A DNA stretch of 63,653 nucleotides, counting the filler, from Parasitella parasitica NRRL 2501 (Eukaryota; Fungi; Mucoromycota), in assembly GCA_025201805.1 (NCBI GenBank). It is 8 parts of 8 records of this genome, joined end to end, with 100 filler letters (N's around TTAATTAATTAA, not from the genome) between each part and the next. Parts side by side here need not be neighbours in the genome. Positions count along the whole stretch, not along the records: positions 25,576 to 48,822 come from MU619313.1; 7 more parts are not named here. One strand, written 5' to 3'. The first letter of the stretch is position 1; each line of letters begins with the position of its first letter. This document shows, piece after piece, positions 1-63,653 of this stretch. The notes under the pieces were generated by a model. It saw only the letters and a list, made by a program, of their open reading frames with translations. It made no database searches and was not told the DNA's origin. Made by a program: the position numbers and the translations under genes.

Positions 1-210
1 TTAAATTGAACCAAGAAAAAAACTCTTTGAATCTGTTCGGTATAGTTCCACAGTTGTGTTCGTGTCCCGTATTCTCTTATGTGTCCCATTTTCATGTTGA
101 TGTCCCACTTTCATATTAACGTCCCATTTTCGTATTCGTGACCCATTTTTGTAATCGTGTCTCAACTCAATTTGGAAATGACCAAAATTTATTTTCATTG
201 GCCCAACCTA
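1..210. mobile_element. Possible hAT-type transposon end with subterminal repeats
   Basis: About 5 copies of a GTCCC(A/G)YTTT-like motif at 62-150, ending in GGCCCAACCTA (reverse complement TAGGTTGGGCC, a hAT-like TAGG terminus). The partner end is not in the window. Confidence 0.3.
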
Positions 211-459
211 GTTTCGTCAACAGTAACGTTAAGTACCGGATTTTTCATTCAAAAACAAGAAAATCAAAACTTTTCTGAGATAGTCACTGTTTTAAACTGT
301 GAAAGTTAAGGTTACAAAAAATATGATCATTATTATGCAAACATGCATTTAGAGCCTAAGCAAGTCCATAAAAAGCCTTGAATACAGTATACATTTATTC
401 TTCAAATTTTTTATACTACCATACTGTCTCTATTACCCAATATCCATCAATAACTAAGC

Positions 460-943
460 ATGCCAGCCACTAGAAAAACCTCTTCTGACACTACCAAAGA
501 GACCCGAGTCTCATCTCCAATTCAGAAGCGAAAGAATAGAGTGATTGATAAGCATCTAAAAGAAATCATCATTGAAAAATTCTTCGATGATGATTTAAGC
601 AAAGCACAAGTAGCAAAGTTGTTCAAGCTTAATTGGAGTACTGTAGATGGTATTATTGAGCGTTATGTTGAGCGAGGAAGTTTGGCAAAATTTGCCAAGA
701 GGAGGAAGAAAAGAAAAGCTTGTTAAACTTAGGGGAGAGCATTCTGAATTGCTAAATGAGATATTGGACGAAGACTGTCAATTGACATTAGGAATAATGA
801 AGAACATGCTGTTGGAGAGGTTCCCTGATCTTGTTGAAAAGGGAATATCTATTCCACAACTCCACCGACATATTCATCAAAACATAGGCTTTACTTTGAA
901 GAGAACAAAACCTATTGAAGAGAAGAGAAACTCCCTGAAGTAA
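460..943 (+). pseudogene. Tc1/mariner (IS630-like) transposase 5' fragment, frameshifted and truncated before the DDE domain
   Basis: HTH (SKAQVAKLFKLNWSTVDGII), then after a 1-nt frameshift near 685 LPRGG..KL and a second HTH (CQLTL..M...L...ISIPQLHRHI..NIGFTLKRTKPIEEKRNS). This layout is typical of IS630/Tc1 transposases. Confidence 0.7.
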
Positions 944-1989
944 TCAAAAGTAGATCGTATCTATAACGAAAATTTAAAGCGGAAATATGACCAGTTAGTT
1001 GAATTGACGAATGCTGAAGAAACTACAACTCCAATGGAAGAGCCTGATGAAATAACCCTCACAGACCAAAGCCACAATCAACTGTCGACCTCCTTGTTAA
1101 TTACCTTTGTGGATAATTATAAGAAAGAGATAACTGGACGAACGAACTGGGGTCATTGCTGGGAATTGGGTAAAAAGGAAGGGCTATTTATCTTGGTCAT
1201 GTTGGTTTTTTTACGTACTGTCTCCATACTAAATACCATTTCTACTTCATGCTATACCGTATTATGACATCAAAATCGATTTATGTACTTTTCGTAAAAG
1301 TTTAACTAGAGAACATTAAAAAATTAGTAGCTATGTTCCTCTTCAATAAAATCATGTAAGTTTCATCGTATAACCCCAAACACAACCATCCGCCTTTTTC
1401 TTTAGTGTTACTTTACATACTGTTAAATCTGAAAGACATTATGTGTAAAAATATAAGACTTTTTAAAATTAAACAGGCAGGCCTGAATAATAAGATTGCT
1501 GTATCTGACGTAACGGAAGACAAAAAGACACAATAAAAGTAATAAGGGATAAAAAAAACTAATATAGAATCACCTAACCTGATAGTAAAAAGAACTTGAT
1601 TCTTTATTTATAATTCAAAACTAGGTATCTTGACAGGCATCTGTGATTCTGAGTGTAAGGGTGTCTGTTGACTTTGGATCACAAACCTTTGATTGGATTG
1701 TAGATAAACACATTTGTGTCCTTGCGATTCCACAAATTTCTAAACAGATAGTTTTTTGAATGGATGTGTTATCCTGGTGGCAGATTGTTTCCTTTCTCTA
1801 GCATTTTCTTATACCCTCAGTTGACCTGGCGTCTTCTAGTGTATATGGTCTTGCCAGACAAGTACCTAGCTGGGTTCTCTATATTCAGTTACACAGTAGA
1901 ACAGCTAATCAAACCTGTACTATCTTTTCCATGATATTGGAATGGTTCAAAAGTGTGTCTTTGTAAAGACAGCGTAGATTTTAATCGCC

Positions 1990-2021
<32 letters not shown>

Positions 2022-5000
2022 NNNNNNNNNNTACGCGAACTTCAGTGCGATATTGTCAGATAAAAGACAAAAACTGTAAGAAAACAATGTTTAGCGATCT
2101 CAAACACAAAAAAAAAGTAATTCAAGTAATAAATTGGACTATAAGGCACCTTTTAATCATATATTTGCATAGCTTAGAACAAGTTTTTGTACTTTTAGGT
2201 TGACATCAGATGAAGATAGCGACTTTCCTGACTTTTTTCGGAAAAGTATTTTTCAAAATCAGAGCGTTGGATCTTCAGGCGAGTTAGAGAAATTCAAGTA
2301 CTACCATTAGGAAGCCAAGAAGCACACCATTTAAATAAACTAGGTTGCAATTGTTTTTTGCTTGAATTGGGTAATTAATCGATTCTCAAAAATAATGCTC
2401 TCTTAAAAAAAAAGCACCATTTTTCTTTGATAGCGGAAATTAAAACCGTCCAAAATCAGGAAGGGAAAATTCTTTCAGAAACTCCATTTGGACAATTAGA
2501 AAACAAAATTACTTCTTTGAGGCAAGATATCATCTTCCGTTACTATGCACACCACGGCTGTCAATCTATGATAATGGCTGTATAGTTGGGCACGCTACAC
2601 GATAGTGTTATTTTCATAATCCCCGTATGCCTATGGAAGGAATTCTGCCGAAAAACCTTTAAAACAGATTAGGAGGGAAAAGTCAACATTTTGCTTAATC
2701 AGAGCGCATTTCCAGTCTTTCAGATCAAGGAATGACCTTTTGTGATCATTTTCCTCTAATATATGATATAGTAAAAAGTTACATTTTTGAGGCCAAAATC
2801 GAGGATAATGCATAATCAATGATTTTGGATGCGTGGATACAAGGAAAAAAGTGAAAAAAATCCGTCATTTTGCATCGAAAAAAAAATCATACTCAAATTG
2901 TACCAAAATCATATATAATATAGTTTTTTCCCGATGGATACTATTTCTGGTGTTTTCAGGGCACTTTCAATTATTAAAATCAATCAAAAAATGGCACACG
3001 AAGGTAAATTTCTTGCTTTTAAGCTGCATTTCTTGCTTTTAAGCTGTAAAAAATATCTACTTAGAGATGATATCACGTCGACATCAATTCTAGTACGCAA
3101 TACAGCTCTATAAAGTATGTATTTTTAATACCACAAGTATACCTTTCCTCATAGTTATGAAATCAAACAAGTGTGGCCCATCGAGTTGGATAATTAATGG
3201 ATACAATGTTTTGCTGTAATAACCCCTAGCTATTTGTGAATAATTCAAAAGTTGCTAATTGCTAGTGACAGAGGAGACCTGTTACCATTGTTGCTTATAA
3301 TAATGATTATTCCCAGATCAAAAGTTCCTTTTTTTTTGTAAATCTAATGCTAAACATGTAAAATAGAGGTGAGAATTGTGGTTGAGGATGATTTTACGAA
3401 CAAAACTTATAGGCTTCTGGTAGATTTTAAGTTCCAGGTTCCAGGTTCCAGGCTCCAAGCACTGCACTGTAGAATATCAAATTCTGAATAGGGGATAATT
3501 TGCTATACTAAACACATTTTTGTACACCAACTCGTCCGTTAGAACGAGTCCCGACTGTGTATTCTTTACTTGATCTTGGATAAGCGGACTTAACTCAACA
3601 TATGAAAAATAAAATGATAATTATGTGAAGTTGTAAAAATAGAGATTTTCATTTGCTTTAATATGCTATGATTTTTTAACAGACATATAATAAAAGGAGA
3701 AAATAGAATAAAATGGTTGGCTTTAACTTAGATTCAGGGATAAACTGCCATTGTGTAAATGCATAGTTTGACCGATACTTACAACTCAATACCTTATTAG
3801 TATGTGCGCTTTGATGGTTTGTAAGGTTGTAATTTAGTTTAGATATCTTTGCAATCCTATAGACTTGCCTAAATATTTGGGCTTATTCAGATGTTTAGTA
3901 TCTAACGGATATATCTTGAATAATTTACCAACATTTTAAACATTGTGGCATTCAAACAATTTTGTGTTTTGGCCCGCTGGTGATTGTTCAGTTACAGTTC
4001 CTAAGGTACATGTCAATAGTGTTGGTAAAAGATTTTTATTGTATTGAAAAATGGGATAATAAAAAACCCAAATCGCCATTCATTTAAAAATACCTATTGC
4101 TTCTGCAATATGGCTGTTTTTTAATACTTCCTGTCCCTACTTGAAATATTTTCTGGAAAACATTTCCTTCTCTCAGAAATAAAAGGTTTGTTGACAGAAA
4201 CCCTAATATATATTATTACATGTGACATTTATAATATACTTGAGATTTTTTTTCAAAAACCATGAAAAGACTGCATGTACATTGCGAATCACAATTAGCG
4301 CACATGTATCCAGAATATGCTGAAATTCAGCATTATGATAGAGCTTATGCTCTACTTCAATCTGATGTTATACGGTACGCGCTTTACTTGAGTTATTCTC
4401 GTAATGATTATTGGCTGGTTATCCATCATGCAAGATCAGCCCACACATCTGTACGCTTAATGCTCAATGTGATGATTCTAGGTTGTAGATGAAGTCGAGT
4501 ATTCAATGTGAATAACACAGATATAGATAAGTGTATTGGTTTCAATAATATTACTAAATAATAGCTGGAATACTAATTGTGGATTCTTGTGAGGTCGGAT
4601 TTCATCTGATCATATAGAGTGAGTGTAAGTTTAGGTATACTTATAATATTGAAACATTGAGAGTTGCCTATAAGAATAAGTGGTATTTAAATATGTAGCA
4701 TGATACAACCCATAACCACTATAGTTTGTTTGTAGCAATCTATTCTACGTTGTTGCTAATAATCAAAAAACCCTACATATCTCATTCCGTTTACTCGTAA
4801 TATATATAATACATACATTTTTGCCTTTTTTCTCTTTCATAATCTTTTCATTGATTATCTTATTTTTTTTTTTAATTCTTTCACTACTTACAAGAAGAAT
4901 GTAATCTAAAGGGATTTAGAAGAAGTGTCAACTCATCTGTCATTTCGATCAGTAACAACGGTAACATCAGTAACAACGGTAACAACGGTATCATAGTCAT

Positions 5001-6959
5001 GGCCCTCTTTTAATTCCTGTGAATTAGCCAGACCTCGTCTCTCCCCAAGAATCTTATCTATGAAAATGTCATCTCTCCTAACTCTGCCACCAATAACCAA
5101 ACTTATCATGTGATATTTGACGATTATTTCAATGGTAAAAGTAAAAGTATTTTTTTTGTATACAATAAACGTAAATTGAACTTTATATAGTCTTTGCTTT
5201 CTTCGTTACTTAAGAGTTTTGGTTTTGAACAGTTATTGTTTTCATGAACCTTTATCCTTTTCTAGACTACTATACTAGATGTCTTGGTAAATCTCTAGCT
5301 TTAGTCGTTAATGATTCGATGATACATCGTTGAAGTTATTGGAATCGAACATTACTTGTGGGAAAACAAACCAGAGCATTTTGGGAAAAAGAATAATTAA
5401 GTAAACACTTGAAAAAATTGGGTATATTATATGAAGTAAGAATCTCATATAAAGTTGATAAGAAATAAGAAAAGAGAAAATTTATAGTTATGTCTAACTA
5501 TTTAGAAGCAGAGTTGAGAGAGATGGCATTATCATGGATATAATTTTTGGGGAGAGACGAGGATTTAGAGGAAAAATGTGATTACTATGAAATGCTAGTG
5601 AACTATGCTTTTCGCTAACTCTAACATCCCTGCCCAAAAGTCGTTGATATCATTGTTTCGTAGCACCTAAATAAAAACATTAGACACATACTTCACCGTT
5701 TAGGAGAAAGAAAAAAAACCTACACTAAAGTTTAAATTAATGATCATTTTTGACCATCGAGAGAGAAGCTGTTTTAGAATTAACTGCAAGGTTTACTGTC
5801 TCTTTGTATTCTTTAATGGCTATTGCCTTGTTCTAGAAGGAGTATTTGCCTTGAATAAATAAATGTGGAAGACCATTATATTGGAATAATTTACTTCATG
5901 TCATTGAGTGTAATTCCTAAGTAAAATTACATAATTTGATGGTTATTTAACTACGAGTAAACCACTCAATTGAAAAAAAAATTCACTTTAAAGCCTTTCA
6001 ATAGATGGTTTGTTAATCTTGTGTCTCGCTTTTCGACTAGACCACTTCTTTTAGCGTAGAAGCTCTTTTGTGAAAAAAGTGTGAAGCTTCTCAATAATTC
6101 GTAGTCAACGGAGGAAGTGCTAAACACTTGTAGGTTACATGAATTACATTAATCGATTTATAAACTAAGTACTGCTCAATCAGTGAGTTATAAACTGGAT
6201 TTTCTTTGCTTTGAAGCTGCAAGTTTAACCAAGCCTCTCTTAAATTGCTCAATTTAGGTTTATTGTAAAACATTTGCATTACTTCATATCTATTCGCAGG
6301 GCACGACCGTTAAGGCCTCCCAAGCTGGAGATGCCATGGTATTTAATGTCTTCAGAGTTCATTAGGCAAGCCAAATATTGCAGAATCTACTCTGACCGGA
6401 GATTCTAGCTGCCAGAAGCTCTGCTTAGGTGTCTTTTGCAACATCGAAAAGCAGCTTTCATATTTGCTGACCTTTACAAGGTATTTGAGTAATTGGCAAT
6501 TTTTCAGCAACCTCAATTCTTGTCATAGCTTTGAAGCCATAACTATAAAACGTGCCACTGGACTGTGAGGCTCCAGTTTATTTAACGTTCAATAAGAAAA
6601 CGCTTTCAAAAGCTGAAATAGTCAAACTTAATTAAAATCGACAATGCTCTGTGTTGTACTTCTAGCAATAAAATACCCATACTATACTTTTTATATGTGT
6701 ATACTTAAAATCTTATCAAGCCTCATCATCATCTTGTCACCAAAGAATAACTTATAAAAAAAAACGAAGCATTAAGTTGCATGATATACCAGCCTCTTGT
6801 TATTTCCAACCACAGACAAAGTAACCTTTTATCCAAAATACAAATACCTACCTGTGCTTGACCTTTATGGAAATGGGGCTACGAAGACTCTTAAAGTATT
6901 CTACATAGTATTACTACTTCAACTTGAAACAGCATTAAACATTTGGCATAATTTAACCA

Positions 6960-7100
6960 ATTTTTCAGTATCAATGGGCGCATTATCCATGGCTAGGCAA
7001 AACTCTCATTTATTTGAATACTTTGTTGAAGTAAACAATAAATGATTTCTGCTTGCTGCCATACTCATGGTAGTCCCCTCGTTCTCTTCTAGAAAAATAT
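6960..7100 (-). pseudogene. Possible Tc1/mariner DDE remnant
   Basis: Minus strand reads EGTT...NHLLF...*EFCLAMDNAPID, resembling the GT..HYL.F...VMDNAPIH second-aspartate motif. Very degenerate. Confidence 0.3.
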
Positions 7101-10077
7101 GATGGTGGGGTTCTTGACGCAAATATTTTTGAGCAGTAATTGTTGGTTGTTTAAAAATAAGTATCGTAATACTCTGTGTGAAGATTACCAAAGAAATACA
7201 TTTTCTACAATTCTGACAGTTCATATTCACATTTGCACTCTTGTTACTTTGAAAACTGTTGACGATAAAAAAGGCACTTCAGCTGGTAGTGTCCGAGCAG
7301 ATGCCCATTGAACAGAAGTGTGAGTAAGTTCTCCTCGCGCAGAAAATTTTCCAGAAAGCTACCTGCCAAACTGTATCAGTTATTCGTTCTTGATCCCGTT
7401 TTTTTGACAATTTTAAATCATATCACTCTTTTATATGCTTGATACTCAATTTTGAATCATATTAATTAAAAAAAAAAGTAATGTAATATACTATATTCTC
7501 TTCTGATATTTGAAGATGGATATTTTTGCATGAATGTAACTAATATGTATAAATATATAATTGGATTAATACCTTGTAAAATACTTGTTGTTGCAGCTGC
7601 ATTCATGGTGGTACAAACTTGGTTGATGTTACCTCATCGGAGCGTAATCTACATTTGAGTAAATAGTGCATTGCATACTTTATGTAAATACTAATATGGC
7701 TCATCCGAAAGCTTTTTTGCTTTTATATATATGCAAAAGAAGGATCTTTCCCTGTTAGTTTGACATGGTTTGGTACGAGGGCCATCACTGGGATCTATTT
7801 AATAAATCAATTGGATCTTTAACATGTTTTACAAGCAGAAATCCAACTTTGATACTTATGCCCTTAATGACAATACATAAAAGCAGCATATCCCCTCCTC
7901 ACAAGACATTTCTTATGATACGAATCTGACCTCATGGATGACCACAACATACAAGTCGAGAAGGAATGTTCTAAAATCACTCAAATGTACATCAGAACGA
8001 AACTGTACATAGTATTTCCATAAAATATAGGGATCATAATATTCTGAAAAGAATGTTTATACACTTGTGATGTGAAACTTTTTAGACCGACTATAGAAAG
8101 CTCCCTAAATGCAATATAATAGATGGCTTGCTGGTTTATTGTCTCGCCCTGTGATCCTCCTGCCAATATATATACATCAGCTCCTTTATACAATGATAGG
8201 ACAGGCATTAATGTTTATTCTACTCCTCCTCATCTGTGGTTATATATTTTATGAGCCTATTCATTGTTTCCCCCCCCCCTTTCTTATGCTAATATATTGC
8301 TCTGAGCTTTCTCTCATTTTCTTCCTCCCCCACTCCCCTCACCTCCTCTTCCCTTTTTTCTTTTCATCTTCTCAATTATAGCAGACAAAATATTTCTGCC
8401 GTAGTCATCGCCGCCGCCGCCGCCTCTTTTCCTTTAGAGATTAATGAATTGAGTACATTTTTGTACAATATTTATTTATATGTACGACCCAGATCAAACG
8501 CTATAATAAACATATACCTAATGCGCTAGATACGGTAATACTTTAACAATTTGTCGATCTTTTTTATGATTGTGTGGGCCCATTGTATTTGATAACCATT
8601 TTATAATACATTTTCCATCGTCATAAATAATATAGCTACCTTTGGAAATCAGGTTCTAAAACGCGCAATTTTACATATCAAACCTGTTGAAACATCAGGA
8701 ACAGCCACTGCAACCCATACATACATATACAGATTAGCAACAACTTTTTTCTCGTTTCACCTTGCTTTTTTTTTTTTTTATTGAGCCCTTAGTTTTTGTT
8801 TTTAACAGTTTTTGTTAGAACAATAACTTTTTTTTTATGGTATTGTATACACAACATTCCATAAAGAGAGGGAGTTATGTATATGTATATGAACTATGAT
8901 TCATTGATCAAGCACAACCAGATAAATCTTGAATATGCCATTTCTCAACATTTGTGCCTTTTTCTTCCAGCTTGGCGAAAATAAATGTATTTATATGGTA
9001 ATCTCCTTTAACACGCTCCTTTTTTTTTTACGATAAATAGTGTCTAACAACTTATCGTTTCATTGTTTAGCGTATTCTAAATGCTGAACTAAACAAGTTT
9101 ACATGTCATATTGTCGGATCTTAACCGAATAATGGACCAAGAAAGATTTTCATACATTTTGCCCAAACTAAATGCGCCTCGCGATAATTGTGTATAACAT
9201 GCACTGCCGGAAAGCCATAGAAGCATCTCCACTTGATATTACAACCAAATCATGTCAATATTAGAACTTGAAAGGTATACGATTATGAATATGCAATTGG
9301 GCTAGGTCCATTGCTGATTCAATTAATGATCTGACTGTATCATACGGATGCTTCGTATGCATATATACGCTTTCATAATGCATGTTCCGATGATATTATA
9401 CGTAACAGGGCACATGAGATACAATCTATTGAATATAATAAGCATTCAATTCGCTATTCACTACTCACTACAGTGTGTCCATTATACGCACTTAAGGAGA
9501 TGATGAAGGATGGTATCAAATATAGATAGGAGTTTGCTGTAATCAAGTTTCTAAAGGGGCGGTTTTTTCCTTTATCATGTATCCATACATGACACTTTTC
9601 AAAATCTTGATTTAACCATATTTTTTTTTATATACAAGGCAAATACAAAAATCATTCTTTCAACTTGGTAGCATAAATAAACAACAATAACAACAAATGT
9701 AAATTTTTGCATGAATTTAAATAAGCAGGGGGAGGCTCTTTATATATATATTTATGGAGATAAAATGTGATTATGTATAGATATACATGAAAGAAAGCAC
9801 AAAAATTGCCACCAACACAGCTTATAGGAGTTGACATTATCGAAGAAGGGATTCGGATTCATGCCGCTCCTCTCTCTTGTACTCGCAATATTTCTCCTGC
9901 TTATATAAGTGAAAAAAAAAGGGGGGGGAGCCTTTCTTCTAAAATTCCCCTTTTGAAAGTAAACAAATCACAAAAAATATTATAAATATGCCTCAGTTAT
10001 TCTACATGTTTGCTCTTCTCTCTTTTTCCCTCTTTCTTTTGTTTTTCAAATAGTTTCTTTTTTTCTTTCAAAATAAA

Positions 10078-10665
10078 ATGCATCCACTTGTACATTCACC
10101 CACACAAACAACATTAAAATCAAAATGGCACAGTTTCAAGACATGGTTTACACCTGATTTAACAAAGAGACGCCCATCACAATGCAGTACAACATCAGCT
10201 ACATCAACCACATCTACGAACAGCACGGCAGCAAGCTGCTGCTGCCACCACGATGACTCGCTATTCATACCATTACACACAAAGAGACCTTCTTTGACTG
10301 GATCAGAGGGGTTGGGCATCGTTGTTGATAAATGCATGTCACCTTTTCGAAGAAGACCATCAAACGCTTCATCCGAAATGTCAATGATAAACACACAAAA
10401 GGAGACTGAGAAAGTCTACGAATTATACAACCTAGCCATGGATGAATTAAATTATGCGGAAGATTCAAGAGGATCGCCTTACTACTCGGGTGATCGAATT
10501 GCAGCCAAAGAGGCCATTGAAAACTGCGAACAATCTTATTCACTATTATTAGCGCGAAAAGACCATAAAGATGAGCATTTGAAAGCGACAATTGGATTCA
10601 AAATATCAACATTGAGATTAAAATATGAATCCTTGCCATTACAGGATGATCAACTATCGTTTTAA
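10078..10665 (+). CDS. Hypothetical protein (195 aa), Ser/Thr-rich N-terminus and helical C-terminus
   Basis: Clean ATG-to-stop ORF after a pyrimidine-rich leader, with protein-like composition. No recognised family. Confidence 0.7.
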   Translation: MHPLVHSPTQTTLKSKWHSFKTWFTPDLTKRRPSQCSTTSATSTTSTNSTAASCCCHHDDSLFIPLHTKRPSLTGSEGLGIVVDKCMSPFRRRPSNASSEMSMINTQKETEKVYELYNLAMDELNYAEDSRGSPYYSGDRIAAKEAIENCEQSYSLLLARKDHKDEHLKATIGFKISTLRLKYESLPLQDDQLSF

Positions 10666-10984
10666 AATTATTATTTATTTATTTATCCCCACATTCCCTT
10701 CACCAAGGTTACTTTATCGCAAAAAACTTATCTTTATACATATTACATTATACATACACTTTTATATCTTACATACTTGATCTCTCGCCTCGCTCTCTTG
10801 ATTATTATTATTATTATCGTTATTATCGCCATTATTATCAATGCTAGCTTTGAAACTTTCCCATTTTGTGACACATACAATGCTTTTATTTTAGCTTCAA
10901 AAATCTAACGTAACCTCACCTCTTTTTTTTTCTATTTTTTTTTTTTTTTTTTTAATCAAAAAAAAAAAAAAAAAAAAAAAAAAA

Positions 10985-11330
10985 ATGCTCGAGACGCTTC
11001 CAAGAGAAATTCTACTATATGATATTTTAAACTTGCTCGATAGTACCTCTTTAATTAAATTGTCGTTTGTTTCTAAATGTTTCTATCGTTTAGCGAATGA
11101 CGAATTTATTTGGAAAAAATTATGCGCTCAAGAATTTAATATTTCTCAAGACAATGCGTTTAGAAACAAGGGCTGGAAAAAGTTTTATCAGAGACTCAAA
11201 TATCATGCCAAAGTGCTTACATGGGGCGAGAACGCTGATGATCGTCTTGGTCTTGGCGATAAACCGGCTTATAACGTAGCTGCTCAAACAGATTTCATGC
11301 CAGCGAATCCTCGACTCAGGTAACTATGCC

Positions 11331-11369
<39 letters not shown>

Positions 11370-12646
11370 CAAAGAAAACCTCATACAAACAATACAAAAT
11401 AAGGATGCCTAGATTTACACAAAGATACCCGGCTCAAGTTACCGTGCCTCAAGAGGTTCTTTCTCTAGCAAATAAACACATCATCGATATCAGTTCAGGA
11501 GGATGGAGCTTCTATGCATTGGATATATCTGGATCTGTTTACATGTGGGGCACTGTAAGTATATAAGTCTAATGATACTTATCATCATTTACGTTTTACG
11601 CTGATACATTCTATCTCAGATGCAGGCAGATATTTCCTATAGAAGCTCTGTAGGTACAACGAGGCTTCGACTGCCTACATTGTTGCAGGAAAACAACCAA
11701 ACCCAGCAAAAGGTCCAGTTCCATAGCATCTCAAGCGGCCGAGGACATGCTATCGGCCTAGCCAGAGATGGATCAGTTTGGCATTGGTCCAATCATGTCA
11801 TGCTACAACGCGTAGAGCTGAATACGGACGATAGTATAGTGCAGGTGGCTGCGAACTGGAATTATTCGAGCGTGCTCACTAGCACTGGCAAAGTATACAC
11901 TGTACCGAAGCCTGATTTGATCATCCCATCCGAAATTGAAAACGAGCCTCAAGCTACACAAATAGTTACAAGTGGTATTTCGACAATGCAGTTATTGAAC
12001 GAGGAGGATATGATTGTCCAAATTGTCGGGTTAGATGGCTGGACATTGGCTTTGACCCAGTCTGGACGTGTGTTGAAGATCGCTACATTAGATCAAGATA
12101 AATTGAATAATCAGCCCATGGAATGCGTTGTGGAATTAACACATTTCAGCAGTGCAGGAAATGAGCATAACAGCCGCAAAAGTGTGATGCATAGATTTCT
12201 CACAGGCTCATTCAGAAATTTTGCTGTTTACACCAAAGATAAGGTCATGATTGGCAACGTTGATGCCACCAGCGACACGGAACCAACTCGATTGTCTGAA
12301 TTAGACAACCATGATGTCTGCAAAGTATCCTTTGGAGAGTGAGTTTGTTAAATAATGTACAATTTTATTTGTAATTTATGCTGCTTTTTATAGCTATCAT
12401 ACTGGCGCTTTGACAAGTCAGGGTAAACTACTAACTTGGGGCAACTATAGTTCTGGAGCATTAGGGCATGGAAATATTTCTCAAGAGTATCAGCCAATTC
12501 CAAAATGTGTCGAAGCGTTGAATGATAAATTTGTATTTGCTATTGGTTTTGGTGGATGGCAGAGTTCGGTACTGGCAATTACGAGGGTAGAGGATGATGA
12601 TGATGCTGCTGCTGCTGCTGTTGTCGATGGTATCAATTTGGATTAA
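10985..12646 (+). CDS. F-box plus RCC1-repeat protein (Saf1-like SCF substrate adaptor); exons approx 10985-11319, 11404-11554, 11620-12338, 12393-12646
   Basis: F-box (LETLPREIL..IL..LD...L..LS.VSK.F...NDEFIWK), RCC1-like repeats (VLTWGEN..RLG, SSGGWSFYALD..GSVYMWG, SFGDYHTGALT..GKLLTWG..GALG), and GT-AG introns that keep the frame. Confidence 0.85.
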
Positions 12647-12672
12647 AAGCTTTGTAAAAAAAAAAAAAGGCT

Positions 12673-13077
12673 CTATGCCAATTTACGTTTTCTACTCGAT
12701 TCTTTCTGTTTGCCTTTCTTGCTGGCATTAGATATGATTATATCATTGTATTCTTTTTGTCCAGCCTGATAAATCTGTTTTTTCTTCTTCACAAAATGCG
12801 CTTGCTGTCGATAATGAATGTCTCTTCCTCCTATTAATCGCACAGTTAAATTTAAAATGATGGGCCCTTCCTGAATCGAATAATCTTGAAATAAGTTATC
12901 ATTATCTGTCAAAATTCGGCCTCCCAATGATCTGATTTTTTGTTCTTCCACACTAAATGTTGTCGTTTTGGCTAATTTTTGCTTTAAATCGTAAACAGTG
13001 CAAGGCTCATTCGGCTGGAATCCGAGACAAAAGGGACCGAATCCTGAAAATGAATTGACAATGACTTGAAAGTACAT
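12673..13077 (-). CDS. Ubiquitin-like domain protein (Sde2-N-like) with diglycine and basic tail
   Basis: TV.DLKQKL....EQKI...GGRIL.D...L.....I.LNLTVRLIGG is a ubiquitin fold ending in GG, followed by a Lys-rich tail. Confidence 0.7.
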   Translation of the reverse strand: MYFQVIVNSFSGFGPFCLGFQPNEPCTVYDLKQKLAKTTTFSVEEQKIRSLGGRILTDNDNLFQDYSIQEGPIILNLTVRLIGGRDIHYRQQAHFVKKKKQIYQAGQKEYNDIIISNASKKGKQKESSRKRKLA

Positions 13078-13117
13078 TCAAAACTGTCGTCTTGTTCTTT
13101 TGATTCTTCTGATGATT

Positions 13118-13195
<78 letters not shown>

Positions 13196-14246
13196 CGCGT
13201 TTCTTTTATATTGGTTGTTTATGCTTGTAAGAGAAACACACGAAAAAAAAGGGTGAGGGGGGGGGGTGTCACTAACTGAAATGACGCAAGTTAGTTACAC
13301 ACTTTCTCCTTTCTCTTTCTATAGGAAATCAAATCTGAACAAGCATATAAACAATTGTTCAATAACATGATTCCTATTTTGGATTACAACAAAATAATAG
13401 CTGCATCAACGCCTAAAATCAACAACAAACATCTACATACGAGGCCAAATGAAAATTTATCAAATTAGTCGATTCGCAATCAATTGTTACATTGTTTAAG
13501 GTAACTTAGTTATGCATTTGAAAAAAATACAGCAGTTTTATACGAGCAACTTTTTAAATTACAAAAATTTGATGGATGTGTGTATTTCAATATAGTAAGA
13601 GTCATCAGATCTGATATAAAACCTAAACAGTTTTTAATTGTATTACTTGATTCGATCATGCTGTCCTTGTTCATAAAACCACCGCAGGTTCTAGGAAATC
13701 AATGTTGAATATCCCTATATTAAGAACTTTATATGCGCTATGAGCATCAACACAAATCGATTCATCTATATTATCACACACAAAAAATGCATATGTGTGA
13801 TCATTTTTCGGGGCACAACTATTTGTATTTTTTTACCATTATTATTCATAATAACTTCACCGAAGCTCAACCAAGTGGAAAAGAACCGCAATAATCAATT
13901 TGATAATCTTGAACCGAATGACACTAGTAATTGACAATGTGAAATAAAGAAAAAGAGTACAGCAATCGAAAGGTATTGACACTAGATTTATTATAACTCG
14001 AAAGCTCTTTTACATAACGAACAATTGCTATTTTTCCGTCAAGTATCGTCATGGCGAAGATAATTTATCATACTTTATTTGGTTTATTACCAAGTGACAT
14101 ATAATACGATGATATACCAAAATTTAACTGGAAATCACTAACTTTCATACAAAAAATGCATATAATCGCACATAAATCTTTGTAAAGAGCAAATCATGCC
14201 ATCTTTTATTTTTATTTGATACCGCTATGATCAGTGCTATATGATA

Positions 14247-14727
14247 CAGTAGCCGCTCGATTTAAGGCTGTTCGATATAAGGCTATTCACGATATAAGGC
14301 TACAATTCTTTATGAATTTTTTTTTAAGCAGGGAGTTAGCCTTATTAGCCTTATTCGATATAAGGCTGAAAATTTTCGAAATTTTAGCCTTATTTTACAG
14401 TAAATTGACGGTATTTAAATTTGGGTTGTGTTGGAAACTGAGCATTATGCATACAGATTTCGTACTTTGGCTCGATAGTGAGACGCTCTCTTGATTGTTG
14501 ATTAATGCTCATAGTATAATTGTTTGCCAAAATATGCTTTTTTAAAAATAAAGAAGTAAATGGATTAGACTGGACGTGTGTCAAATTAATCTAATAGCTG
14601 TAGTACGGTATCAACTATACATGTGACTGTTTTAAAAGTAATAGTCACATGCACGATATAAGGCTATGTTCGATATAAGGCTAAAAAAAGCTTGCAAAAA
14701 AAGTAGCCTTAAATCGAGCGACTACTG
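14247..14727. mobile_element. 481-bp MITE (non-autonomous Tc1/mariner/pogo-type element)
   Basis: 23-bp TIRs CAGTAG(C/T)CGCTCGATTTAAGGCT with 1 mismatch, TA on both flanks (14245-46, 14728-29), repeated internal CGATATAAGGCT motifs, and a second copy at 56845. Confidence 0.9.
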
Positions 14728-16206
14728 TACATACCTCTATTTTTACGGGATGATCCATTTTTCAAGGGCTATGAGAATAAATAGTTGTTTTTTTTTTTGC
14801 CCAAAATTAAATGTCATTACTAAAGAGAAGTGGAATAGATTACCAATATGAAATATTGTTATCTTGATAATAGTAGATACACTTACAAAGATAAACAGGT
14901 AGCAGGAAAAAATGACATATATGTCAAAATAGCATGTTGTGCCACAAACAGGCCTAAAAAGGCACATATTTTTCAAGTAATTTGCCTTTTAGGATGTCGT
15001 ATGCGCAAGTAAACCGAATTCGAAAGAAAATATGTCATGGTCAAATCACTGTACTCCTTCCCCAACCGACAGATTTCTTTAGCCAAATAGAATTACTATT
15101 TGCTTGGAAGAAATCCTTAATTGATAGCATAAAAAATGCTTAAGGCCCCAAATGTATTCTTCTCAAGTAAAAGCAATGGATTAAAAAGCGTGTCTACCTT
15201 TGTACAAAGTTCTTGCTGTTTTCCTAATTTTTCTATTGTTGTTAAAATGTTTGACTATATTATTACGACTGTTACTAACTTGTCTATTGTCTTTTTTGTT
15301 GTGGCTATATAACACCGTATTATCTTTGATCTTCCTATTGTCCTTCTTTCGGTCTGATATTATTTTGGGGCTCTGCTATCGACTGGCATTTAAATCGATC
15401 AAGTGGACCAAGATCCAGAAAAGTATCCAATTCACGTCCAGAATGGAACCAGGGCGGGGGGAGCTTTTCCGCTCAATGTATTGAGGTTCGAGATCACTTT
15501 CGTTGATAGTATTAGTGGGAGGCTTACTGTGTTGATTGAAAATTGCAAGCATCTGACGAACAGTAGTATCTTTCCGGTTTCTTTTGGTAGATTAAACGAT
15601 GATTACATCTCTCGAGAATACATATTTCAAATACGGTATAAGTGAATCAAGCGCCATAGTGCCATGCTTGAAAAATGTTTTGTGCATATGCTCGAATAAA
15701 CAGCTCCTTAATATGTGAAACAGACGGTATTTGAGATTACTACGATCCTGCAAAAATTACCTATAATGCTGCAGTATATACACAAGGATCAAGGCCAGAG
15801 TTAGTGGTAAAAGCAGCCATCAGTGTAACAGAAGAACACGCCTTGCTGGCATCATGATGCCTGAGATGCTTAATATGCATAATATCTTGATTCCTGATTT
15901 CCGCATACACTATGCATTTACTATATATGGCTTAAACATTGACAATGTTTACAATAAACACCGTTTTGCGTGAGCTTTCAACTCTAATTGTGATGTGATC
16001 CTGAATCTACTATTACAACTACTTTAGATTTGAAAGGCAGATTCCACTATATACAGCATTTGTACCACTTGCAATATATCTTTTTCTCTCTCTGTTTTTT
16101 TTTTTTTTTTTTTTTTTTTTTCTCAAGAACACCCTCGTCTTCATCTCGGTTACATTTGGGCGGTTTTTAGCTTTTGACAAACGTTGAGCATCACATAAAC
16201 ATAAAG

Positions 16207-19114
16207 ATGGACTACTTTTCAAAGTTCAAGAAGCGTATGACGCCGCCAAAGGCCCCTCCCACAAGTGTCATGCAGCTCGCTAAATTCCACAAATGCTGGG
16301 ATTATGTTCACGTAAGTGTGTAAATCAGTAAATTCAGGGGAGGGCTCATGAAAAAAAAAAAAAAAAAAAAAAAAAAGTGAAGACCATGTTTCAGCGTGAT
16401 TGATTTGTTTTGGCTTCACACAGAACATATTTGTGATGGATGGCAGAAAGACTAATGTCCATGTCCAACAAACCGAGATCCCTTCAAAATTACGCCAGAT
16501 GGTGGATCTGCTTGTGGATGAAGAGGCCAGACAGGACGACAATACAACAGGTCTTTGCATGGAGTATTTTTTAAAGCACGGGATTCTGCAATTTCTCGTA
16601 ACGATGGCTGAAAAGGCAGATTACCCAGTGGGTATCCGTGGCGAGGCGATTCAAATGGTCAGCAACATGATAGAGCTGTTGGACGACAGATTTTTGGTCC
16701 ACAACGCAGTGCACAAGCCAACCATCAAGCTTTTGCGTTTTTGTGTGCTGGATGATAGACAAAGCGAGCTGTATAGCGACAGTTTGGTGGATTTGATGTA
16801 CACTATTTGCTCGAAAATCCATGGCTTTCCAGCACTGTTGAATATATTCTTTCATGATAAGCATTGGCTGACTACGCCGCAAAAGAGCACGTCTGCTGAA
16901 CAGCCTACCGCTATAGCCCAGTCTGCCAATGTCGATGGATCGCATGATTACGAATTTCTGTTGTTCACTTATCTATTACGTTTTGTGCATCGTGAGGGCA
17001 GATCAGGCGACTATGCACGTACAGGATTGCTGTTCCTGATGGAAATGGCAGACGATCCATTGGGGGATTTTATACTCGAATCAGACTTTGCAACAATCAT
17101 GGCGGCTGGACTCGGCGCATTGTACTCTCAGCTTCCCCGGAAGCTAGTTGTTCAAGAAGAGGCCGACCAGATCTACTCCAATGCAACCTCATATCTACTT
17201 GGACAGAGTAATCCGAAAGTAGGCACCCATAACATGCGATTTCCCATCGGATTAGGTGCAGAATACTCTAATTCGCCTGAATTCAAGTACCAATTGGACT
17301 CTTTCTTAAAACTGCTCGAGTTCTGCCAAGATGTACTTTTTCGCTGCCCGAGTGTAAATATCTGCAACTCCTTGTTGAGCAGCGTGCGCACGATATTCTT
17401 GGAGAATATCTTGTACCCTTCTATTCTAGAGTGTTCCGACGTCGATGGATCTTCAGTAGCTGTCATGAGCTACATTGATTTAATACTGCAAACTTTAGAG
17501 CATGACGAGTTATCAAAAGTTGTTGTCGGATATCTGATGGACGATGGCGATCAGTCCCCAAGCGCAGACACTAAAGAAAAGAGTGTCGTCAAGGACGCTA
17601 GCGTGTCGTTTATAGACTTCACGCTGAAAGACCTCATATTGAGTCGTCTGAAATCAACCTCACAAACTACGGTTATCGCGACATTGAAGCTTCTCAAGAC
17701 ATTGGTGACAAACCACTGTCAATACTCGCTTGGCTTGCTCTCCATCTCTCCTGATACCAGTAAAACCCCAACCATAGTATCGCATCATTTGCGTGAAGTG
17801 GAGCTCTATTTTTCACTTATTATTGCTATTGACGCCCTCCACGCAGAAGAAATTTTAGCTTGTGGTTATGAAGAATACCTGCGAGATGCAGAGGCCGCCT
17901 TGGACAATGACTGGTGCTACCAAAACTTGAAGCCAGCTGCAGAGGCAGCGAACGACGGACCGCAAGCTCTTAAAGCTAGGCGCAGACGAAGCTTCAAGTA
18001 TGGTCAGCATGGCGGTAAGGAAGAAGCACAGAAGAGAGCCAAGCCTTGCTTGCTTGCAAGACATCTTGTGCGATCTACAGACCCTCTCTTACAGATCTTG
18101 CTGGGCTTATTGAGCCATTTTTTCACGCAATCTTCAGAACTCAATTTAGCATTGACTGGCGTCATATCTGCACTAGCACTTTGCCCTTATCGAAGCCTTG
18201 AAGGATGGATTGCATTCAGCGAGAGCGATCGCACAAACCAAAATGATGTTTTGCTGTTGAACTCAAACGGCCAACCAGCAGTTGGTCAAACAAAGACACG
18301 TCGACAGGATGTCTATGTTGGCTACGAGAGCATGATCCCTGTGAACGACGATGACGACGAGGATGACCGCTCTATTGACTTTGGGGCCGAGAGAGAGTCC
18401 AACAAAAAGACAATGCCTACATACTTCAAGTCGTACCCGCCATTCTTTACATTGTTGCGTACATTGACGCAGCAGGTGGATTATTACAGGTCAGAAGTCC
18501 AATCCTTTGATAAGCTTTTAGAGGAACGTCGTAATGCCCTGATCAGTGGAGAAATCTCGTTTCTAGATAAACGAGCCGTATCACCATCCAGCAGCACATC
18601 TACGTCTACGAGCAGTTACAGAGCACATCAATTCAATGCCAGTAGTATTTTTGATAGAAGGCCTTCCATCTTGAGACCGTCCGTTTCAACAGACACTCGT
18701 ACGCCTATATTAAGCCCTTCTTCGTCGGCATCGACTGCCATGGGAAGCCCTCGTATTTCGTCACAGCCTCCGCCTATTCCTGCCGTCAATATGAATGTTG
18801 TTCTCAATAATCCCATGTCACCGCTGACTTTACACGTGAAAAAGACGTCTTTGACGCGCATTCAGCCTTTATTCCCTTCCAATTTTGTCAGCGATAGAGG
18901 GGAGCCTATCCTGGATTTAAGCGATGATGACGAGCACACGTTTGCGCCTAAAACAACTGATCCTTCGCAGCCAAAGCGCCTGGATAAAAGCACAGAGATC
19001 ACTCTCTCGATGCTACTGAACAATATCGTAATTCTGGAAGAAACAATCAAAGAGCTGGTTGCATTAATGCAGGTTAGATGTAGTTTGGGCATTGATGGGA
19101 TTGCGTATGTTTAA
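16207..19114 (+). CDS. FHIP/FAM160 (RAI16-like) FTS-Hook-interacting protein; exons 16207-16311, 16424-19114
   Basis: N-terminal MV.LL..EE....TG.CMEYFLKH.IL, FLLF.YLL.FVHREG..GD.AR.GLL and GLGALYSQLPRKL; C-terminal NIVILEE.IKELVA. The GT-AG intron is in frame. Confidence 0.85.
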
Positions 19115-19401
19115 ATGCTAATAAAAGCACCTTCATCCTGTCAAATAACGCGTAAAAACTCTGTTGTCACAAGTGCAACTCGAGATAAAGACTGTACAAC
19201 CATCAGAGTTTGTTGCCAATGCTGACGATTCATGCCACATCAAACACCCGCTTTGCATACGATGTGCATCAAAATACAGTACATGCTTTTTTCTCACACT
19301 CAAACGCACAGGTAGTGCTATTTAAAGCATAAACTAAGATTACTTTCCCTTTTCCTCTCTTTTTCTTTACACCACATTCTCATTTTGTACACTATATCAC
19401 C

Positions 19402-20614
19402 ATGACAGGACAAAGACTCTCTGGTAAAGTTGCTATCGTTACGGGTGCAGGAGGGTAAGTCCAAGTAGTTGCGCGTAACTAAAAGCTCAACACATGAATT
19501 TATGCAGTGGCATTGGCTTTGAAACTGCTGTATTATTTGCAAAGGAGGGTGCTAAAGTTGTTTGTGCCGATATAAACGAAAAAGGCATGCAAAACACTAT
19601 TGCCAATATTGCAAAGCTGGTAGGAAACGACGCATCAGCAATCGCAGTCAAGACAGATGTGTCTAAAGAGAGCGAGGTCAAGGCTTTAGTAGACAAGGCA
19701 GTGGAAAAATTTGGTAAAGTCTTTCTAATTTGTTTGTGCTTGAAGAGCTTTTACTCAACCATTTAAAAAAAATATTCAAGGTAAACTCGACATCATGTTC
19801 AACAATGCTGGTATCATGCATTCAGAGGATGACAATGCACTCAACACTGAAGAGCGTGTTTGGTACGTAACATTAGGATGTCCTGAGGGCTATACTTACT
19901 CTTAACGATTAGGGATTTAACCATGGACATCAATGTTAAGGGTGTTTGGTTTGGTTGCAAGTATGCTATCATTGCTATGCGCAAAAGTGGGGGAGGTTCC
20001 ATCATCAACACGGCTAGTTTCGTCGCCTTGATGGGTGCTGCTACTCCTCAATTAGCATGTAAGTGTTTCATCCTCGAAATTTCCTTGGTGTATTCTAAAG
20101 AATTTTTTTTTTTGGAACAGATACGGCATCCAAGGGCGCTGTGTTAGCCATGACGTTAGTTTCAAAGCAGCTGTTGTCTAGAGATACATTGTGAAATTAA
20201 CAGAATTTGTGATTTACTATATAGTCGAGAACTTGCTATGGTTCATGCCCGTGAGAATATTCGGTTCAATTCACTCTGCCCAGGTCCTATCCGTACTCCT
20301 TTGTTGATGGATTTCTTAAATACAGAAGAAAAGAAGCAACGCCGTCTTGTTCATGTGCCTCAAGGGAGATTCGGTGAAGCCATTGAGCAAGCCTACGGCG
20401 CCCTCTTTTTAGCTTCTGATGAGAGTTCCTTTGTTACAGGAACCGACTTCCGAGTAGATGGCGGACTATCCAATGCCTATGTTGTAAGTGCGGCTTCTGA
20501 TTACAATGATCCACAATGACTAACATTTATGCAATTTGTCATCCAATTCCTTTTTAGACACCTGAAGGCCCGCCTACTGGCACTGTCCCTACAAATTTCG
20601 CGGATATTCAATAG
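19402..20614 (+). CDS. Short-chain dehydrogenase/reductase (multi-exon)
   Basis: KVAIVTGAGGGIG NAD-binding motif across an intron, MFNNAGI, GSIINTAS, catalytic Y.ASKG, NSLCPGP and ASDESSFVTG. Confidence 0.9.
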
Positions 20615-20703
20615 TAAAAATATTTTCTACATCTCAAATGTGCTTTGAAGGGTTCAACTAGATCTCTTTTCCTTTGCTAGCTTTTTTGTTATCAAATAAA
20701 TAA

Positions 20704-22037
20704 ATGAACACCAAAATCGTTAAAGAACAAGAAATCGAATTTATAAACATTACCTGCGAGGATGTGAACAGCTGCTCTTTTACGTCGTGGTACCCTAAAT
20801 TCAAATCACACACTTTCAAGTCGAAAGTTTTGCCCTTAAGTCAAGAGTTTGTGGATTATCTAAACGCTGAAAGCATCTATCTGCCAGAAGATGGGTGAGA
20901 CATACATACTATGCGAACCAATGATGCACGAGACTTACAATGTACATTGTAGACAGCCTGTAGCTGCTAGCATTGAAGAGCTCGACTCTGATGAAGAAAC
21001 GACCGAGTTTCCTAATGCAAATGATGACAGCAAGGTACAGAAACAAAAAGCGCCACCGCTTGATTTCGTCATGATTAATTGAAAAAAGTCATTCTACCTT
21101 AGATACCAAACTTTCCGGACGTTGAGAGAGAGATAAGAGAAGCCATATACGAATACGGAGGAGCAGTGTTCCCCAAGCTGAATTGGACATCGCCCAGGGA
21201 TGCAGCATGGATTTCTGCTACGCAGTCTCTGAAATGCACATCGCCATTTGATGTTTTCCTTTTACTAAAGTCGTCAGACTTTATCAACCACGATTTGAAT
21301 CATGCGTATGAGCAGTGCGTAGATGCACAAGACAAACAAGACGAAAAAGTCCAGTTCAATCTTGTGCTGCGAAAGTGGTATGATCTGCAGCCGTCCATGG
21401 AGTTTCGATGCTTTGTAAAAAGCAGGGAAATCATTGGCATCAGTCAAAGAGACATGAATTTCTACCCCTTTCTCTTGGAGTCGCAGCAAGACATTGAGCA
21501 GTCAATTTATGAGTTTTTTGAAGACGTTATCCACAAAGTATTCGAGGGCGCAAACTGTAAATCAAATACATCCGTTTATCTGTCTAGTTGTGATGGCTGA
21601 TGATTTGTGCATGTGTTTTTTTTTATAGATGTGTTTGACGTCTACATCCAGCGTAGTAATAGCAAGGTCTATCTCGTCGATTTCAACCCCTTTAGCCCCA
21701 CAACAGATGCTTTATTATACAATTGGAACGAATTAATGTCTTGTAAGTGAACTTTATGCATGAGATTCACCCAAATTTATCTTTCCCCCCCCCCTCTCTC
21801 TGACTAGTGGATGTGGATAGCGACCAGCCTCAAATAAGACTCGTCGAATCGCAAGCCGAGGCAAATTCATTAGCTTGCAATGCGCCTAAATTTGCGACCA
21901 GTATGATCCCCAAGGACGTTATTGATTTATCCTCAGGCAAATCGATTGCCGAGTTTGCAGAGGAGTTTGAGAGAGCAATGAAAAAGACAGAAAACGGGGG
22001 ATACAGTGACACGGACAGTAGCAGTGATGACGAATAA
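20704..22037 (+). CDS. CDC123: Cell division cycle protein 123 (D123; eIF2 assembly factor), multi-exon
   Basis: CSFTSWYPKF, VFPKLNWTSPRDAAWI, LLLKSSDF, LVLRKW, MEFRCFV, ISQRD and LVDFNPF motifs. Confidence 0.92.
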
Positions 22038-22286
22038 ACTTGCCTTGTATTTCACAAAACTTGAGCCGTACAAAACATTTTCAGCATTCTAAATGTACAC
22101 ATTTTAGTGTCGTTAATGCTCGGCTTTTCGATGCTTTTGTTATTTGGCGGCTTGTGAGTATATTTTTTGCAAAAGAAATCCACCTGATTTGTGTGACAAA
22201 ATAGGAGTTGGTCTCTTTTTTTTTTCTTTTCCTTTTTTCTTCCTTTGCTTTATCTTTTTTTTTTATTATAAAATATAACAAACACA

Positions 22287-23305
<1,019 letters not shown>

Positions 23306-23461
23306 ATACATAATGCAGAACGAAGCATTGGCTTATGAGTCACATTGAAATGGCGCACTAAGCAAGTCTCTTTAATAAACCGCCCTTCCCTTCTTTCATA
23401 CTTTCTTTTTTCTTTTTGTTATTCGTTCTCACAAACTTGGTATTGAAAGAAAAAAAAAACA

Positions 23462-25025
23462 ATGTCATTTGAGCAGAATCAGGATGAAATTGAATCTGGT
23501 CAAGTCGACTCGCATATACCAGATGTGTCTGCACTGGATATACCTGAGAAACTAGAGGAGGCAATAGCAGAAGATGCCAGCGCAGACCTGGACACTTTGC
23601 CGACAAATTTAGATAACGTAGAGCAATTGAGTCAAGAAAATTTACAAGAGGAGCCCTCACAAACTGACGATCAAGAATTTGATGATTTTGGCGATTTTAA
23701 TGATGACGACGATGATTTTGGGGATTTTGATGACTTTGAGGCAGCCAAAGAGGAAGTGGAGCCAGTAGCAGAGGAACCCAAGACGCCAACAGGAGCCGAA
23801 CGTTATGTAAGTTATTTGAAAAAGATGCGCCTTCTAGTCTTTTTTTTATTTTTTATTTACTCGATATATCATGTAGGTGGACGTATTAGAAAATAGACCT
23901 GAAGATGTTCGTCAGTTTATAGATGTATACTTGGATCAGATGTGGGGACACGGATTAAATGGAAGCATGGAGCAGGAAGACGAGCAAGTGTTCGTATCGT
24001 CACCCTTGGATCAAGACGAGAATATTACAGACATACTAAATACGCCTTGCAGGTAAACGCAGAAGAACAGAGTGTTTTTAATCATAAAGACAGAAACTTA
24101 CACTTTGTGTAAATACTGTAGCCGTGATTTATGGAGCAAACTTTCGCGTGATACAGTCTTCTACAATCCAGTTACAGGCTCAGTTGGCCAGTTTCAATGG
24201 ACAAGATCAGAAACAAACAAAGCCTATCTAAATGCTCTGGGAGTAACGTTCAATTTTGAAGAGAAATCGCCCGCAGCCATCCACTCACCTACAGGAATTA
24301 CACCTACTTTGCATTCAAACAAAAGAAGACAGACAGCAATGGCCGACGGAAAGCGATTATCAGCGACAGGCTCCTCAGGATCGCTGCCCTCCTCGCCGGA
24401 TGCCTCATTGACACACACAAGGTCTGCATCGGCCACCGGCGGATTACGAGTAATGACAACCAAGATGGACGAAGGGGCCAAGGAAGCCAAAAAAGAGGCA
24501 GAGCAAGAAATGGAGTTAGACATTGACATTGCAAGAGCCTACTGTGAATTAACTGAAGGTAGTTTACTGTTGTCGTTCGTATCGTGGTTTTCGTAACTAA
24601 TGTGCCGCACTGTAGAAACAATTCGAGTGTTTCCCGATGTAAAATTAAATGCTATGGTGGTTGAGCTTAGCCGGCTTCAGAGACAGGCGGCCGATTATTT
24701 AGATACATTACTGGATCAGCGTGAACAGCTGAAAATGGATGCAGAGACATACAACGATTTGATCAGTTGCATTGTGGGCCATGCGCAGCGTTTGCATGTA
24801 CAAACCAAAGATGCTAGTCCGGCAATGGTGTCTAAAAAGAAGAAGGGAAGTGGTACGTTTTCCAATCTAATGCGTCGAAAAAACACAGCTGGCAATCCTC
24901 AACAGAGTGTTTCTATGGGTGGTGGCGTGGTGGGTGTCAAACAGCAAGCGCCGGCACCTAAAAAGACCGTTTCAACCGCTTCACATGTACCTACTATGAA
25001 TGATAATAGCAGACGGTCCATGTAA
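23462..25025 (+). CDS. Acidic FGDF-motif protein (possible AP-1/GGA accessory, Laa2-like), multi-exon
   Basis: Repeated DDFGDF motifs in exon 1 and a coiled-coil C-terminal exon, with GT-AG introns. The family assignment is inference. Confidence 0.6.
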
Positions 25026-25475
25026 TAGGTTCTCTGTTGTATAAATTTCATCTATACATATATACATATATTACCTTAATTCTGTGATGTAACGAGCCAT
25101 TTTCTCGTCATTTCTCTTAATCAAATACAATACCAAATATAATTCGATTTTACTGAAAATTAATACAGCCCTCTCGTCGATGAGCAATTCATTGAGCACG
25201 TGGTATATTTCAATAATTGCATAAAATGGCAAACAGAGCACCTTCCTTTAATATAAGAGATGAAATGTATACGCCATCTCAATGGCCAGGTTTGACAAGA
25301 TTACCTTAAACTTTTTACCCTGCTCTCCGAAAAATAAATTGCATACTTCCAGAATTTATTTTTTGTTCAATAGAGACCTTGCTAGGTTATCTCTTATATT
25401 AAAATGATAGAAATCGTAAAAAACAGTCCTCAGCGCTTAAAATTGAATCGTAAAAAACAGTCCTCAGCGCTTAAA

Positions 25476-25575
25476 NNNNNNNNNNNNNNNNNNNNNNNNN
25501 NNNNNNNNNNNNNNNNNNNTTAATTAATTAANNNNNNNNNNNNNNNNNNNNNNNNNNNNNNNNNNNNNNNNNNNN
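25476..25575. other. Artificial gap linker (N44-TTAATTAATTAA-N44); also at 48823, 50750, 54355, 57155, 59345 and 61689
   Basis: An identical 100-bp spacer containing a six-frame stop cassette occurs at seven positions. Confidence 0.95.
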
Positions 25576-28299
25576 GTTTATTTTAGATATCACTTTGCAA
25601 GATAAAATTGACAAGGAAATCTCGGAAAGTAATGTTCAATTTGAAAACAAATTGCAGCTGGTTGAATATCGACACATGGTTTTATTGTCTTTACTGAATC
25701 ATAGTCAAGAAGAAGAAGCAGTAATTGTATACAATAACGTTACAACAACTTCCAAGGAAGCTTTGTCATATTCAAGGCCCAATTTCTACAAAGTGCTTAT
25801 GGACCTCATCATTCAAAAACAGCTACCGATGAGCTTCGTGGATAACAACAAACCGCTACAGGATCTCTTGGATTTTTGCTTGTCGAATGAAAGCCCTGAG
25901 ATGAAAAATGTGATCAAATTACCCGTGAGAAATACTATCAGAAATCAAATCTTAGACTATTTTGATGTGATGAAACGAAAAGCATAACTGATGAGCTTAT
26001 AGCCCAAGACTGCATCGCTCTGACAACAGATCTCTGGACATCATCAACAGGTAAAGCAATCTGCATATCAGCCATATTCTATTGGCTGGTTACTCAATTG
26101 ATTGATTAATTATTAGGGCAAAGTTTCATTGGCTTGACCAGTCATTTTATATCAAAAGAAACATGGAAACCAAGACAGATCACCATAGGCCTAATTCATT
26201 TCTATGGATCAACACATTCTGGTATGCAGGAATACGACGTTTGCTTGTTTTTTGCAAGTGATACTGATTTACATATATCAATTTTTAAGGTGACGATCAG
26301 GCAACAAAAATCTTTGAGGTGTTACAATCGTATGATCCAAGCATGCTTTCGAAAGTCTTTGCCGTAACCTGCGATAATGCCAGTAGCAACACAAAGCTTG
26401 CCGAAAAACTCGAGCGTCTAATGAGAAGCTCCTACGAGAACATCAAGTTTGTTGCTTCAAATCAAAGAATTCCTTGTATGAGCCATGTAGTAAATTTGGT
26501 GACTCAAGACTTATTAAAACAGTGCACCTCGGCATCATCAACACCCCCCTCAGCACCAACATCCTCCTCTACAACACCAAATATTCTATACAAGCTCAGA
26601 GAAGGATGTAAGAAGATAAAGCATGTAAACAAATTGAAGCATGCATTTAACGAATACCAAGTTAACTACAGCAATGCCACTCATGACATATAGTTGTAGA
26701 TTGTCCTACCCGATGGGGATCCACGCATCAAATGATACGGCGATTTTTGAAAGTGAAGGCAGCTTATAACGTTGCGGTTATGCAAGAAAAGGACACGAAA
26801 CAATTTTTCATCGAAGAAGAAGATGTAAAATATTTGCAAGCTCTTGATGAGCTTTTATTAAAATTCCATATTTCAACTAATTGGTTGTTGAGCTCGCAAT
26901 CGTAAGTTATAATCAGATTCATCAGTACATGGACAATTGCCTTGAAATCTAACATTTCATTTAAAGCCATACTACTTTTAACAGAACTATCCCGTTGTAC
27001 AATTGTTTGTACGATCTCATTACTGGTTTCCTGAGTAAAAATCAAGCTCATCCAGGTTTAGTGCTTGCTGGTAACGCTGCATTGGAAAAGTTGAGAAAGT
27101 ATTACGCGAAAACAGATGAATCAGATGTCTATTGTGTTTCAACTATGATTGACCCCATGCTGAAGTTTGGGTACTGGAGGGAAGAGGAGTTGGAAGACGA
27201 GATCATTGTGGAACAAGAGTTGAAGTGTCGCTCTGCTTTTAGTGGATTTTTAAAGGAAAAATTCAAGGCTATCTCTGAGGTGGTTGCTACAGCAGCCACA
27301 GCAGCAACAACAACATCAGCAGCAAATAAATCAGCAATAACATCGGTAGCAACAACAGCATTTGAAAACGATGATGATGAAGAAGGAGCAGTGGCCATGA
27401 TCTCAAAACAAACAGAAAAAGAAAGCAGACAGTGGCTCGTCAGCAACAAGTCAAAGCACAAAAGCGCCAAATGTTTACCGAGGAAGTATTCATCAACAGA
27501 CACAAATTAGAATTGGAACAGTTTGTGAGCGAAGAGTTAGAGGAATTTATTAGCATCAGCTATAGACCTAGTTGCGACACTATTGACGTTGTGCGTGATA
27601 GTGAGGACAATGACGACAGAGTTTTTTTTGGTTTCGACCAACACTTTGACCGCTACGGGGATGGCTCTTTGCTCGAAGGTTATGAATATGCTATAGGCGC
27701 ATTAGTTTATTGGAAGAACAACAAGAAGAGGTGGCCGCTGTTGGCGGAATTTGCAAGAAGATATCTTGCAATTCCTTCATCAAGTAGTGTGCCATCCGAA
27801 AGGTTGTTTAGTGTAGCGAAATTCAACATCAACAATAGTCGATCCAGATTGTTACCCGATTTTGGAGAGAAACTGGTGTTGCTAAAGATGTGGAGTAGAG
27901 AGTTGTAAATGTTTTTTTTTATTTTGTTTGTTTATATTGTATTAAGTTTCAATTGTTTGTGGTGTTTTCAAGTTTGTTGATGCACCTGTATCATTTTGAC
28001 CAGATACAGTGTACCGTGATCACCAATATCAATGCGAGACTTACCAAGAATTGTTCGAGTTATCTCAAGATATATGCGAGATGTTTCGAGATTTATTCGA
28101 GATTTATGCAAATTACGAGACAGATACCAAGATTCTGCGAGGCAGTATCGAGATTCATCGAGATCGTACCGAGATTCATCGAGACTTCACCGAGACTTAT
28201 CGAGACTTCGCCGAGACTTATCGAGCCAAGCCCTACCTTCAAGCGAGCCTGATCGAGACGTCTCGAATCTCGACTCGACTTGGCTTGATGCCATACCTA
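25576..28299 (+). mobile_element. hAT transposon (transposase pseudogene with introns and frameshifts) and its right end
   Basis: ALTTDLWTS, VTCDNASSN, IPCMSHVVNL (CxxH), DCPTRWGST and dimerisation domain WPLLAEFARRYLAIPSSS.PSERLFS. CGAGAY subterminal repeat array at ~28030-28280; terminus reads TAGGTATGGCA on the minus strand at 28299. Confidence 0.9.
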
Positions 28300-28330
28300 C
28301 TTGACAGGGTACGATATGAGGTTATACAGC

Positions 28331-29059
28331 AAGGGCTACACGTCTTTGATCGGACAGTGCCTTAACCTTTATCCTGGTGCTCAGATCTGTGCTACTTACA
28401 GGAATAACCATCTTTTGATTTGAAACAGAGACTTTATTCTCCAATTTACACAAGCGTATCACATCACATCATTGGACAATCTTCAATCTTCAATTGAAGT
28501 ACATTGCCATGATCTTTTGTCTATAATTGTGGCAGATCAAATGCATAAAAGAATTGGAATTAGTTTCATAGTTGGGCATAATGCTGTATCCATAGAATAC
28601 CATGGTTACCACTATTTCAACTCAGTTGTCATGGCAACCGTTCCTGATCGGATCTAAGGTTAAATGGCATCGATTATTCTATCTAGTAAATAGGAGTATT
28701 GAATAGAATGTCTTGTATAAGAAACCATCTATTTGGGTTCTACTTATTCTGAACTGCGAAGCTCAACTTATCGATGAATGATTCACGTTCATAACGATTT
28801 AGCTGATTAAATATGGAAGTAGGTCTTGCTCTGACTACTACTGTGTTATAATCTTGTTTGACATTTAATTGTCAAACATGACCTGATTGTAATTTATAGA
28901 ATGATTCAGATAGATTTATTCTAATATAATTAGACCGCTTCTTGTCGATCAATAAATCAATAGTTTTGTATCTGGTAAATTAAGTCTCTATTACTTCCTT
29001 ATATTTTTTATATTATATACAATCACCTGCTGTGCTCCATTTCAAGACCTGGCACAACA
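28331..29059 (+). mobile_element. LTR (family A) ending ...GGCACAACA
   Basis: Segments recur, mostly inverted, at ~31800-31953, 57255-57385, 59515-59675, 60110-60416 and 63300-63422. It ends in CA and is followed by Gypsy pol remnants. Confidence 0.65.
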
Positions 29060-29439
29060 TTTATCACTAGGTCTAGTAAGGATACTGGAGGAAGTAACGC
29101 TTGTTGCTTGATCAGGGATAATGCCTGAAGATTCTGTGTTATAGTTGACACATGAATCTTGTTGAACACTGGCTACAGGTTTATATAATTTGTGCTTCTC
29201 TCTACAGCTAGTTGCCTTTTTAAACTTGAAAGTTGTTAATAAAAATGGCATTATAAAATAAACAGAAAATAGCAGCCGTAGTTGACAGACAAAGACGAAA
29301 TGATGAGGAGCTTGAGTATAACTATGGTTTTAACATTGTCTGTTCTAAATTTGAAGTTTTTAATCTATTTGAAAACGTTCATTGTGTATTTGGCATGCAT
29401 TTGCTTTACAAATTTGGTATTATTTTGGAAAATATAGCA

Positions 29440-30220
29440 GCAAAATGGTCAGATCGAATTGGATACAAAATTCCCAAGATAGAGCCTAATCCTTATAAGC
29501 CAAATGATGGTCCATATACTGTAGATCCAAAGAAAAACGTGCAGCAATGATGGCAAAAATGCAGCCGTCTATTGATGCCAATGCTAGTCTGAGCGCAAAG
29601 GCATATTGTAACTTCTCTGGTAGTGAAATCACAATGCCTATCAAAAAAGACACTCTACTTGGGAATACATGTCGCCGGCAATTTCCAATTGCAGAGGCAT
29701 TAAGGATTGTGATTCAGATACAGAATAAAAAATGGCGAGACAATGGTGTTATATTATTAAAAGAGCCAAACCAAATACGCCTCATAATTCACCTATTTTT
29801 ACCGTGCGTAAGAAAAACAGTGAGGGTGAAAATACACAGGAAAAAAACATCCTTTCGTAATTATTGACTGTCGATTGATCAATAATGCATTGGATCCCAA
29901 GAAGCTCGAGCGATTCCCACTTCCTTTGATCAGTGATCTGCATCGCAAGATGCCGTAGCACTTGTTTTAATATACGAAATAGATATGCAATTAAAACTGG
30001 ATATATATATTTGTATATAAAAAATAAGATGATTCTTCTAGACACAGCATTTGTTTAGACTATTTATACTTTTTGAGTGCCAACATCGGTTACTACATGA
30101 TCGCGGAATCGAGACATATTAAACTTGCACCAGATAAAATCAATTGTGAAATACATTTACTATGATTATCTGCATTCCATTTCTAGCTTCATCCAGTTAC
30201 CTTAAATTGATATAGACTAC
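29440..30220 (+). pseudogene. Degenerate Ty3/Gypsy pol (pre-RT and RT start)
   Basis: RRQFPIAEALR...KWRDNGVI and INNALDPKKLERFPLPLISDL, with many stops and frameshifts. Confidence 0.7.
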
Positions 30221-30493
30221 ATATGCGCACATCAGTTAATAAGATGTGTAATACAGATTTTATACTTATATCTCGACACGAGCCTTAGACATCTACTAGA
30301 TTTAGTGTAGGTGCTACGAGCTTATGCTATATAAGATTTATGCTTCAGATGCGTATTCCCAGTTTTTAGATACGCGCTATAAGACATATACTTATATCCA
30401 TGATACTAGATACAGATACATTATGTACTACAAACTTGTACAATATGTGCAATGCTATAGATATGCTTATGATATGCTATAGACATTACATAT

Positions 30494-30704
30494 TGTTATA
30501 TCAATAACATGGCAAGGTCTCACATCAGGATCTCAGATCAGTCCCAGGGTCTTACAGTAAATCATGGGTAGTCATGATTTACATTATGCAGCTAGACAGT
30601 AGAACCCTAGTGTAATGAATGTGTATATAATACATCGAGAGATGTATTATGAATAAAAGTGTAATTCTTTGGCAGATTTATTTTATCAGACTTTTGACAT
30701 AACG
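30494..30704. mobile_element. Solo LTR (family B), older copy
   Basis: TGTTAT...ATAACG, homologous to 63074-63296. Flanks CATAT/CAAAT are a 4-of-5 TSD match. Confidence 0.8.
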
Positions 30705-33700
30705 CAAATATCGATATATGCTATGATGAATACCAGATGATATACACTCAGACATGTGCTATTTATATAGACTGGATAAGACTATACAAGAAATGATATA
30801 CGCTTATGGATTGATATTAATAATCTTCGTAAAGAAGATTGATCAGGGTACCTCGGGTAAAGTCTATCTCCTTACTCAAATAGATTTAGTTATCTTGAGT
30901 CTGCTGATATGTTGGTTAGCACAAAGTTAAGATGCTAGTTACGCAGTATTATCGTACATTTTAAATTGCGAGAGTAAAACATTTATCTATAGCTTAAGTA
31001 TATAAAGGCTCATCTACCTGGCCAGTAGATGAACGGGAGTTTTATACACCTGTCTGATTTATCAGAATGAGAAATTATTCAAAGAAAACGGTTGTGAATT
31101 AATCAGGTAAAAATCTCGTTTATTACATGGAAAAAATGGTGGTTTATATACTAGTGAATCTAAGTGGACTGATGGGAGGATAAGATACAAATGTGAGACA
31201 TGGTGTGATTTAGAGAATGGAACGATAGATTGTATCTATTGTCCATGAACATGTCATGTTGAGTTATAAATAAGGAACATGATCCATTGGGATATGTTCC
31301 TGGATTGTGTTCAGGATTGAGTTTACTTGAATTTGACTTCCGGGGGGGGGAACTTGACACATCACTGTCGATTTGATAATAAAACCTATACCTCTATCAA
31401 GTTGACAATTATTGTTTTTTTCATTTCATTTTTTATCAGTGAATCTATATAACATCTTGCACTGATTCCACAAAACAATATACAACATTTCCTAGAATAT
31501 TTATACATTTGAGCGCGGACATCGGGTAAATGGCTATGCGATAAAAAAATTGATAAGCTTGCACCAGATAGAACCAATTACTGGAGCCATATCATGTAGT
31601 ATTAGGATGGGTAATCAAAAACCAGTTGTTACTAGGTGATCTGCTATAATATAGAGAGGAGATCATGGCAATGTACTTCAATTGCAGATTGAAGATTATC
31701 TTGGCAAGTGTTCAAGCTGATACCTTGACCTTGCCTGTACCTAATCTATAGTTTCATCATGAAATTCTAATAAAGATATACTTTCATATGAAAAAAAAGA
31801 TTGAAGATTATCTAATAATGTGATGTGCTACGCTTGTGTAAACTGGAGAATAAAGTCTCTCTTTCAAATCAAGAAGGTTATTCCTGTAGTGACACAGATA
31901 TGAGCACCAGGATAAAGATTAAGGCACTGTCAGATCAAAGACGTGTAGCCCTTTTGGTAAAACTTTACATGACGGAAGAATTGATTTTGATGGATCACAA
32001 TTTATCTTCTGTTTAACACCCGTGTACCCTATCGAGTGGATTGCTACTGGGAGTCAGCTTTGTAAATTAGTAATCTAAATGAGTCACCATAATTTATGTA
32101 GTTGTAAAAGGTATAAATAGCAGATGCAATTTCGATCTTATATAAAGCATCTTTAAGTTTTCGTGTCTCGTTAACCTCTGGTTTTTATCGTTTAATGTTT
32201 CCAACAGCTTCCCCACCGTGGAAGAATTATTTTAGAGATGATTGGTCTTTATCATGGCATAAAGATAGTAACACCCCGAGTTATTTAGATGTCATTATAT
32301 AGCGCTTGAACCAAACAAGTTAAGAATGAATAATACCCATCATGTCAATTTAATTTATCACAACTTCACAGAGCAGGATATGCTTCTGCGTTTAATTAAG
32401 GTTAATTTTTACCGCAGCGAAGCAAAAGGTATAAAGATTGCCAAAACGAGGAAAGAGGAACTTGATGGCCATCATTTTACGGAAATATGCATGTGCTATA
32501 TCCGCTTCCTACTATGACTTGTCATACTAAATTATCAAGTCAAAAAGCTTTATCATCTGTGATAAAACAATATAAATGATGTTCGATTATTGCCGCAAAT
32601 GAAAACGATATAACTGCTGTCCGTCGTTTTAATAAAAAAGTATCAACGAACAGCTATACCAAATGGTGAAACGGATAGGAGACCAGATACATCTGAACTC
32701 GCAGAGGCTACAACCATGAAGTGCATATTTACAGCCACCATCAATATATATGGTGTTAATGCACCTTACATGGAACACTTTTTGCTTGATGCACATGTAG
32801 ATTTTAAGAAAAAAAGGGCAACAACGAAACACTGTTGTTAATGCATTCTATATCTTATGTTATTTGTTCATTAAATAGCGGCCAAAATTAAAAAAAGTGA
32901 AGTTTTGGAAAGTGCATAAAAATTGTCTACTGGGATGAAACATTCGAATTCATGTAAATTGATGAGTATGTGGTCTAATTAACGAATAACAAACTCAAGA
33001 CACCATTTGGAATGAAAATATAAAACTAGCTCTCGTGGTTTAAGATCTAATTATACATCTGCGTACATCCGGTTATTCGAAAATAAACTTATATTATTAA
33101 ACAATCACCGGTAAGATAAACCGAAAAAGAATAAATGAATGATTTAATTGTTGATGTCCTAACCAAGTATCTACAGGCTTCTTTTTTTTTTGATTTGGTT
33201 ATGCTAAATCTTTTGAAATTAATTTTCAATAAAACGCAGAAGCTGTTGTGCGAGGTTTTATACTTATGTGCCAATAGAAAAAGTACTCTACCAAGAATAA
33301 ATCATTTCATAAACTAAACTTGCAGAAAACTAGGGGTTCTGATTAACCTGTATTACCAGGTTAAAGGTTGAAAAGCAATGTCTTTATTATCTTGTGACGA
33401 ATTAAGCTCAATGGCTGATTTGTTTGATGATGCTGAAACTCAGGTTGGGTTTGATGAGGGGTACAAGGGACATTGAAGCAAATGTAAGGGTAATTTTTTT
33501 CTGATTTCGGCTCAACTAAGGGTTATAAGTGCTTGATTGTAAATTTTGGAGCGTAAGGCTTTATGGTTTACAGACTTGTATATAGATAAATTCGTGTCAT
33601 TATGTGTATACAGCTCGTTTTGCATACTTAACAACTGATCAGTCATCCACAATAATCATAAATAAACTCGATTTCATCAGCGAATGCACTGTATTTAGAT

Positions 33701-34104
33701 ATCGACTATGTGATAATATCATACATGATGTACACTTTTCTTTCTTCATTTTTTTATCTTGATCTTTATGGGGTCTGGCCATGTATTGTAGATTCAAGCC
33801 ATCCATAGTGTATTCAAATACGGCATTGTCTATACACTGCAGAGCAAGCATCGATTTCTAGCTGTAAAGCTGGCAAAATCAAGCTTACTATGAAGTTTCA
33901 ATTTCTTGTTTTATCATCTTGCTTCCCCTTCTATTCTCCTTGATTCAAAGGAGAAATCAAGGCACACAAATTGACATCTTTTTTCTTTTTTCGTATTTTG
34001 TTGTGTTAAGACACGTGGAAGGGCAAAAAGGATAAATAAATAAAAAGTTGTGCAAGCAACTTTTTTTTCTGTATTTTGCTTCTTTTTCATATAATTATCA
34101 ACAA

Positions 34105-35609
34105 ATGGTCTTTTCTTTCAGCAAACGCTCAAAAAATAGCCGACTTACAATAGATGAATCTTCTTCAGTTTCCTCTGTTTCAGCCTCGCGCTCTAGTTCC
34201 TTTGACCAGCCATTGTCACCTATTCTACCGGATTCTTTAAACTCAAAAGCCGTCAACATACTTATCGTTGGTCAAGTTTATCAAGACACGATTATGACGG
34301 TCGACTACTACCCAGGAGAAGATACAAAAGTTCGATCCAGTCATACACAGCAAAGAAGAGGGGGTAATTGTGTAAACACAGCAGAAGTTTTGGCCCAGTT
34401 CCCCAAAATGAATCCTTTTGTGATGTCTGCTGTTGGACCGAAAGAGTCATCCAGGTAATTACTTGAACTAATGCTACAAACTCGGACTTTTTTTTTAACA
34501 GTATACTTCAGTAATTTGTTATCTCAATTAGAATCAAAAGGTGTCAAAACGTCGACGTGCTTTTATCGTAAATCACCAACTCCTTCATGTTATGTTATAC
34601 AATGTAAAGATACCGGCTCACGGACAATAATTTCTTCCAATACGTAAGTATAAATGAATAAGAGTGTTAAGTTTAACAACACTAAAGGTTTTTTTTAAGA
34701 ACTCAAGATATTACTAAGGACGAATTTGCTCGTAAAGTGCAGATGAGCAACATTACCAAGACAATGTCATTTGAATTCGATGCTCGCCCTGCTTTTTCAT
34801 GGGTTCATTTTGAAGGAAGAAATGTATATGAAACGGCTGCTCAAATAGACTGGCTCGAAGCAAAAGCAAAGCGCGAAGGATGGAGGAATGAATTAACGAT
34901 ATCTGTCGAGTTGGAGAAACCAGATAGACCCCATATTGATATATTATTAACAAGAGTAAATACTTCATTTACAACCATTCGACCCATTACTTAAGTTTGA
35001 ATGTAGGGCGATATAGTATTTTTTTCTAAACTGTATGCAGAAAAACGTGGCTATGATGAAGCAGAAGATTTTTTGAAAGATTTTCAAGCAAGGTGTAAAC
35101 CTGGGTAAGGTTTATGTTTAAACTTTTTGGTCCCACAGACTTATTTACACTGACAGTTATTTAGAGCAATCTTATTTTGCACTTGGGGAGCGCAGGGGGC
35201 AACTTGTTTATTTAAAGGAGAAGTCCTTCACTCCTCGGCAATGGAGCAAGCTCAAGTCGTAGATACAGTTGGCGCAGGGGATACATTCATAGCAGGAGTC
35301 ATTTACTGTATGAGTAGAGGACATAAACTGTTAACAACACTAAAGTTCTCATGTGAAATGGCTAGCAGAAAAGTTTCTCGATCTGGTTTTGATGGCTTGG
35401 CGGACACCATGTTCAAAGTTTGGGAGACGTCTTTAGGCGCGGAATTAAACAAGGCACATTATCATGCACCTATATTGCATTCTAAGAGCTATGAAAACGG
35501 GTTTCTTGGTTTCGATTTTGGCACACTGACAAGCAGAAGATCTGGTATGTCTCATAAAAAACTACTATCGCATTCATCGTCTGCACCGTTATTAAAGAAT
35601 AATAAATAG
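34105..35609 (+). CDS. PfkB-family carbohydrate kinase, ketohexokinase-like (multi-exon)
   Basis: RRGGNCVNTAEVLAQ, WVHFEGRN, SVELEKP, WGAQGA and VVDTVGAGDTFIAG (PfkB signature 2). Confidence 0.88.
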
Positions 35610-36092
35610 ATAATAAATCACTGTTAGGACCATTCTACTCTTAAAGTAATTTAATAACTTGCCACTTCTTTTTCTTTATTAACACTCTGTCTGATATATC
35701 ATATACCCTAATTTTAATGCTTTCACATCTCCATTGCTACTTGTTTGTATAATAATTGCTCGATAAGAAATATAAAGGGTCAAATAGACAGCCTTAATAT
35801 TATGATTTTTATCCCAAGTATCTCAGCTACTATCTTCTTTGACAAAATAGCGAGGACTCACTTTCGCAATTCCAGTACTATCTTAATTGAACCATATTCA
35901 AGTTTTGAGAGCGCTTTTACTAAGACTGTTTTTCTGGAGTATGGTTTACTCATGAATCTCATGATAATCTTGTACATTCTGGTAGTTTCAACTGTTTTTA
36001 TAACTAAGATTACTTGGGAACACCGAGTTCGAGAGTAAAACAGTTTTACATATTTTATTTCTCGTTTGGAAGCATTTGATTTGCTATATTGA

Positions 36093-37064
36093 TCACTCTT
36101 CTAATTTATTGATTTCATCGTGGTAGCTTATTAAATGATAAACAAGACCTTCTCTCGTAGCATAATTTTTTCCACGCTTACAACCAAAAACAACACATTT
36201 GTATGGTTCTTCTCCATGATGGCTTTCAACTAAATGTGTTATGACATGTGTTTTCTTTTTAAACTCTTCATTGCAAGCAGGACAAATAGTAATAGGGTAG
36301 ATGTCGTTTAATTTCTTTTCAAGGCTTGCCGATAATCCTTGCTTTTTGAATCTCTTATCATTTAATATCGAGTGTGTTGATGTAGCTGTCCCTACTCCGT
36401 TTTGCTGTCGATCTGATTTTCTATTGACTGAAGAATGACTACAAATGCTCGAGTTAATTGATTGGCAAACCTGTTGAATAATAGCATTTACTTATTCTCA
36501 TTTATACGACTTATTTGATGAACATGCTCTAAGTGATATCGTAGCCCAGGTTTAGAGGAATATACATGTTTGCAATCTGGTGATATACATTTAAATACTT
36601 TTTGTCCACGATGTTTTAACTTCAAATGCTGGTCAGCTTCTGCACGGCCAGAGCTTGTCTGGAAGCAATCAGGACAAATCAGAGGGGGATAGGTTTCTTC
36701 GATCAATTGTAAAATTAAACCTTTTATATCGACTGATCTGTGTCTGCCTGGCCCGTTAATTAAGGTCATGGTGCTGTTTCTATTCGCAACAAGTCGAGGG
36801 TGAGGGGTAATTGGACTTGAACCATCAATTAAAAATTGACTAGGATCCATTGTTTTGCCTCTTTTTTGTTTTGAAGTAGCTTTTTTCACAGGAATCGAAT
36901 GAACCATAGGTTTTCTTTTTCTTGTAGCGATTTTCACATTACCATTCCTATCCACGTGAAATCTATTATCATACAAATCTGTAATATAGCCATTACTTAA
37001 TAATTACCAGTTCTTCAGCGATTGGCTTCCCATAGAACTCATTCGTGTGATATTTTCTTTGATG

Positions 37065-37105
<41 letters not shown>

Positions 37106-37202
37106 CCTCAAATTTGATCGTAATGGGTCTTGTTACTTGAGAGTGCAATACAATACAGTCACGAGAATGTGTTTGTCCTATCATTGACACCAATTTCTCC
37201 AT
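36093..37202 (-). CDS. C2H2 zinc-finger protein (4 fingers; 5' exon structure uncertain)
   Basis: CPDC..HLKLKH, CISPDC..HLEHVH, then after an intron CPAC..HLVESH and CVVFGC..HLISYH; stop at 36093. Confidence 0.75.
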
Positions 37203-38109
37203 AGTTAAGAAATATCAATCATTAGCAGAATATGGTTTTTGGGTAGCAAGCAATGAAGCCTTCTTATGTTCATTGATCATTTGATTTTTTTAGTAGCTAG
37301 AAAACAACTTGGCAATACAGTATTTTGAGTTGAGATGATATACGAAAGAATACAGTAAATTAAACTTAGACAATCAAGGAAAGTCATTCCAGACGATGGA
37401 AGTTTCTTTCAAGCTCAAAATGCCAGAAGGAAATGACGATAATTTCCCAATACAAGCATTTAAATATTTCGGCTAATTCATCCCTACTACTTCCTTTTGC
37501 GTGCCACGCTTATCCTTGACAAGCTTCGGCAATACAAAGTGTAAGCATATTTAATTGTAGGCATATTTGGTTTATCAATTGGTTTTTTTTCTATTTTTTG
37601 AATTTTATAGCAATATTTCTTGATAAAGTTCAAGGAAGGTAATTAAGAGAGCATAAAGAGTGGTTTGTAGCAATACAACATTTAGAACGTTATCTGTCCT
37701 TATCGTCGAAGTAACCTTACGTATGTGTTTTTTGATTTTATATCAAAACAATTCTTTTCTTCCAGAGATGAGAATCTGATTTAAAAGGGGTTAAAGGAGT
37801 CAATAAAAACTACTACATTAAGCCAATATGCTTCATATGCTAATTCATCTAAAGATAATAGTGAGATACAGGAGATAGGAAAGGCCGTATCTATCCAAAT
37901 GTCATGTTAATCTAATTGCACCGAAAAGATACACTCTCGTATTGACATTTATTCTGTGATCTGATGTTTTCACTCTTGAGATGCGAATCATAGTCTGTAA
38001 AGAAAAGAAAAAAAAGTAAACTGTAAATTAAAGTTAGTGCAAATAATGGGAAATGTTTAGCTTGGATGATCTTTAAATTTTGCTTTCTAACATCAATTTA
38101 GAGCATAAA

Positions 38110-39500
38110 ATGAAATGAAAAAAAGGAAATAAAGTTACGACGTAAACCAGGACAAGAGATATGCAAAGAGGCAAAAAGCTGCTGATAAGAGTAACAGCAA
38201 TGTATGCAGAAGAAGTGCTTTGGGCATGAATCAACAAGATCAACGAAATGCAGATACTATATCGCCACCAAACAAATGGTGTCTAAATAAAGCGTCGGCC
38301 CGCTTTATGACGCATTCACCAGAAAGCTACCTCTGGACAGCTATGTGAAATAGGTATATGCAAATACTCTGAAACAAACCACTATCTCTGCCTGCGGAGA
38401 TTTACAAATAGCATTCCATGCCCGGATATTTGTGAGTTATCATTTAACTCTTCGATTATAGCAACAGGAAAACAGTAAAATACAATATGTGAATATCTTA
38501 ACAACAATTCTGCTACTTTGTTTGCTAGTTAGTAAAAGCAAAAAAGAGTTATCATCGGAAAAAATTTGCCGTCAAACATGATAGCGGCGTTCAGCGCTTT
38601 CTAATATGAATAACTTTCCATTGTGAATAATCAAAAAAATCCGTAGAAACCTCACAATGCTTGATAGAGGCATGGACAGGTCACTATTAGCTATCAGATC
38701 AAGACGGTAGAAGAATTTGAGGCGTATCTTTCATCTTTTTGTACTATCATCTTCAAAATATTTTCGTTATGAGTAATAGAAATTGTTATGTGCCTATTAC
38801 AGCTAATCAACTTGCGCTGACTAGTCTACGGATCCGGGATCTCCTAAAAATTTTGCTACCTTATACGAAAACTTGACAGAAGGTGAATTTAAAGGCGGCA
38901 TGGATAGCGAATGTATTCATCAAAGACTTGGTGATCAAAAAGTGATACTTGCTTTCCTGTCCTCTTCCTTTTAAACGCATGCAGATGTCTCAGGGATATT
39001 TTAAATACAAAGTATGAGACGAATATTCTAGTCTTCGGCGTTACTATGTCAGAGGTCTCCTGCCTCCAAGGCTATTAAGCCATATGTACATTGGAGGTTT
39101 ATAATGCTCAGTGCAAATCCGTTATGCCTTTCTGTCAAGAAACAGTTACTCAGGACCGTAACAATCAACTTTAACTAGTTCATGATCTGTTCAACTTGAG
39201 AACATTGATGCATAAAAGGCAAAGCGTTTTTAAGGATGTAAACCGGGAAAAAGGTACCTACTCAACAGTAATGACGAGCCAAGGCCAAACGGAGAGAATG
39301 AATTTTACTTTGACAATCTATTTTAGTGAAGTGCATTCTACAAACACGATGACGATGCATTGATGCGAGACTAAAAGTTTTTTCAATTCAACTACAGGCC
39401 GAGTTTTCTAGACCCAAGCAGAAGTGCAGTTTTGACTAAAATCAGCAGTATGAAGAGTATTATCTTTTGACAGGTTTGAAGAAGCTGCGATAATAGAAAG
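38110..39500 (+). pseudogene. Degenerate Fanzor1 (TnpB-like) gene: N-terminal zinc knuckle, WED/REC region and RuvC-I
   Basis: Manual translation across frames gives, in order: KKCFGHESTRSTKC, GPLYDAFTRKLPLD (38297), QQFCYFVC*LV (~38502), SQCLIEA, LPPRL..HWRFI (39060-39103), YRPSFLDPSRSAVLT (D at 39411; DPG-like RuvC-I) and EYYLLTG (39455). Confidence 0.7.
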
Positions 39501-39775
39501 AATACAGCCGGTAGCACTGCAAAATCTGAAATTGCCGTGATATACACGGGTTTCTTTATGGATTTAGATTGCTTCAGGCAAGTCTAATATCAAAGCTAAT
39601 TTGCTTTTGTCTGATTTCATCCAAAAATGGTAAGCTATACCCTTACATCTAAATTCTGACCTGATCTCCAAACAATCTCCGCATTACTTCTCAATCTTTT
39701 TTCTTTTTATTTTTTCTCTTTCTCTTGAAAATATACCTTGCAAGCATTGAAAGCATTTTGTTAACCTCCGATATC

Positions 39776-41658
39776 ATGTCAATTGACATTTTACCACAAA
39801 AAACTCCACCCGCAACTACGAAAGAAAGGGTATCTTCGTATTCGCCGTCTTCATTAGAAGAAGACTCAACAAACAAACAAGTAAATCCTCATTATGTAAA
39901 CAGTCAGCCAGCTGTCGTATCGGATAATAAAGTTCAACCAACTGCCGTTATTCTAAAGAAAGCTATTAAGAAGCCACCTCCATTATTCATCGATATACAA
40001 CAAAACACGCAGAACAATGCCCCTGTGAAACGCACAATAAAATCCCCTTCTTCTTCGGTGAGGCTTATGGATTTAGGGCATTTGGACAACGATGAACAGT
40101 TAGTTCTAGAGGAAGAAATAAAAGCAAGAAGATTAGCCAGACGACAAAAAACTTATGCCGATGATAGAGATGATGAGGAGCAAGACGATACTTTGATTAC
40201 AATTGGAACAAGAGTAGCAGAAGGTCATCGCAACTATCAAATGATGTATGATATGCTCACCGGTATAAGAATCGCAGTTGGGAGAGTGTCGGCTAAAATT
40301 GCAAGACCACTGACGGATGATGATTTCACTGCGGCACACAAACTAGTGTTTGACATGTAAGTCTTCTGCTTTGCTTTTATTATTTGGGCAAGGCATTGAT
40401 GGAGGTCTATATAGTACAGGAAATGAACTGACGCCTGGTGTCAAATATGATTTCAAATTTAAAGATTATGCTCCCTGGGTATTCAGAAACCTGAGGGAGA
40501 AGTTTCATGTTGATGCAGCAGATTATATGATGTCTCTTACAAACAAATATATATTGAGCGAGATTGGATCACCTGGAAAAAGTGGAAGCTTTTTTTACTA
40601 TTCTCGAGACTACAGATTCATTATCAAAACAATTCATCATGGAGAACATAAATTCATGAGAAGAATACTTAAAGAATATTACGGGGTACGTTTAGATTAT
40701 TACTTGTTATATCCAATTCATGCTAATGTATTTTTTCGTAGCACGTTGTAAATAATCCAAATACGTTACTCTGCAGATTCTATGGTCTTCATCGCATAAA
40801 ATTACCAAGAGGCCGTAAAATACATTTCGTTGTTATGGGGAACGTCTTGCCTTCGAACAAAGATATTCACAAAACATTTGATTTGAAAGGATCTTTGTTT
40901 GGCCGCCTTACATCGAATGAAGAAATTGCAAAGAACCCTCGTTCTGTTATGAAAGATCAAAATTGGGTAAAAACCAAGGAAAAAATTCAACTTGGCCCAG
41001 CAAAACGCGCATTATTTTTAACACAGCTTGAGAGGGATGTGGACATCTTGAAACGTTTGAATATCATGGATTATAGCCTACTGGTGGGTATACACGATAT
41101 TCGAAGAGGCAATACGGAATGTATTCGAGATCAAAGCCTGCATATGGTTACTCCTAGGACTGATAGGATGGAGAGACGCTCATCCACAATCAAGCGAAAT
41201 AAAACTGAAAAAGCAGAGATCGTACGGAAAGCTCTAAGAAATGCTAATCCAGTTCATATTGATACATCAGAATTACCTGTTAGTCCATCTGAAGAGTAAG
41301 CTGGTGATTTTTATTTATGTTTATACATTGTTCACTCAGATGCTAATATGCTTTTCTCAAAAGACGTCGATGGTGTATATTTTACGCTGATGATGGTGGT
41401 TTTAGATCTAGTAATGAAGAAGATGAACCTTCGGATAAATTATATTATGTTGGTATTATTGATATTTTGACGCCTTACAATATTGTTAAGAAATCAGAGC
41501 ATGTTTGGAAAAGCATCACCCAAGATAAGGATACTATATCTTCTGTTCACCCACTTGTATATGGCAAGAGATTCATGGATTTTATGTTGAAAGCTATTAA
41601 TGGTACTTTTAATTCCTCTCTGTCAATAAGCAGAACTCATAGCAAAAAACACCAATAG
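39776..41658 (+). CDS. MSS4: Phosphatidylinositol-4-phosphate 5-kinase (Mss4/Its3-like), multi-exon
   Basis: [63 protein letters not shown] and YGKRFMDF. Confidence 0.93.
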
Positions 41659-41755
41659 TTTATTTTATTGTATATATCATCATTTTTACCATTTATTTGT
41701 ATATATTCATAAGTTAGACGATTTCAAATTAAACTTACTGCTAATTAGTAACCTA

Positions 41756-42988
41756 CTAACAGCAGAACCATCTCTTCTTCTTTGACTTGTCTTTATGTTT
41801 GTTAGGTACTGCACTTACAGCACTTGCGGCAGAAGCATCTGCAGCAGCACCTACTCTAGAAGCAGTGGTGTTATTTGTTGCATCCAGAACTTTAGAATTG
41901 ACATTGTTATTAGTGGCAACATCGGCGTTAGGGTTGTTTAATCCTGCGACAGCACTTGTTGGTTTGGTTGAGGAAGAAATATTCTCTCCAGTATCATTAG
42001 TGATGCCATGTTGAGTAGCATTTCCAGCAGGACTCGAAGGAGTACTAACAACCGCACTAGTAGGGGCAGCATTAACAAGAACATTTCCATCATTAGATGT
42101 ACCATGGACTGGTGTGGCGGGCCCATTGTTTTCATCAGAAATGTCAATAGGGGCACCTGAAGTGTTTCTTGCAGGAGTTGCTCCAGCTCCAGCTCCAACA
42201 GCTCCAGCTCCAACAGCTCCAGCTCCAACAGCTCCAACAGCTCCAACAGCTCCAACAGCTCCGCTAGTTCCAGTGGCCCCAGCTGCCACAGAGGCCCCAG
42301 TAGCTCCAACATCAGTGGAAGTGCCATTGTTACCGACAATCTTGTTGCTTACATTTGGTACCGTGCCATCCATTGCTCTTCTACCTTTAACAAAAGTACT
42401 GACAATAACCCCAAAATTTTGTCCTTGGTTTTTAGCAATGTCGAGTTCAGTTTGTGAAGGCTGGCGTGATCCATCCCCATCACTAATTGTACCCGATCCA
42501 TAAGCGGAGCCTCCGATAACTTCGTCATTGTTTTGTAGAGCAATATTAGCATATCCAAAAGGAACATACATCATGCCATGATGTGCAAAATATGTGACAG
42601 CAGTAAGAGCTGTAGTTTCTTGGCCACCATGCTGAGAAGCAGTCGAAAAGAAAGTTCCAGCGAATTTACCTGCAAGAGCTCCTTTAGCCCATAAAGCGCC
42701 ACTAGCATCAAGCAATGTCTTGATCTGTGCAGGAAATAGACCGAAACGAGTAGGTAATCCAAAAATAATACCGTCAGGTTCGCAAAGCTTGTCGACTGTC
42801 ATTACAGGCAAATCGGGTTTGGTAGGTGCTTGCATTTTGGCTAAAATTTCATCTGAAAGGGTCTCTGACACTTGAAATAATTTCACCTCGATTCCTTTTT
42901 CTTCTAGGCCTTGTTGAATTGACAAAGATAATTTATAAACATGTTGATACAATGAATATATAACAATGTAAACTACTGGTTTTTTCAT
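41756..42988 (-). CDS. WrbA/Pst2/Ycp4-type flavodoxin-like NAD(P)H:quinone oxidoreductase with long low-complexity tail and terminal CC
   Basis: IYSLYQHV, GLPTRFG, FFSTASQHGGQETTA and GGSAYG; VGA repeats; ends KKKRWFCC; intronless. Confidence 0.9.
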   Translation of the reverse strand: MKKPVVYIVIYSLYQHVYKLSLSIQQGLEEKGIEVKLFQVSETLSDEILAKMQAPTKPDLPVMTVDKLCEPDGIIFGLPTRFGLFPAQIKTLLDASGALWAKGALAGKFAGTFFSTASQHGGQETTALTAVTYFAHHGMMYVPFGYANIALQNNDEVIGGSAYGSGTISDGDGSRQPSQTELDIAKNQGQNFGVIVSTFVKGRRAMDGTVPNVSNKIVGNNGTSTDVGATGASVAAGATGTSGAVGAVGAVGAVGAGAVGAGAVGAGAGATPARNTSGAPIDISDENNGPATPVHGTSNDGNVLVNAAPTSAVVSTPSSPAGNATQHGITNDTGENISSSTKPTSAVAGLNNPNADVATNNNVNSKVLDATNNTTASRVGAAADASAASAVSAVPNKHKDKSKKKRWFCC

Positions 42989-43226
42989 TTTAATGTAAAA
43001 GATAATATCGTGCGAGAAAGAAGGCTCGAATATCATCCAAATCATGGATGGAATTATGAAAATTAGCAAAAAAGTTCCTTCGATTCAACAAACAACTCAA
43101 ACAAACATGCAACTTGTCAAAAAACACAGGAAAAAATAGTAATACAACAAACAATGTAGGCTTTTTTTAATACAAAAATCTAAATGAATCCCTCACTTTT
43201 CTTTTATTCGTATCGGATTGTTAACT

Positions 43227-43894
43227 ATGGCTGCAACTGTCTATATTGTCATCTATACTCTTTATCATCACATCTACAAATTAGCTGTAGAAATTCAAAA
43301 GGGTCTTGAAGCTCAAGGTGTAACCGTCAAGGTTTTCCAAGGTTTAATACTACCTTCATTTTGTCGAACAATGTACTAAATCATGTAAATTTAGTCCAAG
43401 AGACTTTATCTGATGACATTCTTCAAAAGATGCATGCTCCGGCTAAACCTGATCTTCCAATTATCACCGTGGACCAATTGACTGAGGCTGATGGTATCAT
43501 CTTCGGTATTCCTACTCGGTTTGGAACAATGCCCGCTCAACTTAAAGCTCTTTTGGATGCTACAGGTAAATTATGGGCAACAGGTGCACTTGCCGGTAAA
43601 TTTGCTGGAACTTTCTTCTGTACTGCGTCGCAACACGGTGGCCAAGAAACTACAGCTCTTACCACTGTCACTTATTTTGCTCACCATGGCATGATCTATG
43701 TTCCATTTGGTTTTGCTAGTGCTCATCTATTCGATAATTCCGAGGTTGTTGGCGGATCTGCTTACGGCGCTGGTACTGTCGCAAATGGTGATGGTTCCCG
43801 TCAACCCACAGAAAAGGAACTAGAAATCGCTCGCAACCAAGGTGAAAATTTTGGTAAAGTTATAACTACATATGTCAGAGGAAAGACTATTTAG
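43227..43894 (+). CDS. Second WrbA/Pst2-type quinone oxidoreductase (one intron at ~43342-43395)
   Basis: MAATVYIVIYTLYHHI, GIPTRFG, TASQHGGQETTA and GGSAYGAG. Confidence 0.92.
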
Positions 43895-43972
43895 ATATAC
43901 ACTTTATTCAATAATAAACATACGCAGTGGCTCTTTAAGCTTTTACTTGTACAGGAAGTTTATTTACATATC

Positions 43973-46900
43973 CTAATTAAAAACTTCTTGTACTCGGTCC
44001 TCAATTGCTTTAACACAGTCGTGATGCTGTTCAACCCATTCACGAAGTTCATTCATGCCTTTCTGCAAATATTCCGGGGTTGAGGAGAGTTTAGTTGTGA
44101 TTTCAGTCTCGTCTGTTGCTTTGAGACAAGTGATATCGTATTTAGTATCATATGTATCAAATCGAGCGTTAGCTAGCCCTATAATATGGCCTTTTATATC
44201 GTGAAAGTGGTTCAATGGCAAACGAAATTCAATTTGACAAACTCCTTGACTTTTGTCTGTAACCAAAAGAGTCTGACGCCATAATTTACGACCATTTAGG
44301 TTTTCCATAATAGGCGAGCCTGTTTCTATTCAGCAATGAATTAAACCGTGTATCACTGTTTTAACAGTCAGGACTTACGTAAAATATATACAGCTAAATC
44401 AATATCTGACAGCTTATCCTGATGGCGAATATTTACACAAAGAGTAATAAACCTAGGAATATACGCATTTTTTGTAATAACCGAAACGGCGGGCTCCCAT
44501 CGAGTCATGAGTGTTGTCTTTAGATCCAAGCCAGGATACTTCTTATTTTTAGGATGGTAAGGCTGTACAAAGAAAACCTTAAAGCGGTTGCCTTCTACAA
44601 TGTCCAAATGATTTAATTCGTTTGCTTTTGATAATAGCAACGTAGCCCATGGTTGTTGGGATCCATGTAAAGCATCACAGACACGAACTCTGAAATAGCC
44701 TTCTACTCTTCGTTCTTCAAGTTTTTTTGGTTCGCTAACGGTTCTATCCAAATGAGGAATATTGCTAGATTTATAGTTGGCTCTGAAATTCGGCAAGCCA
44801 TAACTCTGTTGGCGGCGAAGGCCACCAAACCTGTCAAAGGTTTCGATTTTGCGACGTGCATCTTCTTCTTCCTTTGCCGTTAGAGTTATTGTCATGCCAT
44901 TCGGTAATGATTCCCTGTACAAGATAGGAAGTTTTCGACAGACAACAATATCAATGGCTGTAACTGTGCCACCATCGTCAAAAATAGTTGGAATCGATCT
45001 AATAACCAGTTTTCTTTTATGGTACCCTAGCTTTTCATCCCATCGAGCTGGTAGACATCCGTTTGATGATATCGACAGCATCGTTTCATTGTCTCTTATG
45101 CTAAGAGGTGACTGAGCTGTCTTATCACCAACAATTTGAGCACCACATATTGACAATTTGAGTCCAATCTTTAGTCTCTTTCGTGCAATAGCATGCTCCA
45201 TTCTCAGGTCTATGCGCGAACGTATTTTATACCATCCATCAGACAGAAGAAGTTGGTATTTGTTTGCTGTAAAAGCTGGTTATTCGTCAATCTACACAAA
45301 CTTCGGAATATGGACCTACATGTGTTATAATTCGACAGGGAGTTTTTTGTTTCGATAATATCTACGATGACCAAAACCATATGCTTTACAGAATTATCGT
45401 CCTGTTCCAAAATCTTTTTCAAAACTGGTCTTTGTCCCATGTTCACCTCACGTTCATATCTGTATAACAATTGATTGAGAACCAACTTGTTACGCCACTG
45501 ATCTATAAATTGATCAGGATAAGATCGGATCTGACAGGCGATTTTCCAGACAATCAAGCCATAATGATTTTGGACCCAAGCTGATGTTAAGCGGGTAGAG
45601 ACGCAATTTGATTGTATCATATCTTGCTGAGCATCTTTCCAACCCCAAATTCCTTGAAACATGTATGATTCTGCTTTATGTATGGTCATACTGATGATAT
45701 CGTATGGTCTATACAACATGCTTGTTAGATAATTCAATCAAAACTCTACTACTTCAAAGTGTTTACATGTCTTTAGATATTAATTGCTGCATACTGTAAG
45801 ATAACGGTTTACCCAGTGATGATAGCTTGTAACGGTTCTCTATGGCTTGAAAAACAGTAAAATCAATAAACTGATATTAGCATTTGTTTTTGAACCCTAC
45901 GAGTAAGATTGAACACTGGCTGTCCTATCAACTTCGAGTTACACTTGTTGTTTATGGCTGCTTTTGTCAATTCAATATTAGAATGAATGATTGGTGATTT
46001 GAACGGCTTGTTCTGTTTTTGAGGCGTTTTGAATCGTTTGTTGCGTTTACGTTGAATAGGTATAAACTGTGTTGTATCATTTTCATTTGGTGAATATGCT
46101 AGGGTATCATTTACAACTTGCTTGGGAGCGATATCTGGAACAATTTCCGCACTTTTTGGGCTGTCTGGTACAGTAGAATCTTTTTCAAACATTGTAATAG
46201 CTTCTATTTTGGCTTTGGAAGAAACACTGATCGCTTTCTTGCTGCTTCCCATTTGAAATCCACCATATTTATCCAGCACTTTTTCATAATTCAGCTCTGT
46301 ATCAAGAGGTCGTTTCAATCCTTGTTTCGTCTGATCTTTTCGTAGTACATTCACTTTGCCCTCATTTGCAATTGATTTAGATTTTAATTCAATACTGTCT
46401 CGACTAAGCTTTTCCAGGGTTTGCCCAGAAGATGTTTTAATTCCATTTGAAATATTTGAATTTGCCTTCATTTTATCATCCAAATTTTCAAGCAACAATA
46501 GAGCCTCTTTTTGCGTTTTTTTTGATACAGGGCCAAGCGATTTGCCGGATGCAGTGGCAAATTCAATTATCGCAGGTTTCTCCTCCATACATTCCTCATC
46601 GTTGAATAACGCCAACGCTATCTTTTTAGCTCCTTCAGATATTGGTTTTAAAGCTTTTCCCGATGCTGTTGTAAACCCTCCCATTGTGTGTGGTTTATTT
46701 TCAAATATGACTGCAGAAGAAGGTGATGATGTTGACGTAGGTATTTTGGGTGATTGGATTTCTTTTTGAGCATTTATGTGATTGACATCCATATTTGATA
46801 ACAAATCGATGTCTACATTACTCCAGATACTTTCATCTTGCGAATCATATAAGAATGAGCATTCATCTATCATTGGTTCTTTGTTTTGAACATCTAAATG

Positions 46901-47274
46901 TAGTTTAATAATATGCTCTGTTCATAAAATCAGATACGTTGCTACCAGGTATATTTCTAAGCTGTTTGTTGACACAAATTTCTCCAAGAGGTGTTTGTTT
47001 TCTTTTATTTTCTTTGCTTCTGAAAGGTATCTCAAATAATTCATCTAGAAATACATCAAAATCTCCATCTGAATCATCGACATCCTTTTCGCTCTAGAAT
47101 CATATAACTTGTTAATGACCAGAAAACTTCAAAGTTTTTTACACATACTTCTACATTTGCTACGGCATTTCTCTCAATTATTTGTAAACTCTCATATAAT
47201 GTATCTTGCACACTTGGTGTAAATTCATCCCAATCATCTTCAAATTCGTCGTGATCGTCCATGAAAACTGACAT
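43973..47274 (-). CDS. BRCA2: BRCA2/Brh2 homolog (BRC-like repeats, helical domain, OB folds), multi-exon
   Basis: FTTASGK and FATASGK BRC motifs, WVQNHYGLIVWK, QLLYRYERE, LSDGWY, KIGLKL.ICGA, SNGCLPARWD.KLG and GGTV..ID. Confidence 0.9.
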
Positions 47275-48922
47275 AAAAGTTCCAAAGAGTTAAAAGATAC
47301 TAGTTAAATAAAACCGAATATTTTTGAAGTGAGAACTGTGCTTTTCCAAGATCGAGTGCAGTGACTGCCGGGCATGGTATGGGAAGGGATGGCACCAGAG
47401 TTACAAGATGTTAGGCGCTTGCTTTGCACTCATGTTGACAAAGTTCCAAACAAGCACTTTCACAATATCGTATATGTCACTTGAGACATACAAGGTTAAA
47501 TTTCGTCGTGAATAGTCCCTGATGCTTCCACATTGTCAAACTTTTTCATTCTAAAGATGTCAGTTATAAGGGTGAATGCCTGAAAAAGTCAGCGAAAAGA
47601 ACATGTCGATAACAAAAGAAAAACCAAAAAACTAAGAATTCATCAGATACCATCGTAGTCATGTAAACCACCATCATACTTTTGGATATGGAGTTTTGTA
47701 GAAAAATATCATCACTTTAAGAATTCGATTTCGCAGCTCGAGACTGTACACCACGAGTGCGATACAAAAACTATTTTAAATTCCTGAGTTTACTGTTACG
47801 GGTATAAGTGAATTTTGTGATGCTGCCATATTTTCGGGATTTGAATCGAAAATTACCATAATAAGAAGATGTTCCTGAACGGACTTTACAAAAAAAGAAT
47901 CAAGGTTTTAAGTGATAAATATTGTTCTAGCGGTTACATGTCAAAACGACACATGGCTTAAATAAAAAAGGGGCTTTCTTTCGTCTAAATAATTCATAGC
48001 ATACTTTATCCATTTGGTCTATATCGCTGAGATTCTTCGCAAATCTATAATTTATCAAGAACATTATTGCAACAACAAACATATATTAGGTCATTCCTCG
48101 TACACCTTGTATATTTGTTAGACAGTACCCAAAATCTATCTAAATATATTTCACGAACAAGCACCGCAGCGTATCATTACATTAGAAGGGTAAATTTATT
48201 TTGTTGTGTTAATTTTTTTCTCACGTGATTGAAGTTTGAGCCAATGGAAACTCTGTTCCTGAATCTGTTTTGAATATACTTATTGAATAATGTTTTATAT
48301 TTGAAATAAATCAAACTTTCTTACGTTTAAATTCTATCATATATACTTACTTGCTATTCTATCGCTGCGATACCATACCATCTTAGTTATTCGACAGAAT
48401 ATACACTTAAACAACAGCAAAACAGTCGAATCAGTCTCGGGTCTGACCTGTTTACTGCAAGATCCTTCCATAACATTACTACATAATTTTGTTGTGCCCA
48501 AGGCACCAGTGTTTCGGCAAAATGCGAGTAAATAGCGGGTCACCCGACTAACAATGCCGGTCCGGCAATTCCAGAAGAGGATTCGAACAATGGTGACGTA
48601 TCCTGGGTTTCCCTAGTAGCATGTGTTATAAATACAGTGTTTCTACTTTAAATTCAGACGATGTTAATTTTTTTCTTGACGAATTGAAATTAATATTTAG
48701 ACAAATAGCTTTCCTATTTTGGAAAGCAAAATAATTATTTTCAGATAAAAAAGAAATTATTTTAGACGAATCAGAGTTAATTATTGGACCATTATCTTAC
48801 CTATTGTGGAAAAAGTAAAAATNNNNNNNNNNNNNNNNNNNNNNNNNNNNNNNNNNNNNNNNNNNNTTAATTAATTAANNNNNNNNNNNNNNNNNNNNNN
48901 NNNNNNNNNNNNNNNNNNNNNN

Positions 48923-50749
48923 ATTCGTATCTGATACAATCATATAATATATTTGCAGTAAATCAGCAAGCGTAGTACTTGTAGGAATTGATATAGTGCA
49001 GATGTAGCAGTGCGTATACATCATTACCCCCTGCCAAATTCCTAGAGGATAACAAGTACGGAGGTCGAGAAAAAAAAAGAAAACCGATGATAGAAGATAA
49101 CCAGAAGTAGACAATCCAAAGATGAGAAGCAAGCAAAGAGGATACCGGTACCAAAAGAAAAAAGAAAACCATTACAGGAGCCAAAAAAAATAAAAGATAG
49201 ATATGCTTGAGATGGATCGAGACAATTTGGAGAACATGACTGTAGCAGATCGAATAAAAACCTTGAAAAAAAACCATACAGGCCAAAAAAAAAAAAAAAA
49301 AAAAAGCAAGGAAAAGATCTCTACTGTTCTTGATTGTGAATTCTAGAATTCGAGCGTACTGGAAAGCGTGGCTTTGGAGTTGGGCCTGCGTGAGCACGGC
49401 GACGATGCAATTTACGCTTGTTGACAGTGTTGGGCAACAATCGACTGTCACGATTGCCTTGAGGAGAGATGCGATGCCAGTAATCATTGATAGGCTTTTT
49501 AGAATCAAAATCAGATTCCTCTTGCCAAGTATTGTCACTTTTATCAGGGTAGCCAACCCAATTAACGAGATATTGTATAGCACCTGTCTGTTTGTCAACG
49601 CGATGCGCTACAATAGCCTGAACTTCATAGTGATTGTCACGTAATTCGTTGGTGATATGATTATCAGCAGAATCAATCAAACAAATATGTTGAGTCGACA
49701 CATCACGAGGCAACAATTCCCCAGTTATGTCAGCCAAGACATAACTGCCATGTCGAGTATAATTCTTAATGAAATACGGACCAAGCCAACGGGGCTCCAG
49801 TTTCGACGATTTGGTAACATTAAGAATCATCACTTTCGAATTGATGGGATACTTATCATGAACAATTTTGTGTTTAGCTTCAAAACGAGCATGATCAAGC
49901 AACTGGGTTTCCTTAATTCGTTTGTGAATAGCAGGAATAACGACTAATTTAACAAATTTCAATCGCTTGTCAACAACAACACTATCAGGCTGAGCAATAG
50001 TAGATGGAGAGGGATCGTTCGAGTAATCTTGGAACATATTAGGAGCTCGAGCGAACATAACAGAAAAAGGTTGAGACTTGTGCAGACGAGCATATTGAAT
50101 ATTCATAGCATATTGAACAACATCTAAATATTCATCCCAAGCCTCAGGTTCAAGAGCATCATGGGTTAGAGATTTGATAATGGCACGTTTGGAAATGCCC
50201 ATGAACGCCTCACATAAACCGTTGCCAGTAGGAGTATAAGGATTAGCAGTGAGACGATCTATACCACTAAGTTCGAGAAACTCTCTGATGAAAGTTGAGA
50301 CAAATTCGTTGCCATTGTCAGATGTAATTTGACGAGGCCATCCAAATAAGCAACACACCTTAAGCAAGGCTCTTGCAACAGTAACAGGGCTTTTATCTGG
50401 TATTGCACGCAGAATAGTAAACCGACTGAAATAATCAACAATGACCAATAAATAATTATTGCCAGATGTTGATGTCGTAGCAAAGTCTCCAAGATCCACA
50501 GCAATGTGATCAAAGACATTATCGGGAAGAGCACTTCGTGGGGGATGGTATCCAACCTTAAAAATACCATGAGATTGACAGGCATGACAATCCTTCAATA
50601 CTTTGCTAATATCATCACGCATATTCGTCCAATGCACATGATAATCGTTATGCAAAATCTTTTCAATGGAATTGATGCCAACATGACCCAACAAATGTAC
50701 ACGCAAAATGAGCTCTAAGCGATCAGCTTTAGGGGGAGTCATGTAATCG
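48923..50749 (-). mobile_element. Ty3/Gypsy chromovirus 3' part: integrase and chromodomain ORF (49321-50742), PPT and start of 3' LTR
   Basis: HHCC motif (H..GH...CHAC), DDE core (IAVDL, VDYFSRF, SDNGNEF, GLCE), GPY motif (PRWLGPY), chromodomain (YEVQAIVAH..YLVNWVGY..NTW). GGCAGGGGGTAA PPT is followed by TG at 49023. Confidence 0.93.
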
Positions 50750-50849
50750 NNNNNNNNNNNNNNNNNNNNNNNNNNNNNNNNNNNNNNNNNNNNTTAATTA
50801 ATTAANNNNNNNNNNNNNNNNNNNNNNNNNNNNNNNNNNNNNNNNNNNN

Positions 50850-51404
50850 TACGACTCTAGTTCTTCCAAGCTTAAGTTCAAATGTTACATAAAAAAACAA
50901 AAATGCATAGAAGAAATCTGCCGACGACTTACATATGGAAGCGCTAAATACGGTGAAAAGTCAAGAATGACAGAAAAGAAACAAAAAACTAGTTATATTC
51001 CACCTACACCGATTGATCATGATATCAAACCTCGTAAAACAATTCTCGCCCTAGGAAATGCGATGTTCAATGGGAGTCTTCGAGGGAAAAAATCAGCACC
51101 AGTAAGACGTATCAGGGAATCATTGAGGAAGCGCTGTGGGGAGACGTTAGATATATGCTTCATAGACGAGTACCTAACAAGCCAAGTTTGCAACATCTGT
51201 AAAGAACGCAATTTGGAAAATGTTACAACGGCCAAGTCAGTGCGAAGAGTACATGCCGTATTGCAGTGTCAGCAAAACACTTGTAATACGGTATGGAATC
51301 GCGACATAATGGCTGCAAATAACATATTGGACATCTTTCTCTTCGCTGTATTCAATAACAACGAGCGTCCAGACATATTTAAGCGACACACCTCACCCGT
51401 ATGA
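50850..51404 (+). CDS. Fanzor1 (TnpB-like RNA-guided endonuclease), C-terminal 184 aa; 5' part lost in the assembly gap
   Basis: Open from the gap: KLKFKCYIKKQKCIEEICRRL (bridge helix), ILALGNA (Gly at the canonical TnpB Glu position), IDEYLTSQVCNIC (rearranged RuvC-II Glu plus CxxC), CQQNTC and WNRDIMAANNI (RuvC-III Asp). Confidence 0.9.
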   Translation, partial: YDSSSSKLKFKCYIKKQKCIEEICRRLTYGSAKYGEKSRMTEKKQKTSYIPPTPIDHDIKPRKTILALGNAMFNGSLRGKKSAPVRRIRESLRKRCGETLDICFIDEYLTSQVCNICKERNLENVTTAKSVRRVHAVLQCQQNTCNTVWNRDIMAANNILDIFLFAVFNNNERPDIFKRHTSPV

Positions 51405-52361
51405 TTGATATAACTCTCTCATACTCCTTACAGATGTAAGTATATATACATTCTAAACTTCAGTCAATATCCTAACCATTATTTTCTTTTTACCCAAGTT
51501 TTTCTGCTTTTCTAAGGTAAATTCATGATCATACTATAATACCATCAAAAACCAACTTAAATTGTCTAATTTCCATTTTTACTTTTTCCACAATAGGTAA
51601 GATAATGGTCCAATAATTAACTCTGATTCGTCTAAAATAATTTCTTTTTTATCTGAAAATAATTATTTTGTTTTCCAAAATAGGTAAGCTTTTTGTCTAA
51701 ATATGAATTTCAATTCGTCCAGAAAAAAATTAACATCGTCTGAATTTAAAGTAGAAAAACTGTATACAAGTCCCAAATAAACTATTCCTTCAAACGTACA
51801 GCCCTACATTTATTTATAAAACGCTTTTACTACAGCAGTGCTGCTAAAGCAAGCAATAAAAAATAACCAGTATCAATAGTATATCTTTTAATCGGTTAGA
51901 TATCCAGTAAAGAGCCAAGGAACGATTGTTCAAAGCAAAGCAGCTTTGCCCACAACGTAATGGACCATTAGAGCCTTGCGCAGTAAACCAGAACAACAAG
52001 AGCGCCAATGTGGATACCGTAGATGATACCAAAAGATAGGCCCCTAAAAAGCAAAAGTAAGCAATGTTAGCAACAAAAATAAACAAACTGTCATATATAT
52101 ATAACTTATAGCGCTTGCTCTCTGTAGCAAGTTCATACGCTATTTCCGCAGTCTTCTTTACCTTTACCCCCGCCCTTCCTCGAAAGTAGAGAGTGCTTGT
52201 AAGTAAAAAATGAGGAGTTTCACCGCAAGGTTCTCCTCCAATACAAAAAAAAATTGGCTTTGAACTTGGATCTAGCATGAAACTTTTACTTAAAAAAGGT
52301 GGTATATGGTGCGTTGTGAAAATAAAGAAAAGTAAATCTTGGGCAACTAACTATACATAGT

Positions 52362-54089
52362 TCATTTTTTGAGTCTTTTTTGAGCTCTTTCCGTTGATGT
52401 TGATGTTGATGTTGTCGGCATGGCTGGGAGAGGTACCTTCTCCAAGAAGTTATCAAACACACCAAGGTCATTTGTATCGACTTCCTTGTTATCCTCAGAA
52501 ACGACTTCGAACACCTCTTTCACCATCTCGCAACATACCCAAGTCGAGAGAACGACAGGTAGAACAGTTGAGCCAAACTGAGCCACGGAGTTGCTGATTA
52601 CCAAAGTGTTGCATCTTGAGATACGTGAAATATACTTCGTGGGTCTGTCCAATTGAATAAGCGTACTTGATAAACCAGAATGAATAAAACCAACAGTACG
52701 AATTTTTGTTGAACGATCATCAAATTTAACTTCCTCAAGTAAATTGTCAAGCATGTCTTTTAGTGCACGAGGTAGTTTATAAAAGCCTTCTTTCATGAAA
52801 TTTGTACCAGATTCATTTTCAACAGTTGGCTTGGCTTCACTTGCTCCGAATTCCAAAGAAATAGAATGCTGGATGTTGTATTGTCTGAATATCAAATCAC
52901 ACTTGTGACCGCAGCGTAGTCGAGTAGCTTTCGTGATGGATTCGATACCTCTACCTTCGTTCATTCTCTTCTTGCTCCCTAAGCTGGCCGACTCTCCACA
53001 TACAGCCTCAATGTTTTCGAGTTTATCGAAGCAAGATTCGATCATCGACCAGATGTGAGATTGGTACCATTGTTCATGGTGGCATCGAGCCATATTACCG
53101 TGTTCGTACTCTCGAACCAAAGAATAAACTACCGAGTTAATCCAGTCTTCGTCAAAACTTTCGTCTTTGTTGTAGTCGGCATGAAGAGTGTGGCTTTTTC
53201 CGAGAGCGAATCGGAGTTCAGCTGTGGTTTTCTTGTTGTATTTGTTGAGAAAATGCTTCAGCGAATCAGGGGCAGTAGGGAGGCTCTTCTTCTGATAATT
53301 GATGATTTCTTGTAGCTCGTTTTGGCTGAAGACGTTATAAGTAGTGTAGTTGCTGTCGTAAGGGTCAATAATTAGCGATCTACTTGGATGATCAGATTCG
53401 CATTGCAATCCAAATATAAACAGTTCATCGTCGACGCATTTGCCATTGGAGAGATACCACTTGTCTTCTGATTTTAGTTTGCTGAACATCTTCTTGAACT
53501 CAAAGTTACGTTCGTCAGGTTCATCCTTTACAACATAGTTAGTTACTAGTTTAGAAGTCAACAAACTAATTTCTTACACTATACGCGCTTTGACTATCTT
53601 CATTATCTGAACGTTGATCAATATTGCCGACATTTTGGAGAGTATCATTATCTGCTTGTACTAAATCCTCAGCCATTGCGATTTCGTTTTGAATTTGGCC
53701 GGCTTTTAGAGTCATTGTAAGGTACTTCTTGCTAACCATTAGCTTTTTCCGAGTCTGTAAGTAAAAGTATTGCTTGACCAATGTAGTGTCTAAAAGCTAA
53801 AGAAGATACTATTAATAACCCATTCAATGCAATAGACGAAAAAAAAAAAGAAAAACTTGAATACGCGTACTGATTGTGCTTTCTTTTTATATTTTCTAGC
53901 CCACAAAATGACACTACTGTTGGTACTCTTTTTCAAGTTCAAGTTGCTTATATCGCTCAAAGCATTCTCCAGAGCATTCAAACAAGAATCAAAGCTTTCG
54001 CATTTAGTATGTTTTGCAAAAGCTAGTGCTTGAAATGATGTGCCCGGTGTCCAGTTCGTCAATATCCAATCTTTGTTTGATTGCTGCAT
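52362..54089 (-). CDS. Hypothetical protein with C-terminal PD-(D/E)XK (REase-like) domain; exons approx 54089-53871, 53796-~53577, ~53525-52362
   Basis: KW.L.NGK.V, GESAS..SK.R.N..R, GHKCDLIFR..EFGASEAK and K.P..LKDML motifs. GT-AG introns join the three ORFs in frame. Confidence 0.7.
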
Positions 54090-54454
54090 AACGTATTATC
54101 GGAAAAAGAAAAAGCGTAACACACTTCACTTTGAAGTAAGGACACGCAAAAGCAAAGAGGTCTAATGGTGTTTGTGACGTCAAAGCAGTCCCAGTGACGT
54201 CAAATTTTAAAATTGGAGGGCAGTACCTATTTTTTTTCTTTTTTTTTTTTTCGTTAGCTTTTCATCCTCACCTCAACAAGATTGGATCTTGCTATCTGCT
54301 ATTCCAGTGCATGGCGTCCTGGATGCATTCTTTTCAGAGTGTATTAAATGCAGGNNNNNNNNNNNNNNNNNNNNNNNNNNNNNNNNNNNNNNNNNNNNTT
54401 AATTAATTAANNNNNNNNNNNNNNNNNNNNNNNNNNNNNNNNNNNNNNNNNNNN

Positions 54455-54782
54455 TGGCTAACATTTGGAGGGCTCACTACCGTTTTGTCTTTAACCAAAA
54501 GGCTTTCGAAACCGCTGCCGTACTGAACAGTATCCGACTCGACATCTCCAAGATGATCGACGAAGATCAAGTTCATGCTTCTTTATAGGCTCTCTTTCTA
54601 TCCTTTCTTTTCTTATAAATTTTATTTCATTTTATTTTATCCTTTATCCACTTTATACTATATTCTTCATATCTTATCCTTCATATCTTATATAACTGAT
54701 GATTGCGCCCGCCGCTTGATTACACTCAAAACTCTGTAATTTACGCGGAGCAAGTAATAAAAATCTTTAAAAAAAAAAAAAA
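54455..54782 (+). mobile_element. 3' end of an L1-like LINE (ORF2 C-terminus, 3' UTR, poly-A)
   Basis: ANIWRAHYRFVFNQKAFE... stops at 54588; pyrimidine-rich UTR; AATAAA followed by an A-tract at 54769-54782. Confidence 0.7.
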
Positions 54783-55560
54783 CATGAAAAAATTTATGAA
54801 GATTCTAAAGAGTAAATGGAAGAAGATATCAGGAAAGTATACTTATCAAAGCACCAACATCTCAACAAATTTCAGTACTGGCGCTTTAAAAAAAAACTAT
54901 TTACAGTGAGATACTAATATAGAAATACAGCTATAACCATTGTCTTAATGCAAGTACTCGGGTCATGCTTTCACTCCTATTGAAATACGCTTCAAGGTAT
55001 TTTATTAATTGCTTTTCAGTAGAAGCACGGAATTGTGTGCATTGATATTACCTCATCGATGCATTCGTGTATCACTTGTACTCATCTGAGATTTACCTGT
55101 ATTTCACATCATCTCATGACAAGTAAAGCTGACACAAAATCAAACAGGCCTTTATGCTTTGCCTATTTAAAATGGCTATTTCGAGCATGGCCTACCAACC
55201 AACGAAATTGGATCAGCAAGGATATCTGTAACTGCGTAAGAATAGAATGATTGTATATCAATATAAAATGAGCCGCTCTTTTTATATATTAAGTAAGTGA
55301 TTGTATCTCACATTTGCACCGAGTTGCACCTTTTTACTAAGTAATGCCTAGTGTAGTATTATTGAACAAGGTTATGTGGCCTAGAACAGCAGATTTTAAA
55401 ATTATATACTGCTCATAACAATGAATTTATTATAATCAGGAGTTTGGGGGCACTTTACGTACTTTATGTGGGTATATGAATTGAATGAACACAATGAACA
55501 CAATGGACGAAATATTTGCATCCTCAATGGCATTGCAATCGAGGCACCTTTTTCCTTCCA

Positions 55561-56283
55561 ATGTACTTTTTTTCTAGCTTTTACTTTATCACAGCCATAA
55601 GCGTCGTCTCCAGTATACCTTCCTTGAAAGGAACAAGTATCACGACTATAGTGAAACTCGTAAACCAATGTGATAGTGCAATTCATGTCGGTCAACTGGG
55701 GGATACAATTCTAAATAGTGGTAATGTAATCAACATCGCCCCAGGCTCTTCAAAGAAATACCGTTTTGAAGGTCAATGGTCGGGGCGCTTTTGGGCAAGA
55801 GAAGTCTGTGAAGCAAATGTTTGTCAGATAGCCGGAGCTGCATTTCCGGCTTCTTTAGCAGAATTCACTTTTCGGGCGAGTGGCGATAAAGACTATTATG
55901 ATATATCATTTGTAGATGGCTACAATCTTCCCATCCGAATCGATCCAATTCAAGCAAATACAACGGCTCAAAAAGGATCAGAATCTGGGAAATACTGGTG
56001 TGGCACTCCAACCTGTGATACTGTTCCTCAATGCCCTTCTGAACTACAAGTCAAGTCTGCAGACGGTGCATATATTGGGTGCTTGAGTGCTTGCTCCAAG
56101 TTTGAGACACCAGAATATTGTTGCACTGAAGCTAACAATACTCCGGATACATGCCTCATAAACGATTACGCTGCTTCAGTGAAAAAAGCATGTCCTGATG
56201 TTTACAGTTATGCTTACGATGATGTCTCAAGCTTATATGAATGTAGAGCATCCGGCTACACTATTACGTGGTGTCCGAAATAA
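55561..56283 (+). CDS. Thaumatin-like (PR-5/osmotin) secreted protein
   Basis: Hydrophobic N-terminus, WSGRFWAR, SLAEFT, DYYDISFVDGYNLP, CLSAC, YCC and KKACPDVYSYAYDD. Confidence 0.93.
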   Translation: MYFFSSFYFITAISVVSSIPSLKGTSITTIVKLVNQCDSAIHVGQLGDTILNSGNVINIAPGSSKKYRFEGQWSGRFWAREVCEANVCQIAGAAFPASLAEFTFRASGDKDYYDISFVDGYNLPIRIDPIQANTTAQKGSESGKYWCGTPTCDTVPQCPSELQVKSADGAYIGCLSACSKFETPEYCCTEANNTPDTCLINDYAASVKKACPDVYSYAYDDVSSLYECRASGYTITWCPK

Positions 56284-56844
56284 CTCAATAAAAAATATGG
56301 CGTTGATTTATAATAATGATCCATGCTGGAATTATATCGATTAGTAATGGCTACACAGTTTTTTTTTATTACCAGTTAATTTATCTACAAGCCGAGTTCT
56401 TCATTGAGTCATAAATATCACGTTCTTTGATGGTACTCGTCTGGAACGTTTCAGAGTCTTCTTGCAATCTTAAACACTTCCTTTATAGGCCGATTCTGTA
56501 GGCATTAGAATATATTACATTAATTAACCGGGTTAATTTGAAATTGTCTGAAATTGCCTGAAATGAAGTCCATGGCAATTAACGAAAAGATTATTTCATG
56601 TCCAATGGAATTTAGAGATGTCTGGTAGATTTATCTAAACATGTGTTCTGTTGTATCCATATAAAGGCTACATATGTCATATCTAACTTAGTCATAATGC
56701 ATCGATCATGATATTAATTGTTGGTAATTCTTTTAAAAATAAAGAATAAGCTACAAGTTGTAATTGGACCTCTTGCAAGGTTCCAGGCTTATTCAAAGAA
56801 TACATCTAGAACAGATCGCGGGATGTCGTCGGGAAGACATCCTA

Positions 56845-57154
56845 CAGTAGCCGCTCGATTTAAGGCTGTTCGATATAAGGCTATTCACGATATAAGGCTA
56901 CAATTCTTTATGAATTTTTTTTTAAGCAGGGAGTTAGCCTTATTAGCCTTATTCGATATAAGGCTGAAAATTTTCGAAATTTTAGCCTTATTTTACAGTA
57001 AATTGACGGTATTTAAATTTGGGTTGTGTTGGAAACTGAGCATTATGCATACAGATTTCGTACTTTGGCTCGATAGTGAGACGCTCTCTTGATTGTTGAT
57101 TAATGCTCATAGTATAATTGTTTGCCAAAATATGCTTTTTTAAAAATAAAGAAG
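56845..57154. mobile_element. Second copy of the 481-bp MITE (truncated by a gap)
   Basis: Essentially identical to 14247-14556, with TA at 56843-44. Confidence 0.9.
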
Positions 57155-57385
57155 NNNNNNNNNNNNNNNNNNNNNNNNNNNNNNNNNNNNNNNNNNNNTT
57201 AATTAATTAANNNNNNNNNNNNNNNNNNNNNNNNNNNNNNNNNNNNNNNNNNNNACCTTCCTGATTTGAAACAAAGACTTTATTCTCCTGTTTCGACAAG
57301 TATAACAACACATCATTGGACAATCTCCAATCTTTAATTGAAGTACATTATCATGATCTCCTATCCTACATTATGGCAGATCAGA

Positions 57386-57720
57386 GGCCTTATTAGATAA
57401 TCCGGAACAGATATATAGCAGAAGATATGCAGTTAAGATTATTGAGACAAAAAGATTATCATCAATTAGGGAAAGTGAGGAATTAGACAAGAAATGTTGC
57501 TAGGGAAATGTCATAAAGAGATCTGACGAAGAAAAACTCTTCTTGCTGGTCAAAACGGCTTCTATTTTTACTTTTTGTGAGCTATTTAGTTCACTGAAAT
57601 ATGAACAAGAATATAACCAATAATGTGGAAGAATTAGGTGTGATAATGTGACCTGGATCAATAAGATGATAATTACATCGTAAATCAGGAAAGCAAGAAT
57701 AATAGTGTGGCATTGTTACA
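57386..57720. repeat. LTR-like repeat shared with ~62497-62840
   Basis: Shared blocks GGCCTTATTAGATAATC and AGATCTGACGAAGAAAA..TTGCTGGTCAAAA.GGC.TCTATTT. Confidence 0.55.
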
Positions 57721-60416
57721 CAAGAACGAGATTCATTGCCATTTTGAAAATAGATGTAATTTTTTTATTTATGCTTGACAGGATCATGACAAATAGGCTA
57801 TCGAGAAAGAGCAAAATAAAGCCTATCTTATGCGCCATAAGAACAGGCATGATCATCGCTATCTGAGCATAACTTGATTTCCACTGAGTGATGTCTCTAT
57901 CAAAAGTTATCTGCAAAACCAGTTTTATTTTTCAATATTTCTCATAAATATCACATATTTGCTCATAACTTGTGCTAAAATGACCGTAGAACCGAGATCT
58001 AACTTGGAAAACTTAGCCTTGACTTGGCGCTATCTTGCATCAACTTTTGCGGAGGTTAAAAATTTTAGACCTCCTTTTAAAACTCCGCATTTTGGTGTTT
58101 CCATCTTTTTTGTATCTTTTGGTTCGATTTTATTTTACATGTCTTTTTTTTCTGTTTTTTTGAATATGCTTGCGAATTGATGAAAAACAGGGTTGGTTTT
58201 TCCTGGTTTTAACATTTTGCCTGGCGACATTGTTTTATCAAACTTGCAGTCTAACTGTAATGATTCACATTACATGATGTCTCATTTTATATGAAACATC
58301 CAATTGTTATAAATAGGTTCAACGTTTACCAGATATTGGAACGCTAGTGAAAATATCTGTAATAGCGACTATAGTTTATTACAATAAACATTTCTTATAT
58401 ACTAGCAAATCTATTATCTATAAACCATTCTTATCACTGCGAACCTGATCTGTCACTACCGATCGTTGTTTACATATATATAAGTTTATAGTTCATATAA
58501 ATATCGCCGCATTGCTGTCAATTACTTCTTGTCAAATAATAGCTACATATATTATAACCCTGATAGCAATGTCAACAATTAGATACACCAACCGTCCATT
58601 AACATAGTACATCGTTCTACCCTTACTACTAGATAATTGTGCTCCATCACACGACCGTAAAATACCTGCAACAACGAACACAAAGTGGGCGCGTGTGCAT
58701 CTTAGAAAATCAAGTATAAGAGTATAGCGTAATAGAAGTAGCAAAAAAAAAACCAGAAAAATGGGGTTGCCAATTTTTTAATACGCCTAATAACATTGAC
58801 CGTGTTTTGCGTAAGCAGTAAATGCAATGCAATGCAGTAAACAGTATAAAATTGCAAAACTAATGGAAAAACTCTAATCTGGTGCACCAAGGTTATATGA
58901 TAAGATAAGCTTGATGTTGTTGAAAATGATACCTTTTATGTTTTGAAAATTGGTTGCTTAGATGAAAAGCTATTTCAATCTAAAGTCTTGATGAAAGGAG
59001 GACAAAATGGAAGAAACACTTATTTCATGTCTCATAGTTCTTTTCTAGACTTTAAATTATGACAGCCAAGTTTGTCAATGCATTGTTGCATTCGAATGGT
59101 GTATTAATTATAGTGTGGTTTGTTTCTCTTGTCTTCTCTACACTGCTCAATACAAAAAGCGAAATTGAGAAATCTGCGGCATACAGCAGTAGCATTTTGA
59201 AAATATTATTACGGTTATAAATTATGTTTTGCTTGTGCTGAAGTGATAGTGCAGTAAATTTGAAAGATTTACGAAATAAAAAAAAATAAAAAAATAAAAG
59301 CGATATGAAATTACAATTATAATCAAGTTTGGGGTTCTTTATTANNNNNNNNNNNNNNNNNNNNNNNNNNNNNNNNNNNNNNNNNNNNTTAATTAATTAA
59401 NNNNNNNNNNNNNNNNNNNNNNNNNNNNNNNNNNNNNNNNNNNNTGTTCCTGAATTGTGTTCAGGATTGAGTTTACTTGAGTTTGACTTCCGGTTGGGAA
59501 ATTGACACATCAGTGTTGTGCCAGGTCTTGAAAATGAGCACAGCAGGTGATTGTATGTGATATAAAAATATAAGAATGTAATAAAGACTTAGTTTACCAA
59601 ATACAAAACTATTGATTTATTGATTGACAAGAAGCTGTCTATTTATATTAGAATAAATCTATCTAAATCAATCTGTAATAAAAAGTGAAAACCAACAATA
59701 GATACAATTTAATTCCTTCTTTATTTTTTGGAATAAGATAACGTGCAAAGGTTAGACATTTCTATTCTATTTATATTCGTTGTTGAAAACGGTCTGTCTG
59801 TCAGTTATGCCGTAACTGTCAGTCAGGTTTTACTGTATTTGATTTTACATAATCAAGTACGGTATTCTAATATCGATGTTTCTGACACATTTGTAAATGA
59901 CATGCATGGAACAGTCCTTACATTGGTCTATGCGTTCCAAATGTGGTTTGTGGTTCGATTTCTTTTTATAAATACTTCATGGTTTAACGGTTAGATATTT
60001 AGGTAATCTGTTTATTAGCTTGATTTGGAATCTCTAAAGTAGTTCCGTAAGAGATGACATTCAATTACTTTTTGTGGGAAGTTCTATCACTTCAGCACAC
60101 AATCTATAAAATACAATCAAGTCATGTTTGACATTTAATTGTCAAACAAGATTATAACACAGTAGTAGTCAGAGCAAGACCTATTTCTATATGTAATCAG
60201 CTAATTGTTATGAATGTGAATCATCTATCGATAAGTTGAGCTTTGCAATTTAGAATAAGTAGAACCCAAATAGATGGTTTCTTATACAAGACATTCTATT
60301 GAATACTTCTATTTACTAGATAGAATAATCGATGCCATTTAACCTTAGATCCGATCAGGAACGGTTGCCATGACAACTGAGTTGAAATAGTGGTAACCAT
60401 GGTATTCTATGGATAC

Positions 60417-61150
60417 AACAAGCCGTGCCTCCCGGCTGCAGAGGTGCAACTAGAATTGGGGTAGTGGTAGTGTTGTTGGAAGCAGGAAGAGCCGCCGTCT
60501 GGGTGGATGCCTCGAGTTCTGCAATTCTGCGATTCGCAATATCTAAAGCCAATTGAAGTTCCTGATTGCGTTGCAAAAGACCATGGATTTGATCAATTTG
60601 CGCAGTATGAGACTTCAAATGATGTTCGTGCATCGATAGCTTAGAATAGATGTCCTGAATCCAATTGGGCATCAATTCAAAAGAGTGAAGATCTTCAGAT
60701 CGAGGAAGACGTAAATCAGTAGGAGGAGCTGGTAAAGATGAGCCATCAGTGATGGTGTAGTGGCAGATAAGATGGGTGAAGTAGCCGTGGCGGTAGCAGA
60801 TGATGGATTGGTATTGTGAGAGGTCATTGTGGGCTTCTGGTCGACACTGGGAGGATGGAAGCGAGGCGAGTTACGTACAGGGACTGTAGTAGCCTTTAGT
60901 GTGAAGAAGCGGCGCTTCTTCGAAGCGACAGGTAATTTGGTGGGTCTCGACTTGAGTGCCGCCTTGGGACTCCTAAGAGTGAGACGAGAAGAAGAAGTGA
61001 TGGCAGGTGCAGGCTTATGTGAAGAGTCTGCGGTGGTAGTTGGAGGTTGGTTGTTTTCTGTGGCTGTTTTGATTGTACTGCTGATTGATGTTGTTTTCTG
61101 GGCTTTAAAGGGTCCCAAAAAAACAAATAGACGAAAGAAAAGATGATTGT
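60417..61150 (-). pseudogene. Probable LINE ORF1 5' fragment
   Basis: Ser/Thr/Pro-rich leader, then a coiled coil (QIDQIHGLLQRNQELQLALDIANRRIAELEAS). It abuts LTR sequence at ~60416. Confidence 0.4.
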
Positions 61151-63073
61151 TAATTAGAATGGAGTGTACAGCTTAAAAATTGCCTTTTTTGGTTTTCGAA
61201 TCTCCTAATTTGGTTGATTCAAGCTATTTCGCCTGACTTTCAACATGATTTACTCTGTCGAAAGAGCTCTTATTTCAAATCAAAATAAATGACCATTTAT
61301 TTCACACTTTGTTGCATACGCACGTATTTTTTTATAGTTTTCTAAAGCTTCTAAATATTTTTAATTAGTTTTTGAAAATGAGATATACTTGATTTAACGC
61401 CGACTTCTCAAAAATTCGAAACTTGAATGGGAATTACAAAACCAAACAAAGCATTTATACACTCTATTCCTCGCTGAATTGTGTTTATTTTGCTGTGTTC
61501 TTGTGTAAATATGATTTGTATAAAGTAATAAAGACTTTTCTGAATAAAACCAAATACAAAACTGAAGACTTTTATTGACATAAAATATGATCTCTATTTA
61601 TACTAAAATATATATCCCAATCAATGTTTATCCACATAACATCTGATGTTTGACAAGAAGTGTCAAACCTTATTAAATCACAGCATTTNNNNNNNNNNNN
61701 NNNNNNNNNNNNNNNNNNNNNNNNNNNNNNNNTTAATTAATTAANNNNNNNNNNNNNNNNNNNNNNNNNNNNNNNNNNNNNNNNNNNNAATGTTTCTTGT
61801 TGCTTGAACAGCAACTGGGAAGCTTAATCGGGGCTGGTTCACTAAATGAGCCGGTTTGGGACCTGGAGTCTTGGATCCATGCTTGCTTTTTGAACCAGTC
61901 GGACGGCCCTTCTTTGCAGGTGTGTTGTAAGGCATTGTTTCTAGTTTATTTCATTAATTAAGTCAGTAACTGCTTCGTCGAACATCCAAGATTGTTTAAA
62001 AATGTTTTCTTAAATTTTTAAGACATACTTGAATTTATAATAATATGTTTGTGAAAAGAAGAGAAAAGAAAATAAGCCTTTCAAGTGAAAAATTTACTTA
62101 AATGTAGAAATGTCAAATCGAAAAAGGTACAATCAATTAACGGGGTAACAGAATTGTTTACTTCACAGCCGGCAGAATGTTCAGACTCTGCAGTGCTTAC
62201 TTTAATATATAATCAGTTACACTATTTCGAGCACTCTTATTGGATCATTACACTATTTCTAGCATTTTTATTGGCTCATTACACTATTTCTAGCTATTTT
62301 ATTGGATACATTTGGCCTCACTATAAGCGTACCGTCATTTTGTGGTCTTGTTCCTGGTAATTCTAGTATAACGTAATGTATAATGTCTGATTTGTTAGTG
62401 AGTTTCACGCATAATAGTTATGTCAGATTTCAAATCAATAGCAACGTATGAGAGGAACAAAATAGGGGATAATCAAGAACATTATCAGGGATCTACGGCC
62501 TTATTAGATAATCAGGGACAGAGTACTAAGAGAAGAAGATATGCAGTAAGTTTATTTCAAATAAGGAGGCTATGATTTAATAAAGGAAAGGTGGAGAAAG
62601 ATAAGAAGATTGCTAGGGATATTTAATAAGGGAATTCGATGAGGAGATCTGACGAAGAAAACTTTTCTTTGCTGGTCAAAATGGCCTCTATTTATACTTT
62701 TTGCGAGGTGTCTAGTTCACATTTCAGTGAACTAGACTATTTACTATAACGTGGATCAATTAGGTAAATAGGATATCGTGGATCAATAAGTCAATAGTAT
62801 AATGTGGATGAGTAAGGCAAGAATGACAGTGTGAATCAGAGAGGCAAGAATGCAATGCGGATTGATTAGGGAAGAACGAGGTGATATATATTTTTAGATT
62901 AAGATGTATAATTGTTTGGGCTTGAAGGCTCGACAGGTTCATGACAAACATATAAGATGTTAAGTCGATTCACGGGAAAAAATGAAATTAAAAAATAAAT
63001 AAATGTGATTTACCATAATTATAGACAGGAGATTCTGGCAAGAATATACTTCTTAATTGAAGATTGAAGATTG

Positions 63074-63296
63074 TGTTATATCAATAACATGGCAATATCA
63101 AGGTCTCACATCAGGATCTCAGATCAGTCCCAGGGTCTTACAGTGAATCATGGGTAGTCATAATTTACATTATTATGCAGCTAGACAGTAGAACCCTAGT
63201 ATAATGAATGTGTATAATATAATACATCGAGAGATATATTATGTATAAAAGTGTGATTCTTTGGCAGATTTATTTTATCAGACTTTTGACATAACA
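63074..63296. mobile_element. Solo LTR (family B), 223 bp, nested in an LTR-A copy
   Basis: TGTTAT...ATAACA termini with a perfect 5-bp TSD GATTG (63069-73 and 63297-301). Confidence 0.9.
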
Positions 63297-63653
63297 GATT
63301 GTCCAATGATGTGATGTGATACGCTTGTTGTGTAAATTGGAGAATAAAGTCTCTGTTTGAAATCAAGAAGGTTATTCCTGTTAGTGACACAGATCTGAGC
63401 ACCAGGATAAAGCTTAAGGCACCACTATGGCCTCCTGGATGTTCTCGGTAAACATAAATGTGCTCAAATGGGAACATTATTAGGGTCATGGGAGTATTTA
63501 TGTGCTTGTGAGAACTTAAATAATTTTGCCACAGAATGTGCGTCTATAAATAAAAAGTTGAGATAGCTCATTTTTAATAACATAATACTATTTCTGAGAC
63601 ATTTCGGTTTTTTTTGTGCTGGTAGTAACATTTGCTACCAAATATTTGTTGAG

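Follow-up and report, generated by a model that had tools for sequence, protein, structure and literature searches.

Bao and Jurka described elements that encode Fanzor1 alone and have Mariner inverted repeats along with TA duplications; in the motif that they give, the second catalytic motif and a C4 zinc finger lie 125–275 residues after the aspartate (PMC3627910). The presence of introns in Fanzor genes and their association with Mariner/Tc1 elements are described in another survey (PMC10530073). For SpuFz1, it was shown that the omega-RNA is made from the stretch running from stop codon to right end (PMC10432273). The subfamily of the relic considered here is already catalogued in Saito 2023 and Jiang 2023. 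Among the accessible entries of the former, KAF7721224.1 from Apophysomyces ossiformis (P0093 in our protein set) and OAD00684.1 from Mucor lusitanicus (759 aa) are filed as FZ1 (PMC10432273), while family4 in the available part of the latter lists Fanzor50_2877, Fanzor50_2837 and Fanzor50_2815 (PMC10530073 Data S1).

Here, we analyse a decayed gene within a window of 63,653 nt, filler included, from Parasitella parasitica NRRL 2501 (assembly GCA_025201805.1). The window consists of contigs chained by seven 100-nt linkers (each 44 N, a 12-base spacer and 44 N), hence distances across linkers are not biological; the relic lies inside one contig piece (Table 1). A sequence-only reading had proposed that the region 38110–39500, just upstream of the MSS4 gene, hides a second Fanzor1 fossil, older than and independent of the Fanzor1 copy at 50850. 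In all probability, the locus holds a dead, internally deleted Fanzor1 copy from this Mucorales subfamily; its likely vehicle was a non-autonomous Tc1/mariner-type element, inserted between a C2H2 zinc-finger gene and MSS4. The relic is an ordinary genomic fossil. Elsewhere in the window, broken ORFs at 25532–27908 (+) and 48923–50749 (−) presumably derive, judging by their motifs, from a hAT transposase and a Ty3 integrase-chromodomain protein, respectively, and we take a multi-exon gene at 43973–46921 (−) to be BRCA2-like.

Table 1 Features of the relic, its host locus and the second Fanzor1 copy; positions count along the window
Feature	Position	Strand	Remarks
Home segment of the relic	25576–48822		MU619313.1
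Linkers	25476–25575, 48823–48922, 50750–50849, 54355–54454, 57155–57254, 59345–59444, 61689–61788		
C2H2 zinc-finger host gene	36093–36939	−	Left neighbour of the insertion, head-to-head with MSS4
Interval between C2H2 gene and MSS4	36928–39758		2831 nt; holds the whole relic
Possible decayed intron	38023–38101	+	Place of the second L002 intron; donor-like start, branch-like word and AG end, by eye
Decayed Fanzor1 coding relic	38118–39320	+	L002 residues 64–444: basic patch, zinc knuckle, pre-RuvC-I region
Zinc knuckle	38201–38251	+	Position read off the translation
Peptide blocks after the knuckle (approximate)	38310–38340, 38417–38446, 38502–38531, 38652–38672, 38710–38721	+	
Candidate intron A	38766–38824	+	Donor at 38766 or 38769; at the place of an L002 intron; branch-like word, AG end
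Further peptide blocks (approximate)	39060–39074, 39089–39103, 39181–39198	+	
Intron B	39219–39268	+	50 nt, GC..AG; codon position and phase as in an L002 intron
RuvC-I block and following motif	39393–39484	+	About 12-codon deletion and a frameshift between them
RuvC-I peptide block	39405–39437	+	
Peptide block after RuvC-I	39455–39475	+	
Likely last 15 Fanzor codons	39495–39540	+	Stop TGA at 39538–39540; joined to the RuvC-I region by the deletion
3′ non-coding relic	39541–39640	+	Part of the stretch from stop to right inverted repeat; first 100 nt after the stop, homologous to L002
MSS4-like PIP5K host gene	39732–41658	+	ATG at 39776; PF01504 over three exons
Second Fanzor1 fragment	50850–51764		Open 183-aa frame; begins directly after an assembly N-linker

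The relatives used for comparison came from a profile of proteins related to the 50850 copy, which was run against 1.84 billion representatives. Low among the 150 matches listed were P0151, P0140, P0093 and P0119, the C-terminal halves of a subfamily other than that of the 50850 copy. The profile of this subfamily (A2) has matches to both SpuFz1 (E 6.9e-17) and PpFz1 (E 5e-6), and a metagenome scan with the A2 alignment yielded 38 loci. Longer A2 relatives were not found in a search that covered 794–2265 aa, and a look-up of P0119 led to PF07282/DUF8286 clusters, mostly viral, with no closer name. One of the 38 loci, the metagenome contig L002, contains a near-complete gene with five introns, one frameshift and all RuvC motifs, the last exon of which matches PF07282 above the cut-off. 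L002 is a whole 3.3-kb element, with 92-nt inverted repeats at 73–164 and 3299–3390 (84% complementary) and TA on both sides; as judged from these termini it is a TA-flanked Tc1/mariner-type element. It is the one close full-length relative behind the comparisons with the relic.

The peptide blocks listed in the sequence-only reading all lie on the plus strand of 38110–39500, in the listed order and across three alternating frames, and this strand holds zero ORFs of at least 100 aa there. When the 38 metagenome loci were compared with the window by tblastx, L002 gave five collinear HSPs over 38118–39154 (sum E 4.5e-12) and L001 an HSP at RuvC-I (sum E 2e-9), the remaining loci giving scattered low-complexity matches only (best E about 5e-4). 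Frameshift-aware alignment of the 780-aa L002 product, the kind of check that had been suggested, was collinear over the whole coding relic, with 114 of 341 codons identical and a score of 170.3; 60 dinucleotide shuffles averaged 49.9 (SD 5.8, maximum 65.7) and the reverse complement reached 65. When 86 tiles spanning the whole window were scored, each of the top five (103–187) overlapped the relic or the 50850 copy, and the best other tile reached 90. L002 was also the top of 56 proteins tried on the relic, the second being P0060 from Absidia (79 vs 42±6). With an amino-acid identity of only 33%, L002 is a cousin and not the direct ancestor.

At the DNA level, alignment of the whole region to L002 did not rise above shuffles (274 vs 205±29, maximum 284 of 30); of five segment pairs tried, 38770–39320 was significant (0/200), as were two tail pairs (1 and 0 of 200). 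The roughly 1 kb of extra DNA at 37116–38110 had no similarity to the left part of L002 (54/200 shuffles as high), and none of five N-terminal queries was significant for upstream exons in 37116–38120. Of 156 proteins used in tblastn, 8 produced an HSP in the vicinity of the relic, the best at E 0.019, and P0151 was taken from among them. Five stop-free pieces of the relic had no match in Pfam, and the PDB search with relic pieces returned one unrelated weak match or none, SpuFz1 and PpFz1 not being matched directly. A word search with the read-through piece produced 12 candidates, none of which scored, and viral contigs and phage records gave no match.

Single blocks are short, and these empty Pfam, word and PDB searches are what one would expect of a chance resemblance in AT-rich intergenic DNA or of the relic of a non-Fanzor gene. 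Yet the alignment score lies about 20 SD over shuffles, collinearity extends over ~380 residues, an intron is held in common with L002 and the tail is collinear as well, so that the probability of either is negligible. The homology to L002, together with the match of the subfamily profile to SpuFz1 and PpFz1, confirms at the sequence level that the relic is real and descended from a Fanzor1 gene, as had been claimed.

The relic is dead, its reading frame being neither open nor spliceable. Even with the two candidate introns removed, it contains 10–11 aligned stops and about 9 frameshifts. Its description as stop- and frameshift-ridden was therefore apt, except that an intron accounts for at least one of the frame switches; the introns had been overlooked and emerged from the alignment to L002. 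Cutting out intron B raised the score from 155 to 175 with about 45 gap-free codons across the junction, a gain to be read against other nearby 50-nt cuts, which score alike (rank 30 of 121). For candidate intron A the position fits and the score is unsupportive, its removal lowering the score from 155 to 147; it is likely a decayed intron.

The RuvC-I motif and the motif downstream of it, both named by the sequence-only reading, align with family members, and the codon of the catalytic aspartate is retained (39411–39413). Three of six queries on the RuvC-I block (L001, P0151 and P0140) beat all 100 shuffles; for the other three, shuffles scored as high in 4/100 (L002), 2/100 (P0093) and 26/100 (P0119) cases. 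Beyond this point the nuclease half is missing. None of six C-terminal family queries aligned past 39487, the second catalytic motif (RuvC-II) and the C4 zinc finger being absent, and RuvC-III falls inside a deletion, the tail match starting at L002 position 3114, downstream of RuvC-III.

The relic does not stop at 39500, the limit set originally, but continues to about 39640; this retained 3′ end, too, had escaped notice and was found by alignment to L002. The stretch 39495–39640 scored 155 against L002 3114–3295, compared with 95.5±13.9 for shuffles (1/500 as high), the tail having been found among five segment pairs. When an L002 3′ probe was run over 1204 window tiles, the three best were the relic tail and the next was the tail of the 50850 copy. 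Because 39495–39640 corresponds to the last codons, stop and 3′ DNA of L002, an internal deletion, equivalent to roughly 770 nt of L002, removed RuvC-II, the zinc finger and RuvC-III but spared the 3′ end. As two of the three catalytic motifs are absent, RNA-guided DNA cleavage is not expected, and the sequence predicts that no nuclease is made from the relic today.

Some further observations were made on the 3′ regions. A small hairpin spans the relic stop (39535–39549). A splice-donor-like word occurs ~80–100 nt inside the right end of L002 (3289–3295) and of the 50850 copy and is kept in the relic (39630–39636); in the 50850 copy it recurs at about 51517, 51597 and 51683, with ~80-nt spacing and each time after AG (by eye). 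This word might bear on the formation of the omega-RNA 5′ end, or might be a transposase site. The plus strand of 58201–58600 scores 125 with the L002 3′ probe, just under the two Fanzor tails, possibly by chance.

The relation of the relic to the 50850 copy was addressed with relatives of both. The 50850 frame is 96% identical to the Parasitella parasitica protein KAI8638725.1; by eye, the element of this copy appears to terminate at 51762, where a TA comes next as in L002. Seven full-length 50850 relatives (P0001, P0002, P0169, P0172, P0015, P0011 and P0019) score 273–586 on the 50850 copy vs 37–55, which is background, on the relic, and used as queries none of seven relatives of the 50850 copy matched the relic at E <0.3. 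A tree built from the C-terminal 230 residues of 39 proteins places L002 and its group apart from the group of the 50850 copy, both with 100/95 support; the relic, which does not have this part, stands outside the tree. The data support two separate invasions, as judged by this clade assignment, with the relic the more decayed copy, in agreement with the independent and older invasion that had been proposed.

The reading had added that the relic spans those domains that the 50850 copy lacks. This holds only as domain bookkeeping, but the 50850 copy is cut at the linker, and the RuvC-I of P0010, a protein 96% identical to it, is unlike that of the relic. The complementary domains could also suggest that the 5′ half of the 50850 element was displaced and is what we see as the relic; however, the two belong to different clades, the relic has a stop and tail of its own and the 50850 copy begins at an assembly linker, which leaves this with hardly any probability. 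P0010, which has its own RuvC-I, fails to match the RuvC-I block of the relic (71/100 shuffles as high), and the idea is thereby refuted.

We also looked at the ends of the relic's element. No inverted repeats were recovered at the relic locus, where the search for residual terminal repeats suggested earlier thus came up empty, and there were no tandem repeats or Rfam match of relevance. Comparison of 39600–39780 with the right inverted repeat of L002 gave no match (432/500 shuffles as high), and a target duplication could not be assigned, no right end being recovered. A candidate for TA plus left terminus lies at 37154–37161 (+), where 8 letters are identical to the left end of L002; with 4 matches in the window vs 2.26 expected, 17/100 shuffles with as many and no inverted-repeat alignment, it could be due to chance. 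As neither an inverted repeat nor a target duplication is recoverable here, the Tc1/mariner vehicle is borrowed from L002. Just within the extra interval described below and near this candidate left end, a run of 39 A occupies 37065–37103.

Sequencing runs were used to study the history of the locus. Run X7 behaves as RNA, X14 is a DNA run of a relative and X11 is bisulfite-like; X9, X10 and X12 matched with nothing or short pieces only, and X8 with 3 short pieces. Both flanking genes are still transcribed and are seen as spliced contigs in X7, that of MSS4 skipping three GT..AG introns. The C2H2 gene, whose C2H2 Pfam matches are weak and under the cut-off, is conserved in X14. A PF01504 gene does follow the relic, as expected from its placement upstream of a PIP5K gene. 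The X14 relative differs at 98 positions in 828 nt of the C2H2 gene and at 248 in 1942 nt of MSS4, and one X14 contig joins 36927 to 39759 by 462 letters vs 2831 here. A comparison of orthologous MSS4 loci had been recommended; the interval of the relative is without the about 2.4 kb that hold the relic and, by its length in this one relative, appears empty-site-like. The difference may reflect insertion here or loss in the relative.

In a neutral simulation, 10–11 stops correspond to ~0.2 substitutions per site, roughly (compatible with about 0.1–0.3). From 16 differences in 49.7 sites, we estimate a synonymous distance of about 0.42 to X14, or ~0.2 per lineage, again a rough value. Both values fit an insertion near the split of the lineages.

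In runs X1 and X7, 38711–38764 is overlapped by a 14.8-kb contig that comes from elsewhere in the genome. It shows 8 differences from the relic and has a 2-nt insertion close to one of the relic's frameshifts, and the family motif goes on in the loose end of the contig (hand translation). With this second related sequence, the subfamily has at least one more copy in the genome. Its occurrence in the RNA-like X7, with the candidate intron unspliced, could represent another relic in a transcript or a second Fanzor copy. An X11 contig over 38026–39504 shows only C>T and G>A changes, its 259 altered letters being all 259 plus-strand C, 41 of them in CpG; in this bisulfite-like run, which is without a methylated control, the relic is unmethylated by majority.

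The position of the relic directly before MSS4 raises the matter of a regulatory role. Its right end might have been captured by MSS4 to serve as core promoter or 5′ leader, the insertion lying at the gene start in the same orientation and outward transcription driving MSS4. In L002, ~95–100 nt separate the last aligned motif from the element end, and by this geometry the right end is projected to about 39730–39735 (about 39750 in a MAFFT register); the spliced MSS4 RNA contig begins at 39732, the X14 relative aligns only from 39759, and omega-RNAs extend outward beyond the right end in S. punctatus (PMC10432273). Against this, the right inverted repeat of L002 finds no counterpart here, the beginning of a contig does not map a start site, and the pyrimidine-rich 39680–39730 is generic, with unrelated X12 and X14 contigs sitting on 39687–39726. 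We therefore regard such a capture as improbable. There is also little likelihood that the insertion split a compact head-to-head promoter and that the omega-RNA-making end was taken over for cis-regulation, there being space for a retained host promoter among the 462 letters seen in the relative. The accessible literature on Fanzor exaptation, promoters and fungal domestication yielded no case of promoter capture or domestication of a eukaryotic Fanzor. If the right end did drive MSS4, a eukaryotic OMEGA element would have become a cis-regulatory part of a core lipid-signalling gene.

A different kind of residual function would be a "ghost" omega-RNA gene, in which the protein is dead and the 3′ region still provides a guide RNA for another Fanzor copy. 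The 3′ non-coding part was kept while the nuclease half was lost, a related sequence occurs in the RNA-like run X7, and ghost loci with working RNAs are described for S. punctatus (PMC10432273). But the inverted-repeat part, which is the scaffold in SpuFz1, is unrecognisable in the relic, 39530–39760 folds no better than shuffles (z −0.38; the tail of L002 itself z −1.24), and Rfam gave no match, so that we consider this very improbable. Among the X7 contigs listed, none from the locus itself lies on 38202–39731, although contigs cannot show absence, strand or level; a low-depth contig covers 37651–38201, with the same restriction as to strand and level.

Our preferred reading remains an ordinary dead copy, the history of which may be sketched as follows. 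The ancestor would have moved as DNA, with its introns kept, by a cut-and-paste mechanism with the transposase supplied in trans. Its nuclease would have been guided by an omega-RNA encoded between stop and right end, as in the Fanzor1 proteins tested. The element presumably inserted into the short intergenic space between the C2H2 gene and MSS4 around the time when the lineage split from the X14 relative, and would then have undergone neutral decay.

Compared with the known systems, L002 resembles the relic most closely, as the best of 56 proteins and with common intron position(s) and the 3′ tail, but unlike the relic it has inverted repeats, all RuvC motifs and only one frameshift. Within the parts of Jiang family4 at hand, Fanzor50_2877 is by eye almost the L002 product itself, exon joins included, and Fanzor50_2837 has the knuckle and the order of N-terminal blocks found in the relic (by eye). 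These family4 entries are largely open frames, whereas the frame of the relic is broken by about 10 stops and about 9 frameshifts and is without the C-terminal third. P0093 groups with L002 (100/95) and matches the relic weakly (2/100 shuffles as high, as above); the N-terminal layout of OAD00684.1, in the part available, is by eye that of the relic. SpuFz1 (Spizellomyces punctatus, PDB 8gkh) and PpFz1 (Parasitella parasitica, 9cf0) are matched by the subfamily profile and belong to distant clades. Among the proteins compared from the accessible part of Bao and Jurka, SPu-3 has the layout most similar to the relic (by eye), and ROr-1 to 4, PBl-1 to 3 and MCi-1 to 10 belong to subfamilies different from that of the relic. 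To the catalogued Fanzor1 subfamily the relic adds one decayed copy, and with the 50850 copy it points to two separate Fanzor invasions in one Mucorales-type genome; with an apparently empty site in a relative, introns kept and an internal deletion, it offers a tidy dated example.
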